Shown in pieces: positions 1 through 64,000 of a stretch of 64,000 nucleotides of DNA. This stretch comes from Syntrophorhabdaceae bacterium (lineage in GTDB: Bacteria > Desulfobacterota > Syntrophorhabdia > Syntrophorhabdales > Syntrophorhabdaceae), in the NCBI GenBank assembly GCA_963666485.2, contig CAXXUO010000003.1, positions 320,001 to 384,000 on the forward strand. Reading direction: 5' to 3'. The translations under genes were made by a program, and so were the position numbers. Within the stretch, counting starts at the first letter, position 1, and each line of letters begins with the position of its first letter. Under the pieces are notes generated by a model that saw only the letters and a program-made list of their open reading frames with translations, made no database searches and was not told the origin of the DNA.

Positions 1-536
1 GACCCCACAAAGCGCCCGGCTGGCGTAGTGCGCTCCTCGCGGCGTATGGCCGAGAGATGGCGGTCGCCGATACCGGGAGAGGAATGGTCTCCCCTGGCAA
101 GGCCGAGCAGTGCAGGGGCGGACCCCAAGATCCTGCCGTCGGGATCGAAGACAAAAACCTTTGCATCTATCTTGTCGACAATGACAAAGGGCATTCCCTC
201 ATTGTCGGCCGAATCCACGATCCAATCGGCGACTTTCCCGGCCGCTTTAGATCTTTCGGCGTTCTTGAAATCAGCCCGTCCAGAAGACGATGTTAAGGCA
301 GTTAATGACTGGCCGTACTGTATTGCCCGGTTGGCGGCGATCTCATGGAACGGGACGGATCTTCCGGTCTCGGCGAGCGGTCTTACAGACTGACCTGACA
401 CCGGTTGGGCAGGAAGGCCAAGGGCTGCAACCCCAATAAATACCGCTCCGATGACCGGCCCGGCACGTAGCCGGGTGGGGTGCAGACTACTGTGCCCTGT
501 ATTTCCCGGATAGCAGCCGCGCAGGAATACTGTCAT
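1..536 (-). CDS. L,D-transpeptidase-like exported protein (partial; 3' end runs off the window)
   Basis: Not in the ORF track. Manual translation from ATG at 536 gives MTVF...IGAVFIGVAALGLP...PFVIVDKIDAKVFVFDPDGRILGSAPALLGLARGD...IRREERTTPAGRF, a YkuD-type N-terminal pattern. The catalytic His/Cys would lie outside the window, and the start is uncertain. Confidence 0.65.
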   Translation of the reverse strand, partial: MTVFLRGCYPGNTGHSSLHPTRLRAGPVIGAVFIGVAALGLPAQPVSGQSVRPLAETGRSVPFHEIAANRAIQYGQSLTALTSSSGRADFKNAERSKAAGKVADWIVDSADNEGMPFVIVDKIDAKVFVFDPDGRILGSAPALLGLARGDHSSPGIGDRHLSAIRREERTTPAGRFVG

Positions 537-563
537 GTCTCGGTCTGTATCATAGGATGCATA

Positions 564-600
564 ATTTCGCCCCGCTTGTTTATAAAAAGCGGGGCGAAAT
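564..600 (-). terminator. Hairpin (terminator or mRNA stabiliser) between the small lipoprotein gene and the LDT-like gene
   Basis: Perfect 14-bp inverted repeat ATTTCGCCCCGCTT / AAGCGGGGCGAAAT. Confidence 0.7.
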
Positions 601-608
601 AAGATCGA

Positions 609-812
609 CTAGTGACGGTCGGGTTTGGCCGGCGGCGGCGGTGGAGGAGGAGTCGGCGCAGGCGGCGGTTCCGGAGCAGGCTGTACCACGGGTGCCGGAG
701 CAGGAGGAGGGGGAGTCTCACCCTTCATTCTCTGCTGGAAACATCCGCAGCCGCCCAGGATCGTGCCAACGAACAAAATCAGTAAAGCGATCCCTAATAA
801 CCTTTTCTTCAT
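609..812 (-). CDS. Small proline-rich lipoprotein (67 aa)
   Basis: MKKRLLGIALLILFVGTILGG-C lipobox, then a polyproline tract ending AKPDRH. RBS AAGGAAGG precedes ATG 812. Confidence 0.85.
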   Translation of the reverse strand: MKKRLLGIALLILFVGTILGGCGCFQQRMKGETPPPPAPAPVVQPAPEPPPAPTPPPPPPPAKPDRH

Positions 813-1180
813 GTTACACCTTCCTTTTGTTTTATTTACACAGCATAACCTTGTGTTTCCGGAGCCCTCGTGCGCCGGGCGCACGTTCATCCCTTCCGCC
901 GATCGAGCCTGATGCTAAAATTAATTTATAATGCCCGGACCCAAAGTCAAGAATGCCTGCCGGACATACCGTGAAAAATCAAATAGTTACCACGATAACA
1001 TATGTGTTGAAATGATACGGGTCATAAGGGCTGTTTAGAGCAGAGTATGGATAAACAAGGGGTAGAGTGATAAGCTATAAAACACCTGGTTATGGGTAAT
1101 GGGAAAAGCCCGGGAGAGCCCATAACCTAATTACCTATCACCCGGGACCTATACCCGGAACCTTTTATCAGGAGCGTGCT

Positions 1181-1477
1181 ATGTCCCTTTTTCAGGTTTG
1201 CGGATGAGTTACTTGAGTGGATCCAGACGCGCCGACAGTTAGCCGGCGCACACTCAAGTTTATTGATGGAACACAGGTCGCGGTAAGTAATCTTCACGAG
1301 ATAATGGCAGAACTCCATTCTGTTGGGAAACCTGCTACCCGGGAAACGGTTGATGAGATCATCGCCGGGCTTATAGCGATGGGAAACTATATCTCAGATT
1401 CCGAAGTGACACGAAGGGAATACAGGGCTGTCCTTCTGAAGGAATACGAGGAATATATCGCCAGCCATAAAGGCTAA
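1181..1477 (+). CDS. Candidate selenoprotein with C-G-U-x-x-U motif (98 aa with UGA read-through; 86 aa if started at GTG 1217)
   Basis: AGGAG RBS then ATG 1181, in frame with ORF 1217-1477. In-frame TGA at 1205 and 1214, and a downstream hairpin. Confidence 0.65.
1211..1259 (+). promoter_or_regulatory. Putative bacterial SECIS-like hairpin
   Basis: Lower stem ACTTGAGTG(1211-19)/CACTCAAGT(1251-59). Upper stem GCGCCG(1229-34)/CGGCGC(1244-49), beginning 12 nt after the second UGA. Confidence 0.5.
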
Positions 1478-1483
1478 CTGACG

Positions 1484-1507
1484 GTTCCGCGTTCCACGTT
1501 CCACGTT
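1484..1507. repeat. Heptamer tandem repeat GTTCC(G/A)C
   Basis: gttccgc gttccac gttccac gtt. Confidence 0.7.
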
Positions 1508-1558
1508 TTAATGATGAAGATGGACCCGCGTGCCGGCCATGAGTTCACCACGATACGC

Positions 1559-1909
1559 TTATTTGCGAACGAGTGCCTCGAGTTCTCTTAAGCACCTGCT
1601 CTCCTTTTCTCTTTTCAAGATGTCGAGACGTTCACTGTGCGCGCGGGGAAGGGGACAATCGGGCGGTTTCTTATAGAGGCTGCATGTTTCGTCCCAATCG
1701 GATATGTAAGCCCCCCGCGCTTCCTGTAGGCACGCGTTATACCTGTTCTCTTTTTCCTTAAGGTATGAACGGTCGGCCTCCAACCTTTTCGCGGCGTCGG
1801 CACGCTCGGCCCTTTTTTCGAGGGGCAGGAATATAACGAAATAATAAAAGACCGAGAACGTTATCAGGCACAGGCATACGGTGGCAACGATACGGAATAT
1901 GCGGCTCAT
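1559..1909 (-). CDS. Membrane-anchored hypothetical protein with Cx15Cx8Cx20C domain
   Basis: N-terminal TM helix, charged helical stretch, four-Cys C-terminal motif. Confidence 0.75.
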   Translation of the reverse strand: MSRIFRIVATVCLCLITFSVFYYFVIFLPLEKRAERADAAKRLEADRSYLKEKENRYNACLQEARGAYISDWDETCSLYKKPPDCPLPRAHSERLDILKREKESRCLRELEALVRK

Positions 1910-2062
1910 AAGGGACTCCCTTTCGTCTCGGACATAAGGGAACCCTAATATAATGGCGCTGATGTTTCAAGATTTTTCGATGGGCCGGCTAATAATATTA
2001 GCGTAAAGGGTCTCGGGGAAGGGGCCTTAAGCCACGGGCCTTCCTTCCCCGGGGTATGGCGA

Positions 2063-2512
2063 TCAGGCGGTCCTGATGAGCATCACGGGGCATTTTGCGC
2101 CTCGCGCAACCTTTTCAGCAACGCTGCCCATGAGGTGGCCGATCAGTCCGGTCTTCCCGTGGGATGATATAACGATGAGGTCGATATTTTTTGTTTCCTG
2201 TTCCTTCAATATCTCGTGGGCAGGGTGTCCTTCGACCACGTAGGATTCGACCTCGACATCGCCCGAGGGGATGACGCGTTTTACCTGTTCCTTCATCGTG
2301 TTATCGGAAGATTCAAACGCCTTCTTGCCTATTTCTGCTATGGTCTTTTCGTCAAAACAGTAATCGACGGCACATGGATGGGTCACAGGGATAACATGGA
2401 GGAAATATATCTTTGCCGAATGCTGTTTTGCGAGATCGTACGCCTGGCGCAGGGCTTCGTCGGAATATGTTGAAAAATCCGTTGGTACCAAAATTCTTTT
2501 CGGTGAAAACAT
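2063..2512 (-). CDS. Universal stress protein (UspA family)
   Basis: ILVPTDFS and DLIVISSHGKTG...GSVAEKV...CPV motifs. RBS AAGGAGG before ATG 2512. Confidence 0.93.
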   Translation of the reverse strand: MFSPKRILVPTDFSTYSDEALRQAYDLAKQHSAKIYFLHVIPVTHPCAVDYCFDEKTIAEIGKKAFESSDNTMKEQVKRVIPSGDVEVESYVVEGHPAHEILKEQETKNIDLIVISSHGKTGLIGHLMGSVAEKVARGAKCPVMLIRTA

Positions 2513-2747
2513 AGTTGCCTCCTTGTTATATATTTTCAATAACTCTGCACAGGCAGAGGATCAAGGCTACGGGAATCATCAACGGTAGGCGATTTCAAGT
2601 AATCCTCTTTTCTAATCATTATACCACACCGGGTCCCGTGACACCGGCCCCGTTGACGTCTATCGGCCGGAAGTTCTTGTTAATACACGCTGTCCGGACA
2701 GGTTGTAATCACATACTTTCTCGTGCTAAATGTTATACACGACCTAA

Positions 2748-5700
2748 GTGATTAAGGCAGGTCCTATGCTGTCGGCAGCGGCGGGATCGCCGGTGGATAT
2801 CAACGGTAACGGGGGACTTCTGTACACAAAAAGATCCGGCGCGGGAACGATCTGTACAGTATTATTTCTGTTCTGTGCACTTGTGTTGCCGTCAACAGGT
2901 TCCGGCGAGGCCTTTGCTCCCAATGACCCCTACTTTTCGTACGGTGCGGGCAGTTACTGGTATCCCGGCGAATGGCATCTCGAGAATGCCGGAACGGTAG
3001 TGTCAGGGAAGACGAATAACGGTGTCGATGCAGGCCTGAGGGGGGCCTGGAACCTCGGGTATACAGGCAAGGGGGTCACCATCGGCATTATCGACGACGG
3101 GGTCGAGGGAACGCACGAGGACCTGAAGGCCAATTACAGCGCAGCTTTAAGCCGCAAATTCCTGGGGGGCAGTATACTGGGCCCGACCGGCCCCATATAT
3201 CAGGCAGATAATCATGGGACATCCGTTGCGGGCGTGGCCGCTGCCCGTGGAGGCAACGGCATAGGGGGAACGGGCGCCGCCCCTTATGCAACTATTGCCG
3301 ACCTGCGCCTTCTCGATGACACCGTTGTCACCCAGGATTACATAAATGCTTACCTGTGGGCGAGCGGCGTGGAATTAAAGGATGGCAAATATGTCATAAC
3401 GAGCGACGCCCAGATACAGGTCAAAAACCACAGCTACGGGAAAAAATATCCCTGGACCCGGGATGACGCGAACATCGCAAAGGTGATGAACAGGAGTGCG
3501 CAGAACGGCGTCATACACGTATGGGCCGCCGGCAACGAGCGCGGGAAGATGGATGAAGACTCAAGCAAGAACCAGACCCATGCGAACAGCAATATCATCA
3601 CAGTTGCCGCGCTGGGGAGTGATGGTAAATATGCGTCTTACAGCAATTACAGCTCCAGTGTCTTTGTAACGGCACCCTCAAACGGGAGCGGCACCCTCGG
3701 TATAATCACGACCGACAGGAGCGGGGCAAACCTCGGGTATAACCGGTATTCAGCCCAGAACCTGAGCGGGGACAACGGTGATGTATTTCCCGATACCAGT
3801 TATTGCAGCGACTTCGGCGGCACCTCTTCGGCGACCCCGCTCGTGGCGGGGATAATGGCGCTCGGGAAGGAGGCGAACAAGTACATGGATGTCCGCATGG
3901 CACAGCACGCCCTGGTCCTCACGTCGACGAAGGTCGACCCCAATGATGCAAGCGCTGCGGGCGGGTGGATAATGAACGGCGCGGGCAACTGGTTCAACCC
4001 CAATTATGGCTTTGGTAAGATCAATGCGGGCAAGTTTGTCGAAAAGGTGGCAGCGATCAAGGGCGTCAGCGCACAGACGTCGTATTCAACCCCGCTTCAG
4101 ACAGTAAACGAGACGATCAAGTATCTTGACGCCGGCAATGCCGGGGGTACGACCAAACAGATCACTCTGACAACGGCGCAGTTGCCGGCGGCGCTGCGGC
4201 AGCCCCTTGAAGGCGTCCAGGTGTACCTGAACTTTACGCACGCAAAGCGGGGGGACCTGACGGCTTATGTCACGTCCCCATACGGAACGACGAGCCGCCT
4301 CTTTAACTCCACTGCGCATCTGCCTGCGGCACAGCAGGATGATACGAGTGTCACCGATTTCGGTTGGACGTTTCTTTCGAACGCCTTTTGGGGGGAAGAC
4401 CCCCTTGGAGGAGCAGACAAAGCATCCGGTAAATGGGTGATCACCATGGGGGACAGGGTCAACAAGGCTGCTGCGGACCTGGGCACCTGGAACAGCTACG
4501 GCCTCACGTTGCTCATGGGAAAAATATTGTTCAATGGGGCCGGGGTGATCACTCAGACGGAGAATATCAAGGCAAGGTCTTTGTCGATGCAGAATTCCGG
4601 CGATATCCTGATCAACCCGAAGGGGTATAGCCTCGAGGTTGGCGAAAAGGTGGAGATCAAAGCCGGCGAGATGAACGTCAACGGGATCGTGAGGATGAAT
4701 CGTCCGGAGGATGATGAAGATGAAGGTGAATTTGTCCTCGACGGCGGCATCGTTTCGGGCGCGGGCACCATTGAGGCACCCTATGGGTTCTACCATGTCT
4801 CGGGTACCATTAAGCCGGGGAATTCCATCGGCACCCTCACGATCGTAGGTGATTACTACCAGGAACGCGCGGCCAAACTTCTCATCGAGGTGGCCTCACC
4901 AACGAGCAACGACGTCCTCGCTGTCGTCGGGAGCGCTTATCTGAACGGTATACTCCAGACCTCCTGGCTGGGAGGACGGGCGACCCCCGCCATAGGGACG
5001 GTCTTCGGGGCTTTCCTTACAGCGACGGACGGGGTGTATGGACAGTTTTCGAGCCTGCTGACGAACATAACCCCGACGGTCGTCTTCAAGCCAAGATACG
5101 ATATACCCAACCAGGTCTATCTCGTCGTCCAGAGGGACTACGCGAACGAGGTTCTGCTTCCCTACCTCAATACGAACCAGCGGGCGGTGGGCGCAATGTT
5201 CAACAGCGTCGGCAACACGGCGACGGGCGATCTCGACACGGTCCTCCGGGCCATCGACGCCCTGCCGGGGTACAGCCAGGTGGCGAATGCACTTGACCAG
5301 GCAGCCCCCCGGGGGAGCGAGGCACTTTTCAGCATGGGCATCAGCTCCACCTCTTTCCAGGCCATGAACATCTCCGATCGCCTCTTCGACATACGGCGCG
5401 GTATCAGGGGTGCGAACCTCGACGGGGTGTTCATGAAGAACAGCTCGTTCGTGCGGGAGGGCAAGGACAGGCCCGTCCTTATCGCCTCGGCCGGTCCCGA
5501 TCTTGCGGGCATGCTTCCAGATCCTGGAAATGAGAGATGGGGCATCTTCGTGAAGGGTAACGCGGTATCCGGCGACCAGAGGGACACGTCCGACCGGACA
5601 GGATATAATTTCACAAGTGCGGGCGCCACCCTGGGCATGGACTACAGGTTTACGGACAGCCTGGCGCTCGGTCTGCTCATCGGGTACACGGGATCGCGCG

Positions 5701-6368
5701 CTGATGTGGACGATTACGGCAGCAAAGTGACTATGGATGGTTATACAGCGGGTATCTACGGGACCTGGTACAGGCACGGGTTCTTTGTGGACGGGCAGGC
5801 AAGCTACGGGTGGGCGGACTACAGGAATAGCCGGCGCATCGTCTTCACAGGTATAGACCGGACGGCGTCGTCGAGGCCATCCGGCCGCCAGCTGACCCTC
5901 TATGGGGGCACGGGTTACGAGTTTAAGACAGATGCCTGGATGCTTGTGCCTTCCGTCTCCCTTCAATACATAAAACTCGGGCTCGACAGCTATACGGAAT
6001 CAGGTGCGGGAGCGCTGAACTTAAACGTGGACAGGCAGAACATGGAATCCTTCCTTGGGAATATCGGTGGAAGGGCATACTACACTTTTGATACGGAAGG
6101 GGCGGTCATCATGCCGGGCATCCGGGCATCCTACGGATATGAATTCCTCCGCGACGCTCGCGGCGTCACGTCGACCCTCGCGCAGGGAAGTTCGCCCTTC
6201 ACCATCGAGTTGCCGTCGGCCGCCAGGAACACCATATCCTGCGGTGCCTCGATCTCCATGTTCCTGAAGAAAAACGGGGCCTCTTTTCAACTGGGATACG
6301 ATGCTCAGTTCGGTTCGGACAACTACACCGCGCACAGCATTAACGGGATGATACGCATGGTTTTCTAA
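2748..6368 (+). CDS. S8 (kexin/furin-like) serine protease autotransporter with P-domain
   Basis: Catalytic motifs IIDDG, DNHGTSVAG, AAGN and GGTSSATP; P-domain (THAKRGDL); PGNSIGTL beta-helix; C-terminal beta-barrel ending in F. Start uncertain. Confidence 0.92.
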   Translation: MIKAGPMLSAAAGSPVDINGNGGLLYTKRSGAGTICTVLFLFCALVLPSTGSGEAFAPNDPYFSYGAGSYWYPGEWHLENAGTVVSGKTNNGVDAGLRGAWNLGYTGKGVTIGIIDDGVEGTHEDLKANYSAALSRKFLGGSILGPTGPIYQADNHGTSVAGVAAARGGNGIGGTGAAPYATIADLRLLDDTVVTQDYINAYLWASGVELKDGKYVITSDAQIQVKNHSYGKKYPWTRDDANIAKVMNRSAQNGVIHVWAAGNERGKMDEDSSKNQTHANSNIITVAALGSDGKYASYSNYSSSVFVTAPSNGSGTLGIITTDRSGANLGYNRYSAQNLSGDNGDVFPDTSYCSDFGGTSSATPLVAGIMALGKEANKYMDVRMAQHALVLTSTKVDPNDASAAGGWIMNGAGNWFNPNYGFGKINAGKFVEKVAAIKGVSAQTSYSTPLQTVNETIKYLDAGNAGGTTKQITLTTAQLPAALRQPLEGVQVYLNFTHAKRGDLTAYVTSPYGTTSRLFNSTAHLPAAQQDDTSVTDFGWTFLSNAFWGEDPLGGADKASGKWVITMGDRVNKAAADLGTWNSYGLTLLMGKILFNGAGVITQTENIKARSLSMQNSGDILINPKGYSLEVGEKVEIKAGEMNVNGIVRMNRPEDDEDEGEFVLDGGIVSGAGTIEAPYGFYHVSGTIKPGNSIGTLTIVGDYYQERAAKLLIEVASPTSNDVLAVVGSAYLNGILQTSWLGGRATPAIGTVFGAFLTATDGVYGQFSSLLTNITPTVVFKPRYDIPNQVYLVVQRDYANEVLLPYLNTNQRAVGAMFNSVGNTATGDLDTVLRAIDALPGYSQVANALDQAAPRGSEALFSMGISSTSFQAMNISDRLFDIRRGIRGANLDGVFMKNSSFVREGKDRPVLIASAGPDLAGMLPDPGNERWGIFVKGNAVSGDQRDTSDRTGYNFTSAGATLGMDYRFTDSLALGLLIGYTGSRADVDDYGSKVTMDGYTAGIYGTWYRHGFFVDGQASYGWADYRNSRRIVFTGIDRTASSRPSGRQLTLYGGTGYEFKTDAWMLVPSVSLQYIKLGLDSYTESGAGALNLNVDRQNMESFLGNIGGRAYYTFDTEGAVIMPGIRASYGYEFLRDARGVTSTLAQGSSPFTIELPSAARNTISCGASISMFLKKNGASFQLGYDAQFGSDNYTAHSINGMIRMVF

Positions 6369-6385
6369 AAGGTCGCTTCCCGCCT

Positions 6386-6655
6386 TTATTTCCAGCCGGC
6401 TTCCCGGTCACACACGGCCATCTCCACCGGATGGCTTTTCTCCCAGTCAGTAATTGACCGGGTTTCGCCCGGGGGTATTTTAGCATTCATGCAAACGCAG
6501 TACTTTCTGAGGATTTCCGTCGAAACCGCTGCATCGCTGTTATCGTCGATGCATTCAGCGATCCTGGCCTGGTTATGCGAATCAGCCCCGGCTAAGCCGC
6601 AGGCCAGGAACAGTATAAGGAGAAAGGCACAAACCGCAACACGTCTCACGATCAC
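6386..6655 (-). CDS. Small secreted Cys-containing hypothetical protein
   Basis: Signal peptide; CIDDN..YCVCMN..WEKSHP..CD; GGAGG RBS before GTG. Confidence 0.75.
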   Translation of the reverse strand: MIVRRVAVCAFLLILFLACGLAGADSHNQARIAECIDDNSDAAVSTEILRKYCVCMNAKIPPGETRSITDWEKSHPVEMAVCDREAGWK

Positions 6656-7026
6656 CCTCCGGCTATAAGCGGGGACTTGCTCATAGATTGGAATATGACA
6701 GGCCCGGCGATCCTTGCAATCCTTCCAGGCACACCCTTGATCCGGTGCTTGAGCTTCCTGACCGGGAGCCTGATCACAAAGATCAAATTACGTCGAGGAC
6801 TGATGATCAAGGCCCCAGAGGGGCCAGGTATTGCATCGGCCCCGAAACGTCTTATTTTCCTTTATCATTCTTGCCTGCCACTTTGGCCTTGACGGGTCCG
6901 GAACCGCGGCCGGACGAAGGAACCACCCCTCCTTCCCAAAGTGGTATTTTTTATAAAATTCGTGCCCACCGGGCAAATACCGCATACACCGGGCGCTATT
7001 TTTCCCGGGGTGGTGTTGGCCCGTTA

Positions 7027-7365
7027 TTACTGGATGTAGCAGGTAACCGACGAACCCTTGGCCGCAGCCGTTCCACCCGCAGGTGTCTGCTTCGTCACAG
7101 TTCTTTGGTTCACTTTACTGAAAACTTGACCAGTGGCCTTTACAGTGAATCCCGCTGACTCAAGAATTGGTTTAGCTTCTCCATATTTTTTCCCGACGAC
7201 ATTTGGCACGACAGCCTTAAGTGTCACCGGGCCCTTATTGTCGTTATCTACCGGCCTGGATTTTGGGATATTGACGGGACCTTTATCGTCCGACTGCGCG
7301 ATGCACAAAGACACAAAGCAAACCAGGGCAAATAGCACCACAAAAACGATCTTACCGGTTTTCAT
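7027..7365 (-). CDS. Secreted PASTA-domain protein
   Basis: Signal peptide; VPNVVGKKYGEAKPILESAGF...VTKQTPAGG PASTA pattern; duplicated DKGPV/NKGPV linker. Confidence 0.85.
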   Translation of the reverse strand: MKTGKIVFVVLFALVCFVSLCIAQSDDKGPVNIPKSRPVDNDNKGPVTLKAVVPNVVGKKYGEAKPILESAGFTVKATGQVFSKVNQRTVTKQTPAGGTAAAKGSSVTCYIQ

Positions 7366-7620
7366 CTTCCCTCCTGTTATGTTTGTAACGGTAAAAAGTC
7401 AACCAAACTTTAGTGAGATACCACAATAAAGCTCCGATAGTCAACGCCGGATAGTGACCGGTATGACAAAGCTTGGTCCCGGGCCGTTGACCTTATTGAG
7501 GCCCGGTATCTACCCCTGGAGGTGGTCGTAAGGCGCTACCGTTTGCCTGTTCGCTGTGGTATACTGGCAAACCCGTGCGACGGGGTAACAGAGACTGTGT
7601 CAAAGGGAAGGGAAAACAGT

Positions 7621-7905
7621 ATGAAAAAGATCCTGGTGTGCACTGTATGCGTATTCGCGCTGTCCCTGGCTGTACCCGGCCTCGACGCTTTGCTGAGAAG
7701 CAACTCATCTTCAAAGGCCTGTGCCGCGGACAACATCAGGTCCGAGACAAAAGACCCGCAGGAAAGAGATCCCTACAAAGCAGGCAAGAAACGGGCGCAG
7801 GATTTGAAGCGGGGAAAAAGCGGCAAGCCGAGCGATGACGGGTACAAAGACATGGATGAGAACCAGAAGGCCGCCTATAGAAAAGGCTACAAAGACGGCC
7901 AGTAA
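7621..7905 (+). CDS. Small secreted charged hypothetical protein
   Basis: MKKILVC signal-like start; repeated YKAG/YRKGY motifs; extended -10-like TGGTATACT upstream. Confidence 0.6.
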   Translation: MKKILVCTVCVFALSLAVPGLDALLRSNSSSKACAADNIRSETKDPQERDPYKAGKKRAQDLKRGKSGKPSDDGYKDMDENQKAAYRKGYKDGQ

Positions 7906-7928
7906 AACATGAGGTCAGTGATTCGCTT

Positions 7929-8279
7929 CTAAGCCCTGGAAAGCGCCTCCTGGACCATGTCCTTGGTTGGCGGTTTCTTAATTACCATGTGGGCCCCGGC
8001 GGCCTTAGATTTTTGGATCGTTTCGTCTGTCTCTGACGAGCACACAATGATGATCGTCCCCGGGTCCACCTTCCTGATCCCCTCGATGCATTCAATGCCA
8101 TTCATGTTGGGCATGTTGATGTCCATGAATGTTATATCAGGACCTTCCTTTTTAAAGATCTCCAGCGCCTGTGTGCCATCATCGGCTTCATGGAAAATAA
8201 ATTCCTCGGGCCGGGATACGCAGCTCTTGACCATCCTTCTCGCTACGGGGGAATCATCGACAATTAATATTTTCTTCAT
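7929..8279 (-). CDS. Single-domain response regulator (CheY-like)
   Basis: ILIVDDS, FMDINMPNMNG, KKP. Confidence 0.9.
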   Translation of the reverse strand: MKKILIVDDSPVARRMVKSCVSRPEEFIFHEADDGTQALEIFKKEGPDITFMDINMPNMNGIECIEGIRKVDPGTIIIVCSSETDETIQKSKAAGAHMVIKKPPTKDMVQEALSRA

Positions 8280-8477
8280 TTTGCACTCGGGCTCATCCTT
8301 TATCCTGTCAGTCGGCAGGGTTGCCATACATTTTCCACGCGACGGTTCACATCGTATTTATCGCTGAATATCGGTATTTCATAAGCCAATTGCCTTTGCA
8401 AGAGTATTCGTCTTGATTGACAGCTATAGCGGACATTGGTCGCGAAGATGGTGGTGCCTGGGGAATGGTTTGAATAG

Positions 8478-8552
8478 TGGAGCCGACGATGGGAATTGAA
8501 CCCGCGACCTGCTCATTACGAGTGAGCTGCTCTGCCTCTGAGCTACGTCGGC
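8478..8552 (-). tRNA. tRNA-Thr(CGU)
   Basis: GCCGACGTAGCTCAGAGGCAGAGCAGCTCACT-CGT-AATGAGCAGGTCGCGGGTTCAATTCCCATCGTCGGCTCCA. Confidence 0.95.
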
Positions 8553-8626
8553 GTTGAATGATTATATAGCATAACCTGTCGTTTTCGCACAATATAAATC
8601 TGCGCAACGGGGCATCAGTGCTGTCT

Positions 8627-9439
8627 TTAGGGCATCCTCAAGAGGATTGCCGCTGCGAGCAGCACCAAAATTTCCGAAAGTTCATGGATGCATCCGAGGT
8701 TATCCCCCGTGAGGCCGCCGAACCGGGCGGTGAAAAGGGCGCGCATTGCGTATCCTCCAATCAGTGAGGCTGCGGCGCCGGCGAAGAAGAATGTGGGGAA
8801 ATTGCGCATTGCGTAAGGGCAGGCGAGATAGCAGGTCCCATAAACGACTCCCGCAAGGCCCGCCGTGATGACGCACTCGAGCACGACATGCGAGGTCTTC
8901 AATTTTCCGAGGAACAGCGTCCCGAGGCCGTCATTGCGGGCGCTTATCGCCCCCGGCATCATCATCGTCATGGACCATGCCGAGATCATCGGGAAGATGA
9001 AAATGACGGGATCGATACCCCGGCAAGGCGCCTCCAGAACATCCTTGAGAAGGGCATATTTGAGGAGCATAAAGGCGGCAATGGCGGTAATGCCGATGGG
9101 ACCGGCAGTGCTGTCGCGCATGACGGCAAGCCTTTTCTCCCGGTCCTGCGGTCCATTCCCTGTCGATCTCACGGCAAGGGCGTCGAATGTGTCCGACAGT
9201 CCGTCCTGGTGAAACGCGCCGTTCGTAAGGAGATACGCCATGATCAGCACAGCCGCCGCTACCGCCGGTGACAGGGATTTCGTGATAAGGTAAGCGACGG
9301 TTGCAAGGAAAAGCCCCTGGAAGAAACCCACCACAGGGAAGAACGCCGCCGACCACCTCAGGTCATCGACTGAAACCTCGCCCCGCGTGCGTATCGGGAC
9401 GATCGTCAGGAATTGAAAGGCCGCGAGTATCTTCTTCAC
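8627..9439 (-). CDS. cobS: Adenosylcobinamide-GDP ribazoletransferase (cobalamin synthase)
   Basis: AFQFLTIVP, GAFHQDGLSDTFD, MRDS..G, FGGLTGDNLG. Confidence 0.93.
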   Translation of the reverse strand: MKKILAAFQFLTIVPIRTRGEVSVDDLRWSAAFFPVVGFFQGLFLATVAYLITKSLSPAVAAAVLIMAYLLTNGAFHQDGLSDTFDALAVRSTGNGPQDREKRLAVMRDSTAGPIGITAIAAFMLLKYALLKDVLEAPCRGIDPVIFIFPMISAWSMTMMMPGAISARNDGLGTLFLGKLKTSHVVLECVITAGLAGVVYGTCYLACPYAMRNFPTFFFAGAAASLIGGYAMRALFTARFGGLTGDNLGCIHELSEILVLLAAAILLRMP

Positions 9440-9463
9440 AGGTTCCTACCCATCACTCATCGC

Positions 9464-10531
9464 CTATTGCCCATCGCCCATCTTCTTATTCACCCCCGCC
9501 TCCTCGAACGTAGCCATTTCCCGGTATATCTTCACCCCCGCCTCGATAAGATACATTGCAAGGGCAGCACCCGTTCCTTCCCCCAGTCTTAAATTGAGAT
9601 CAAGTATCGGCTCGAGCCCCATTGTCTCGAGCATGATGCCCTGGCCAGGCTCGACGGAGTTGTGCGCAGCGAACATGTATTCCGCAGAATGCCTGTTAAT
9701 GCCATATGCTATCATCGCCCCAGCGGTCGATATAAGGCCGTCGATGACAACGGGGATGCGGCGCGAAGCGGCGCCGAGTATGAGCCCCGCGATCCCGCCG
9801 ATCTCAGCGCCCCCGATGGCAGCCAGAACACCGACAGGGTCCGATGGATCAGGCCTGTTAAGAGCGATCGCGTCTTCGATCACCCGTATTTTATGCCCGA
9901 TATGATCATCGTCGATGCCGGCCCCGTAACCTGTGACCTCGGCGGCGGGCGTGCCGGTCATCACCGAGGCGATAGCGCTGGATGGCGTAGTATTGCCGAT
10001 TCCCATATCTCCGGTCGCAAAAAGGGAATAGCCTTTGCCGGCGTACTCGTACGCAAGTTCGGCGCCTGCTTCGATGGTACGCAGGGCCTCGTCGCGGGTC
10101 ATCGCCGGCCCTTTGCGCATATTCCGCGTACCGCGGACTATTTTCTTTCGGATGAGCGCAGGGTGATCGGCGATATCGCCGGCGACACCGATATCGATGA
10201 CGACGACATCCGCCCCGGCGTGGCGGCCAAGGACGTTGATAGCGGCCCCGCCGTCGAGGAAATTAAGCACCATCTGGGCGGTCACTTCCTTCGGGTAGGC
10301 CGACACCCCTTCCTCCACGACGCCGTGATCACCTGCAAACGTGAAGATCGCTTTTCTTCCGATGAAGGGCGGCATCTCGAGGCCCGTGATCGCCACGATA
10401 CGTTTCGCGAAATCCTCGATCCTGCCCAGGCTCCCCTGTGGTTTGGTCAGGCTGTCGAGGCGTGCCGACGCTATTTTCAAAAGCTTTCTATCGATCGGGT
10501 CGATGTGGAGACCTGCAAGGTCCATTGTCAT
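9464..10531 (-). CDS. cobT: Nicotinate-nucleotide--dimethylbenzimidazole phosphoribosyltransferase
   Basis: [40 protein letters not shown]. Confidence 0.96.
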
Positions 10532-11046
10532 GCTCCCTTTATTTTCATGGGGATCCCGGCCACCATGAAGTAGACATCCGTTGCCGCCGCGGCAATACCG
10601 GCATTCAGGCGGCCAAGGTCGTCCCTGTATTGCCTGCCGAGCGGCACTTCGGGCACAAGGCCGAGGCCCACCTCGTTCGATACCATGTAAAGGTCTGATA
10701 GCCCCGTGTTCGAGATTGCCTCCAGAAGCTGACCGGCATAGTGATCAAAGTCAAGGCCTCGTACCAGCAGGTTCGACACCCAGAGGGTTAGACAATCTAC
10801 AAGGACCACGGGATGGTCCGGCGCGACGCGTGATATGAGCGCCGGCAGTTCCACGGGTTCCTCGAATGTGGTCCAGTCAGGGGCACGTTCGCTCTTATGC
10901 CGGGAAATGCGCAGCGCCATTTCATCATCGAGCGCTTCGGCAGTGGCGATAAACGCCTTTTTTCCGGGCAGCAGCGACGCTTCGCCCAGGGCAAACGAGC
11001 TTTTTCCGCTGCGCGCCCCCCCCAGAACGATCACCCTTTTTGACAT
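10528..11046 (-). CDS. cobU: Adenosylcobinamide kinase/phosphate guanylyltransferase
   Basis: [28 protein letters not shown]. Confidence 0.95.
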
Positions 11047-11831
11047 TTTTCCTTTACCTCCTCCGGGACGATCAGTACAAAAGGTTTACCGGAAAGCGGG
11101 TTCTCCCGGACAATGACCACCGTCTTGTAGACCTCTTCAATGGCGCGGTAGTCGAGCACTTCAGCCGGCGGTCCGCACTTTTGAACCCGGCCGTCGCCGA
11201 AAAGGACTATCGTGTCGCAATATTCCGATGCCAGGTTGAGGTCGTGCAGGATGATGACCACCGTCAGGCCTTCCTGCCGGTTGAGCCGTCTCACGAGGTC
11301 GAGTATGCCCACCTGGTGCGTTATGTCGAGATGCGACGTCGGTTCGTCGAGAAGAAGGACCTTCGGTTCCTGTGCAAGACCGCGGGCAATGAACGCAAGC
11401 TGGACCTCCCCGGCACTCATCTCCGACATAAGGGCGTCCTTGAGCCGGGCGATACCCGTGAGTTCCATGGCTTTATTTGCAATGAGGCCGTCCCGGCCGT
11501 CCTCAAAGAACTGGAACCTCCTGTAATAGGGCGTCCTGCCCAGGAGAACGAATTCCCTGACCGTCATGGGGAGGGAAGGGACGGTCTGGGAAACGACGGC
11601 AAGGGACCTCGCGACCTGGTTGACGCGAAGCTGCCGCATATCCGTACCTTCGAGAAGGACCTCTCCCCCGGTTATCTTGACGAGCCGCGTGACCGCCTTC
11701 AGCAGGGTGGTCTTGCCGGACCCGTTCGGCCCTATTATTCCGAAAAATTGTCCCTTGCGGACAGACAGGCTCACATCTCTCAGGATCGTTTTGTCGCCGT
11801 ATCCGCACGTTAGGCCCCTTATTTCGATCAC
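11031..11831 (-). CDS. btuD: Corrinoid ABC transporter ATP-binding subunit
   Basis: GPNGSGKT, LLLDEPTSHLD, LHDLNLA; operon context. Confidence 0.88.
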   Translation of the reverse strand: MIEIRGLTCGYGDKTILRDVSLSVRKGQFFGIIGPNGSGKTTLLKAVTRLVKITGGEVLLEGTDMRQLRVNQVARSLAVVSQTVPSLPMTVREFVLLGRTPYYRRFQFFEDGRDGLIANKAMELTGIARLKDALMSEMSAGEVQLAFIARGLAQEPKVLLLDEPTSHLDITHQVGILDLVRRLNRQEGLTVVIILHDLNLASEYCDTIVLFGDGRVQKCGPPAEVLDYRAIEEVYKTVVIVRENPLSGKPFVLIVPEEVKEKCQKG

Positions 11832-12847
11832 AGGACACCTCCGGGGCGCCCCGACAGGTGGTAGCGGCTCAAGATGTAAATGAAGATAATGCCCCCGGCG
11901 ATACCGGTTATGACACCGACGGGAAGCTCGACGGGTGCGAGGACGACACGCGCGATGGTATCGCAGAAGATGAGAAAACCCGCGCCGGTAAAAAATGAGA
12001 CAACGACGAGTTTCCTGTGGTCATAGCCGGTCAGGATCCGGACAAAATGCGGCACGATGAGGCCCACAAAACCTATGATGCCTGTCAGGGACACACTGAT
12101 GCCGGTAAGCAGCGACGCCAGGATGAAAAGCTGCTTCTTGGTCCTTTCCGTATCGACACCGAGGTGAACGGCCTCCTCTTCTCCCAGGGACAGTGCATTG
12201 AGGGCCGGCGCAAGCATATACGAGAGGACAAGCCCGAGGAGGGCAATGACGCTGACAATAAATATGAGGGCTGAGTTCGGCTCCTCGAGCGACCCCATGA
12301 TCCAGAAGACGATGCTGTGAAGTTCCTCGGTCTTCGATATCGCCAGAATAAGGACAACGAGCGATGAGGAGATAAAACTCGTCATGACGCCTGTCAGGAG
12401 GATGCCCTGCATCCGCGCGACATTCCGGCGCATGTTGACGAAATAGAGGGGAAGGATAACGAGGCATGACCCGATGAACCCGGATGCCGGCAGGGCGACG
12501 GCCGGGAAGATATTCTGTAATTTCAGGATGATGCACACTGCGGCACCCAGGGCTCCCCCGCCCGATATCCCGAGCGTGTACGGCTCGACGAGGGGATTGC
12601 GGAACATGCCCTGCAGGATGACCCCTGCGACCGAGAGGGCGCCGCCGACCGCGAAGCCCAGCATGACGCGCGGAAGCCGTATGTCGACAAGGATGCTGTA
12701 TTCCGGTGTGACAGCACCGGCCGTGATTATCGGGAATACCCTCCTCAAGGGAATCCCGGCGGACCCGCTCATAAGGGCGACGGCAACCGCGGCCGCCAGG
12801 AAGAGGATAGCGCATGGCAGGATGAACGCCATGTTCCTCGTCTTCAT
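11828..12847 (-). CDS. btuC: Corrinoid ABC transporter permease (FecCD family)
   Basis: IRLPR, QGMFRNPLVEPYTLG, GIIGFVGLIVPH, ELPVG. Confidence 0.9.
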   Translation of the reverse strand: MKTRNMAFILPCAILFLAAAVAVALMSGSAGIPLRRVFPIITAGAVTPEYSILVDIRLPRVMLGFAVGGALSVAGVILQGMFRNPLVEPYTLGISGGGALGAAVCIILKLQNIFPAVALPASGFIGSCLVILPLYFVNMRRNVARMQGILLTGVMTSFISSSLVVLILAISKTEELHSIVFWIMGSLEEPNSALIFIVSVIALLGLVLSYMLAPALNALSLGEEEAVHLGVDTERTKKQLFILASLLTGISVSLTGIIGFVGLIVPHFVRILTGYDHRKLVVVSFFTGAGFLIFCDTIARVVLAPVELPVGVITGIAGGIIFIYILSRYHLSGRPGGVL

Positions 12848-13731
12848 TTCGGGCCTCCCGTGCGGTCAGGGTGCAGGAGGGTCACAATGTGCCGTAATGA
12901 CCGCACAAAACCTTCAGGGGTAGGGCTGCACACATCGTCGGAATCAATGACGAATATTCTCCCCCCCTTGACGGCGTTCACCGACCTATAACGTTTCCAT
13001 GCCTTTACCTCGTTCTCGCCGCTCAATTCCATCGTGACGATGAGTATCACATCGGGATTGCGCATGATCGCCTCTTCGCGCCCGACGCTTCCTGACGGGG
13101 CGTCACGGAATATGTTCTGCGCCCCCGAGAATTCGAGGTAATCATTCACAAAAAAATCCGCGGTTGCGACGAAGAAGGGTTTCAAGCCGAGCTCGATCAT
13201 GACCCGCGGCTTCTTGAGGTTGCGCGTGCTTTTACGAATAGCCTCGACCTCGGCCTGCGCCTTGCTGACGATGCGCCGGGCTTTGTCACCCGTGCCGGTC
13301 GCCTTCCCTATCTCGAGGAAGACAGTACAGACCCCGGAGAACGTCCTGGGTATTTCATAGGTCAGAACTTTGAGGCCGAGCGAGCGCATTTTCGCGATAG
13401 CCTTCTGGTTCGTGAGGCCCATCGCCAGCACAAGGTCCGGCCGCAACGTGACGATCTTTTCGAGGTCCGGCTCGATCACGGTCCCGACAACGGGCTTTGA
13501 TCGTGCGTCGGCCGGGCGGTCGCAATATGTCGTGACGCCGGCGATACTTTCTTTGAGCCCGAGGAGATAGAGCGATTCCGTAATTGCGGGGCTCAGCGAT
13601 ATGATGCGGGCCGGGTGTGGCGCCGGGCGGGCACTGCCGGCCCCGGCGTGCCCGGCAAGGCATAACAGGGCCGCGAGGATGAGCACGATGACCGGGAATA
13701 CCGCCTTTAGCCCTGGACAGCGAAGGATCAT
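12844..13731 (-). CDS. btuF: Corrinoid-binding periplasmic protein
   Basis: RIISLSPAITE, GVTTYCDRP, PDLEKIVTLRPDLV. Confidence 0.88.
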   Translation of the reverse strand: MILRCPGLKAVFPVIVLILAALLCLAGHAGAGSARPAPHPARIISLSPAITESLYLLGLKESIAGVTTYCDRPADARSKPVVGTVIEPDLEKIVTLRPDLVLAMGLTNQKAIAKMRSLGLKVLTYEIPRTFSGVCTVFLEIGKATGTGDKARRIVSKAQAEVEAIRKSTRNLKKPRVMIELGLKPFFVATADFFVNDYLEFSGAQNIFRDAPSGSVGREEAIMRNPDVILIVTMELSGENEVKAWKRYRSVNAVKGGRIFVIDSDDVCSPTPEGFVRSLRHIVTLLHPDRTGGPK

Positions 13732-14408
13732 GGCCCTCCTTGTATAAAAGGATCGGTTATATTAAGGAAGAAGTATTCCCCGTCGGACCGGGCGCCGCCC
13801 CTGCCGAAAACGACAGGGTTCCTGAAGACGGGCCCGTCATATACGAAGGTGTGATATTCCCCCGCCTCGCCGCAGATATCGATGCCCTGCGCCCCGATGT
13901 CGTTCATGAAGGCATCATCTATTTCCCGCCCGATCCAGGACTCGTCGAGATATCTCTTGTCGACGGCAACTATCGCGGCTTTGAAGCCGGAACGGATGAA
14001 CTCTCTCAGCAGGTCATCCCTTTTTTCACACCACAGGGGGAGGGAAGGCGATATCGAACATTCCTTCGAGACCCGTTCAACCCACGCGCGGTGCTCCTCG
14101 AGGTCGATGTCCCCGAAGATGCCGTGGCATATTCCTTCGCCGGGCATTGTGCGGAGAATGGCCTTGAACTCATTTTCATACGTGTCCCAGGTCGCCGGCC
14201 GCTGGATGAGGGGGATACCGATCGCCCTGGCCTGCAGTTGAATAAGCCCGGCACTGATCCCGTGGGTACGCGAGTGCTCCCCGTCCTCGGTCATCATGTT
14301 TATGAGGCGTGTCACGTTGACCCCTGACCTAATCGCCCTGAAAAGAGACAGCACACTCTCCTTGCCGCCGCTCCACGAGCAGAAAGCCTTGTTTTGTGAG
14401 CTATTCAT
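13728..14408 (-). CDS. DUF71/COG2102 diphthine--ammonia ligase-like PP-loop ATPase
   Basis: SWSGGKES, FGDIDLEEHRAW, LPLW, DICGEAGEYHTFVYDGP; ATGA overlap with the upstream gene. Confidence 0.9.
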   Translation of the reverse strand: MNSSQNKAFCSWSGGKESVLSLFRAIRSGVNVTRLINMMTEDGEHSRTHGISAGLIQLQARAIGIPLIQRPATWDTYENEFKAILRTMPGEGICHGIFGDIDLEEHRAWVERVSKECSISPSLPLWCEKRDDLLREFIRSGFKAAIVAVDKRYLDESWIGREIDDAFMNDIGAQGIDICGEAGEYHTFVYDGPVFRNPVVFGRGGARSDGEYFFLNITDPFIQGGP

Positions 14409-15325
14409 AATGAACCCCTTTCTACCCATCCGCAGACCCTGCAATGGCTGCGGCCCTCATGGATACCGGCCCCGCATCCGGGGCACGCCCTCTGCCCGTT
14501 TACGGGCCGAGGTATCCGTCCGATGACCTGCCTGTATATCTCATAGTAATATGAATGGGCCTTGTTCATAAAATAAATTCCATGTTGCCGCATGCTTTCA
14601 CGGAGTTCGCTATCCGATATGCGGGCCTCGAAAAAGTCATTGAGCGCTGTCATGCCTGATCCCGTCTCGAGGGGCCTTTTGTCCTGCCAGAGGATTGCCT
14701 CCGGCAAATAGCCGCTCAAGGCCTCCCTGAGGACCCATTTGCCGTGCACCGTTCCTTGCCGCTCACGTATCTTCCATTCGCGCCCGGTAGCCAGGGCCAG
14801 CCGTATTATGTCAGGATGCAGGAAGGGCTGCACTATAGTGACCCCGAAGTGCCTGCCAAGGGGATTCGAGCTGAACGTCATGGTCAGGGACAGGTCCCGG
14901 ATATACGTGTCGAGGTCGTGTATACCGCGCATATAGGAGTAGCCTGCGAAGATCTCGTCCGACCCGTCGCCCGTAATGACAGAATGAAAACCCATATCCT
15001 GTGCCTTCTTCAAACCGAAATAGACGGCCAGATCGTTCGGCACCGCCGGATCGAAGGTCTTCAGTGCGGCAATGAGGTCCGGCAGTGCATTGAGGGCCTC
15101 ATCCCGGGATACGACGACATGCGTCAGGTCCATGTTCAGTGCGTCGGCGGCCTGACGGGCATATTCGAGGTCGGGTGCATCATCGCCGAGCGTGACGACA
15201 ATGCCCTTTGAGCACCCGGTAAGTGCGGCCGCTGCCGATGAGTCGAGGCCTCCCGAAAAAAGCGCACCGTCAGCCTGAAGTCCCGAGCATACCTCGCAAA
15301 GTGCACGGTAAAGCCGCCCTGGCAC
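14405..15325 (-). CDS. Asparagine synthase-like synthetase domain (no glutaminase) with C-terminal Zn-ribbon
   Basis: FSGGLDSS, TGDGSDEIFAGY, PFL, KWVLRE, LP..I.W..K; CPGC..CRVC at the C-terminus; probable GTG start at 15325. Confidence 0.85.
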   Translation of the reverse strand: MPGRLYRALCEVCSGLQADGALFSGGLDSSAAAALTGCSKGIVVTLGDDAPDLEYARQAADALNMDLTHVVVSRDEALNALPDLIAALKTFDPAVPNDLAVYFGLKKAQDMGFHSVITGDGSDEIFAGYSYMRGIHDLDTYIRDLSLTMTFSSNPLGRHFGVTIVQPFLHPDIIRLALATGREWKIRERQGTVHGKWVLREALSGYLPEAILWQDKRPLETGSGMTALNDFFEARISDSELRESMRQHGIYFMNKAHSYYYEIYRQVIGRIPRPVNGQRACPGCGAGIHEGRSHCRVCGWVERGSL

Positions 15326-15344
15326 GTCGCCAACTCCCGACTTT

Positions 15345-17345
15345 TCAAAATTTATAGGTATACTGCACCCCCAGGAGGTAATTGCGTTCCGGCGACGGGT
15401 AGAAGTACTGCATCGCTCCCGCATTTGAGACGACCCCGTATTCGCTGTACTGCCTGTCGAACATATTCTTGACTGCACCCGTGATCTTAAAGCCCTTCCA
15501 TATGTAAACGGCCGACAGGTCAAAAACCGTGAAACCGCCCATCTTCGGGAAGGTGTTCTCGATATCGCTCGTCATGTACCTGTCACCGACATAGCGCGAA
15601 GCGAATGTGACGGTCAGCGCGTCTACGGCCCAGGAGAGCGCCGCATTGAACTTGTTGGCAGGCACCATCGGTATGCGCTTCCCGTTCAGATCGTCCCCGT
15701 CGAAGACCGCGTCGAGATACGTGTAGCCGAGATCGAGCCTCAAGCCCGGTACGATGATCCAGAAGAGGGTGGCCTCGATGCCCTGCCGCATGGTCTTCGG
15801 GTAATTTGCATTCTGATAGGTGAGGGGGTTGTAGTAAATTTCGTTCTTGTAGAGCCCGTAAAACCCTGTAACGCTCGTTCCCAAATAACTCGTGAAATTG
15901 TAGCGTATGCCGACGTCTATCTCTTTTCCCGTCTGGGGCTCCAGGTTCTCGTTGATGGGCGGCACGGAGAACGGGCTGAAATATTCGTCGGTTACCGGGA
16001 ACCGGAACCCGGTGGCAAATGTAGCGAAGACGTTGCCTTTCTCCGGAATGATATAATTGAGGCCCACCCGCCAGGCATCCTTGTCCTTTTTGACGAAGTC
16101 ATTTATGGGTGCCATGACGCCCGTATTATCGGTGTAGTCGAAGTCATACCTTACCTTCGCGAGGCGGTATGCCGCCGTGAAAAGGAGGTTTTTCGTGACG
16201 AAAAGCTCATCGTTGGCGTAGAATCCCCACTCCGTCTTATTGATGTTGGTGTTGGAGTCTGCGCCGGAACCGGAGTCGACACTCCGGCTTGGTGAGTAAT
16301 AATAGTCGATACCGGCGACCAGGGTGTTTTTGAAGGAGAACACATCCTCTCTTACCGTGATCTTCGGTGTCACTGACATTGTTTCGAACAGTCTCATCGC
16401 GTCCCATGACATGCCGTTCGCGTTCGGGTCGTAATGGAATGACGTGTGCCTCCTGCGATACGCCGCACCAAGCGACAGCTGCACCGTATCCGAGGCCTTC
16501 ATGACAGCCTCCATGTCGACGAAATTGTCCTCGGTGTTTCCCCTGTCGAGCGGCGTGGCGGAATCCTTTCCGTCATAGATCCCCGTGTTGAGCTGAAATG
16601 CGGAGAGCGGGCCCGGCAGGCCGTAGTTGTCCGTGTGATGCCCGGCCTTCAGGTTTACGGTAAGACGGCCGGCGAGATCATACGAGAAGGAACCGAAGAC
16701 GTCTTTTGCGCTCAGGTCATTGTTGTGCCGGTATCCCGTCGTATCGTACGACGAGGTCAGCACGTTGTAGGAAAAGGCGCCCTGTTTACCCGACACCCCG
16801 AGGTAGGGGTTGTACAGGTCGTAACTGCCGGTGTTCAAGCCGGAAATTATGGCCGGTTTTCCTTCACCCTTTCTGAGTAGAATGTTGATCACGCCGCCTA
16901 TGGCATTATCACCATACAGGGCGCTTGCGGGGCCGCGGTATATTTCGATGCGTTCTATCATCTCGATCGGTACCTGCATGAGGTCCACGTACGAAAGGTT
17001 GATGTCGTTGACGCGCCGTCCGTCTACCAGGAACAGCGTATTTTGGGGAGCACTCTCACCGAAACCACGGATGTCAACCGCGGAAAACTTCGGGTTGCTG
17101 AGCAGGCTCCGGGCGAATATACCCTGCTCGTCCTTGAAGACGTCAGTCAGGCTGCGTACGCCTTTCTCCTCGATCTGTTCCCGGGTGATTATGGAGACGT
17201 TGGCCGGGACCTCTTTGATCTTGGCCTCAGAGCGTGTCGCTGTCACGACGATGCTGTCCATCGTGTACGGGGCTTCCTGCGGGAAGGATGGAGAGGGGGT
17301 AAAAACCGATAAAAAGATCAGAAAAAGGAAAAAACCGCGGGCCAT
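15345..17345 (-). CDS. btuB: TonB-dependent corrinoid receptor
   Basis: Signal peptide, IVVTATR TonB box, IERIEIYRGPASALYG plug, C-terminal F; directly downstream of the B12 riboswitch. Confidence 0.9.
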   Translation of the reverse strand: MARGFFLFLIFLSVFTPSPSFPQEAPYTMDSIVVTATRSEAKIKEVPANVSIITREQIEEKGVRSLTDVFKDEQGIFARSLLSNPKFSAVDIRGFGESAPQNTLFLVDGRRVNDINLSYVDLMQVPIEMIERIEIYRGPASALYGDNAIGGVINILLRKGEGKPAIISGLNTGSYDLYNPYLGVSGKQGAFSYNVLTSSYDTTGYRHNNDLSAKDVFGSFSYDLAGRLTVNLKAGHHTDNYGLPGPLSAFQLNTGIYDGKDSATPLDRGNTEDNFVDMEAVMKASDTVQLSLGAAYRRRHTSFHYDPNANGMSWDAMRLFETMSVTPKITVREDVFSFKNTLVAGIDYYYSPSRSVDSGSGADSNTNINKTEWGFYANDELFVTKNLLFTAAYRLAKVRYDFDYTDNTGVMAPINDFVKKDKDAWRVGLNYIIPEKGNVFATFATGFRFPVTDEYFSPFSVPPINENLEPQTGKEIDVGIRYNFTSYLGTSVTGFYGLYKNEIYYNPLTYQNANYPKTMRQGIEATLFWIIVPGLRLDLGYTYLDAVFDGDDLNGKRIPMVPANKFNAALSWAVDALTVTFASRYVGDRYMTSDIENTFPKMGGFTVFDLSAVYIWKGFKITGAVKNMFDRQYSEYGVVSNAGAMQYFYPSPERNYLLGVQYTYKF

Positions 17346-17382
17346 GAGAATCTCCTTATGCCTCGTAAGGATATGTCTCGAT

Positions 17383-17548
17383 ATTCAGCCCAAGGTTTCC
17401 TGACTTAAGGGGAATGAGAGCCGGCGCGCCTTCCCATCGCGGATACGCCGCGAAAGTGGCCGGCCTTAAAGGCCATGCGCCGCTTAGCCCCATCACAGTT
17501 GCGGGACAGCGGAAGGTTTTCACTTCACTTCCCTTGGAGGCTGAACTG
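17383..17548 (-). ncRNA. Cobalamin riboswitch
   Basis: Minus strand reads AGGGAAGTG..GTGAAA..CTGTCCCGCAACTGTGA...GCCACT...GGGAAGG...AAGTCAGGAAACCT (B12 box); outer stem TTCAGCC/GGCTGAA. Confidence 0.93.
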
Positions 17549-17670
17549 TAACGAGTATGGCTACTTTTTAACATACAAAGCAGGGAAAAAACAAAGGATA
17601 TATCACGCCCTGGCGCCGTTCGGGCCCGCTCCATTTGTTTTTACCCTTCCGTTTTGATAAGGTATAGACC

Positions 17671-18084
17671 ATGGACAGGTGTGAAGAGGTTAAACGGAAG
17701 TTCAACGAATGCAATGTGAGCGGCCTTCTGGGGATAACCATCGATCACGTGGAGGAAGGTTTTGCCCGCGGCAGTATGGAGATTGCGAAGAAGCATACAA
17801 ATGTCTTCGGAGGGATTCACGGGGGCATCCTTTTCGCGTTCGCCGACCAGGTCGGCGGGGCGTGCGGGAACAGCATGGATTACAAGGCTCTCCTGATCGA
17901 ATCGGTTGCCCGTTTCAAAAAGTCGGCGAGGGAAGGGGAGGTCATTTACGCCGAGGCCCGTCTGACACACTCGCGAAGGCAGAGGGACATCATAGAGATC
18001 ACCGTCACGAATGCGAGCCAGGAAGTACTGGCCGTGCTGAAAATGACGTCTTTCATAGTCGGGAATGCGCCAAAGACTTCTTAA
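17671..18084 (+). CDS. PaaI-family hotdog thioesterase
   Basis: HTNVFGGIHGGILFAFADQVGG. Confidence 0.88.
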   Translation: MDRCEEVKRKFNECNVSGLLGITIDHVEEGFARGSMEIAKKHTNVFGGIHGGILFAFADQVGGACGNSMDYKALLIESVARFKKSAREGEVIYAEARLTHSRRQRDIIEITVTNASQEVLAVLKMTSFIVGNAPKTS

Positions 18085-18699
18085 CATTTTTGACAGATTG
18101 CTCGGGAGATTCGGGGAAAGGCACTGGTGGCCAGGGGAAACGCCCCTCGAGATCATCGTCGGCGCTGTCCTTACGCAGAACACGTCCTGGAAAAACGTAG
18201 AGAAGGCTATAAACAACCTGAAAGCCGCAGATCTCCTCGACCTTGAGCGCTTATACAGCGTGAGGGATGAAGTTCTTGCCGAAAACATCAGGTCTTCAGG
18301 GTATTATAATTTAAAAACGAAGAGATTAAAGAATATTATTAATGTAATATATGAAGAATTCAATGCATCTATCGACCATTTAAAGGAAGTAGAACTATCT
18401 CAACTGCGCATACGGCTATTGGCCATCAAAGGCATCGGGGAGGAAACCGCGGACAGCATACTGCTCTATGCGCTCGAAAAGCGGTCTTTGTTATAGATGC
18501 GTATACGAAACGCTTCCTTGCCAACCATCGCCTCTATAAAGGGAAATGCACGTACGGGGACGCGCAGCATTTCTTCATGTCCAAACTGCCATCGGACGTC
18601 TATCTTTTCAATGAGTATCATGCGTTGATCGTGGCGCTTGGGCAGACGCACTGTTTTAAGGTCCCGAAATGCGGGGAATGCCCGCTAAAAGGGATATAG
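18065..18699 (+). pseudogene. Endonuclease III-related HhH-GPD glycosylase split by a 1-nt frameshift
   Basis: WWPGET..GAVLTQNTSWKNV..KGIGEETADSILLYA stops at 18496. An alternate frame from 18484 continues VFVIDAYTKRF...EYHALIV..HC..PKCGECPL* to 18699. Confidence 0.85.
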
Positions 18700-18721
18700 G
18701 GTACCATACGGCCCTCGCGCC

Positions 18722-18835
18722 GTCACCCCGGCCCAGGAGCCGGGGCCCAAGTTTTTCTTGTTAACGTCAGAAAATTAATGAATAAAAGAGATAAAAAAGG
18801 CAAAACCTTGGGTCCCGGGTCAAGCCCGGGATGAC
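18722..18835. repeat. Inverted pair of REP-like palindromes
   Basis: GTCACCCCGGCCCAGGAGCCGGGGCCCA (from 18722) versus the reverse complement GTCATCCCGGGCTTGACCCGGGACCCA (about 18809-18835), separated by an AT-rich spacer. Confidence 0.7.
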
Positions 18836-18915
18836 GGATAGATGGAGTAGGGATGGCGGATTGATAGAGTAGGGATGACGGATAGATAGAGTAGGGATGG
18901 CGGATAGGTGGAGGA
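18828..18915. repeat. 22-bp tandem repeat x4
   Basis: GGGATG(A/G)CGGAT(A/T)G(A/G)T(G/A)GAGTA units at 18828, 18850, 18872 and 18894. Confidence 0.85.
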
Positions 18916-18992
18916 TTTTAGTTGCAGGTGTGATATTGCTCGTAAATTCCGGCAAGCGGAAATGACGGGATATTAAGCCTGGATTGGACTGA

Positions 18993-20033
18993 TCAAGCTG
19001 AGGTGACGGTGACCTTCGTATCTCCGGACACCTTCTCAATCATCCCCATGCGCTGTGCCGTTTCACCGGAAGCGTTGAGTGACTGTACAATCACGTCTGC
19101 GTCAGCTTCTTTTACAACGAGAATGAACCCCGTGCCCATGTTGAAGGTCATGCATGCCTCGTGAAGGTCGAGGTTGCCCGCTTCCATGAGGATGCGGAAT
19201 ATGGCGGGGACCCGGGACACGTCGAGCCCGATTTTAAGGCCCAGCCCGTCGGGGATGATCCGTGAGATGTTGCCGGGGAGGCCGCCTCCCGTTATGTGGG
19301 CCATGCCCTTGACCGTGAATCTTTGGACCACCTCAAGGACCGGTCTCACGTAGATGCGCGTCGGTTTCAGGAGCTCTTCGTACAGTTTTCCGGCAAGTCC
19401 CGGGACATCCTGGTCCACCGCGTATTTTTTGACGTCAAAAAGGAGCTTCCTGACGAGGGAATAGCCGTTGCTGTGAAGGCCGTTCGAGGCAAGACCGATC
19501 ACTGCATCGCCTTCCGATATCCCGGAGCCGTCAATGATGGAATCTTTTTCGATGACGCCGACAGCGAATCCGGCCAGGTCGTACTCGTCATCCTTGTAGA
19601 ATGACGGCATCTCGGCCGTCTCCCCGCCGACGAGCGCGCAGTCTGCCTGCATGCACCCGTCGCACACGCCGCCAATGACGGCAGGGTAGACCTTTTCGTC
19701 GATCCGCCCGCATGCATAATAATCAAGGAAGAAAAGGGGTTTTGCGCCGAGAGTGAGAATGTCATTGACGCTCATGCCGACGAGGTCGATGCCGACCGTG
19801 TCATGCTTGCCGGCCATGAAGGCGATCTTGAGCTTTGTGCCGACACCGTCTGTCGAGCTGACGAGAACAGGGTTCTTATACGAGCGCGGCACTTCGGTAA
19901 GCGCGGCAAAACCGCCGATCATGTTGAGGACGTTGACGTTGTGGGTCGCCTTTATGCGGTCTTTCAGCGTATCGATGAGCCGGTCTGCTTTGGCGATATC
20001 AACGCCGGAGTCTTTATACGTTATAGTTTTCAC
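18993..20033 (-). CDS. purM: AIR synthase
   Basis: YKDSGVDI, STDGVGTK, GGETAEMP, SNGLHSNGYSL, HITGGG. Confidence 0.97.
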   Translation of the reverse strand: MKTITYKDSGVDIAKADRLIDTLKDRIKATHNVNVLNMIGGFAALTEVPRSYKNPVLVSSTDGVGTKLKIAFMAGKHDTVGIDLVGMSVNDILTLGAKPLFFLDYYACGRIDEKVYPAVIGGVCDGCMQADCALVGGETAEMPSFYKDDEYDLAGFAVGVIEKDSIIDGSGISEGDAVIGLASNGLHSNGYSLVRKLLFDVKKYAVDQDVPGLAGKLYEELLKPTRIYVRPVLEVVQRFTVKGMAHITGGGLPGNISRIIPDGLGLKIGLDVSRVPAIFRILMEAGNLDLHEACMTFNMGTGFILVVKEADADVIVQSLNASGETAQRMGMIEKVSGDTKVTVTSA

Positions 20034-20125
20034 GGTTTTAGTGTAAAATTAATCCTGTCCGATCTTGGGATCGAAAGATCTTTTGACTACGTCCAAAAGC
20101 CGCCCGGGAGCGGCGGTCATGACTT

Positions 20126-20410
20126 TTAGACCATCCGGGAGATAAAATCCTCGACCGGGATCGCCGGAAGCGTTACGATCTGGATCGTGCCCCGGGAACC
20201 GAGCTCGATCGAGAGTTTCGCGATCGCCTCGTTATTCGGAGCCTCAAGAATGTTCAGGAAATCATATTCGCCGAGAACGGCGTACTGGGCCAGAACTTTT
20301 GAGCCCATGCTTTCGATCTCTCTGTTGACCTCTTCAATGCGTTCGGGATGTTTTTTGAGTGTTTTGCGCCCCTCATCCGTGAGTGTGCTGAGCATGATAT
20401 AGATTGGCAT
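20126..20410 (-). CDS. GYD-domain protein
   Basis: MPIYIMLSTLTDEG...VLGEYDF. Confidence 0.85.
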   Translation of the reverse strand: MPIYIMLSTLTDEGRKTLKKHPERIEEVNREIESMGSKVLAQYAVLGEYDFLNILEAPNNEAIAKLSIELGSRGTIQIVTLPAIPVEDFISRMV

Positions 20411-20615
20411 ATAAACTAACCCCCAGAATTGTGTGATATATATAGATTGTAATATACCCTGCGCTTTGTCAATATTAAAGATGGCAGGTGCCCGCCGGAG
20501 AAGGGCTTGTACGTGCCTGTTTTCACAATATCCGGCGATAACATGATATTGATTGAGAATGTGAAATGTGCTATGATGTACGACTTCGGGTGCCAACGAC
20601 TTTGTATGAACTATA

Positions 20616-20633
20616 TTGTTCACATTTTCACAT
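20616..20633. promoter_or_regulatory. Possible Rex-like operator upstream of porD
   Basis: TTGTTCA-CATT-TTCACAT versus the Rex consensus TTGTGAA-N4-TTCACAA (3 mismatches). Confidence 0.3.
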
Positions 20634-20688
20634 ATAGAATCGCAGAAACAGAGAAAACAAAGATCTTATTCTTTTAAAAGGGGGATCT

Positions 20689-20982
20689 ATGGCTAAACCT
20701 ATGGATCAATACAAATGGCATGAATTGACGGTAGGGTGCGTTATTGAAGATGTCGGCAACGCGATGGAGTACAAAACGGGCGATTGGCGGTCATCGAAGC
20801 CGGTGTGGAACCGGGAAAAATGCACCAAGTGCGGGCTTTGCTGGCTTTTCTGTCCCGATGCAGCCATTCATCAGACCGACGACGGCTACTACGAAGCGGA
20901 CCTGGATTATTGCAAGGGATGCGGTATCTGCTCGAAAGAGTGCAAGCCGGCTGCAATTACTATGGTCGAGGAGGAAAGATGA
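20689..20982 (+). CDS. porD: 2-oxoacid:ferredoxin oxidoreductase delta subunit (2x[4Fe-4S])
   Basis: KTGDWRSSKP, CTKCGLCWLFCP, YCKGCGICSKEC. Confidence 0.92.
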   Translation: MAKPMDQYKWHELTVGCVIEDVGNAMEYKTGDWRSSKPVWNREKCTKCGLCWLFCPDAAIHQTDDGYYEADLDYCKGCGICSKECKPAAITMVEEER

Positions 20983-22160
20983 GCGCGAACAAAGGCATGG
21001 AAGTATCCATAGCGGCGTCGGTCGCAGCCAAGCTGGCACGGGTCGAAGCGGTTGCCGCCTATCCCATCACCCCTCAGACGCACATTGTCGAGCATTTGGC
21101 CGATCTCGTGGCCAACGGGGAACTCGATGCAGCCTATATCAACGTTGAATCCGAGCATTCCGCCATGTCGGCGTGCGTAGGTGCCTGCGCAACCGGGGCC
21201 CGTACATTTACATCGACAAGCGCCCAGGGGATGGAACTCATGCACGAGATCCTTTTCATCGCCTCCGGCATGAGACTTCCCATTGTCATGGCATCCGTCA
21301 ATCGTGCCCTGTCGTCACCGCTGTCCATTTGGGGCGATCATTCCGACGTCATGGCAGCCAGGGACACAGGCTGGATCATGCTTTTCACCGAAAATGGCCA
21401 GGAAGTCGTCGACGCCATCATTATGGCATTCAAGATAGCCGAGGACAGAAGGGTGCTTCTCCCGTTGATGGTCAATCTCGACGGCTTTTCCTTAAGCCAT
21501 GTCATCGAGCCTATCCAGTTCCCGGCACAGGAGGACGTGGACCGTTTCCTTCCGCCGTATGCCCCCCTGTACACCCTGCATCCTGACAAGCCGGTAACGA
21601 TGGGCGCCTATGCGATGCCTGAACTGTATACGGAAGCCAAGTACAGCCAGGAAATGGCGATCAGGAACTCGAAGACGGTCGTCAAGGAAGTCATGGAACA
21701 GTTCTCCAAGGAATTCGGACGGAAATACAATATCGTGGAAACATACAATATAGAGAAGGCGGACACGGTCTTCATGGCGCTTGGCGCGATCAACGAAAAC
21801 ATCAAGACCGCCATCGACCTTCTCAAGGACAACGGGAAAGAGCTGGGGCTCATAGCTCCCCGGCTTTTCAGACCTTTCCCCGGCGATGAGCTCGTCGAGA
21901 TCCTGAAAACGAAGAAAAAACTTGCGGTCTTCGAACGTGTTATGCCGGGCGGTGCCATGAACGGCCCGCTCTTCAACGAGATAGCGAGCCTTGCCGTCCA
22001 GAACGGGCTCAACATTCAGCTTGAAAACTTCATATTCGGGCTCGGCGGACGGGATGTCGAACCCGAGGAATTGATGGATGTATTCGATCAGGTCAGCGCG
22101 TCTCCCAAAATAGTCCATGCCGACAATAAGAGCTACGGCGTCATAGGGGTGAGATCATGA
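20979..22160 (+). CDS. porA: 2-oxoacid:ferredoxin oxidoreductase alpha subunit
   Basis: AAYPITPQT, VESEHSAMS, TSAQG, DGFSLSH, GLGGRD. Confidence 0.93.
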   Translation: MSANKGMEVSIAASVAAKLARVEAVAAYPITPQTHIVEHLADLVANGELDAAYINVESEHSAMSACVGACATGARTFTSTSAQGMELMHEILFIASGMRLPIVMASVNRALSSPLSIWGDHSDVMAARDTGWIMLFTENGQEVVDAIIMAFKIAEDRRVLLPLMVNLDGFSLSHVIEPIQFPAQEDVDRFLPPYAPLYTLHPDKPVTMGAYAMPELYTEAKYSQEMAIRNSKTVVKEVMEQFSKEFGRKYNIVETYNIEKADTVFMALGAINENIKTAIDLLKDNGKELGLIAPRLFRPFPGDELVEILKTKKKLAVFERVMPGGAMNGPLFNEIASLAVQNGLNIQLENFIFGLGGRDVEPEELMDVFDQVSASPKIVHADNKSYGVIGVRS

Positions 22161-23083
22161 GAATGAAAAGTCTTGAAAGATATACCGACACTCCCGATTT
22201 CGAATACGCAACCTCGGGCCACAGGGCCTGCCAGGGCTGTGCCGAGATACTGGCGCTCAGGCTCGGGCTGAAAGTATTCGGGAAAGATTCCATCATCGCC
22301 ATGGCAACGGGATGCATGGAGATCATCTCCACGCCTCTGCCGACGACCTCGTGGCGGCTTCCCTGGATACATGTTGCCTTCGAGAACGCGGCCGCGGTCG
22401 CATCAGGCATCGAGTCCGGCATCAAGATCCAGATGGAAAAGGGCAAGATAGCAAAGAAAGACATAAATATCATAGCCATTGCCGGCGACGGCGGGACGAG
22501 CGATATAGGTTTGCAGGCGCTTTCCGGCGCAATGGAAAGAGGGCACGACTTCACCTATATCTGCGTCGATAACGAAGCATACATGAACACAGGTATCCAG
22601 CGCTCCTCGTCAACACCCTTCGGTGCAATGACAACGACAAGCCCTCCGGGCAAGAACAGCATCGGGCAGAAGACCCAGAAGAAGAACATGCCCAAGATAG
22701 CGGTTGCCCATAATATTCCGTACGTAGCAACGGCATGTCCGTCATATCCGTTCGACTTCCTGGCGAAGATCAAGAAAGCCAAGGAAACGAAGGGCCCGGC
22801 ATACATTCACGTCCTGTCGGTCTGCCCGACGGGCTGGCGCATCCCCTCGGACCAGGCGATCCACTACGGCAGGCTCGCAGTCAGGACAGGCGTCTTCCCT
22901 CTGTACGAAGTGGAGAACGGGCATTACAGGATAACCTACAGCCCGGAACCCCTGCGGCCGGTGACCGACTACATAAAAGGCCAGGGAAGGTTCCGCCACC
23001 TGACAGATGACCTGCTCGCGCAGATACAGGAGCAGGTGAATCGCGACTGGCAGGAATTGAAAAGCTACAGTGAACTGAAATAA
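22157..23083 (+). CDS. porB: 2-oxoacid:ferredoxin oxidoreductase beta subunit
   Basis: GHRACQGC, GDGGTSDIG..DNEAYMNTG (TPP motif), CPTGW. Confidence 0.94.
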   Translation: MRMKSLERYTDTPDFEYATSGHRACQGCAEILALRLGLKVFGKDSIIAMATGCMEIISTPLPTTSWRLPWIHVAFENAAAVASGIESGIKIQMEKGKIAKKDINIIAIAGDGGTSDIGLQALSGAMERGHDFTYICVDNEAYMNTGIQRSSSTPFGAMTTTSPPGKNSIGQKTQKKNMPKIAVAHNIPYVATACPSYPFDFLAKIKKAKETKGPAYIHVLSVCPTGWRIPSDQAIHYGRLAVRTGVFPLYEVENGHYRITYSPEPLRPVTDYIKGQGRFRHLTDDLLAQIQEQVNRDWQELKSYSELK

Positions 23084-23106
23084 CTGTATCATTATCGAAC
23101 CTTGCG

Positions 23107-23140
23107 GCGCGCCTGGAACAAAACCGGGCGCGTTTTTTTT
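23107..23140 (+). terminator. Rho-independent terminator
   Basis: GCGCGCCTGG..CCGGGCGCG followed by T8. Confidence 0.85.
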
Positions 23141-23187
23141 ATGCCGGGGGTGTTAGGATAATTCTGAGAAAAAACTAAAAATAATAC

Positions 23188-23215
23188 TTGAATTATGATT
23201 TGGAAGGTATACAAT
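23188..23215 (+). promoter_or_regulatory. Sigma70-like promoter for rodZ
   Basis: TTGAAT-N16-TACAAT. Confidence 0.45.
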
Positions 23216-23279
23216 ATTATATCCGAATTTAATCAACGGCCATTATCCGTGCCTGGATAGGGGCCAGTATGCCGTAAGG

Positions 23280-24050
23280 ATGTACCCCATGCAATCAGAA
23301 TTCCAGAGAATCGGCAGTATCCTTCGCGAAAGAAGAGAGGAGAAAGGCCTTAGTATTATTGATATTTCTGATATGCTCTGCATAAGGAAATCCCTCGTGC
23401 AGGCACTCGAGGAAGGTAATACGGCTTTACTTCCCCATGAAGTATATATTAGAGGTTACCTTAAGAAATATGCGCATGTGCTTGATATCAGTGAGGAAAC
23501 ATTAGGTCTTGAAGCTCGCTCCGAAGAACAGGCGGTTCAGGCTGAGCCTGTCAGCGCAAAACCCGCCATACACGGACCCCGTCATATTGCAAAGCGGGCC
23601 ATGGTCATCCCGCTCGTATTCGTGCTTATCATCGCGTTCTTTGTCCTGAACCAGATATACAAGGAAAGGTCCGCTACCCGGTCGGGGCAGGACCAGTCCG
23701 CGCAGTCGAACGCCGTTTCCACGAAACAGGCATCGGTCAACGTCAGGCAGCCTTCCGCGGCCAATACCGCAGCACAGCCGGGCACAGGCGATTCGAGTCA
23801 AGTCCTGTCCGGGCAGGACGTGAAGAAGCTCATGATAACCTGTAATGACAGGACGTGGGTAAGCGTGGTCATTGACGACAACGAGAAGAAAGAGTTCATG
23901 CTCAATCCCGAGGAGATGATCGTCCTCAACGCAAAGGACAAATTCGACCTCCTGATCGGCAATGCGGGCGGCGTAAAACTTAACCTCAATGGCAAGGAAG
24001 TAGAGTTCACCGGCAAAAGCGGCGAAGTCAAGCGGGTAAAAGTCTCCTGA
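23280..24050 (+). CDS. rodZ: RodZ-like HTH/TM/DUF4115 protein
   Basis: IGSILRERREEKGLS..YIRGYLKKYA HTH; TM helix; TWVSV..IGNAGGV. Confidence 0.85.
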   Translation: MYPMQSEFQRIGSILRERREEKGLSIIDISDMLCIRKSLVQALEEGNTALLPHEVYIRGYLKKYAHVLDISEETLGLEARSEEQAVQAEPVSAKPAIHGPRHIAKRAMVIPLVFVLIIAFFVLNQIYKERSATRSGQDQSAQSNAVSTKQASVNVRQPSAANTAAQPGTGDSSQVLSGQDVKKLMITCNDRTWVSVVIDDNEKKEFMLNPEEMIVLNAKDKFDLLIGNAGGVKLNLNGKEVEFTGKSGEVKRVKVS

Positions 24051-24104
24051 TCAAATTCATCACAATTATTAAAAGGTAAGAGGGAAGATCCGGGTCCCGG
24101 CGGG

Positions 24105-24857
24105 TTAGCCTGCCAGGCGCTCCATTTCTTTCGCATCGATGTCGAAGTTCGCGTACACCTTCTGGACATCGTCCGAGTCTTCAAGGGCTTCCATCAATTT
24201 CAGCATGGTTTCGGCGTTCTTCCCTTCAAGCTTCACATAATTCTGGGGGACCATGCTTATCTCTGTGACGAGAGGGGGGATCTTGTTGTCTTCAAAGACC
24301 TTCTTCAGCGCTTCGAAGTCAGCCAGTTCAGCATAAACCTCGATCTCGTTCTCGTCTTCGCTGATGTCTTCCGCACCGGCTTCGAGGGCGAGTTCCATGA
24401 TCCTGTCGCTATCGACAGCTTTTTTGTCAAAAGACATGAACCCTTTTTTGCTGAAGAGCCAGCCCACACATCCCGCTTCACCGAGGTTGCCGTTCAGCCG
24501 CGAAAGAATGTGCCTCACCTCGGCGGTTGTACGTTTCTTGTTGTCGGTCAGCACTTCGATGAGGATTGCAACACCCCCGGGGCCGTATCCTTCATAGCTG
24601 TATTCTTCGTAGGCTTCCGCGCCGTCGAGGGTACCGGTACCCTTCTTGACTGCGCGCTCGATATTGTCTTTGGGCATGTTCTCCGCTTTGGCGCTGTCAA
24701 TTGCCATCCGGAGCCGTGAATTGGAATTGGGGTCTGCACCGCCTATCCGGGCAGCGGTGGTGATCTCGCGTATCAGCTTGGTAAAGATCTTGCCGCGCTT
24801 GGCATCCGCCGCACCTTTCTTGTGCTTAATGGAACTCCACTTGCTATGTCCTGACAT
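24105..24857 (-). CDS. yebC: YebC/PmpR family protein
   Basis: [31 protein letters not shown]. Confidence 0.96.
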
Positions 24858-24877
24858 TGTGCCCCCGAAGAGTAAAA

Positions 24878-24954
24878 TGGTGGGCGATATTGGATTCGAA
24901 CCAACGACCTCTGGTATGTGAGACCAGCGCTCTAACCATCTGAGCTAATCGCCC
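24878..24954 (-). tRNA. tRNA-Val(CAC)
   Basis: GGGCGATTAGCTCAGATGGTTAGAGCGCTGGTCT-CAC-ATACCAGAGGTCGTTGGTTCGAATCCAATATCGCCCACCA. Confidence 0.95.
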
Positions 24955-25051
24955 GTGCGTTTCTTTTTATTACATTCCCGTTAAAAAGTCAACCCAAGAG
25001 CATGAGGATTTCTGTTCTCATTTCATGACAGAAAGTATATTATTTTGCACC

Positions 25052-25972
25052 ATGCAGCATGTATTTGGACCTGTCCCGTCACGGCGCCTCGGATATTCGC
25101 TCGGGGTTGACATCATCCCCCCGAAATACTGCACGTTCGACTGCATCTATTGCCAGATAGGGAAGACGACGCATATCGAGGCGGTCCGGAAAAGCTTCTA
25201 TGATCCCCACATCGTTATCGCGCAGGTGATGGACAAGATATCCGGGGCAGGGGCGATCGACGTCATTACATTTTCCGGATCGGGTGAACCGACGCTTAAT
25301 TCCGACCTGGGCCTTATGATCCGGGAGATCAAAAAGCTCACGGACATCCCGGTCGCGGTGATCACGAATGGTTCACTTCTCTGTCTGAAAGACGTCCGGG
25401 ACGATCTCATGGAGGCGGACATGGTCCTGCCGTCACTCGATGCCGTGAATCAGGATGTTTACGAGCGCATCAACAGGCCCCACCCTTCGGTTAAGATCGA
25501 CGCGGTGATCGAGGGGCTCAAAGCCTTCAGGCGTGAATTTAAGGGGCAGATCTGGCTTGAGATAATGTTGATAAAACACATTAACGATGATTCTCAAGAA
25601 CTGAAAAGAATGGCGCAAATTGTGTCAGAGACAAACATGGACCGGATACAGCTCAATACCGTCACACGGCCTCCCAGCGACCCGCTGGCGTCACGCCTGA
25701 GCGATGATGAACTCAAGGAAATTTGCGGGATGTTCGGCCCGGCATGTGAGGTGATCGCGGCATTCGAGAAGAGCGCCGATACCCGGACAGGATCTTCGGC
25801 CGATACCCTGGTGCTGGAGACGATCAAGAGACGCCCGCTCACCCTCGATGACATCGTGAAGATCACGGGTATGTCCCCCTTCGATGCAAAGACGCGGCTC
25901 AGTGCGCTCGAGAAGGAAGGCCTCGTCTCAACCACGGTCGTCAACGATGAGCTTTTTTATGTCAGCACGTGA
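25052..25972 (+). CDS. Radical SAM protein with C-terminal HTH
   Basis: GPVPSRRLGYSLG, CTFDCIYC, SGSGEPTL, TNGSL. Confidence 0.9.
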   Translation: MQHVFGPVPSRRLGYSLGVDIIPPKYCTFDCIYCQIGKTTHIEAVRKSFYDPHIVIAQVMDKISGAGAIDVITFSGSGEPTLNSDLGLMIREIKKLTDIPVAVITNGSLLCLKDVRDDLMEADMVLPSLDAVNQDVYERINRPHPSVKIDAVIEGLKAFRREFKGQIWLEIMLIKHINDDSQELKRMAQIVSETNMDRIQLNTVTRPPSDPLASRLSDDELKEICGMFGPACEVIAAFEKSADTRTGSSADTLVLETIKRRPLTLDDIVKITGMSPFDAKTRLSALEKEGLVSTTVVNDELFYVST

Positions 25973-26119
25973 CCTGAAAACGGGCGAAATGGCCGAGAAT
26001 CATATTGACAAAGAGACGACCCAGAATTTACTATTACACGACAGAGGCGGTATTAGGGCATCTCTTCGCAGTCTTTAGCCGGATACTCCCGGATCCCATA
26101 TAAATTGAGGAGGGGCATC

Positions 26120-26704
26120 ATGAAGATAAGGCGTGCCATTGTCAGCGTATCAACCAAGGAGGGGCTGTCTGACCTGGCGCTGTTCCTGAGGGACAGGGGC
26201 ATCGAGATCCTGTCGACGGGCGGCACGAAGAAATACCTGGAAGGCATCGGTGTGAGCCCCATCGAGGTAGGCGCCTATACCGGTTTCCCGGAGATCATGG
26301 ACGGCCGGGTGAAAACCCTGCACCCCAAGGTCCACGGCGGCATCCTCAACATCCGGGACAACGCGGAACACCAGAAGGCCATGCAAGACCACGGGATCAG
26401 TCATATCGACATGATCGTCGTCAACCTGTACCCGTTCATTGAGGTTGTGAGCAAGGGATGCACGTTCGAGGATGCCATCGAAAATATCGACATCGGCGGC
26501 CCGTCCATGATCCGTGCCGCTGCGAAGAACTTCAAGTATGTCACGGTGGTCGTTGACCCCGAAGATTACGCCGGGGTAATAAAGAACATGACGGAGAATG
26601 ACGGCGCGACGACGGAAGAGATGAGGTTCTACCTGGCAAAGAAGGTGTTTGCCCTGACGAGCGCCTACGATAAGGCGATCACAGATTACCTCGCAAAAAT
26701 ATAA
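26120..26704 (+). CDS. purH: Stand-alone IMP cyclohydrolase (PurH N-terminal domain only)
   Basis: [28 protein letters not shown]; stops at about 194 aa. Confidence 0.92.
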
Positions 26705-26722
26705 TAAAATGGGGGCCTTACC

Positions 26723-28000
26723 GTGAATGTTCTCGTGATCGGTTCCGGTGGAAGGGAACACGCACTTTGCTGGAAATTAGCACAATCAAAGGATATCGGT
26801 AAACTGTACTGCACCCCGGGGAATGGCGGTATCTCGGATGTTGCAGAATGTCACGATATAACGGCCACCGACATTTCGGGCCTGATGGATTTCGCCCGGA
26901 ACATGAAGGTGGACCTCGTTGTCGTCGGGCCGGAAAACCCGCTTGCGGCAGGCATTGTGGACGCCTTCCAAAAAAAGTCTATACCGATCTTCGGGCCCGT
27001 GGCACGCGGTGCGGCGATAGAGGCAAGCAAGATATTCTCGAAAGAACTCATGAAGGAAAGCTCTGTCCCGACGGCCCCTTTCCAGGTGTTCGAGGACTAC
27101 CGGAAGGCGTGCGACTACATCGAGCCAAAGGAAGCCCCGTTTGTCATTAAGGCCGACGGCCTGTGCGCGGGCAAGGGTGCCTACGTCATCAAGGATAAGG
27201 CAGAGGCCGGCTCGGTCCTCAAGGAACTCATGGTCAACAAAATATATGGGGATGCAGGACGGAAGGTCGTGATCGAGGACTTTCTGCCCGGCATCGAGGC
27301 GTCCTATCTCGCTTTTGCGGACGGCAACACCATCCTGCCGATGCCCGCCTCACAGGACCATAAGCCGCTATTGGACGATGACCAGGGACCGAACACGGGC
27401 GGAATGGGAGCGTACACGCCGATCCCCTTTATCAACGATGAACTCGACAGGGAGATACGGGAGACCATCATGCTGCGGACAATAGAGGCGATGCGGGAGA
27501 GGGGCATCCTGTATAAAGGGGTCCTCTATGGCGGCCTCATGTTCTCCGGCGGAAAGCCGTATGTTATCGAATTCAATGCGCGTTTCGGCGACCCGGAGAC
27601 GCAACCCATTATCTTTAAGATGAAGAGCGACCTCCTGCCCGTCCTTATGGCCTGCGTGGATGGAAAGCTCAAAGATATCAATGATATAGAATGGAAAACC
27701 GGGGTCAGTGTCTGTGTTGTCATGGCATCGGGGGGCTACCCGGAAAACCCGCAGAAAGGCAAGATCATACACGGCCTCGAAAAACTGTCGGGCAGGGATG
27801 ATGTCATGGTGTTCCATGCAGGCACGAAAAAGGTGAATAATCAGTATGTTACGTCAGGAGGACGCGTCCTCGGCGTTACGGCAATGGGCCCGACATACGA
27901 GAATGCAATAAAAAAAGCGTATGATGCGGTTGCAATGATCGAATTCGAAGGGATGTTCTACAGGAAAGATATCGGCAAAAAAGCCTTAATGATGCGGTAA
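26723..28000 (+). CDS. purD: Phosphoribosylamine--glycine ligase
   Basis: GSGGREHA, KADGL, GPNTGGMGAY, EFNARFGDPE. Confidence 0.97.
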   Translation: MNVLVIGSGGREHALCWKLAQSKDIGKLYCTPGNGGISDVAECHDITATDISGLMDFARNMKVDLVVVGPENPLAAGIVDAFQKKSIPIFGPVARGAAIEASKIFSKELMKESSVPTAPFQVFEDYRKACDYIEPKEAPFVIKADGLCAGKGAYVIKDKAEAGSVLKELMVNKIYGDAGRKVVIEDFLPGIEASYLAFADGNTILPMPASQDHKPLLDDDQGPNTGGMGAYTPIPFINDELDREIRETIMLRTIEAMRERGILYKGVLYGGLMFSGGKPYVIEFNARFGDPETQPIIFKMKSDLLPVLMACVDGKLKDINDIEWKTGVSVCVVMASGGYPENPQKGKIIHGLEKLSGRDDVMVFHAGTKKVNNQYVTSGGRVLGVTAMGPTYENAIKKAYDAVAMIEFEGMFYRKDIGKKALMMR

Positions 28001-28031
28001 GACGCATAAATATATTTTCAGGAGGGAACGA

Positions 28032-29096
28032 ATGTCGAAAGAATTTAATATCGGTGTGATACCGGGCGATGGTACGGGGCCCGAGGTCGTCGCCGAAGGG
28101 ATCAAAGTTCTTGCGGCGGCATCGAAAAAATACGGTTTTTCAGTCAAACTGACGTATTTCGATATCGGAGGGGAACGCTATAAGAAGACAGGGGAGACGT
28201 TGCCTGACAGTATTCTCAGTGAATTCAAGCAGTTCGACGCACTTTATCTTGGCGCCATAGGTCATCCCGACGTCAAACCCGGGATCCTCGAAAAGGAAAT
28301 ACTGCTCAGGACACGCTTCGAGCTCGACCAGTACATTAACCTGAGGCCGGTCAAGCTTTATGAAGGCGTGGAGACGCCGCTCAAGGACAAGGGACCGAAG
28401 GATATCGACTTCGTCGTCGTCCGTGAGAATACCGAGGGCCTCTATACCGGCTCGGGCGGAACGCTGAAAAAAGGAACGAAAGACGAGGTTGCCATCCAGG
28501 AATCGATCAATACACGCAAGGGTGTCGAGCGGTGCCTCAGATTTGCCTTTCAATATGCCCAGAAGAGGAATAAAGAGAAGAAACTCACCCTGTGCGGCAA
28601 GACGAACGTCCTGACGTTCGCGTTCAACCTCTGGGAGCGGGCGTTTTACGAGATTGCACCCGAATTTGCCGACGTGAAAACAGACTACGCTCACGTGGAT
28701 GCAACGTGTATGTGGATGGTCAAGAACCCTGAGTGGTTCGACGTGATCGTGACCGACAATATGTTCGGCGATATCATCACGGACCTCGGTGCGATGATCC
28801 AGGGAGGCATGGGTGTCGCGTGCGGCGGCAACATTAACCCCGAAGGCGTTTCCATGTATGAGCCGATCGGCGGGTCAGCCCCGAAATATACAGGCAAGAA
28901 CGTGATCAACCCGATGGCCGCGATCCTGGCGGGCGGCATGATGCTCGAGTTCCTGGGTGAGGCTGCAGCCGCGGCGGCGGTCGAAAATTCGGTCCAGAAA
29001 GCTATCCGGAATGACCTGAAGTCCATGGAAGCCGGCAAGATGGGTATGGGAACCCGGGAGGTCGGCGACCTTATCGCGCGTTACGTCGCTGAGTAG
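28032..29096 (+). CDS. leuB: 3-isopropylmalate dehydrogenase
   Basis: GDGTGPEV, VRENTEG, NMFGDIITD, EPIGGSAP. Confidence 0.9.
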   Translation: MSKEFNIGVIPGDGTGPEVVAEGIKVLAAASKKYGFSVKLTYFDIGGERYKKTGETLPDSILSEFKQFDALYLGAIGHPDVKPGILEKEILLRTRFELDQYINLRPVKLYEGVETPLKDKGPKDIDFVVVRENTEGLYTGSGGTLKKGTKDEVAIQESINTRKGVERCLRFAFQYAQKRNKEKKLTLCGKTNVLTFAFNLWERAFYEIAPEFADVKTDYAHVDATCMWMVKNPEWFDVIVTDNMFGDIITDLGAMIQGGMGVACGGNINPEGVSMYEPIGGSAPKYTGKNVINPMAAILAGGMMLEFLGEAAAAAAVENSVQKAIRNDLKSMEAGKMGMGTREVGDLIARYVAE

Positions 29097-29379
29097 ATCC
29101 GCCGTTCCGGTCCTGCGCTTTTGATTTTTCGGATACCCTGAGCTTCTTGCTCAGGGTATTCCTGTTTATACCGAGGAGGCGGGCAGCCTTGGATATATTG
29201 TTATCGGACAGCTTGAGGGCCGCCTGTATGAAGACATCCTCAACGTGTGAGAGCATTGTGAGGTATACGTCGTCGGAGTCGTTTACCTTTGATAACAATA
29301 TCTTTTCTGCTATAGTCTCAAGCCGGAGATGAAGAAGCGAATACAAGTCCGGAATAGTCTTATCCATGCTGGTTTCCAT
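29071..29379 (-). CDS. fis: Fis-family HTH protein
   Basis: NNISKAARLLGINRNTLSKKL; 26-bp convergent overlap with leuB. Confidence 0.75.
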   Translation of the reverse strand: METSMDKTIPDLYSLLHLRLETIAEKILLSKVNDSDDVYLTMLSHVEDVFIQAALKLSDNNISKAARLLGINRNTLSKKLRVSEKSKAQDRNGGSTQRRNAR

Positions 29380-29589
29380 AATAGTGAGCTGTTTATCAGG
29401 AATTTACTAAGGTATATTAGAGGAAATTTATGGGGTGGTGTCAATGATTATTGTGGAATATTTTCGGGCCGTGGGACGAAAGGGGAAAAGGCGTTTAAGA
29501 TCAATATATTAGGTAATTAAACCTCGGGGGGCTCACATCTGTAACTACTGATAATGGATATTATGTTAACTAATATCAGGGTACAAATA

Positions 29590-29613
29590 GAGGAGGACCC
29601 GCAGGTCCTCCTC
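29590..29613 (-). terminator. Hairpin downstream of pal
   Basis: GAGGAGGACC-CGCA-GGTCCTCCTC. Confidence 0.6.
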
Positions 29614-29634
29614 AGGGATCCCCCCCGTGCAACC

Positions 29635-30147
29635 TTATTGCATCGGCTGGAAATGGGCCCGCCTGTTCTTTGCCCATGCCTCCTCGGTGTGAGCCGGATC
29701 GAGAGGCCGTTCCTTTCCGTAACTGACCGTGTCGAGCAGTTTGCGATCGACACCGAGATTCACGAGATAGCTCTTCGCAGAATCGGCGCGGCGCTGTCCC
29801 AGGACGAGGTTATACTCGATAGTGCCCCTTTCGTCGCAATGACCCTCGATGCGAACTTTTTTACCGCGATTCTCAGGCGCCTGGAACCATTTCACATCTA
29901 CCTGCAGGATCTGCGCATCCTGCGGCCGGATATTGTACCTGTCGAAATCGAAGTGGATATCGGTCAGTGCAACTGCCTCCGGTGCGACAGCGACGGGTGT
30001 TTTCGCCTCCGGCGCGACCACTGCGGCCGGTGGTGCGGCGGGCGGCGGTGTCTCGCCCTTCATCTGCTGGTAGAAACAGCCGCATCCGCTGAGCGAGAGC
30101 ATTATCGCAAAAAACGCCAACACCATAGAAATATTAGTTCTTTTCAT
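29635..30147 (-). CDS. pal: Peptidoglycan-associated lipoprotein (OmpA-like domain)
   Basis: LSG-C lipobox; HFDFD, IEGHCDERGTIEYNLVLGQRRA, SYGKERP, NRRA. Confidence 0.92.
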   Translation of the reverse strand: MKRTNISMVLAFFAIMLSLSGCGCFYQQMKGETPPPAAPPAAVVAPEAKTPVAVAPEAVALTDIHFDFDRYNIRPQDAQILQVDVKWFQAPENRGKKVRIEGHCDERGTIEYNLVLGQRRADSAKSYLVNLGVDRKLLDTVSYGKERPLDPAHTEEAWAKNRRAHFQPMQ

Positions 30148-30379
30148 CTATTCGACCTCTGGTCATGAAGTTTTACGTTGCACATTCGCTTTCCGGCCCC
30201 TTACACAAGTGATGGTCAGAGCGCATCGGGCCTATAAGACCCGGGCACGGGACAGCGGCATATTTCATAATGATAGGACAAACACCCCATGCTGTCTGTC
30301 GCACAAAGCATCATTTCCCTGTCATACAAATATCAGAGGATGTGTCATCACCCGGGAGGACATATCACTCGCATCGCTA

Positions 30380-30407
30380 TTGACAAAAATACCCAATCGG
30401 ATATGAT
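30380..30407 (+). promoter_or_regulatory. Sigma70-like promoter
   Basis: TTGACA-N16-TATGAT. Confidence 0.55.
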
Positions 30408-30596
30408 AATTTTTGCAGGTGGCCTATCATCGACCCAAATATAAAAAAATCCTTCGAAATTCTCCGCATTGGTGAGAATTCCACGTTACAGGAGGCTGAA
30501 GGCGCATACCGGGCGCTGGCCCAGAAAGCATCCTGGAACGAGATCAAGGAACTGGACTGGGCGTTTAGCGCCCTCAAGGAATATTTCGCAACGGAA

Positions 30597-31787
30597 ATGC
30601 AACCCGCTCCGGCGCCGAACGCGGTGCCGCCCCCGCGGCCTGACGGATATACGCCGGGCGCCCCGGCATCATCCAATGCAAAGTTCTATATTATCGCAGG
30701 GCTCCTCTGTATCATTGTGGCCCTCGTGGCCGTTTTTGTCCTCAGAGGCGGAAGGTTTTTCAGATCGTCAGACATGGCAGATATTTCCCTGCTTGTGAAA
30801 ACTGTGAAGCCGGCCATCGTCACGATCCTGACGGAGGACACTCCTCGCGGTTCCGGGTTTCTCGTGAGCAAGGACGGGTATATCGTAACGAACGCCCATG
30901 TCATGCGCGAAAAAACGGGAAAAGCGGCTTTTTCCGATGGTTCTTCGGCAGATGTCAGCCTCGTTTTTGTCGACCCCGAAATGGACTTTGCCCTCCTCAA
31001 GGCAGCGGGTGGGCGTACCTATCCCTACCTTAATCTGGGCAATAGCGCGTCCTGTTCCGAGGGTGACACCGTTATCGCCGCGGGGACCCCTCTTTCCTTC
31101 GAGACGACCTTCACACGCGGCATTATAAGCGCGGTCAGACGGTCGTTCCCTGCGTATAAAGCCGCATTCATTCAGACCGATGCCGCGCTGAGCCCCGGAA
31201 ACAGCGGGGGCCCGCTTATAAACATGAAGGGGGATGTCATCGGGATCAACTCCCTGAAGATCTCGGGAGCATCCGTGGAGGGAATGGGCTTCGCCGTGTC
31301 GATCAACGATGTGAAAAGCCATATCCAGGCAAAGCAGCAGATGAGCGATGCCGACCTCACGCGCCAACTGGCGTACATGGAAAAAAAGATGGAGGAGATG
31401 AACCAGTGGCGTGACCCCGCAACGAAGAAGGTCAAGGATAAGATCGTAGAGGAACAGTGGGAGCAGGAGAGGCGCAGGAGAGAATTTTACAACCGCGTCG
31501 ACGAGGCGAACAGGGACCTCAACGCTCAGAAGGAAAGAGAGGAAAGAAAGATACATGAAGAAGGTGAGAAATACAGGGCCCAGATCAAGGAGAGCATGGA
31601 GTCCCGGCGCAAGGCCCTTTCCGATTGCCTTCAGAATGCCCAGGCATACTACATGAACTCGTGGAGCGAGTCATGCAGGTCGCTCAACCTGGAGGGACAG
31701 TGCAGGCTGCCCTCTTCCACCGCACAGATCCTGGAGCAGCGTCACATGCAATCGCGCAACGAATGCTTCCGCCTGTACCCCCAGTAG
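30597..31787 (+). CDS. Membrane-anchored trypsin-like (S1C) protease with coiled coil and Cx15Cx8Cx20C domain; true start may be upstream (ATC about 30429)
   Basis: GSGF, TNAHV, DFALL, QTDAALSPGNSGGP; no PDZ domain. Confidence 0.88.
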   Translation: MQPAPAPNAVPPPRPDGYTPGAPASSNAKFYIIAGLLCIIVALVAVFVLRGGRFFRSSDMADISLLVKTVKPAIVTILTEDTPRGSGFLVSKDGYIVTNAHVMREKTGKAAFSDGSSADVSLVFVDPEMDFALLKAAGGRTYPYLNLGNSASCSEGDTVIAAGTPLSFETTFTRGIISAVRRSFPAYKAAFIQTDAALSPGNSGGPLINMKGDVIGINSLKISGASVEGMGFAVSINDVKSHIQAKQQMSDADLTRQLAYMEKKMEEMNQWRDPATKKVKDKIVEEQWEQERRRREFYNRVDEANRDLNAQKEREERKIHEEGEKYRAQIKESMESRRKALSDCLQNAQAYYMNSWSESCRSLNLEGQCRLPSSTAQILEQRHMQSRNECFRLYPQ

Positions 31788-31873
31788 AGCCCGAAAGCAC
31801 AGCCGTGCAACTCAAACGGTCGCGGCCTATGGTTACCGGCCCTACCCCGGCACAACCGGTCACCAGTATTGGT

Positions 31874-32896
31874 TTACTTCATCATGGTCGTGCCGGTGCC
31901 CCGAAGCCAGGTTACCTGTTCTTTGACCCTTTCCGCCATGGCGATCTCGGCTTTTTCCAGGTACGAGCGGGGATCGTAGACCTTTTTATTGCCGACTTCT
32001 CCGTCCACCTTCAGCACCCCGTCGAAATTCTTGAACATGTGGTCGGCAATGGGCCGTGTGAACGCATACTGGGTGTCGGTATCAATGTTCATCTTCACGA
32101 CCCCGTAGTCAAGCGCCGCATGGATGTCGGCAATGTCCGACCCGGAACCGCCGTGAAAGACAAGGTAGAAACGGGCGGCGTCGCCGTATTTCTTCACGAC
32201 TGCTTCCTGGCAGTCCTTCAGGATGTCCGGTTTCAATTTCACGTGCCCGGGAGCGTACACGCCATGGACGTTCCCGAAGGTCGCCGCAAGGAGATAGCGT
32301 GCCCCGACGGCGTTAAGCCGCCTCGCCACTTCCAGGGTATCCTCGGGCGTCGTGTACAGTTTTGCCCCGGCACTCGCCTTGATACCGTCTTCCTCACCGC
32401 CGACGACCCCCGCTTCGATCTCGAGGATAAGGTCGCTCTTCTTGAACCGCTCGAGGAGCTTGACGGAAATGTCGAGGTTTTCGTTCAGGGGAAGAGCACT
32501 GCCGTCGAACATGTGCATGGTGAACAGGTTCGGTTTTCCTTCCGCGCGCCGCCTCTCGGTTTCCTCGACGAGCGGGATAACAAATTTATCGAGGTTCTGC
32601 GCCGTGCAATGGTCCGTGTTGAGGGCCACATATACAGGGTATCTCTCCGCTGCGCGGTGGACATGCTCGGCGACGGAGATCGCACCTAAGGCCATGTCCT
32701 TGACCGCCGAACCCGAGGCAAAGGCCGCCCCGCCCGTCGACAGCTGGATGATGCCGTCGCATTTGCTTTCGGCAAGGCCCTTTAAGACCGCATTGGCCGT
32801 GGTGAGCGATGTCACGTTGAAGGCGGGGTATGCGAAGCGGGCACTGCGCGCCCTCTCGAGCATCTCGCAAAAAACTTCATAACTGGCAACTGGCAT
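31874..32896 (-). CDS. fbaA: Class II fructose-bisphosphate aldolase
   Basis: TDHC, HMFDGS, GGEEDG, FGNVHGVY, VFHGGSGS, KMNIDTD. Confidence 0.96.
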   Translation of the reverse strand: MPVASYEVFCEMLERARSARFAYPAFNVTSLTTANAVLKGLAESKCDGIIQLSTGGAAFASGSAVKDMALGAISVAEHVHRAAERYPVYVALNTDHCTAQNLDKFVIPLVEETERRRAEGKPNLFTMHMFDGSALPLNENLDISVKLLERFKKSDLILEIEAGVVGGEEDGIKASAGAKLYTTPEDTLEVARRLNAVGARYLLAATFGNVHGVYAPGHVKLKPDILKDCQEAVVKKYGDAARFYLVFHGGSGSDIADIHAALDYGVVKMNIDTDTQYAFTRPIADHMFKNFDGVLKVDGEVGNKKVYDPRSYLEKAEIAMAERVKEQVTWLRGTGTTMMK

Positions 32897-32909
32897 GTGA
32901 TCCTCCTTT

Positions 32910-35021
32910 TTATGTCATTGATGAATTACGGGAAACACTGATAAGTGCAACGACTGAACGCGGATGGACCAGGTATGACGCATCGTCGATCGGGGGTGCC
33001 TCGGACCAGGCGCATATGTCATCGGGCGGGTCGAGAAATGTATCTATACATCTCTTCCACGGCTCGAACACGTTCCCGGCAGGCGGGATCTCGAACACAA
33101 GAGGCTCCCAGTAGGCATTGACGATGAGGTGCAGGCGGGACCTGTTCCCGGGACCGGACACGGTGGCCGAGACCACGTGGGAATCATGCCCGAAGTCGGG
33201 GTGATCGAGCTTCAGCCCGTGCCAGGTTACCGGCTGGTCCCGAAGAAGTTCGTTCAATGTGCTTTCGAACCGGTCTGACGGCAGATCGCGGCTCTGGCGC
33301 AGCGCTATGAGCATTTTCGTAAAACGGCGGACACCGGAATGTTTTTCCACGAGGTCCCAGTCGAACCAGCTGATCTCGTTGTCCTGGCAGTAGGCGTTGT
33401 TATTGCCTTTTTGGGTGCGCCGTACCTCATCGCCCATCAGCAGCATCGGCGTCCCGATCGAGAGAAGAGTGAGAGTGAGAAAGTTTTTCATCTGGCGCCG
33501 GCGCAGATGCTCGATCTCGCGGTCACTCGTCGGGCCCTCGTATCCGCAGTTCCAGCTGAGATTATCGTTGGAACCGTCCCGGCCGTCTTCACCGTTTGCC
33601 TCATTGTGCTTGACATTGTAGGTCACAAGGTCGTTTAACGTGAAGCCGTCATGGCAGGTAACGAAATTGATGCTCTGTTCGGGTTCCCGTTCCTTATGGC
33701 CATAGAGGTCCGGACTGCCGAGGACCCTCTGGGCTATGGCGCCCGCCCTGCCGCTGTCACCCTTGATAAAGGCCCGGACATCATCCCGGAACCGGCCGTT
33801 CCATTCCTTCCAGCTCTCACCGACAAAGCTCCCGACCTGGTAGAGGCCCGCTGCATCCCAGGCCTCGGCTATGAGTTTCACATTGGCGAGTATCGGGTCC
33901 GACTCGATGTCCCACAGGACGGGAGGGGTGGGCATGGGGTGGCCGCTCGCGTCACGCGAGAGGATCGATGCCAGGTCGAACCGAAACCCGTCGACGTGCA
34001 TCTCGGTAACCCAGTATCTGAGGCTGTCGAGTATCAGCCGCCTGCATATAGACTCGTTTGCGTTGAAGGTGTTCCCGCATCCCGTGAAGTTGCTATATAA
34101 TGCCTTGTCCTTTTCGAGCATGTAGTATGCCTCATTGGACAGGCCGCGGAAACAGAATGTCGGGCCGTCATGGCCGCCCTCCGCGGTATGGTTGTACACG
34201 ACATCGACAAGCACCTCTATCCCGGCGCGATGCAGCGCTTTGACCATATCCCGGAATTCGTCGAGTGCACCGAGCGGGTTGTGCCGCGAACTGTAGCCCG
34301 CGTGGGGGGCAAAGAATGAAACAGGGGAATACCCCCAGTAATTTGTCAAACCGTCAGGGCCGTCCTGCTCATCGAAGGCAAACACGGGCATGAGTTCCAC
34401 CGCGCTGATGCCGAGGTCTTTAAGATACGGGATCTTCTCGATCAATCCCGCATACGTTCCCCTTTTTTCGCCGGAGACACCCGAATTCGGGTTCCGCGTG
34501 AACCCTCCCACATGCAGTTCGTAAAGTATCGTTTCCGCGAACGGCCTTTTAAGCGGGGTATCTCCCTCCCAGTCGTAGGAGGACCGGTCCGTCACGATGC
34601 TTTTCATTGCCTGCGCGGCATTATCTCCCGGCTTGCATGCCGCCTCACGGCTGTAGGCTGCGGGCCGGGCGACACACCTCCCGTACGGGTCGAGCAACAC
34701 CTTGTCCGGGTCAAACCGCAGGCCGCGTTCCGGCTCGAAGGGGCCCCGTGCCCGGTACGCATAAACCTGTCCGGCCCTGATCCCCGGAACGAACTTATGC
34801 CAGTAACGGTACGTGCGGTTTTCCTGGCGGTCGAACTCGACCACACGTGACGGTTTCGGGTCATCCGCGTTATCGAAGAAAAGGAGCTCTATTGCACGGC
34901 TCCCCCTGGAAAAGACACTGAAATTGACGCCTTCGGGATACAGGGTTGCCCCCAGGGGAAAACTCCTGCCGGCGACGGGATGAGGTTCCATGACTCTTTT
35001 CGAGATCGGCGTGATCGTCAT
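32910..35021 (-). CDS. glgX: Glycogen debranching enzyme (isoamylase)
   Basis: NYWGY, DVVYNHT, DGFRFDLAS, AEAWD, CHDGFTL, GNNNAYCQDN. Confidence 0.96.
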   Translation of the reverse strand: MTITPISKRVMEPHPVAGRSFPLGATLYPEGVNFSVFSRGSRAIELLFFDNADDPKPSRVVEFDRQENRTYRYWHKFVPGIRAGQVYAYRARGPFEPERGLRFDPDKVLLDPYGRCVARPAAYSREAACKPGDNAAQAMKSIVTDRSSYDWEGDTPLKRPFAETILYELHVGGFTRNPNSGVSGEKRGTYAGLIEKIPYLKDLGISAVELMPVFAFDEQDGPDGLTNYWGYSPVSFFAPHAGYSSRHNPLGALDEFRDMVKALHRAGIEVLVDVVYNHTAEGGHDGPTFCFRGLSNEAYYMLEKDKALYSNFTGCGNTFNANESICRRLILDSLRYWVTEMHVDGFRFDLASILSRDASGHPMPTPPVLWDIESDPILANVKLIAEAWDAAGLYQVGSFVGESWKEWNGRFRDDVRAFIKGDSGRAGAIAQRVLGSPDLYGHKEREPEQSINFVTCHDGFTLNDLVTYNVKHNEANGEDGRDGSNDNLSWNCGYEGPTSDREIEHLRRRQMKNFLTLTLLSIGTPMLLMGDEVRRTQKGNNNAYCQDNEISWFDWDLVEKHSGVRRFTKMLIALRQSRDLPSDRFESTLNELLRDQPVTWHGLKLDHPDFGHDSHVVSATVSGPGNRSRLHLIVNAYWEPLVFEIPPAGNVFEPWKRCIDTFLDPPDDICAWSEAPPIDDASYLVHPRSVVALISVSRNSSMT

Positions 35022-35249
35022 TTTACGTCCTTGCAGCCTGTCAGTTAAGCACTCTCAATGAGGTGCGTGGTCCTCACATTCTTATTGTGCAGCATTCAGA
35101 TAATGCAGCGATGTCCAATTGTGTCGTCTTCGTGACCGTAGAGAGCAAAGCCCTGCAATTTCAATATTTATCGGTTTTCCCCCGGAAAAACAAGCGTAAA
35201 ATCATCAGGTGCATGTCCCGGTGAACGGGTGTTCGTATAGAACCGTACC

Positions 35250-36536
35250 TCAGTCGATTTCGGACGGCATTTCCCGGATTATGCCCATCTCGACATATAT
35301 CGGCCGGACAAGCTTGCGCAGCGCCGGGAGCCGCGTGAAGAAGATAACGGCCCCCGTGCAGCAGGAAAGGCCGCATATGACAAGTGTCGCCGGCGCCCCG
35401 AATGCATGGGCGAGGCTCCCGGCCAGCAGGCTGCCGAATGTCGCCATCCCCATGAATGCCATCGTGTAGAAGCTCATCATCCGCCCGCGCTTGTCTTCCT
35501 CGACGATGGTTTGAAGGATCGTGTTGCTCGATGCCATGTGGACGATCATGCCGAAGCCGGCGCCAAGCATCATGATGAGCGACAGGGCAAAATAGCGGGA
35601 CAGTCCAAAGATCACCATGCTTATGCCGAGAATAGAAGGTGCGATAACCAGAAGCCGCCCGAGGCCAAGTACCGATCTGCGCGATGCGAGGAAGATCGCC
35701 CCGATAAGCGCCCCGATCCCTGTCGCCCCCATGAGGAACCCTAATGCATACGGCCCGCCCTGGAGGATATCCCGCGCAAAGACCGGCATCAGGATGAGAT
35801 ATGACGTACCCGTGAGGCTTACGAGGCCGAGGAATACTATAATGCTCCGTATCGGCGGAAAACCGAACGTGTACCGGGCACCCTCGTTAAGCCCGTGAAG
35901 GAACGGCTGCCCGCCCCCTGTGCTGACACGCGGCCGGACATTCATGGACAAAAGGGCCATAACGATGGCTAAATAGCTCGTCGCGTTCACGAGAAAACAG
36001 ACGGCCTCGCCGAAAAGACCTATCAGGATACCGGCAAGGGACGGCCCCACGAGCCGCGCACCGTTGAACATGACCGAATTGAGGGCGATGGCGTTTCCCA
36101 GGTCGTCCCTGTTCTCAACGAGGTCGATGACGAAGGACTGCCTCACGGGGATATCGAGGGCGTTGACAAGGCCGAGGAAGGTACTGAGGACGATGAGGTG
36201 CCACACCGCGGCGTAGCCGGTCAGCGTGAGCGCGGCGAGTATGGCTGCCTGCACCATGGAGAGCGCCTGCGTAAGGACGAGCACCCGTCGCCGGTCGAAT
36301 CTGTCGGCAAGGACGCCGGCGACGGGGGAGAGGACAAACGTGGGCAGCTGGCCCGAGAACCCTATCAACCCGAGGAGGAATGCAGAGCCTGTGAGCCGGT
36401 AAACAAGCCAGCTCATCGCGATCTGCTGCATCCACGTCCCGATAAGGGATATCCCCTGCCCTCCGAAGAAAAGCCTGTAGTTCCGGTAGTGGAGGGCCCT
36501 GAGCAAGAATTTTATACTGCCGCCCTGATCTGGCAT
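35250..36536 (-). CDS. MFS transporter
   Basis: About 12 TM helices; GVLADRFDRRR motif A. Confidence 0.92.
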   Translation of the reverse strand: MPDQGGSIKFLLRALHYRNYRLFFGGQGISLIGTWMQQIAMSWLVYRLTGSAFLLGLIGFSGQLPTFVLSPVAGVLADRFDRRRVLVLTQALSMVQAAILAALTLTGYAAVWHLIVLSTFLGLVNALDIPVRQSFVIDLVENRDDLGNAIALNSVMFNGARLVGPSLAGILIGLFGEAVCFLVNATSYLAIVMALLSMNVRPRVSTGGGQPFLHGLNEGARYTFGFPPIRSIIVFLGLVSLTGTSYLILMPVFARDILQGGPYALGFLMGATGIGALIGAIFLASRRSVLGLGRLLVIAPSILGISMVIFGLSRYFALSLIMMLGAGFGMIVHMASSNTILQTIVEEDKRGRMMSFYTMAFMGMATFGSLLAGSLAHAFGAPATLVICGLSCCTGAVIFFTRLPALRKLVRPIYVEMGIIREMPSEID

Positions 36537-36544
36537 ATACCATC

Positions 36545-37162
36545 TTATACCCGGCTTTCATTCTGCCGGGAGAGATATTTCTCCTTCTTTCTGCGTTTAA
36601 AGAAGCTGAAGACAATAATACCCAGTATAAGCGCCGTTACAACAATTATGATTATGTGGTCGACTTTTGCGACATTTCTCTTCACTATTGCCAGACTATT
36701 GCCGGCAAAATATCCCAATCCTATCGTTATTGATATGGAAAAAATAGCCGAAATTGAATCAACGAGCAGGAATTTCAGGCGCGGGATGCCGACTGTTCCC
36801 GAGATGAGGAATATCGGGACCCTGAGGCCCGCCATGTGCCTGCCCGCAGCTATCATGAGAGAACCATAGCGGTAGAATTTCGCTTCGAGCCGGGAGATGG
36901 TATCAGCCGAGATCAGATAAGAAAATCTTCCGTGGTGTATGATGCCCTTCCCGTATTTTCTCCCGAGGCTATACAAAGTAAAATCAGCCATGATAACGGC
37001 AGAGTATATGACAGCTATCGCCGGGATGGGCCTGATCACATTCTGGGCGATGAGTACCCCGGCCATGATGAGCACGCCGTCTTCGGGAAAAGGGAACCCC
37101 AATCCCCCGAGGATCAGGATGCAGAAGATCCCGATATACGTGAAATGCTCTATGAGTGACAT
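36545..37162 (-). CDS. DedA family membrane protein
   Basis: GFPFPEDG, YSLGRKYG, GRHMAGLR. Confidence 0.88.
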   Translation of the reverse strand: MSLIEHFTYIGIFCILILGGLGFPFPEDGVLIMAGVLIAQNVIRPIPAIAVIYSAVIMADFTLYSLGRKYGKGIIHHGRFSYLISADTISRLEAKFYRYGSLMIAAGRHMAGLRVPIFLISGTVGIPRLKFLLVDSISAIFSISITIGLGYFAGNSLAIVKRNVAKVDHIIIIVVTALILGIIVFSFFKRRKKEKYLSRQNESRV

Positions 37163-37389
37163 TGCATCGGTCATTCGCCTCACCGGGAACACGGTGCCAT
37201 GCGGCATCGGATGGTATGCCCGTTGCTGGATCCCAGATTATAAGCATTTCGGGTCCAAACAGGAATATTCAGCCAGGGCTGAAGCCTGTCCCTCGTAAAT
37301 ACAGCATCATTACAGGATTGCACGATCGCGGCCGGCCCCTGAGCTTTACAATCCCTGATGACGAATTAGTTTATTATGGCGGGCAATGC

Positions 37390-39333
37390 ATGGAAAAAGA
37401 AGATAAAACCAAAAACCCGATCGACCGGTTCCAATCTGCATGGAAGCAGCGCAAGGCCGGACAGAAGAAAGATACTACACCGAAAAAAATAAATTTCACG
37501 CTCTGGTATTTCATTCTTGCCTTCATCCTTCTCATTTCGCTCCAGCATTACTTCTTCTCGCGGAACGTGGAGACGATAAAGTACAGCCAGTTCAAGAAAG
37601 AACTGTCGGCCGGCCATATCAGCAACGTGACCATCGGCAATGAGACCATCAACGGGACGCTGACACCCGGGGGTAAAAAGCCCGAGGAGTTTATCACTGT
37701 CAGGGTTGAGGACCCTGATCTCGTCAAAGAATTAAATGAAAGAAATATCGACTACTCCGGGCGCTATGAGAATACGTGGTTGAGCGGGATCCTGACATGG
37801 ATCATACCCATCGCCATTTTCCTCATCGTCTGGCGGCTTTTGCTCACCCGCGCGGGGCCGGGGGCCGGCCTGATGTCATTTTCGCGGTCCAAGGCCAGGC
37901 TGTCCGTGGAGGACGAGACGAAGGTAACGTTCACCGATGTTGCCGGGATTGACGAAGCGAAGCAGGAGTTGCAGGAAGTCGTCGAATTTCTTAAGAGCCC
38001 TGATAAATTCCAGAGGCTTGGCGGCCGCATCCCCAAAGGGGTGCTCCTCGTCGGCGCACCCGGGACGGGCAAGACGCTCCTTGCCAAGGCGGTGGCGGGC
38101 GAGGCAAAGGTGCCCTTCTTCAGTATAAGCGGCTCCGAATTTGTCGAGATGTTCGTCGGGGTGGGTGCATCGCGGGTGCGGGACCTGTTTTCCCAGGCCA
38201 CGGCCCAGGCACCCTGCATAATCTTCATAGACGAACTCGATGCCCTCGGGAAGGCACGGGGCATCAACATTTTCGGCGGCAACGATGAACGCGAGCAGAC
38301 GCTCAACCAGCTGCTCGTGGAAATGGACGGTTTTCAGACCAACAAAGGCGTGATCATCATGGCCGCGACCAACCGCCCGGAGATACTCGACCCGGCACTC
38401 CTTCGGCCCGGAAGGTTCGACCGCCAGGTCCTCATCGACCGGCCCGACATAAACGGCCGGGAGGCAATTTTGAAGATACATTCGCGTGATATCGTTCTCG
38501 GCCCCGAGGTAGACCTGAGGAAGATAGCGGCCCTGACTCCCGGTTTTGTCGGGGCTGATCTTGCCAACGTGATAAACGAGGCTGCGCTGATGGCTGCCCG
38601 GAAGAACAAGAATGCCGTCGGGACCGAGGAGTTCGAGGAAGCCGTCGACAGGATCATCGGCGGGCTGGAGAAGAAGAACCGGGTCATGAACCCGCGGGAA
38701 AAAGAGATCGTTGCATTTCATGAATCCGGTCATGCTATCGTGGCCGAATCGGTGAAATATGCGGACCCCGTTCACAAGATATCCATCATATCCCGCGGGA
38801 TCGCCGCCCTCGGTTACACCCAGCAGAGGCCGACAGAGGACCGTTACCTGATGACGCGGCCGGAGCTGCTCGACAGGCTGGCGGTCCTGGTGGCGGGACG
38901 CGTGGCCGAAGAGATCGTCTTCGGGGAGATATCGACAGGCGCCCAGAACGATCTGCAGAGGGCGACCGATATAGCGCGGTCCATGGTGACGGAATACGGT
39001 ATGAGCGATCGGTTGGGCCTCGCGACATACGAGCGGCGGACCAACCCCCTATTCCCTCCCGACAATTTCAATTCTCCCCGGACGTACAGCGAGGCAAGGG
39101 GTGCCCAGATCGATGAAGAGGTATCGCGGCTCATGGAAGAGGCGCATCACAGGGTCTACCAGATCCTGACAGAACGCAGAAAGCTGCTTGACGAACTCGC
39201 CCGCAAACTGTGCGAGGTCGAGATCGTACAGGGCGATGAACTGCGCCGGATGCTCGATGAATTTGGAAAGGAAAACGCCGCTATGAGTAAACTCGGAGAT
39301 GACAAGGAGGTACACCGTGAACCGCACGGATAA
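37390..39333 (+). CDS. ftsH: ATP-dependent zinc metalloprotease FtsH
   Basis: 2 TM helices, [29 protein letters not shown]. Confidence 0.96.
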
Positions 39334-40807
39334 GCGTCAGCGAAACGTTCTTATTGTATCCATGGTCACGGCCCTGGTCCTGGTGATTATTTTTGCCGCC
39401 GTTCTTTTGAAAACAAAGGCGTGTGCGAGCCGGGTACCGTTCGGGCCCGGAAAAGTGCTCGAGATACAGGATAAACCGACGAGTCCTGTCGACCTTTCGA
39501 CTGCCATCATCACTGTCGCGAAGCAGACGATCCCCTCTGTCGTCTATATTCAGGTGACGCAAACGAGGACAGTCGAAAACCCCTTTTTACCCTTTCTGAA
39601 CGACCCGTTCTTCCGCCGCTTCTTTGGCACCCCCAAGATGCAGCCGCGTTTCAAGCAGGAGATAACGGGGGTCGGCTCGGGAATGATAATAGATAACAGC
39701 GGGAACATCCTGACAAACAGCCACGTGGCGATGAATGCGACGAAAATGACAGTCATGCTCTCGGACGGCAGCCGCCACGAAGGCCAGTTGGTGGGTGCGG
39801 ACCCCAAGACAGACCTTGCCGTCATCAGGATCACGCCGCCCGTCAAATTACCTCCTGTTGTTTTCGGGGATTCGGACAAGGTCGAGGTCGGAGAATGGGT
39901 AGTCGCCATCGGTGCGCCGCAAGCCCTCGAGAAGAGCGTAACACAGGGGATCGTCAGCGGAATGCACCGGACGGGGGTAAGTGAGCCCACGAATTACCAG
40001 GATTTCTTACAGACCGACGCCCCGATCAACCCGGGCAACAGCGGAGGCCCGCTCCTCAATATGTACGGGCAGGTCATAGGCGTTAATGCGGCAATTGCGA
40101 CGTCGTCCGGGGGCTTCGAGGGGATCGGTTTCACGATACCCAGTAATATCGCGGTATATGTTGCGAAGGCGCTTATCCAGACGGGCAGGATCGAGAGGGG
40201 GTGGCTCGGTGTGACCACACGTGATGTCCCGCCTGAAGAGGTGAAGGACGGTACCGGTAAAGCCCCTGTGGGGTCCATGATCGAGGCGGTCGCAAAAGGA
40301 GGCCCTGCCGAAAGGGCGGGCCTTGTGAAGGGTGATGTCATTATCGCGTTCAACGGTAAGGAGATAACAAACACCAATGACCTGAGGAACAGGGTGTCGC
40401 AGACATCTCCTGGCACAGTGGTGACGCTTACCATCCTGCGCGGCGGAAAACGGCAGGACATAAAGGTCACGACGGGAAGCGAAAAGGACGCGGCGCAATC
40501 GCTCGCCATGTCGCTGCGAGGCAGGCTTGGCGGCCAATTCCGGGCGCTGACGGATGCCGAGGTCCAGAAATACCAGCTAAAAGAGGGCTTTGGCGTTATC
40601 ATAACATCCGTTGATCCCGGCGGGCCGTTAGGCCAGGCGGGGTTCGAGGTGAACGACGGGATACTGGGCATAGACAAACAGCCGGTCGCGGGGGTTGAGG
40701 GCCTTGCCACCCTCCTGGCAACGGTGAAGCCGGGTCAAAAGGTCAGTGTGGTTGCGCTTGACCACCGCTCCGGCGGAACGGGGAGCATCGATGTGACCGT
40801 GCGGTGA
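39317..40807 (+). CDS. degP: DegP/DegQ (Do) serine protease with 2 PDZ domains
   Basis: TNSHV, TDLAV, QTDAPINPGNSGG, RGWLG; AAGGAGG RBS before GTG 39317. Confidence 0.92.
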   Translation: MNRTDKRQRNVLIVSMVTALVLVIIFAAVLLKTKACASRVPFGPGKVLEIQDKPTSPVDLSTAIITVAKQTIPSVVYIQVTQTRTVENPFLPFLNDPFFRRFFGTPKMQPRFKQEITGVGSGMIIDNSGNILTNSHVAMNATKMTVMLSDGSRHEGQLVGADPKTDLAVIRITPPVKLPPVVFGDSDKVEVGEWVVAIGAPQALEKSVTQGIVSGMHRTGVSEPTNYQDFLQTDAPINPGNSGGPLLNMYGQVIGVNAAIATSSGGFEGIGFTIPSNIAVYVAKALIQTGRIERGWLGVTTRDVPPEEVKDGTGKAPVGSMIEAVAKGGPAERAGLVKGDVIIAFNGKEITNTNDLRNRVSQTSPGTVVTLTILRGGKRQDIKVTTGSEKDAAQSLAMSLRGRLGGQFRALTDAEVQKYQLKEGFGVIITSVDPGGPLGQAGFEVNDGILGIDKQPVAGVEGLATLLATVKPGQKVSVVALDHRSGGTGSIDVTVR

Positions 40808-40833
40808 TGCGTTCTGCCGTGACACCCGGCCGA

Positions 40834-41124
40834 TCACCTATAGAATTGCCTGCCCGCAGCGTCTTTGCATACGGCGTTGCCCTCGCTGTCGGTCCAGCAC
40901 GCCCAGCAGCGGCCATAGCAATCCTTGTATATGGCGTTGCAGAGACCGACAGCACGCTGTGACGGGTTGAATACGTCAAGGTTCCCGACCTCGTCGTACG
41001 TTGTCTCATCACCGATGTAACAGCCGACGGCAATGTCGTCCCCGTCCTGTCCGGACACGGTGCCGGGGACAAGAGCGACACTGAACAGGGAGACAATGAA
41101 TATAATGAGAGATGTCTTTATCAT
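40834..41124 (-). CDS. Small secreted six-Cys hypothetical protein
   Basis: Signal peptide; C..CNAIYKDCYGRCWAC..C. Confidence 0.7.
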   Translation of the reverse strand: MIKTSLIIFIVSLFSVALVPGTVSGQDGDDIAVGCYIGDETTYDEVGNLDVFNPSQRAVGLCNAIYKDCYGRCWACWTDSEGNAVCKDAAGRQFYR

Positions 41125-41324
41125 TTGTTCGGTCTCATACGTACTCGTTGCATGAACGCCCGTCTCAACACTGCAGTCCGCGATGCGAGGTACATATCAT
41201 AATGATAAGACTCACGCCGGACCGGGCAAGGTATTGCGGTCCTGAAGCGGCTGTGAGCGCCGATTTACCGGCCATCGTATCGCCGGAATATGCAGGATCA
41301 ATAAACGGCAGGGTGACATGAGTG

Positions 41325-41355
41325 AAAAAAAGGGCTGCGTTTTATCGCAGCCCTT
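41325..41355 (-). terminator. Rho-independent terminator of the tRNA
   Basis: AAGGGCTGCG/CGCAGCCCTT stem with an A7 run (U-tract on the minus strand). Confidence 0.8.
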
Positions 41356-41364
41356 AAAGATTCT

Positions 41365-41441
<77 letters not shown>

Positions 41442-41541
41442 ATCGAATGCAATAAAATAAAGAATAAACGGGTCAAAGTCAAGGGCAATCAGAGGCCAAT
41501 TCCGCGCAGAGGACGGGGAATTGGATGCTAAAGAGAGGTTT

Positions 41542-42186
41542 TTACGGAAGAAATATTCTGATAAGTTCGAGGATAAGGGACTGAAAAAAACGTATGACCG
41601 GGTTTAAGAGGCCGATATAAAGAAGACCGATGATAATGAACATTCCGTAAGGCTCGATACGCTCCAGGGAGTACCTCATTTCGTTCGGCAGAAATGACAT
41701 GAGCACTTTTGAGCCGTCGAGCGGGGGGATCGGGATGATATTGAATGCGGCCAGCAGTATGTTGATGTACGCAACGATCCCGAGCGCCTGGTGGAGAAGC
41801 TGCACGTCATACGTTATAGTTAGCCTGCTCACGAGAAGGGCCGCGAATGCGAACAGGAAATTGGCGCCCACGCCCGCGATCGACACCAGGAATATGCCTT
41901 TTCTCAGGTTGTGGAAATTAAGGTAATTGACAGGTACCGGGCGCGCCCAGCCGAACCCGAAGATAAGAAGGGCTATCGTCCCGAAAACATCGAGATGTTT
42001 AAAAGGATTAAGGGTAAGCCTGCCAAGCCATTTGGCTGTCTGATCGCCCATCAGGTAGGCGACCCACCCGTGGGCCACCTCGTGAATAACGAGGGAAAAT
42101 ATGAGGATCGGGAAGACCAGGACGAAGATAAGCGGGTTTTTGAAAAGAATTCCGATCAGTCCGGGGAGATTGCTGAAGAGGTCCAT
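41542..42186 (-). CDS. Site-2 protease (M50)
   Basis: HEVAH, GRLTLNP, FNIIPIPPLDG. Confidence 0.93.
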   Translation of the reverse strand: MDLFSNLPGLIGILFKNPLIFVLVFPILIFSLVIHEVAHGWVAYLMGDQTAKWLGRLTLNPFKHLDVFGTIALLIFGFGWARPVPVNYLNFHNLRKGIFLVSIAGVGANFLFAFAALLVSRLTITYDVQLLHQALGIVAYINILLAAFNIIPIPPLDGSKVLMSFLPNEMRYSLERIEPYGMFIIIGLLYIGLLNPVIRFFQSLILELIRIFLP

Positions 42187-42364
42187 GAGAGCGACTTACA
42201 CTATTCCACAGGTAACGCTGAATTGCAACGAAATTTCATTAAGCTTTAGGTAATATGACCTATATTCCGATAACATAATTGACAAAGATAGGATGGTATG
42301 ATACTAAGAAAAAACTGTGCAAGACCTGTAGGCAGTAAATTATTGCGGTGATGGACGCCAGCTG

Positions 42365-44335
42365 ATGAGCGATGACGAGAACAGGGGAAGTTCAAAAAAG
42401 ATCTTTCCCGACATTCCTGATATAAACGGCACCCCGGATGTTGGCCTGACCGTCCCGCTGAAGGTGCGCGCATTTGTCATCCGCCACCTGGAACTGGCCT
42501 TTGTTCTTCTTATTGCAATTCTCGTGTGCGCTATCTTTTTTCTCCTTCCCTTCCGGTTCGCCTTTCTTAACCTGTTCTATCTCCCGGTGCTCCTTGCCGC
42601 ATATATCCTCGGCAGGCGCAAAGCGCTTTATGCCTGTCTCAACATTATCATCCTTGTTGTCGTGACCGCGATCATGAGGCCTGAATGGTTCACCGTCGGC
42701 GGGACCATCGCAAGCACTCTCATCATGATCGTCATATGGGGCGCATCCCTTGTCATCACGAGCACCGGTATCGGGTCAATGCAGGAGAGGCTGGCCAAGG
42801 GGTTCGAAGAGACGCGCCGTTTATACGAAGAATTGAAGCGCAGCCGCGTTGCCGAAGAAATGAAGGAGAAGGTCGAGAAGACCCTCTACACGACCATGGA
42901 CCCGGTCGTTGCCAAGCTGGCTACAGAGGGAAAGCTCAGGATAGAGAAGCGCGAGATCAGCATAATGTTCTGCGACCTGACTGATTTCACGGCATATTCC
43001 GACCAGAACCCCCCTGACATAGTCCTCGACGAGCTCAACCGTTTTATCGGGCACCTTGAACCTGTCGTCGAACTTTACCGCGGTCATATCGACAAGTACA
43101 TGGGCGACGGCGTGATGGTCGAATTCGGGGCGCCGATCGATTATGCCCAGCACGCCCTGATGGCCGTTATTGCGGCCATTAAAATGCAGCAGAAGATGAA
43201 AGAGATCGGCCTGCCGTGGAAGCTGCGCATCGGTATTGCAACGGGGCACACCATCGTCGGGATGATGGGTGTCCACAGGCAGGCATACAGCGCGATCGGC
43301 GACAGGGTGAATGTCGCCAAGCGCCTCGAAGAGATATGCCAGCCGGAGAAGATTTATGTCGATGAATTTACATATAAACTCGTCGATCCCTTCACCGATG
43401 TCGTCAAGCTTCGCAACATGGGGTACAGCAGGCAGTCGGACAAGACCCTTCTCGAAGAACTTGTCGTTCTCGAGGCAACTTTGGCCGAAAAAGGCGAAAG
43501 CGCCGAACTCCTGTACGAGATGGGACAGAAGCATTTCGGGCTGCATGATGCTTCGGCCGCGATCGCATGCTTTGAGCGGGCGCTCGCCCTTGATCCGGAT
43601 TCCACCGAGATACGTCTTGCCTATGCCGACGCAAACTTGAGAAGGGACGAGTTTGAGAAATTTCAGCTCAAAGGCAAGCTGCACAAGATCGCCGTGTTCG
43701 AGGTCAAGGGGCTCAAGAACCGCTGGGATGACCCCGCTATTATCCCCTCTTCCGTCTCCGAGAAGTATCGCTCCGTCGAGGCATCCCTTAAGCTGCCTGC
43801 CGATCTCGTGCTCGCTGTCGAATCTCTCGACGGCTCGGTCGGGCGGGGCCATCTCGTCGGAATGCTTTCCTACGTTATCGCCGACAGACTTAACCTGACT
43901 GAAGATCTGAAACAGATCATTTTGCAGGCCGGCTATCTGCAGGACCTCGGGAAAGAGGCCGTACCACATCATATCCTCAACCGCCAGGCCAGCCTCACCG
44001 ATCACGAGATCAAGTTTGTCGAGAAGTACGTGCTCGAAAGCGTTGCATCCTTGAAGAGGCTCGGCTATACCGATGACCGGTTGCTCGAGATAGTAAGGCA
44101 CCATCACGAGCTCTGGAACGGCAACGGGTATCCTGATAAGCTGAAAGGCGAAGAGATCCCGGTCGGGGCGCGCATAACAGGCCTTGCGGAGGATTTCAGC
44201 GCGATGACATCCTGGCGCCCGTACCGCGCCGCCTGGGACGCCCGTCTCGCACTCAACGAGATCAAGAAGAATACCGAAAAAGGCTGCTACGATCCGCAGA
44301 TAGTCGATATCCTCTTCGAAATACTTCGGCCGTAA
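42365..44335 (+). CDS. Membrane-bound class III adenylate cyclase with TPR insert and degenerate HD-GYP domain
   Basis: About 4 TM helices; FCDLTDFT, IDKYMGDG, IGDRVNVAKRLE, LKGK; TPR; HHHELWNGNGYP, RPYR. Confidence 0.88.
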   Translation: MSDDENRGSSKKIFPDIPDINGTPDVGLTVPLKVRAFVIRHLELAFVLLIAILVCAIFFLLPFRFAFLNLFYLPVLLAAYILGRRKALYACLNIIILVVVTAIMRPEWFTVGGTIASTLIMIVIWGASLVITSTGIGSMQERLAKGFEETRRLYEELKRSRVAEEMKEKVEKTLYTTMDPVVAKLATEGKLRIEKREISIMFCDLTDFTAYSDQNPPDIVLDELNRFIGHLEPVVELYRGHIDKYMGDGVMVEFGAPIDYAQHALMAVIAAIKMQQKMKEIGLPWKLRIGIATGHTIVGMMGVHRQAYSAIGDRVNVAKRLEEICQPEKIYVDEFTYKLVDPFTDVVKLRNMGYSRQSDKTLLEELVVLEATLAEKGESAELLYEMGQKHFGLHDASAAIACFERALALDPDSTEIRLAYADANLRRDEFEKFQLKGKLHKIAVFEVKGLKNRWDDPAIIPSSVSEKYRSVEASLKLPADLVLAVESLDGSVGRGHLVGMLSYVIADRLNLTEDLKQIILQAGYLQDLGKEAVPHHILNRQASLTDHEIKFVEKYVLESVASLKRLGYTDDRLLEIVRHHHELWNGNGYPDKLKGEEIPVGARITGLAEDFSAMTSWRPYRAAWDARLALNEIKKNTEKGCYDPQIVDILFEILRP

Positions 44336-44473
44336 GCTGAAAAACCCATATCCTCCCTTCACGGCCGTCCGATAATCTGGTAAAATCAACCGAGTTTATC
44401 GCCACATGCATTGGGCTGTCCCGGCCAATCATGCGTGGGAGACCTTAAATACCTCGACGCGGAGTGAAGTCCC

Positions 44474-47242
44474 TTGAAACGCGGAAGACCATTGCCATCT
44501 CCGGTTGCCAGCTTCCTGTTGCTTATTGCGGCCCTCGTTTTGACGCTTTTCCCCTGTTCTTCCACACGGGGAGACGGTCTTCTTCCGGGTTATTCGGAAT
44601 CAGTGCAGCTTGCGGCAGGCCACGCGGCAAACCCTGCGGGATGGCAGCCGGCCTCGCTCTACGTCATCCCTGATCCGGGAGGTACGGAAGGGCTCTTTTA
44701 CGACGGGGGAAAGCTCATTGTCCGTACCGCGACAAAATCGGGCAATTTCAAAGGGAATTTTGTCGGCCAGCCCGCCTACAAGATCTATGGAGACCCGTCG
44801 GTCGAGGCGGCATGGGTGACGACTGGCAATGACGCAACACGCTTCCTCCTCGCGAACTCGGTGAACGGCAGCAACGTGACACGGCTTCTCGAACGGGGAT
44901 TGGGGATGGACGCAACCGGCACCCACGATGCGATCGTCGAGTATTCGGTCAATACCGGATATATCATGCGGCCGACGAAAAACCCCGATATCTCCCAATA
45001 TCTCCCGGCACAGTACGGGCAGAACATGCCGTTCGTGAAGCCTGCCGGGATGAGTGACGCCGATTTCGAAAAATTCAAGACATATTACAACTACTGGGTA
45101 TCCATGGCCTATTCCTCGTATAATTTCCCCTTCACACAGCTTGGCTATACCTTCTTCTGGGGCAACGGGTACAGCCTGGGGAACATTAACGGAATGTCTG
45201 AATTCATAATCCTCGGCCAGACCCCGGTCAATATTTATGGCATTTACGCCACGCAATCGTATATCTATACGCGCAACGACGGGACGAATTTCAGCACTGC
45301 GGCCGGGGCGTCATACGGGAACGGCTTTGCGAGCTTTAAGATAGACGGTTCATGCGACACGGTCTGGGCGGGTCACCGCTTCCAGAAGAACGTCCGGACA
45401 GCGATAGCGACACCCAACCAGATCATAATCGATAGCTCAGGCAGCGTCTCGGGCGGCCAGGGGATCCTCGTCTGGTCCCTGAATTACGATGTGGTCAATA
45501 ACGGGAGCATCACGGGTGCAACTGCGAACAAGTTCAACATTGCAAACACGTCCAACATTGCCGTGCTATTCAAAGGCGACACAGGCAGCGCATACGGGAC
45601 ACCGATCACAACGGCGGGAGCCGTGAACCGGCTTACGAATGCGGGGCTTATTTCAAGTCCCGGGACAGCGATAAAGGCAGAAGCGGGCGACACGGTCATC
45701 ACGAACAATGCCGGGGGCACGATCTCCGGTGGCAACTATGCGATACAAACAGGGCCGGGGAATGACACGGTCACGGTCAACGGCGGCCGGATAACGGGAA
45801 ATATAGACCTGGGCGCGGGAACGGATGCGGTCAACGTGACGGGGGCGAACCAGGCTCAGTTCGACGTGCCGCTCGACCGGGCCCTTATGAACACACCGCG
45901 GATAGTCAACGCTGAGACCGTGACGATCGCCAACAATACGAAATTCTCTCTGATCCCCGGGCGGGAGAACATTCGTGACAACGACCGTTTTCTCGTTGTC
46001 GACGCAACTGCCCTGAACGTCAGCCCGTCAAATCTTGTGATCACGCCGATTACCCCGCTTCCGATGATCCGTTTTTCCGCGGCCAACGAAAGCAACAAGT
46101 TATATATCGTCTCGTCCCGCGACAATTCCTACTACACGCAGCTAAGCGGCAATCCTTCCCTGGGGGCTGTCATCGACAGCCTCGCCAACACCGGGACCGG
46201 CGACATGTCCTACGTGATCGGAGGGCTTGACACATCGGGAAATGCGGCAAATGCCCGCAAGCTCGGGCCGTCTGTCGATCAGGGCATTCTCCAGACAGCC
46301 TTCGGGACCGTCGGCCGCTTTACGCAGACGGTAATAAGCCGGTTGGACCAGGTCCAGAAAAGCAACGTGATGCTGGCGAGCCTGGCGCCGGTATCGATCG
46401 GCAAGGATTCCGCGAAATGGAGTGCCTGGGCCCAGGGTTTCGGGGCCTATCTCAACCAGGACCCCCGTGACCTCAGCATGGGTTACACCGCGCAGATATG
46501 GGGCACTTCCCTCGGGGCGGACAGGCTCTTTTCCGATCACTCCCTGCTTGGCATAAGCGGGGGCTATGCGAAAACATATATCAGGACAAGCGATTCAGCC
46601 ACGTGGACGGACATTGCGAGTTACCAGGGAAGCGTTTACGCCAGCTACTTCAGGGACCGCTGGTACCTCGACGGAGTGGTCTCCTTTGCACGCAATCAGT
46701 ACGACCAGTCGAGACATATATACTTCGGCACCATCGACCGCACCGCGCGCTCTGACTACAGAGGGTACCAGTATTCAGGGTACGTCGAGGGCGGATATAC
46801 GTTCAAGACGGGCGGATGGGACATTACCCCGCTTGCCTCCCTTCAGTATGCCCACCTGCATATCCCCGGCTATTCGGAGACCGGTGCCGATTCAGTCAGC
46901 CTGGCCGTCGGGCCCCAGGATTACGACATGCTCCAGTCGGGAATCGGTGCGAAATTCACTTACCCCGTTCAATGGAACGATTCAAAGATCATCCCGGAAT
47001 TTCACCTCAGATGGTTCTACGATTTCATCGGCGACCGCCAGCAGGTAACCTCGACGTTCACCGGCGGCGGCGCATCGTTTGTCACGGAAGGATTCAAACC
47101 CGCCCAATCGAGCTATAATGCCGGCGCGCGTATTACCCTCGTCAACAAATACGGCATCACCGCATCACTGAATTATGATTTTGAGATAAAGCAGGATTTC
47201 TACAGTCATACGGGCTACGCAAATATACAAATCCCGTTCTAG
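44474..47242 (+). CDS. Autotransporter with uncharacterised N-terminal passenger domain
   Basis: Signal-like hydrophobic segment; G/N-rich beta-helix; beta-barrel from WAQGFG to terminal F. Confidence 0.88.
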   Translation: MKRGRPLPSPVASFLLLIAALVLTLFPCSSTRGDGLLPGYSESVQLAAGHAANPAGWQPASLYVIPDPGGTEGLFYDGGKLIVRTATKSGNFKGNFVGQPAYKIYGDPSVEAAWVTTGNDATRFLLANSVNGSNVTRLLERGLGMDATGTHDAIVEYSVNTGYIMRPTKNPDISQYLPAQYGQNMPFVKPAGMSDADFEKFKTYYNYWVSMAYSSYNFPFTQLGYTFFWGNGYSLGNINGMSEFIILGQTPVNIYGIYATQSYIYTRNDGTNFSTAAGASYGNGFASFKIDGSCDTVWAGHRFQKNVRTAIATPNQIIIDSSGSVSGGQGILVWSLNYDVVNNGSITGATANKFNIANTSNIAVLFKGDTGSAYGTPITTAGAVNRLTNAGLISSPGTAIKAEAGDTVITNNAGGTISGGNYAIQTGPGNDTVTVNGGRITGNIDLGAGTDAVNVTGANQAQFDVPLDRALMNTPRIVNAETVTIANNTKFSLIPGRENIRDNDRFLVVDATALNVSPSNLVITPITPLPMIRFSAANESNKLYIVSSRDNSYYTQLSGNPSLGAVIDSLANTGTGDMSYVIGGLDTSGNAANARKLGPSVDQGILQTAFGTVGRFTQTVISRLDQVQKSNVMLASLAPVSIGKDSAKWSAWAQGFGAYLNQDPRDLSMGYTAQIWGTSLGADRLFSDHSLLGISGGYAKTYIRTSDSATWTDIASYQGSVYASYFRDRWYLDGVVSFARNQYDQSRHIYFGTIDRTARSDYRGYQYSGYVEGGYTFKTGGWDITPLASLQYAHLHIPGYSETGADSVSLAVGPQDYDMLQSGIGAKFTYPVQWNDSKIIPEFHLRWFYDFIGDRQQVTSTFTGGGASFVTEGFKPAQSSYNAGARITLVNKYGITASLNYDFEIKQDFYSHTGYANIQIPF

Positions 47243-47318
47243 GTTCAAGGTTCTACGTTCCGGATTGCCTCACGTGCCCGTCTCTTAACCTTGAACCTTA
47301 ACCTTTGAACCTTGAACC
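47243..47318. repeat. Inverted heptamer repeat arrays (GTTCnnn ... CTTGAAC)
   Basis: gttcaag gttctac gttccgg ... cttaac cttgaac cttaac ctttgaac cttgaac. Confidence 0.65.
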
Positions 47319-47326
47319 CTTTTTTC

Positions 47327-47941
47327 TCATCCTTCCGCTGTCACCGCCTTCGGATACGTCGCCATGTGAGGTGCCATGGCAGCCCCGAGCCAGGCGATGG
47401 ACCTGCCGAGGTCTACCATGTTGCGCAGGCCCTCGGCGTCGCCGGCAACGTCGCCCTTGTCGAGTCCGAACCCGAGGTTCCAGTACGTCGAGCCGGGGAT
47501 AATGACGCCCGACATGAGGAACATGTGGTTTATCGTGTCGAATACGTGCGTGCCGCCGCCGCGCCTGACCGCGACCACCGCGGCACCGATCTTTCCCCTT
47601 AAGAGCCCGCCATTCGCTACGCTCACGAAACCGGCCCGGTCAAGAAGTGCCTTCATCTCGGCGCTGACGTCCGTGAAGTAGGTCGGGCTCCCGAGTATTA
47701 TCGCCTGCGACGCAAGCATCTTTTCGAAGTACTCGTTGAAGATGTCCGTTTTCATCGTGCACCGGGCATCCTGTGTGTCGAAACACTTGTAACACGCCGA
47801 GCACCCCCGGATCTTCTTCCCGCCAACCTGGAGATACTCCGTCTCCCACCCCGCGGCCGCAAGAGGTTCCAACGCTTTCTTCAACAGAATTTCGGTGTTC
47901 CCGCCTTTGCGCGGACTCCCATTGATAGCGATGACCTTCAT
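47327..47941 (-). CDS. Iron-sulfur flavoprotein / NADPH-dependent FMN reductase family
   Basis: NGSPRKGGNT, CSACYKC..C, GSPTYF, RRGGG. Confidence 0.9.
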   Translation of the reverse strand: MKVIAINGSPRKGGNTEILLKKALEPLAAAGWETEYLQVGGKKIRGCSACYKCFDTQDARCTMKTDIFNEYFEKMLASQAIILGSPTYFTDVSAEMKALLDRAGFVSVANGGLLRGKIGAAVVAVRRGGGTHVFDTINHMFLMSGVIIPGSTYWNLGFGLDKGDVAGDAEGLRNMVDLGRSIAWLGAAMAPHMATYPKAVTAEG

Positions 47942-47960
47942 AATGCCCCCTTCGTTAATA

Positions 47961-48041
47961 GTTCCGCGTTCTATGTTCCGCATCCCGGGTTGGGAATTGA
48001 ATCCTTGTTTAACGTGGAACCTGGAACGTGGAACCTGGAAC
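47961..48041. repeat. Inverted heptamer repeat arrays (GTTCCGC ... GGAACCT/GGAACGT)
   Basis: gttccgc gttctat gttccgc ... aacgtgg aacctgg aacgtgg aacctgg aac. Confidence 0.7.
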
Positions 48042-48049
48042 TGTCTTTG

Positions 48050-49870
48050 TTATTCCACCGTCACGCTCTTCGCCAGGTTCCTCGGCTGATCGACGTCCGT
48101 GCCGAGATGGTTCGCCATGTAGTACGCCATGAGCTGAAGCGGCACTATCGAGAGGATCGGCTGCAATTCGTAGATCGTTTCGGGGACCACGAATACGGCA
48201 TTCACCCTGGGCGCCATATCATGGTCGAACGTGTCCGTAAAGAGAAAGACCTTACCCCTGCGCGTGATGACCTCTTCTATGTTGGAGCACGTCTTCTTGT
48301 ATGTTTGGTCCTTCGGCGATACGACAACGATAGGCATGTTCTCGTCGATGAGGGCGATCGGCCCGTGCTTCATCTCGCCGGCGGCGTATGCCTCGGCATG
48401 AATGTACGATATCTCCTTGAGCTTGAGGGCGCCTTCGAGGACGGTCGGGAAATTTATGCCCCGGCCGAGGAAGAGAAAGTCGCGATAGTTCATGTTCGCA
48501 CGCGCGATCTCCTCGATCACCTCGCTGGAATCGAGAATGGCGGTGATGTGGTGGGGCAGTTTCTTGACCTCCGTGAGGAGTTTCCTGACATCGTCGCTGT
48601 CGAGCATGCCTCTAAGTTTTCCCAGGTAGAGCATGAGCATGAAGAAAACGGTGATCTGCGTCGTAAATGCCTTTGTGGATGCCACACCGATCTCGGGCCC
48701 GGCATGTGTATAGACGACGCCGTCCGATTCACGCGAGAGCGTGCTTCCGAGGACGTTGCATATCGCAAGGGTATAGAGCCCTTTTTTCCTGACCTCTTTC
48801 ATGGCTGCTATCGTATCCGCGGTCTCCCCGGACTGGGAAACAAGGATGACGAGGTCGTCCTTATCGAGTATCGGGCCGCGATAACGGAACTCGGACGCAA
48901 TGTCCGTCTCGACGGGGATCCTGAGGTTCGCTTCGAACATGTGCTTGCCGATAAGGCAGGCATGATACGATGTGCCGCACGCGATCATCCATATCTTCCT
49001 GACCTTCGAGATGTCGGGAAGCTCGAGGTCCTCGAACACGACCTCTCCTTCTTCTTCGTGTATCCTCCCGATGAGCGTTTCCGACAGGGCGCGCGGCTGC
49101 TCGAAGATCTCCTTGAGCATGAAGTGCCTGTATCCGCCTTTTTCCGCCATTGCGCCCGTCCACTGCACCGTCTTCAGCTCGCGGTCCACTTCCTTCCCGT
49201 CGAAGTCGGTGATCTTCAACCTTCCTTTTGCCAGGATGACGATGTCGTTGTCCTCGAGAAAGATAAAACGGTTGGTCCTGTTTATAATGGCAGGTGCGTC
49301 GCTCGCTATCAGATATTCGTCATCTCCGACACCGACGAGAAGCGGGCTTTCCTTTTTCGCAGCGATCATTGTTTCCGACCCGTCCTGCATAATGCCGACC
49401 GCATAGGAACCCTTCAATCTCTTCAGGGACAGCCGGACCGCTTCCTCGAAGTCGCTGCCTTTTTCGAGATAATCGACGATGAGGTGCGGGATCACCTCTG
49501 TATCCGTGTCTGAAACGAATGACCTGCCATCCTGTCTCAATGACTCTTTGAGTTCCAGGTAGTTCTCGATGATGCCATTATGGACGACCGTGATATCCCG
49601 GACCTTGTGAGGATGCGCATTGCGCTCCGACGGAACGCCGTGCGTCGCCCAGCGCGTATGCGCAAGGCCCATCGATCCTCCGAAATCTTCGTTGCAGATC
49701 ATATTCCACAGGTCGCTCACTTTTCCCTGCTTCCGGGCTATTTTGACCGACCCGTCCTGCGATATGGCGATCCCCGCTGAATCATACCCCCTGTACTCAA
49801 GGCGCCTTAAGGCATCGATAAGAATTTCGCATGCCCCTTCCCTACCCTGATATCCTACAATTCCACACAC
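48050..49870 (-). CDS. glmS: Glutamine--fructose-6-phosphate aminotransferase
   Basis: MCGIVG, LEYRGYDSAG, HTRWATHG, PRNLAKSVTVE. Confidence 0.97.
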   Translation of the reverse strand: MCGIVGYQGREGACEILIDALRRLEYRGYDSAGIAISQDGSVKIARKQGKVSDLWNMICNEDFGGSMGLAHTRWATHGVPSERNAHPHKVRDITVVHNGIIENYLELKESLRQDGRSFVSDTDTEVIPHLIVDYLEKGSDFEEAVRLSLKRLKGSYAVGIMQDGSETMIAAKKESPLLVGVGDDEYLIASDAPAIINRTNRFIFLEDNDIVILAKGRLKITDFDGKEVDRELKTVQWTGAMAEKGGYRHFMLKEIFEQPRALSETLIGRIHEEEGEVVFEDLELPDISKVRKIWMIACGTSYHACLIGKHMFEANLRIPVETDIASEFRYRGPILDKDDLVILVSQSGETADTIAAMKEVRKKGLYTLAICNVLGSTLSRESDGVVYTHAGPEIGVASTKAFTTQITVFFMLMLYLGKLRGMLDSDDVRKLLTEVKKLPHHITAILDSSEVIEEIARANMNYRDFLFLGRGINFPTVLEGALKLKEISYIHAEAYAAGEMKHGPIALIDENMPIVVVSPKDQTYKKTCSNIEEVITRRGKVFLFTDTFDHDMAPRVNAVFVVPETIYELQPILSIVPLQLMAYYMANHLGTDVDQPRNLAKSVTVE

Positions 49871-49890
49871 TCGCGTATCCTCCGTAAACT

Positions 49891-50886
49891 TTACTGGATC
49901 AAACGATATTCGAACGGGCCTATCGTAACCCCCTCCTCCGTCTCGACGCCTTCGATCGAGACAAAACCTCGAATATTTACACTTTTATTGATAATACAGT
50001 CAACGATCATTGAGCAGGGGCCGACCGAAACGTCTTCAGCTATCACGGACCTGCCCATGATGTGGCATGGCGAATTGAGTACCGTGCCACGCCCGATCGT
50101 GACGTCGGGGCCGACATGAATGTCATCACCCAGGAAGGTCACCCCGTTTTGCATATGGCCCGCATTGATCCTCTTGCGCATGACCATAGCTGCCTCGAAG
50201 AGACCTTTCAGTGTGTTCACGCCGAGCACTTCGTCGGATTGAGGGTACATGTAGCCCCTGGCGGGTCTCCCTTCATTCCCTGCTATTTTACAGATGTCGG
50301 TGAGATAACGCTCGCCTTTCCTGTTGTTTTCACCGATAAGGTCTATAAGCTTGAGCTCATTGAAAGGAATGTAGCAGATGCCGGTATTTATCGTCCGCAC
50401 CCTCATTTCTTCATCGCTGGCCTCGGCATGTTCACGGATGTCGCGTATCATATCCCCGTCCATGAGCACCCTGCCATAACCCGACGGGTCGTCTATGTCG
50501 GTCACCAGGAAGACGATCGAGCCTGCCGCACGGCAAAACGTAATGAAATCGGTGAGCATTTCCTTTTTAATGAGCGGAACGTCGCCGAGCAGGACAAGAA
50601 TATCATTTCCCCCGAGTTCTTCCCGGGCGCATTCAAGGGCGTGCGCGGTGCCTCTTTGCTCCGCCTGCAGGGCCGTCATCACACCCGTATCTTTGAGATA
50701 CGGGTCGACGGTCTCGCGCCCGTATCCCGTTACCACGATGACCCGGGAAGGGTCGAGGCTCTGTGCCGCATCGATGACGTATCCGACGAGCGGTTTCCCC
50801 AGGATCTCGTGCATGACCTTCGGTTTCGGGGAATTCATTCTCTCGCCTTTCCCCGCAGCAAGTATAACGACATCAAGGTCCTTCAT
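49891..50886 (-). CDS. glmU: GlmU-like uridyltransferase with truncated acetyltransferase domain (331 aa)
   Basis: LAAGKGERMNSPKPK, GDVPL, GYGR, ERYLTD, GVN; only a few hexapeptide repeats before the stop. Confidence 0.85.
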   Translation of the reverse strand: MKDLDVVILAAGKGERMNSPKPKVMHEILGKPLVGYVIDAAQSLDPSRVIVVTGYGRETVDPYLKDTGVMTALQAEQRGTAHALECAREELGGNDILVLLGDVPLIKKEMLTDFITFCRAAGSIVFLVTDIDDPSGYGRVLMDGDMIRDIREHAEASDEEMRVRTINTGICYIPFNELKLIDLIGENNRKGERYLTDICKIAGNEGRPARGYMYPQSDEVLGVNTLKGLFEAAMVMRKRINAGHMQNGVTFLGDDIHVGPDVTIGRGTVLNSPCHIMGRSVIAEDVSVGPCSMIVDCIINKSVNIRGFVSIEGVETEEGVTIGPFEYRLIQ

Positions 50887-51646
50887 GTATGGGCTCCTTC
50901 TTCCCGAAAAACCGCGCTATGACGATGCTCAGTTCGTACAGCCCCCATAACGGCACTGCAAACAATATCTGGCTGATCACGTCGGGCGGTGTTATGACGG
51001 CGCTCACGATAAAAGCGGCGAGGATCGCATATCTCCGCTTCCTTCTCAGGAAGTGATGATCGATTATCCCGGCCCTGGCGAAGAAATAGGCGACAAGAGG
51101 CATCTCGAATATAAAACCGGAAACAACGAGCAATTTCAACGTCAGGCTCACGTATTCCTTGAGGTCAGGCATCGGGACGATCAGGTCCGAGCCAAAACCG
51201 ACAAAGAAACTGTACAGCCTCGGCATGACGATATAGTAGCAAAACACGACCCCGCCGGCGAAGAACAGGCTCCCCCATATGATCAGGGGGTAGACGTACC
51301 TTTTTTCCTTCTCATAGAGGCCGGGCGAAACGAACATCCACATCTGGTAGATAATGACCGGCGATGATACGGCCACTGCCGTGATGATCCAAATCTTGAA
51401 ATATGTTATGAAAGCCTCGGTGACCCCGGTGAAAATGAAGCTGCTGCCGGCGGGCATGACCTTCTTGAAGGGCAGCAAGAGAAAGACATTCACCTTCTCA
51501 CGAAAATAATATGTCACCAGGAACGCTACACCGATGACCACGAGGCATATGATGATCCGCTGCCTGAGTTCCTGGAGATGTGACACGAAAGGCTGTTTTT
51601 CATCCGGGCTGGCTTTATTTATCATTTCGAATCCGACGAATCCCAT
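50873..51646 (-). CDS. tatC: Twin-arginine translocase TatC
   Basis: SHLQELR, FVSPGLY..EK, FEMP, ITPPD, LYE. Confidence 0.95.
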   Translation of the reverse strand: MGFVGFEMINKASPDEKQPFVSHLQELRQRIIICLVVIGVAFLVTYYFREKVNVFLLLPFKKVMPAGSSFIFTGVTEAFITYFKIWIITAVAVSSPVIIYQMWMFVSPGLYEKEKRYVYPLIIWGSLFFAGGVVFCYYIVMPRLYSFFVGFGSDLIVPMPDLKEYVSLTLKLLVVSGFIFEMPLVAYFFARAGIIDHHFLRRKRRYAILAAFIVSAVITPPDVISQILFAVPLWGLYELSIVIARFFGKKEPIHEGP

Positions 51647-51663
51647 TGGGGCCGCTATCCTGA

Positions 51664-51987
51664 CTAACCCCTGAGATTCTCATAGGGGTCGGGGGTTTTC
51701 TTCCCGGAAGGATCATCACCGGTGCCGGGATTTGTCGCGGCATTGTCCTTTTTTTCGCTTCCCGTCCCTTCGCCCGGGCTCTTTTGGTCTTTTCCCTGGT
51801 CCTTGTCCGGACTTGCGTCGACGTCGAGGTCGCCGACAAAGGACTGTTTGACATCCTCGGTCATCGATCTGACATCATGGATAGCGCGCCCGAGTGACCG
51901 CGCGAGGTCCGGCAGCTTCTTCGGGCCCACGACGAGTAGCGCCACGATCAGGATAAGTATAAGCTCAGGGAGACCAATTCCGAACAT
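51664..51987 (-). CDS. tatB: TatA/TatB translocase subunit
   Basis: MFGIGLPELILILIVALLVVGPKKLPDLARSLG. Confidence 0.85.
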   Translation of the reverse strand: MFGIGLPELILILIVALLVVGPKKLPDLARSLGRAIHDVRSMTEDVKQSFVGDLDVDASPDKDQGKDQKSPGEGTGSEKKDNAATNPGTGDDPSGKKTPDPYENLRG

Positions 51988-52178
51988 TTTCGATAAATTA
52001 TCATAAAAAACACGGTCTTAAAAGGGGATTATGCCGGCCACGGCCCGAAGACCCTTGATCAGCGCCTTTAAACGACTATTCCCGGTGCGGGCGATGCGCG
52101 CATCCTGCCGTCATTGACTAACTTCCCGGAAGTATATTAATCTGAAAAGATTCGAGAGTAAACTTTCAGGGAGGATCT

Positions 52179-52754
52179 ATGAAAAGCGTAAAGGGAACTC
52201 TGACCGAAAAGAACTTGCTGGCGAGCTTTGCGGGGGAATCGCAGGCACGCACGAGGTACACGTATTTCTCGTCGCAGGCGAAGAAGGAAGGATACGAACA
52301 GATATCGTTCATCTTTGCGGACACCGCCGAGAACGAGAAAGAGCACGCCAAGCGCTTCTTTAAATTCCTGGAAGGCGGCGATATTGCAATAACGGCATCC
52401 TACCCGGCCGGAGTGATCGGTACGACGTCAGCGAACCTGAAGGCGGCTGCGGAGGGTGAAAACCACGAACATACGGTGCTTTACCCGGAAGCAGCGAACG
52501 TCGCCGACAGTGAGGGATTCGAAGAGATCGCCCGTGTTTTCCGGGAGATCGCCCGGGTTGAAATGGAGCACGAAAAACGCTACCGCATCCTTCTGAAGAA
52601 CATAGAGACAGGTACCGTTTTCAAGCGGCCATCCCCGATAAAATGGCGCTGCAGGAATTGCGGCTACGTGCATGAGGGTACGGAAGCCCCCGGGACGTGC
52701 CCGGCATGCGATCATCCCCAGGCATATTACGAACTGCTTGCCGAAAATTATTAA
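52179..52754 (+). CDS. rbr: Rubrerythrin
   Basis: FAGESQA, EKEHA, EMEHE, WRCRNCG..CPACDH. Confidence 0.95.
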   Translation: MKSVKGTLTEKNLLASFAGESQARTRYTYFSSQAKKEGYEQISFIFADTAENEKEHAKRFFKFLEGGDIAITASYPAGVIGTTSANLKAAAEGENHEHTVLYPEAANVADSEGFEEIARVFREIARVEMEHEKRYRILLKNIETGTVFKRPSPIKWRCRNCGYVHEGTEAPGTCPACDHPQAYYELLAENY

Positions 52755-52918
52755 GTGCCGTAAGGCGTGAGGGGATAAAAGACAATTAGACAGGGAAGAT
52801 CGGATAAATTAAGGAGATTTACGCCACAAACCATACGTTTTGTGGTATTATCTGCCTTGTCGGCCTGCGCTACACGTGCGGGCCGTAAAAAAATAAGGAC
52901 GGTCACGAAGCAGGGTTT

Positions 52919-53734
52919 ATGAAAATAGCGGGAATACAATTTGCCTGTACGCACGATAAGGACAAGAACGTCAACACGGCGATGAAGCTCCTCAGTGTCG
53001 CGCTGAACGAAAACGCAAGGGTGGTCTGTTTCCAGGAACTGTTCAACCTGCACTGGTTTCCCAGGGACCGCGACGATACCGCCTTTGCCCTTGCCGAGGA
53101 GACCTCCGGAGAGACTGTCAGGCTTTTTCAGGACCAGGTCAAGGGCACGGACACCGTTATCATCCTTCCCATCTTCGAGAAGGCGGGTGAAAAGTACTTC
53201 AATTCTGCCGTTATCATAGACGCGGACGGGACACGCGGCGTCTACAGGAAATTGAATGTTACCGATATACCTCTATGGGAAGAGAAATTTTATTTTTCAC
53301 AGGGCGATACAGGGCTTCCTGTATTTGAAACGCGCCACGGAAAATTCGCTGTACAGATGTCATGGGACAATTTTTTTCCGGAAGGGTCCCGCATCCTCGC
53401 CCTCAAGGGGGCGGACATCGTCTTCGCGCCGACGTCATGCGCCTTCAAATCCCAGCATATATGGCAAACGGTCATATCGTCAAACGCAATAACGAACGGG
53501 ATCTACATCATGCGCGTGAACAGGGCGGGCAGCGAAGAAGCACAGGATTTTTACGGTATGAGCTTCTGCGTCAACCCGGAGGGAGAACTTGTTGGCGGGC
53601 CGACGGGCAGATCGGACACGGTCCTCCTGGCGGACGTCGATCTCGACCGGCTGAAGATGGTCCGGCGTGAATGGCCGATCCTGAAAGAGATCAAGCCGGA
53701 ATTGTACAGTGAACTTCTTGGAGGGAGATCTTGA
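52919..53734 (+). CDS. Carbon-nitrogen hydrolase (nitrilase superfamily); nucleophile position reads Ser
   Basis: CFQELF, YRK, EKFYF; QMSWD in place of the usual ICWD. Confidence 0.85.
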   Translation: MKIAGIQFACTHDKDKNVNTAMKLLSVALNENARVVCFQELFNLHWFPRDRDDTAFALAEETSGETVRLFQDQVKGTDTVIILPIFEKAGEKYFNSAVIIDADGTRGVYRKLNVTDIPLWEEKFYFSQGDTGLPVFETRHGKFAVQMSWDNFFPEGSRILALKGADIVFAPTSCAFKSQHIWQTVISSNAITNGIYIMRVNRAGSEEAQDFYGMSFCVNPEGELVGGPTGRSDTVLLADVDLDRLKMVRREWPILKEIKPELYSELLGGRS

Positions 53735-53901
53735 GCGACGAACCAACCCTTTGCGTGGTGTGTGCATGGCGGGAAAGATGCACAAAGAAATTCATCCATG
53801 GAAAAGATGTGTCCCTGAGATGCCCTGATTTTACGAAAGACCTCCAGATAGAAAAGGACCAAAGGGATGCTGAGATCGATACCGGCAAAGATAATACATG
53901 A
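53731..53901 (+). CDS. Small Cys-rich protein (56 aa), absent from the ORF track
   Basis: TTG start overlaps the upstream stop; RBS GAGGGAG; MSDEPTLCVVCAWRERCTKKF...RCPDFTKD. Confidence 0.7.
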   Translation: MSDEPTLCVVCAWRERCTKKFIHGKDVSLRCPDFTKDLQIEKDQRDAEIDTGKDNT

Positions 53902-55525
53902 CTGCATAGATAGCGCCCGCGCAGGCGGGCTCATTCCAGCCGACGCAAAACTCAACTTCATAATTGAAACACCGCGGGAGGAAGGGTTCGGTGATTACTC
54001 CACGAATATCGCTTTCATCCTGGCCCCGCATCTGAAAAAGAAACCGGTAGATATCGCCCGGCAGCTGGCCGAATCGATGCAGGGCAATGAATCGTGCGAA
54101 TCTGTCTCGGTCGCGGGCGCCGGTTTTATCAATTTTTCGCTCAAGGACAGCCTCTGGCAGGACCTGCTCCACAGGGTCGCGTCGGACGGGATCACACTTC
54201 TTTATCCGGACGTGGGGGCGTCGCGGAACGTCCTTATCGAGTTCGTCAGTGCCAACCCTACCGGGCCTTTGCACATCGGCCACGGCAGGGGAGCTGCGGT
54301 GGGTGATGTTCTGGCAAACCTTCTCAGGAAGACCGGCCACAATGTGGGCCGTGAATATTATATCAATGACGCCGGCCGCCAGATCCGCACACTTGGCCGG
54401 TCCACGTACCTCAGGCTCAAAGAGTTAAAGGGCGAAACGGTAGAGTACCCGACGGACCTCTACCAGGGGGATTACGTGCGCGACATCGCGCGCAAGGTGA
54501 TTGACGAGAACGTCGCCGTACCCGATAGTGAAGACGAGGCCGTGGAGTTCCTCGCATCATATGCCAGCGATCTCATAATGGATGGCATCAAGAAGGACCT
54601 CTATGACTTCGGCGTCGTCTTCGACAGGTATTTCCTGGAATCTACCCTGTATGAGTCGGGTATCGTGGATGAGACCCTCGCTATCCTGAAAGAACGCGGC
54701 ATTGCATATGAACGCGATGGTGCACTCTGGTTCAAAACGAGCCTGTACGAGAAGGACGAGGACCGGGTCCTTATAAAGTCGGACGGGCAGAAGACGTATT
54801 TTACATCCGATATCGCGTACCACCTCGACAAATATAAGCGGTCATTCGATACGCTGGTCGATATCTGGGGCTCCGACCATCATGGCTATATCCCGAGACT
54901 GCGCGCATCCGTGCAGGCCCTGGGAAGGAACAAGGAGGACCTGAAATTCCTGCTTATCCAGTTCGTGACGCTGATCAAGGACGGCAAGCCGGTCGGCATG
55001 TCCACGCGCTCGGGTGAATTTACGACCTTGAGGGAGGTCATGGACGAGGTTGGACGCGACGCCTGCCGCTTCTTCTTCCTCATGCGGAAAAGCGACGCCC
55101 ACCTCGAGTTCGACCTTGACCTGGCCAAGAGGACATCGAATGAAAACCCGGTGTTCTATGTTCAGTATGCCCATGCACGGATAGAGAGCATCTTCCGGAA
55201 TGCACGGGATGCCGGCATAGATACCGAAAATTTGGCCGATGCCGATTGCGGTCTCCTGGCGGTGAAAGAAGAGCTGGACCTTATCAGATGGATCACGCGC
55301 TATCACAGCGTGCTCGAAGGCAGCGCCAGGAATTTAGAGCCCCACAGGGTCACATTTTACCTGATGGAGCTTGTCGGCCGATTCCACAGTTATTATAATA
55401 AGACCCGGGTACTGGGCAACGATGTACGTCTCGTAAGATCGAGACTTCTTTTGCTTCGCGTCCTGCGCGATGTCATCAGGGACGGCCTTGGCCTTATCGG
55501 GGTATCGGCACCCGAGAAGATGTAA
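53867..55525 (+). CDS. argS: Arginine--tRNA ligase
   Basis: SANPTGPLHIGHGR, MSTRSG, YVQYAHAR, APEKM. Confidence 0.97.
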   Translation: MLRSIPAKIIHDCIDSARAGGLIPADAKLNFIIETPREEGFGDYSTNIAFILAPHLKKKPVDIARQLAESMQGNESCESVSVAGAGFINFSLKDSLWQDLLHRVASDGITLLYPDVGASRNVLIEFVSANPTGPLHIGHGRGAAVGDVLANLLRKTGHNVGREYYINDAGRQIRTLGRSTYLRLKELKGETVEYPTDLYQGDYVRDIARKVIDENVAVPDSEDEAVEFLASYASDLIMDGIKKDLYDFGVVFDRYFLESTLYESGIVDETLAILKERGIAYERDGALWFKTSLYEKDEDRVLIKSDGQKTYFTSDIAYHLDKYKRSFDTLVDIWGSDHHGYIPRLRASVQALGRNKEDLKFLLIQFVTLIKDGKPVGMSTRSGEFTTLREVMDEVGRDACRFFFLMRKSDAHLEFDLDLAKRTSNENPVFYVQYAHARIESIFRNARDAGIDTENLADADCGLLAVKEELDLIRWITRYHSVLEGSARNLEPHRVTFYLMELVGRFHSYYNKTRVLGNDVRLVRSRLLLLRVLRDVIRDGLGLIGVSAPEKM

Positions 55526-55564
55526 GTCCCTTAAGCCGTACAAGGTGAAGATGAAGGAGCAGTA

Positions 55565-56194
55565 ATGGATAGAAAGAAAAGCAAGACGAGAGAATATATC
55601 GAGTCTATCATTGTGGCCGCTCTTATTGCGCTTGTGGTCCGGAGCTTCGTTATACAGGCCTATAAGATACCGTCGGGATCGATGGAGCCCACCCTGCTCG
55701 TCGGCGACCACCTTCTCGTCAACAGAATGAGCTATGTCGTCAAAATGCCGTTTACAGACAGTGTCCTGCTCACGACCGGTAAACCGCAGCGGGGCGACAT
55801 TATTGTTTTCCGCTATCCTGAGGACCCGAGCAAGGATTATATCAAGCGCGTTATCGCGACCGGGGGAGAGAAGGTCGAGATAAGAAATAAGGTTATATAC
55901 ATCAACGGTAAGAGGCTTCAGGACCCCTGGGGGCATTTCAGGCCTGATCCCGGTGCGCGCAGTTTTACCCCCTTCGTGGACAAGGACAACGTGCCGCCCG
56001 TCGTTGTACCGAAGGACAATTATTTCGTCATGGGGGATAACCGGGACAACAGCCTCGACAGCCGCTACTGGGGCTATGTCGACAAGAAGCACCTCGTCGG
56101 AAAGGCGCTCATCATCTATTTCTCCTGGGACAACAACGCCATGAGCGCGCTCAACTACATACGCTGGTCACGCATCGGGTGGCTCATAAAATAG
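55565..56194 (+). CDS. lepB: Signal peptidase I
   Basis: IPSGSMEPTL, RGDIIVF, YIKRV, GDNRDNSLDSRYWG. Confidence 0.96.
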   Translation: MDRKKSKTREYIESIIVAALIALVVRSFVIQAYKIPSGSMEPTLLVGDHLLVNRMSYVVKMPFTDSVLLTTGKPQRGDIIVFRYPEDPSKDYIKRVIATGGEKVEIRNKVIYINGKRLQDPWGHFRPDPGARSFTPFVDKDNVPPVVVPKDNYFVMGDNRDNSLDSRYWGYVDKKHLVGKALIIYFSWDNNAMSALNYIRWSRIGWLIK

Positions 56195-56261
56195 GCCCGT
56201 GCCCTTCCCGCCGCTTTCTATGGTTAGATTTCGCGGGTATTGTATGATATTATGGAGAGCA

Positions 56262-57920
56262 ATGAAGATCAAAGCAGTCGTTATTTCGCTTCTTGTGCTG
56301 ATCGGCACCCAACTTCATGCAGCGACCCTTTCCGACTCCATCTGGTACTTTCTCCACGGCTACATCAGTGAATCGACAGGGAATTATCCCGAAGCGCTCG
56401 AATATTACACAAAGGCGCTGAAGGAGAATGGAGCATCGTCCGAGATCAGGACGTCGCTCGCATCCCTGTACGTTAAGAAGGGCGAGTTCACGAAGGCCGA
56501 AGAACTCCTCAACGAGGCGCTGGCCATAAACCCCGCCAACAGGGGCGCGCTCATGTTCATGGCGGGCGTGCAGGCTGCCAAGGGGATGACGTACAAGGCC
56601 AAGGCGCTCTATGAAAAATGCATTGAGCTGAACCCGGAAGATACAGAGGCCTACATGTATCTCGGCTCGATCTATATTGCCGAACGCCAGTATAGCGCCG
56701 CTATTATGATCTACGAGAAGATACTGGCATATGATGACGATAATGTCATTGCCCTGTATTATATCGGGCGTCTGTACGGTGAGACCAAAGATTTCACGAA
56801 GGCGAAAAAATACCTGCTCAAGGCCCTCGAGTTCAAACCCAATTTTTCGCCTGCGCTCCTTGATATCGCCACAATATACGAGATCGAAGGCGATCTGCAG
56901 AAAGCCATCGAATACTACCAGGCCATCATTGCGCAGGACCCCACCGACAAGAAGGCCCGTTCCCGGCTTGCCACGATCTTTATCAGGCAGAAGGAGTACG
57001 ACAAGGCTATTGTGCAGTTCGAGAAATTATCCGACCTCGACCGGCACGATGTCTCGCTGCGCGTTCGCATCGGCCTCTTGCACTACGAAAAGGGGCGGTA
57101 TGATGAAGCGATACGCGAGTTCAACCTCGCCCTCGCCAATAAGAATGACGATACCGTCAGGATATACCTCGCAATGGCATGGCGCGAAAAGGGCGATCTG
57201 AAAAAGGCGCTCGAAGAGCTGAACAAGATCAACCCGAAATCTGAAGAATTTCTCATGGCCATCAGACAGATGACCCTTATCTATATCAAGTCCGGGACAG
57301 TAGACGACGGTATCAAGGCGATATCGAAGTACCTTCCTGAAATAGAGAAAAAACCGGAATTGTATATCCTGATCTCGATGTTGTATGAAGAGAAAAACGA
57401 TTACGTGAATGGCATAAAGGTCCTCGAGGAGGCCCGGAGCATCGACCCGGACAATCTCGATGTGATCTACCAGATAGGCATGATGTATGAAAAGAAGGGT
57501 GACAGCGAAAAAGCCCTTGCAACAATGAAAGAGGTCCTGGCAAAGGACCCGGATTTTCCCAACGCCTTGAACTTCATTGGGTACTCGCTGGCAGAGAAAG
57601 GCATCCGGCTCGATGAGGCCGAGTCCATGATCAGGAAGGCCCTTTCAAAACGTCCCGAAGACGGGTACATCATCGACAGCCTCGGATGGGTCTTCTTTAA
57701 GAAAGGGAATTTCAAGGCTGCGCTGGAGGAGATCCGGAAAGCCAGCATCCTGATGCCTGAAGACCCGACGATCCAGGAACATCTCGGCGATGTCTATGCC
57801 GCTTTGCATGATTACATCAAGGCCGCGCAGCATTACGAAAAATCAATGTCCCTGGAAAAGGACCCCTCGAAGAAGAACTCCGTCCAGCAAAAACTCAATA
57901 CGGTCAAAGAGAAGAAATGA
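56262..57920 (+). CDS. Exported multi-TPR protein
   Basis: Signal peptide; many TPRs; ALNFIGY..DSLGW..EHLGD. Confidence 0.9.
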   Translation: MKIKAVVISLLVLIGTQLHAATLSDSIWYFLHGYISESTGNYPEALEYYTKALKENGASSEIRTSLASLYVKKGEFTKAEELLNEALAINPANRGALMFMAGVQAAKGMTYKAKALYEKCIELNPEDTEAYMYLGSIYIAERQYSAAIMIYEKILAYDDDNVIALYYIGRLYGETKDFTKAKKYLLKALEFKPNFSPALLDIATIYEIEGDLQKAIEYYQAIIAQDPTDKKARSRLATIFIRQKEYDKAIVQFEKLSDLDRHDVSLRVRIGLLHYEKGRYDEAIREFNLALANKNDDTVRIYLAMAWREKGDLKKALEELNKINPKSEEFLMAIRQMTLIYIKSGTVDDGIKAISKYLPEIEKKPELYILISMLYEEKNDYVNGIKVLEEARSIDPDNLDVIYQIGMMYEKKGDSEKALATMKEVLAKDPDFPNALNFIGYSLAEKGIRLDEAESMIRKALSKRPEDGYIIDSLGWVFFKKGNFKAALEEIRKASILMPEDPTIQEHLGDVYAALHDYIKAAQHYEKSMSLEKDPSKKNSVQQKLNTVKEKK

Positions 57921-58471
57921 CACGGAAGGCGGTGCTCCTCCTTTTTGCCCTGCCCCTTCTGTTTGTTTCCTGCGCCCACATGGGCAGGCAGCCGGCCTTC
58001 ATTGCCTGGCCCGAACGTTTTGACTATATCGAGGCCCTGGGGGAGATCGATGTCATGCTCAGGAACAGGCAGTATACCGGGGATATGTCACTCAAGGCAG
58101 AATATCCGCACATGCTCTCTTTCGAGGTATACAGCCCCTTCGGCACGACGATACTTTCTGTCGACCGGTCCGAGGACCATTTCCTCATGCGGACCGATGA
58201 GGGGTTGATAACGAATGAAAATGAATTTTACCGCCTCTTCAATGTTCAAATAGACGACATCATCGAAGACCTCACACTGAAAGGGACTATCCGGACCGAC
58301 GGTCCCGTCCCGTACAAAGAGCGCCCCGGGTACACTGTATATTACTACCTCAACAATGGCGGCAACAGGATATGCTGGAAGGTTGAAGAGGGGGATTTTT
58401 GCATCCGGTTCACCGACGTCAGCTTCTCGCGGGAAAGACCCGATGGAAAAGATAGTAGCGGGACCGATTGA
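57917..58471 (+). CDS. Lipoprotein, LolB-like
   Basis: FVS-C lipobox; YSPFG motif; lies after the TPR gene, as lolB commonly does. Confidence 0.6.
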   Translation: MTRKAVLLLFALPLLFVSCAHMGRQPAFIAWPERFDYIEALGEIDVMLRNRQYTGDMSLKAEYPHMLSFEVYSPFGTTILSVDRSEDHFLMRTDEGLITNENEFYRLFNVQIDDIIEDLTLKGTIRTDGPVPYKERPGYTVYYYLNNGGNRICWKVEEGDFCIRFTDVSFSRERPDGKDSSGTD

Positions 58472-59501
58472 TTCATACGATCCCCCGAAGATCAAAACCT
58501 TTATCGAGGAGGGTTTTCGGGAAACCGGCATATCGATAAAGGGCCGGGTGCTTGTCAAGCCGAACCTCCTTTCGGGAAAGGCCCCCGAACGGGCAGTAAC
58601 GACCCATCCGTTATTTCTGTCGGCACTCATCGAGCTTTTGAAGGACAATTCATGCACTGTTTTCCTGGGGGACAGCCCGGGGTATGAATCCCTCGAACGC
58701 GTGTTGAAGATCGGGCAGTATACGGACATGCTGAGGCATCTGGGCGTCAAGGTCGTACCGTTCACAAAAGAGGTCCCGAAAAGGATCGACGGTGTATCTC
58801 CCTACCACGAGTTTCTCTTCGGTGAAGACCCCGGTCATTACGACCACGTGGTCAACGTTGCGAAGCTCAAAACGCACGGGATGATGGGAATTACCCTTGC
58901 CGTAAAGAACACCTTCGGCTTCGTGCGGGGCTTTGCCAAGGGACGGTGGCACTTGAGGGCCGGGGTTGACCGGTCGCTTTTTGCATCGATCCTCGTGGAT
59001 ATCCATCGTATCGCGGCACCGACCGTGAGCATCCTCGATGGAATACTCGCCATGTCGGGTAACGGGCCATCGAACGGGACGCCCGTCAACCTCGGGATCA
59101 GCGCAGTGGCGCGCGACGCCATAGCGCTTGACGACTTTATCGAACAGCATCTATGCCCCCGTTCAGACCATCCGGTGACCGACTGTGCCCGCACGAACGG
59201 CCTTCTCGGTCCGTATGAGGTCATCGATCTTGGACTGCCGCCGGCCCCCCATTTTCCTATGCCCGAATCGTGCGCCACCGACTGGAACATCCCTTCCCCC
59301 GTCAAGAGGATACTTCGCGGCATCATGGTCAGGAAACCGAAGGCAAACGCGAAAAATTGTCAGCTCTGCGGCATATGCACAACTGTCTGCCCTGCACATG
59401 CTTTGAGCATCCGGAACGATACCCTGCAATTCGATTATACCGCCTGCATCCGCTGCTACTGCTGCCAGGAAATGTGCCCGCATGATGCGATAAAGGTATA
59501 A
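58443..59501 (+). CDS. DUF362 protein with 2x[4Fe-4S] ferredoxin domain
   Basis: VLVKPN, TTHP, KLKTH, AVKN, GNGP; CQLCGIC..CP and CIRCYCCQEMCP. Confidence 0.9.
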   Translation: MEKIVAGPIDSYDPPKIKTFIEEGFRETGISIKGRVLVKPNLLSGKAPERAVTTHPLFLSALIELLKDNSCTVFLGDSPGYESLERVLKIGQYTDMLRHLGVKVVPFTKEVPKRIDGVSPYHEFLFGEDPGHYDHVVNVAKLKTHGMMGITLAVKNTFGFVRGFAKGRWHLRAGVDRSLFASILVDIHRIAAPTVSILDGILAMSGNGPSNGTPVNLGISAVARDAIALDDFIEQHLCPRSDHPVTDCARTNGLLGPYEVIDLGLPPAPHFPMPESCATDWNIPSPVKRILRGIMVRKPKANAKNCQLCGICTTVCPAHALSIRNDTLQFDYTACIRCYCCQEMCPHDAIKV

Positions 59502-59509
59502 AGACGGGA

Positions 59510-59589
59510 GATAGGCGATGGGCTATAGGCGATTAGGATAAGACGATCATCAGGCAGAGTTCACACCCATTGCCCATCGCCTATCGCCT
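59510..59589. repeat. Inverted heptamer arrays GGCGAT(G/A) / (C/T)ATCGCC
   Basis: ataggcgatgggctataggcgatt ... ccattgcccatcgcctatcgcct; the same family occurs at 9450-9481. Confidence 0.65.
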
Positions 59590-59590
59590 C

Positions 59591-59632
59591 ACATTAAAAA
59601 GGCAGGAGCCAAAGCCCCTGCCTTTTTAATGT
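59591..59632. terminator. Bidirectional terminator between convergent genes
   Basis: ACATTAAAAAGGCAGG..CCTGCCTTTTTAATGT. Confidence 0.85.
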
Positions 59633-59644
59633 GCCATGTTCCTT

Positions 59645-60145
59645 CTATTTTTTTGCCGCTTTGACCGGTATTTTCTTCGCTTCCTTCAGGGCCTTTTCGG
59701 TTTTCGGGATGCTTATTGTCAGGACGCCTTTTTTATAATGAGCCTTGGCGGCGTCAACGTTGACCTCGACTGGTAGCGGGACTGTCCTGCTGAAGAAACC
59801 GTAAACCCTCTCCATCCTGTGATAGCTGGCATTCTTCTCCTCTGCCTCATCCTTCTTCTCGCCGCGAATGGTAAGGGCATCGCGGGTGAGTGAGACCTCG
59901 ATATCCTTCTCGTCCATACCGGGCAGCTCAGCGGTGATCTTGATCTCTTTGCCGCTGTCGGCGACATCGATATTGGGGTTGAACATAGAGGCGGCGAGGC
60001 CGGACGGCTCGATGTCAAACCCGTGAAAGAAACTATCGAACATCCTGTCTATGTTGTTGCGAAGGGAAAGGAGCGGGTTTTCCCCGGAAACCCGCGCGAC
60101 TTCCCTGGCCCTCTTGGGGTGCGGCGTGATCTTGATTGTTGTCAT
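59645..60145 (-). CDS. Hsp20 small heat-shock protein
   Basis: AELPGM, ERVYGFFSR, YKKGVLTISIPK. Confidence 0.93.
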   Translation of the reverse strand: MTTIKITPHPKRAREVARVSGENPLLSLRNNIDRMFDSFFHGFDIEPSGLAASMFNPNIDVADSGKEIKITAELPGMDEKDIEVSLTRDALTIRGEKKDEAEEKNASYHRMERVYGFFSRTVPLPVEVNVDAAKAHYKKGVLTISIPKTEKALKEAKKIPVKAAKK

Positions 60146-60179
60146 GGTCGTACCTCCATACAAAGGTTATCTATGGGGT

Positions 60180-60584
60180 TCATCCCGCATTTACGGTTAT
60201 CTTTCTCATCTTCGGCGCGTCGTTCTTCGGCATTGTCAGGCGGAGAACACCGTCCTTTACGTTCGCCACGATCTTTTCCCGGTTGATCTCTCCGGATATC
60301 GTGAATATCCTCTGGTAGTCCCCTACCCCGTATTCAGCGTGGGTAAGCTTCATCTTGTCCGGCGCTTTCCAGTCGACCTTTCCGTAGATGGTCAGGACGT
60401 TGTCGTCGAGCGTGATATCGACCGAGTTCTCGTTGACGCCGGGCATGTCCGCGATGACAACGATCTTGTCCTTGCCCTCGATGATATCGACATCAGGGTT
60501 ATATATCTTTGCCGCCCGTGTTCTTTCAACGAGCTCGGTCTTCTCGGCCTCTTTCTTTTGCATTTCTTTGGATTTATCTGCCAT
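60180..60584 (-). CDS. Hsp20 small heat-shock protein
   Basis: PDVDI, ADMPGV, KDGVLRLTMPK. Confidence 0.92.
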   Translation of the reverse strand: MADKSKEMQKKEAEKTELVERTRAAKIYNPDVDIIEGKDKIVVIADMPGVNENSVDITLDDNVLTIYGKVDWKAPDKMKLTHAEYGVGDYQRIFTISGEINREKIVANVKDGVLRLTMPKNDAPKMRKITVNAG

Positions 60585-60594
60585 GTGGACCTCC

Positions 60595-61041
60595 TCAAGC
60601 GGATTTTATCGAGATCTTCTTCGGCTTTTCGGCCTCGGAGCGCGGCAGCCTGATCGACAGGATGCCATTCGAGAAACTCGCGCTTACCTTTGCCGCATCT
60701 ATAGTGAAGGGTAGTTCGATCGCCTTTGTGAACTGTCCGTACCAACGTTCGCGGCGGTGAAAGGAATTGCCGTTGTCGAGCTGTTCAGGTTCTCTCGCCC
60801 CTTTCAGGATCAGGCTCTTGCCGATCACGGAAATATCAATGGCACCCGCGTCTATGCCCGGGATCTCGGTGGTCACCACCGTCTCCTCCCCATCGGTCCA
60901 AATATTGACTGCCGGAAAATCGCTTGTCGACGGCGAGACAAATCTGGACAAGACCCGGTTCATCTCATTTTCGATCCGCTGGAACTCCGACCACGGATCG
61001 AGGCCCCTCCCAAACATGCCGAAACCATCTGTCCACAGCAT
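60595..61041 (-). CDS. Hsp20 small heat-shock protein
   Basis: FPAVNI, EIPGI, RRERWYGQF, NGILSIRLP. Confidence 0.93.
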   Translation of the reverse strand: MLWTDGFGMFGRGLDPWSEFQRIENEMNRVLSRFVSPSTSDFPAVNIWTDGEETVVTTEIPGIDAGAIDISVIGKSLILKGAREPEQLDNGNSFHRRERWYGQFTKAIELPFTIDAAKVSASFSNGILSIRLPRSEAEKPKKISIKSA

Positions 61042-61066
61042 ACCTTAAACCTCCTTGAGAAATGTT

Positions 61067-61114
61067 ATGTGATCATCGTGAAATAAATGTGATCATCCGT
61101 TCCGAATTTGTCAA
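61067..61114 (-). promoter_or_regulatory. hsp20 operon promoter with a tandem operator-like repeat
   Basis: Minus strand TTGACA-N17-CACATT; direct repeat ATGTGATCATC at 61067 and 61087. Confidence 0.5.
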
Positions 61115-61176
61115 GTGGTCAAATATGTTGTAACTTGATGAATTATTTGAATTAATTCCAGAAACGGTCTGCGCTG

Positions 61177-61422
61177 TCAGGTTTCGACAGGAATATAGTC
61201 CCGGCCGTCATACGTGTATATGCCGGCTGTCTGGACATCTCCAAGGAATCCTGCGACTTCTTCGAGATCCCCTTCCAGCGCTATAGACATCCCGCAGTCT
61301 GAACTGAGATTCCGCGGGACAGGGATCAATTCATTCGCCACGGAATGCCCCTTGAGGAGTTTTTCAGCACGAAGGACATCATGGATCGAATGAAAAAGGA
61401 GGAGTAATTTATGTGCCGGCAA
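61177..61422 (-). CDS. DUF3343 protein
   Basis: FHSIHDVLRAEK..IPVPRNLSSDCG. Confidence 0.88.
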   Translation of the reverse strand: MPAHKLLLLFHSIHDVLRAEKLLKGHSVANELIPVPRNLSSDCGMSIALEGDLEEVAGFLGDVQTAGIYTYDGRDYIPVET

Positions 61423-62548
61423 TTTCTCTTACCGCCTCGACGAACGCGTCTATGTCCGCCTCGCCTGTAAAATACCCCGGGGATGCCCGCAGGGCGCCTT
61501 CGGGAAACGTCCCGATAGCCTGGTGGGCCACGGGCGAGCAATGAAGCCCGATCCTGACGTACATGGACCTGCGGTTGAGCTCATACCCGGCATCCGAGGG
61601 GAGCCTGCCCTTTATGTTGAAGGCCACAACGGCCAGATATGCTCCCTGATCATCTCCCCGGTGGCCATAAACATCGACGCGGGGGACCCCTCTCAGGCCG
61701 CTCGCCAACCGCGTGCCGAGCGACTTTTTCTTTTCTTCGATCGTAGCCAGGCCTTCTTTTTCGATGAATGTAAGGCCTCCAAGCAACGACGCTATCCCCG
61801 GTGTATTGGGCGTACCGCACTCATATTTATCGGGCAGGAACGAGGGATGTTCTATGGATTCGGACCGGCTGCCCGTACCCCCGAACTTGAGCGGAACGAG
61901 GTCAATGCCGTCCCGTACATACACTGCCCCGACTCCCTGGACCGCAAAGAGCGATTTGTGGCATGAAAAACAGAGAATGTCCGCTCCGGCCTCTTCCATA
62001 TTGACCGGGATCGACCCTATGGTCTGGCAGGCATCGACGATGAGGCGCGTCCTGCCAATGACCTTCCTTATTTCGGACAGGGGCTGCACGGCGCCGGTAA
62101 CGTTGGACCCGTGATTAATGACCACCGCTTTTGTCTCTGCGGTAACAGTCCTGCCGAGCTGCGCAAGATCGACAAATCCCTCGGTAGAGCACGGCACAGA
62201 ATCGTACGTAATTCCCCTGGTCTGACGGAGGAATTCAAGGGGCCTCATGACAGAATTGTGTTCCATTGAGGTAGTTACGACATGATCGCCCGGTCCGAGA
62301 AGGCCGAGGAGCGCCATGTTCAGCGATTCTGTCCCGTTCTGGGTAAAGAGCAGGCGCTCTGAATTCTTCATCCCGATAAAAGACGTCAGCTTTTCACGCG
62401 TCTCGAATATAATGCGCGCGGCTTCGAGCGACAGGGTATGTCCGCTGCGCCCGGGGTTACCGCCCACGTGTGAGACAAATTTATTCAGGTGTTCTATCGT
62501 TTCGGGGGGCTTGGGAAAAGATGTTGCAGCATTGTCAAGATATATCAT
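61409..62548 (-). CDS. Class V aminotransferase, cysteine desulfurase/selenocysteine lyase-like
   Basis: YLDNAATS, EHNS, SCHK (PLP Lys), RIGLHCSP. Confidence 0.9.
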   Translation of the reverse strand: MIYLDNAATSFPKPPETIEHLNKFVSHVGGNPGRSGHTLSLEAARIIFETREKLTSFIGMKNSERLLFTQNGTESLNMALLGLLGPGDHVVTTSMEHNSVMRPLEFLRQTRGITYDSVPCSTEGFVDLAQLGRTVTAETKAVVINHGSNVTGAVQPLSEIRKVIGRTRLIVDACQTIGSIPVNMEEAGADILCFSCHKSLFAVQGVGAVYVRDGIDLVPLKFGGTGSRSESIEHPSFLPDKYECGTPNTPGIASLLGGLTFIEKEGLATIEEKKKSLGTRLASGLRGVPRVDVYGHRGDDQGAYLAVVAFNIKGRLPSDAGYELNRRSMYVRIGLHCSPVAHQAIGTFPEGALRASPGYFTGEADIDAFVEAVREIAGT

Positions 62549-62577
62549 GGTTGGTTTTGCCCCGTGTGCCTTGAGCT

Positions 62578-63156
62578 TTAAGGCCTGATCACATTGGTTG
62601 CTTCATTGAACGAGGTCATGATTTCAAACATATTGCTGACACGGCCGACCCCGATCCTGTCCTTGAGATGAAAGTAATCCAGGCACGTGCCGCATGCAAT
62701 GATCTCGATACCCAGGTCCTCGATATCTTTTAGAATGTTCAGATATTCGGAATCCAGAGCGACCAGCTTTACGCCGGAGTTGATAAAGATCAGTCTCCAC
62801 GGGCGGACCTCAAGGTCTTTGATCGTGTTGAGAAATGCCCGCATCAGGATTCGGCCCAACTCCTCGCTTCCCCGGCCCATGAACTCCCCATCGATATAGA
62901 CAAGCGACCTGTGTATCCCCTTTTCGGTGACGCGCACTGCGTCCTCATCCAGGCTGCCCTCTATCCTGTACGTGCCGTTATCCTCCACGACGGACGTGGA
63001 ATACCCTTTCGATGCGAGAAACCGGCGTACGTTTTCACTTGCGGCGGGATCATCGACAAGGACCTCGATCGCAGCGACCGCCTTGCTCTCGATAAGGTTC
63101 CTCGTTTCGATGACCGGCACGGGACAGGTCATACCCTTCAGGTCCAGTTTTTCCAT
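62578..63156 (-). CDS. yedF: Sulfurtransferase-like selenium metabolism protein (TusA + DsrE domains)
   Basis: LDLKGMTCPVPVIET, NSGVKL, ACGTCLDY, VSNM. Confidence 0.88.
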   Translation of the reverse strand: MEKLDLKGMTCPVPVIETRNLIESKAVAAIEVLVDDPAASENVRRFLASKGYSTSVVEDNGTYRIEGSLDEDAVRVTEKGIHRSLVYIDGEFMGRGSEELGRILMRAFLNTIKDLEVRPWRLIFINSGVKLVALDSEYLNILKDIEDLGIEIIACGTCLDYFHLKDRIGVGRVSNMFEIMTSFNEATNVIRP

Positions 63157-63254
63157 CAGTTTATTCTAATGGAAAAACCGGTCAAGGGCAAGTGAATATA
63201 TTGCATAGAATTAATTACAGTAATAGAAAACTTCTTTTATAGACCATCGACCTT

Positions 63255-64000
63255 TTACTTCGAGGTCTTCAAGAGGTCTGTCAGGTCCGCGCCCGGGATG
63301 TATTTCCGGTATATCCTCTCAAACGTCCCGTCTTTCTTAAGATCGTCGAGGATGGACTGCCATTTCCTGACGGTTTCTGCAGGCGTCCCGCGGGACATCG
63401 CAATGTAAAAATACGTATTGCTCACCGTAAAAACGGGTTCAATGTTATCCATGGTATACCCGGCGTTCCTGACGATCTCGGGAACGGTGATATCGGTGAA
63501 GATGGAAACCTGGGCGCTTCCGTCCATAAGCTGCCTTACATTAGCCGCGGGCAAAGGAGAACTCACGAGGTTCGTGAAGCCCCGGCCTTTGAGGTACTGT
63601 TCCGTAAACCAGTCTTTCGTCGTGGCTATCGCTTTGAGCTTCTTCGCGTCATCGAGAGTCGCCAGTTTGATGCCCGAACCTTTTTTGGCATAGAGGATGG
63701 CGCTGTTCTTCCCGACAGGTCCGACCCACTGGAACAACTCTTCCCGCTTCTGTGTCCGTTCGGTACTGAAAAGCACCACGTTGGGGTTCTTGAGGGCCGT
63801 ATTATAAGCCTCATCCCAGGGCACGAGCCGGATCGTGTCCGATACTTTTTGCCGCGCCATGATCTCCCGGACGATATCCGTGACGAAGCCGGACACTGTA
63901 CCGTCCTTCATGTATGTTACGGGAGGATATTCTTCCGTCAGTATCGTGAGCCGGGATGCGTCATCGGCCCCGGCCACTGAAGTCCCCGCGAAAATTACCA
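63255..64000 (-). CDS. ABC transporter family-3 substrate-binding protein (5' end beyond the window)
   Basis: TEEYPP, VPW, RTQKREELFQWVGP, LKKDGT; the frame is open to the window end. Confidence 0.85.
   Translation of the reverse strand, partial: VIFAGTSVAGADDASRLTILTEEYPPVTYMKDGTVSGFVTDIVREIMARQKVSDTIRLVPWDEAYNTALKNPNVVLFSTERTQKREELFQWVGPVGKNSAILYAKKGSGIKLATLDDAKKLKAIATTKDWFTEQYLKGRGFTNLVSSPLPAANVRQLMDGSAQVSIFTDITVPEIVRNAGYTMDNIEPVFTVSNTYFYIAMSRGTPAETVRKWQSILDDLKKDGTFERIYRKYIPGADLTDLLKTSK

Follow-up and report, generated by a model that had tools for sequence, protein, structure and literature searches.

The window considered here, the whole stretch of 64,000 nucleotides analysed from a Syntrophorhabdaceae bacterium, begins within a two-gene cassette on the minus strand, in which the gene for a small lipoprotein (P0001) is followed, across a hairpin, by the gene for an enzyme (P0002); the features are collected in table 1. 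The lipoprotein gene is preceded by the ribosome-binding site AAGGAAGG, and its product consists of a signal peptide, the lipobox L-G-G-C22, the segment CGCFQQRMKGET, exactly 28 residues of spacer (19 Pro and 4 Ala) and the ending AKPDRH. The initial annotation had proposed a 67-residue lipoprotein with a lipobox, about 28 Pro/Ala-rich residues and this same ending, and the protein it described is real. By the +2 rule, the lipoprotein sorting rule of E. coli, P0001 would be sorted to the outer membrane. On the plus strand, an 86-aa ORF (1217-1477) is divergent from the cassette, and a 1206-aa ORF (2748-6368) resembles, by eye, a subtilisin-family protease with an autotransporter-type C-terminal part.

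Table 1. Features of the cassette and the lipoproteins compared with it; positions are those of the window unless a contig is given.
Feature	Position	Strand	Basis
Gene for the 67-aa tagged mini-lipoprotein P0001	609..812	(-)	Orthologues adjoin the enzyme in 11/11 enzyme-bearing genomes of the family
Lipoprotein signal peptide and lipobox L-G-G-C22, with Gly at +2	747..812	(-)	Sequence
GGCGCFxQxMKGETPPP segment, common to Pal-like OmpA-domain lipoproteins	705..755	(-)	Two such proteins in the same genome
28-residue Pro-rich spacer (19 Pro)	630..713	(-)	Sequence
C-terminal tag K-P-D-R-H-stop, the window copy of [K/R]-x-D-R-N/H	609..626	(-)	Sequence
Hairpin with a perfect 14-bp stem and 9-nt loop, without a U-run	564..600	(-)	Folding z -5.4
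Start of the gene for P0002, the cognate YkuD-fold Cys enzyme, encoding residues 1-178 of 273	1..536	(-)	ORF; fold model
Pal-like lipoprotein with the same N-terminal segment and an OmpA domain instead of the tag (comparison, outside the cassette)	29635..30147	(-)	PF00691 E 3.3e-21
Second Pal-like lipoprotein with a CGC N-terminus	G000:C2:602727-603245	(-)	Shared N-terminus

Polyproline rises by approximately 3.1 Å per residue, at which the 28-residue spacer of P0001 would span approximately 87 Å. The E. coli value quoted for comparison with this span is 85 Å (PMC12729407). A fixed molecular ruler is ruled out because the spacers of P0001 orthologues vary in length, some containing Cys-Pro repeats, and both length and composition differ widely among them. 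In many family members (L178, L183, L186, L206 and L218-L220) the spacer is not polyproline and consists of a Cys-Pro repeat (CPACP-like); such repeats could give rise to disulfide-linked bundles.

The hairpin starts 8 nt past the P0001 stop codon, and none of 200 shuffled sequences folds equally well. The strong hairpin that had been noted 3' of the small gene is confirmed and is also conserved, since strong folding (z <= -2) within 70 nt past the stop is found in 33 of 35 lipoprotein rows (median z -4.3), compared with a median z of -1.1 in the other 121 rows, duplicates being included in both row sets. An intrinsic terminator is ruled out, as the hairpin lacks a U-run and is absent from the terminator scan. 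It is a possible mRNA-stabilising or attenuating element, and its conservation fits a pattern in which more transcript would be made for the small struts than for the enzyme.

The P0002 ORF starts at 536 on the minus strand and leaves the window; in the assembly it is complete (273 aa, G000:C3:320536-319715), with a hydrophobic signal segment at residues 28-42 and with H201 and S-Y-G-C230-I-N both lying to the left of the window. The L,D-transpeptidase (LDT)-like ORF that had been suspected here, and that the ORF track had missed, does exist, and extension of the contig recovers its His/Cys motif, the two catalytic residues being invariant in 182 of 182 non-redundant relatives. The His-to-Ser spacing of P0002 is 25 residues, longer than the 14-17 residues quoted for LDTs (PMC11410929). 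Placement of the enzyme depends on structure: the whole protein has no family match in Pfam or NCBIfam, its trimmed core scores 12.7 bits against a Pfam YkuD cut-off of 23.4 (PF03734 / YkuD_2 PF13645), with weak YkuD matches to the same core in 28 of 51 relatives (best E 2.5e-5), and sequence searches of solved structures returned nothing useful. An AlphaFold2 model built from 51 relatives (pLDDT 88) is matched in a fold search by 18 chains at Z >= 8, all of them YkuD-like, the first row that is not YkuD-like having a Z of 4.4. The L,D-carboxypeptidases Csd6 (Z 12.6, rmsd 2.3, 125 aligned residues) and Pgp2 are among the best matches, tied within 1 Z, and Ldtfm follows closely (Z 12.3, rmsd 2.7, 123 aligned); the top Foldseek matches are likewise all of the LDT fold. 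No sortase model of Pfam matches P0002, no sortase chain stands among the fold matches listed (a listing that does not exclude the family) and the nearest ESM Atlas clusters have no Pfam family in common. P0002 is modelled as a YkuD-fold protein with an intact catalytic pair.

The enzyme family comprises 1262 clusters at 50% identity (E <= 1e-10), and the close relatives of P0002 are labelled Syntrophorhabdus or Syntrophorhabdaceae. The same genome also encodes four canonical YkuD proteins. It holds, in addition, a second copy of the enzyme (G000:C1:1397848-1398675, L162), in which T-L-G-C-I-V replaces S-Y-G-C-I-N, the loop is shortened and the active-site region has diverged; no tagged gene lies near it. 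Some enzyme homologues (L029, L191 and the Syntrophobacter-type loci L021, L023, L024, L028, L031 and L058) themselves appear, by eye, to carry a lipobox, and soluble and lipid-anchored forms of the enzyme may both exist. Distant homologues of 117-153 aa (L188-L190, L243-L245), which were excluded from all counts, keep the His and the GCxN motif and match the phage family phrog_38499, to which no function is assigned; they possibly represent a minimal phage-borne YkuD-like enzyme.

Of 153 non-redundant loci, 131 (99 by the strict motif) have, upstream of the enzyme, a gene that ends in a tag of the [K/R]-x-D-R-N/H type, compared with 2/153 on the opposite strand and 3/132 downstream. These loci pool genome, metagenome, family and random samples, de-duplicated and with at least 500 nt upstream, and most derive from the best 80 of 454 and the best 80 of 580 confirmed matches, a choice biased towards near relatives. 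Of the genome loci, taken as the best 80 of 454, 72 show a [K/R]-x-x-R-N-type end on the ORF upstream (63 by a stricter pattern), and among 79 metagenome loci, many of them short and drawn from the best 80 of 580, a tagged upstream ORF is present in 57. The pairing on which the initial annotation relied is thus conserved, at 131/153 against a null of 2/153. The remaining 22 enzymes, which include the second copy in the P0002 genome, have no upstream tag, and for some enzymes the tagged gene lies downstream or elsewhere instead.

Across 144 non-redundant tags (these, like the 131 loci, include the relaxed-motif match L113, which is probably false and is left out of the Lys-free, tree and co-variation analyses), position -2 is Arg in 142, position -3 is Asp in 118 and position -1 is Asn in 128 and His in nine, Lys never being terminal. 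Position -5 is Lys in 110 and Arg in 34, and the last 10 residues hold no Lys in 24. Of the K-x-DR end that the initial annotation proposed to survey, Asp and Arg are conserved to this extent, whereas Lys is replaced by Arg in almost a quarter of the tags. The motif forms the free C-terminus in all cases, with no transmembrane helix or basic tail beyond it, and only this end of the enzyme's neighbour is conserved, the bodies of the proteins being unrelated. Judged from sequence, such a combination of unrelated bodies, one tag and a neighbouring enzyme is the pattern of a sorting signal with its cognate enzyme.

The tag is found on mini-lipoproteins, Cys-rich lipoproteins, two-partner-secretion (TpsA) exoproteins and Gly-rich or disordered periplasmic proteins; one TPR-like lipoprotein and one helical lipoprotein are further partners. 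A TPS domain is present in 23 of 28 large partners tested, five more TpsA partners occur besides, and in 7/7 loci tested a TpsB gene lies upstream of the TpsA partner. The TpsA partners are 800-1250 aa long, and their C-termini may stay in the periplasm, as those of FHA, HMW1 and CdrA can. The Gly/His/Tyr-rich and Gly_rich_2 partners have ordinary signal peptides, and the Ser/Thr/Gln-rich disordered partners of a divergent clade end in R-x-D-R-N without a Pro tract. Lys is absent from the last 93-759 residues of some TpsA partners and from the entire mature chain of some partners with signal peptides. On a FastTree tree whose support is mostly weak, the class of the partner switches at least 10 times and Lys/Arg at -5 at least 16 times; class labels were assigned by rule and by hand, with 39 tree rows unlabelled or untagged and L113 excluded. 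Locus L112 apparently holds two cassettes within 16 kb: the best enzyme match, on the minus strand, follows a tagged TpsA-like ORF, and another match, on the plus strand, follows a tagged protein rich in Gly.

The full enzyme is encoded in 11 of the 64 genomes of the family sample, all 11 with a tagged neighbour, and a twelfth genome holds fragments of both the enzyme and the tagged gene. Additional, unlinked tagged lipoproteins occur in four of the 11, and a fifth has one approximately 10 kb from a paralogue; the genome of P0001 yielded no further tagged protein among its 68,559 six-frame segments. Ten pattern matches in nine enzyme-free family genomes are all spurious (short, overlapping or not at a stop), an absence that holds for the pattern used, which demanded Lys at -5 together with Pro at -7 and overlooked two genuine tags. 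Among 301 sampled Burkholderiales genomes, 12 carry the full enzyme, and a tagged ORF accompanies it in 11 of them, one such ORF being partly masked (10/11 without the chosen centre genome); among 301 alphaproteobacterial genomes, five carry the enzyme and four of these a tagged neighbour (3/4 without the centre genome). The tag search found none in one enzyme-bearing genome of each of these two groups. A single tag pattern, applied to all 301 Burkholderiales genomes, matched 16 times, and the sole real exported ORF among these adjoins the enzyme. Of 60 pattern matches in five enzyme-free control genomes, none of the 30 inspected is a real exported ORF. Among the genomes searched, tagged proteins occurred in enzyme-bearing ones only. 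In one Burkholderiales genome (G538), four copies of the enzyme occur with three tagged exported proteins, and most of these genes are unlinked (L239, L247, L249, L250, L256, L266, L269). Because few genomes in each sample carry the enzyme (3/17 in the genus of the host, 11/64 in the family), the system is patchy and accessory and not a universal equivalent of Lpp.

A target for the tag is suggested by the proteins that P0001 resembles. Its mature N-terminus is common to two Pal-like lipoproteins of the same genome, one of them inside the window, and 30 of 35 longer homologues of this segment carry the OmpA domain PF00691, which a Pfam scan does not find in P0001. A second Cys past the lipobox is conserved in both the Pal-like lipoproteins and the mini-lipoproteins, and a third, ordinary-looking Pal is encoded on contig C9 besides the two CGC Pal-like lipoproteins. 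P0001 thus reads as the N-terminal part of a Pal-like protein with its peptidoglycan-binding domain swapped for the tail. The betaproteobacterial partner L116 corresponds to the N-terminal part of OmpA, with the tag where the domain would be; 38 of 39 longer homologues carry PF00691, and the ESM Atlas places this partner in hypothetical-protein clusters only. Because the tag is paired with a wall-enzyme fold and has twice, separately, replaced a wall-binding domain, we infer that the outcome of tagging is attachment to peptidoglycan, and some form of covalent attachment, whether with the protein as donor or with Lys as acceptor, is probable. The peptidoglycan tether of the initial annotation gains support from these two replacements and from the conserved pairing; its restriction to one small lipoprotein was too narrow, as the tag is portable and is also found on adhesin-like exoproteins and periplasmic proteins.

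How the enzyme might read the tag was approached by predicting the complex of P0002 with the tail. The prediction scores 0.81, the best of three controls 0.03; this mark is reached by 116 of 157 solved complexes and by 2 of 215 mismatched pairs, counts that are only roughly valid for the alignments used here. At least 92% of contacts recur between runs, and the partner pLDDT is at least 66. As read from 25 listed of approximately 57 contacts, those of lowest predicted error pair Cys230 with three tail residues, Arg(-2), Asp(-3) and His(-1); this Arg is further contacted by residues 227-229, and this Asp by Ala197. The tail Lys is listed only against residues 183 and 197, and the catalytic His201 is listed as touching Asp(-3) and not the leaving residue. 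In the thioester of LdtMt2, the donor iso-Glu contacts Ser331/Gly332 and the acyl mDAP lies at His352-Cys354 (PMC11410929); counted in residues from the catalytic His and Cys, and not by superposition, these sites map to 196/197 and 228-230 of P0002. The predicted pose would thus put Asp in the place of iso-Glu and Arg in that of mDAP, the register of a donor. The model supports binding of the tail rather than showing it, and its score may reflect resemblance to LDT structures already solved with ligands, or to the LDTGo belt of Pro-rich sequence. Co-variation between the His-ending clade and the predicted interface was null (3/10 clade-specific changes fall in the interface, p 0.38), and the choice of Lys or Arg at -5 followed no column of the interface.

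Cleavage after Arg and transfer to mDAP are favoured because the predicted complex puts Asp and Arg in the iso-Glu and mDAP places; the tags, moreover, keep Arg(-2) far more strictly than Lys(-5). Exported proteins would end in a flexible spacer and a free [K/R]-x-D-R-N/H-COOH tag, to be read by a periplasmic YkuD-fold Cys enzyme usually encoded just downstream. The tag would mimic the donor stem peptide, with Asp for iso-Glu2, Arg for mDAP3 and Asn/His for D-Ala4; the enzyme would remove the last residue, bind the protein to Cys230 through a thioester at Arg and then pass it on to peptidoglycan, at an mDAP amine that is still free. As in the sortase reaction, the protein would supply the acyl group, in reverse of the polarity of Lpp. 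At the window locus the product would be an accessory covalent strut from membrane to wall, built on a Pal-like lipoprotein N-terminus, while elsewhere the tag would moor two-partner-secretion exoproteins and periplasmic proteins. We give this sortase-like transfer of the tagged protein onto peptidoglycan a probability of about 0.5. The cleavage site, the polarity and peptidoglycan as acceptor are the inferred parts of this reading. The reactions known for YkuD enzymes, which cleave an L,D bond or a bond of the stem peptide, are among the points against the protein as donor; all protein attachments tabulated in a 2025 review use the amine of the protein (PMC12729407), and an L,L protein donor would lack precedent.

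The same attachments speak for a conventional LDT reaction, in which peptidoglycan would be the acyl donor, Lys(-5) the acceptor and D-R-N/H a docking signal, much as for the internal Lys of Coxiella LimB. Lys stands at -5 in the majority of tags and in all small lipoproteins of the family, S-Y-G-C-I-N resembles the (S/T)HGCZN transpeptidase motif as quoted, and the replacement of OmpA domains is compatible with this chemistry to the same degree. It is nonetheless unlikely, given Arg at -5 in 34/144 tags with at least 16 changes on the tree, partners without a nearby Lys (TpsA proteins and others with none in the mature chain) and a tail Lys absent from the listed contacts of Cys230; Lys chemistry could be limited to the Lys-bearing subset. 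The original proposal that the near-terminal Lys is the acceptor is not borne out, with Lys missing from the last 10 residues of 24/144 tags and D-R-H at Cys230 in the predicted complex. The donor chemistry might also be retained with another acceptor, either the amine of a lipid or of LPS or a Lys on a second tagged chain, which would give cross-linked polymers as with pilin sortases. Lys(-5) or Lys(-4) is common beside the near-invariant Arg and several genomes encode two or three tagged proteins; the Lys-free partners, the OmpA-domain replacement that points to peptidoglycan and the acceptors known for the fold, which in the cited review are mostly mDAP (PMC12729407), make such an acceptor improbable.

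The fold matches would also be compatible with hydrolysis, since Csd6 and Pgp2 rank among the best of them. Csd6 and Pgp2 trim stem peptides, and DpaA detaches Lpp. A tag-specific carboxypeptidase or release factor would trim or detach the tag, and so control retention or turnover, with no new bond formed; the donor-register pose would serve hydrolysis equally, and the mini-lipoprotein and the disordered proteins could be sacrificial substrates. Trimming by one residue, however, leaves the double replacement of a peptidoglycan-binding domain unexplained and gives no reason for a protein made of lipid anchor, spacer and tag alone, and we regard this as an unlikely account. Alternatively, the tail may bind non-covalently, as a ligand or pseudo-substrate, and in this way gate in trans an LDT of the ordinary wall-remodelling kind, for which the Pro-rich belt of LDTGo, blocking the active site (PMC10864386), is a precedent; the conserved hairpin suggests that the small protein is in excess, and enzymes without a tagged neighbour exist. 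An inhibitor need not sit on TpsA proteins of 800-1250 aa and on many unrelated cargoes, and the divergent clade has R-x-D-R-N alone, without a Pro tract, so gating of this kind has little probability.

The system that emerges combines features of several known ones. With E. coli Lpp and LdtA/B/C, and with the Lpp box of Dickeya OutB, it has in common a small lipoprotein, a YkuD-fold Cys/His enzyme, a portable short C-terminal sequence and, probably, a covalent wall tether. In Lpp and OutB the acceptor amine has to come from a C-terminal Lys (PMC12274547; PMC12729407), whereas the present tags close with Asn/His, preceded by an Arg that is almost invariant, and can do without Lys. Unlike the trimeric coiled coil of Lpp, the spacer is Pro-rich or disordered; the enzyme belongs to a separate, unmodelled family and is encoded beside its cargo; and many tagged partners, P0001 with its lipobox not being one of them, are not lipoproteins. 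Other tethers, namely Coxiella LimB (internal Lys21), Legionella Lpg1810 (C-terminal Lys-Thr) and beta-barrels with N-terminal Gly-Gly or Ala-Asp (PMC12729407, PMC12274547), are likewise cases of LDT-mediated covalent attachment of non-Lpp proteins in diderms, and indicate that Lys need not be terminal; all of them supply the amine, and they differ in having no D-R-N end, dedicated neighbouring enzyme family or TpsA cargo. LDTGo, a 1,3-transpeptidase (PDB 8QZG; PMC10864386), is also YkuD-like with altered donor specificity and, in the published account, a Pro-rich segment that enters the active site; P0002 matches it structurally (Z 8.7, 20% identity over 144 aligned residues) without a sequence match, and the belt of LDTGo is N-terminal and in cis. 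With the Pal/OmpA-family lipoproteins (PF00691) the N-terminal segment and the Pro-rich linker are shared, but the non-covalent peptidoglycan-binding domain is gone and the tag is in its place.

Further parallels lie among sorting systems. Sortase A acts on the C-terminal LPXTG tag of many unrelated surface proteins and is a Cys transpeptidase often encoded at the same locus. The proposed protein-acyl thioester handed to a wall amine would resemble its mechanism, in line with the predicted donor register; the modelled YkuD fold, the free C-terminus without transmembrane helix or basic tail and the periplasm of diderms set the present system apart. PEP-CTERM, GlyGly-CTERM and MYXO-CTERM provide, as described, a similar many-to-one pairing of signal and enzyme seen by phylogenetic profile, but have a transmembrane helix in the signal and intramembrane enzymes, neither of which applies to this tag. 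The enzyme has the YkuD fold, the tags lack the terminal Lys that defines the Lpp type, and the pair would act like a sortase without being one. Its wider description, as a diderm sortase equivalent on the L,D-transpeptidase fold, with an L,L-bond protein donor, mooring lipoproteins, periplasmic proteins and the retained ends of TPS exoproteins across Desulfobacterota and Alpha-, Beta- and Gammaproteobacteria, is plausible and put forward tentatively.

No NCBIfam model covers the tail, either among 67 tails (two chance rows at E > 0.5) or among 15 whole tagged proteins, and no description of the tag-enzyme pair was found in a literature search of largely open-access papers. Even if the chemistry is Lys-based or hydrolytic, the pair would still be an undescribed one. 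Protein labelling could make use of a soluble enzyme with a short, free C-terminal tag as its ligation site. If the polarity is indeed reversed, the reaction would be new for the YkuD fold. Only a handful of proteins covalently joined to peptidoglycan are known in Gram-negatives, all of them amine donors in the literature cited (PMC12729407, PMC12274547); a portable tag of five residues, served by an enzyme family of its own, would, if true, extend wall-linked proteins to many cargoes, and would suggest how some two-partner-secretion exoproteins remain on the cell.
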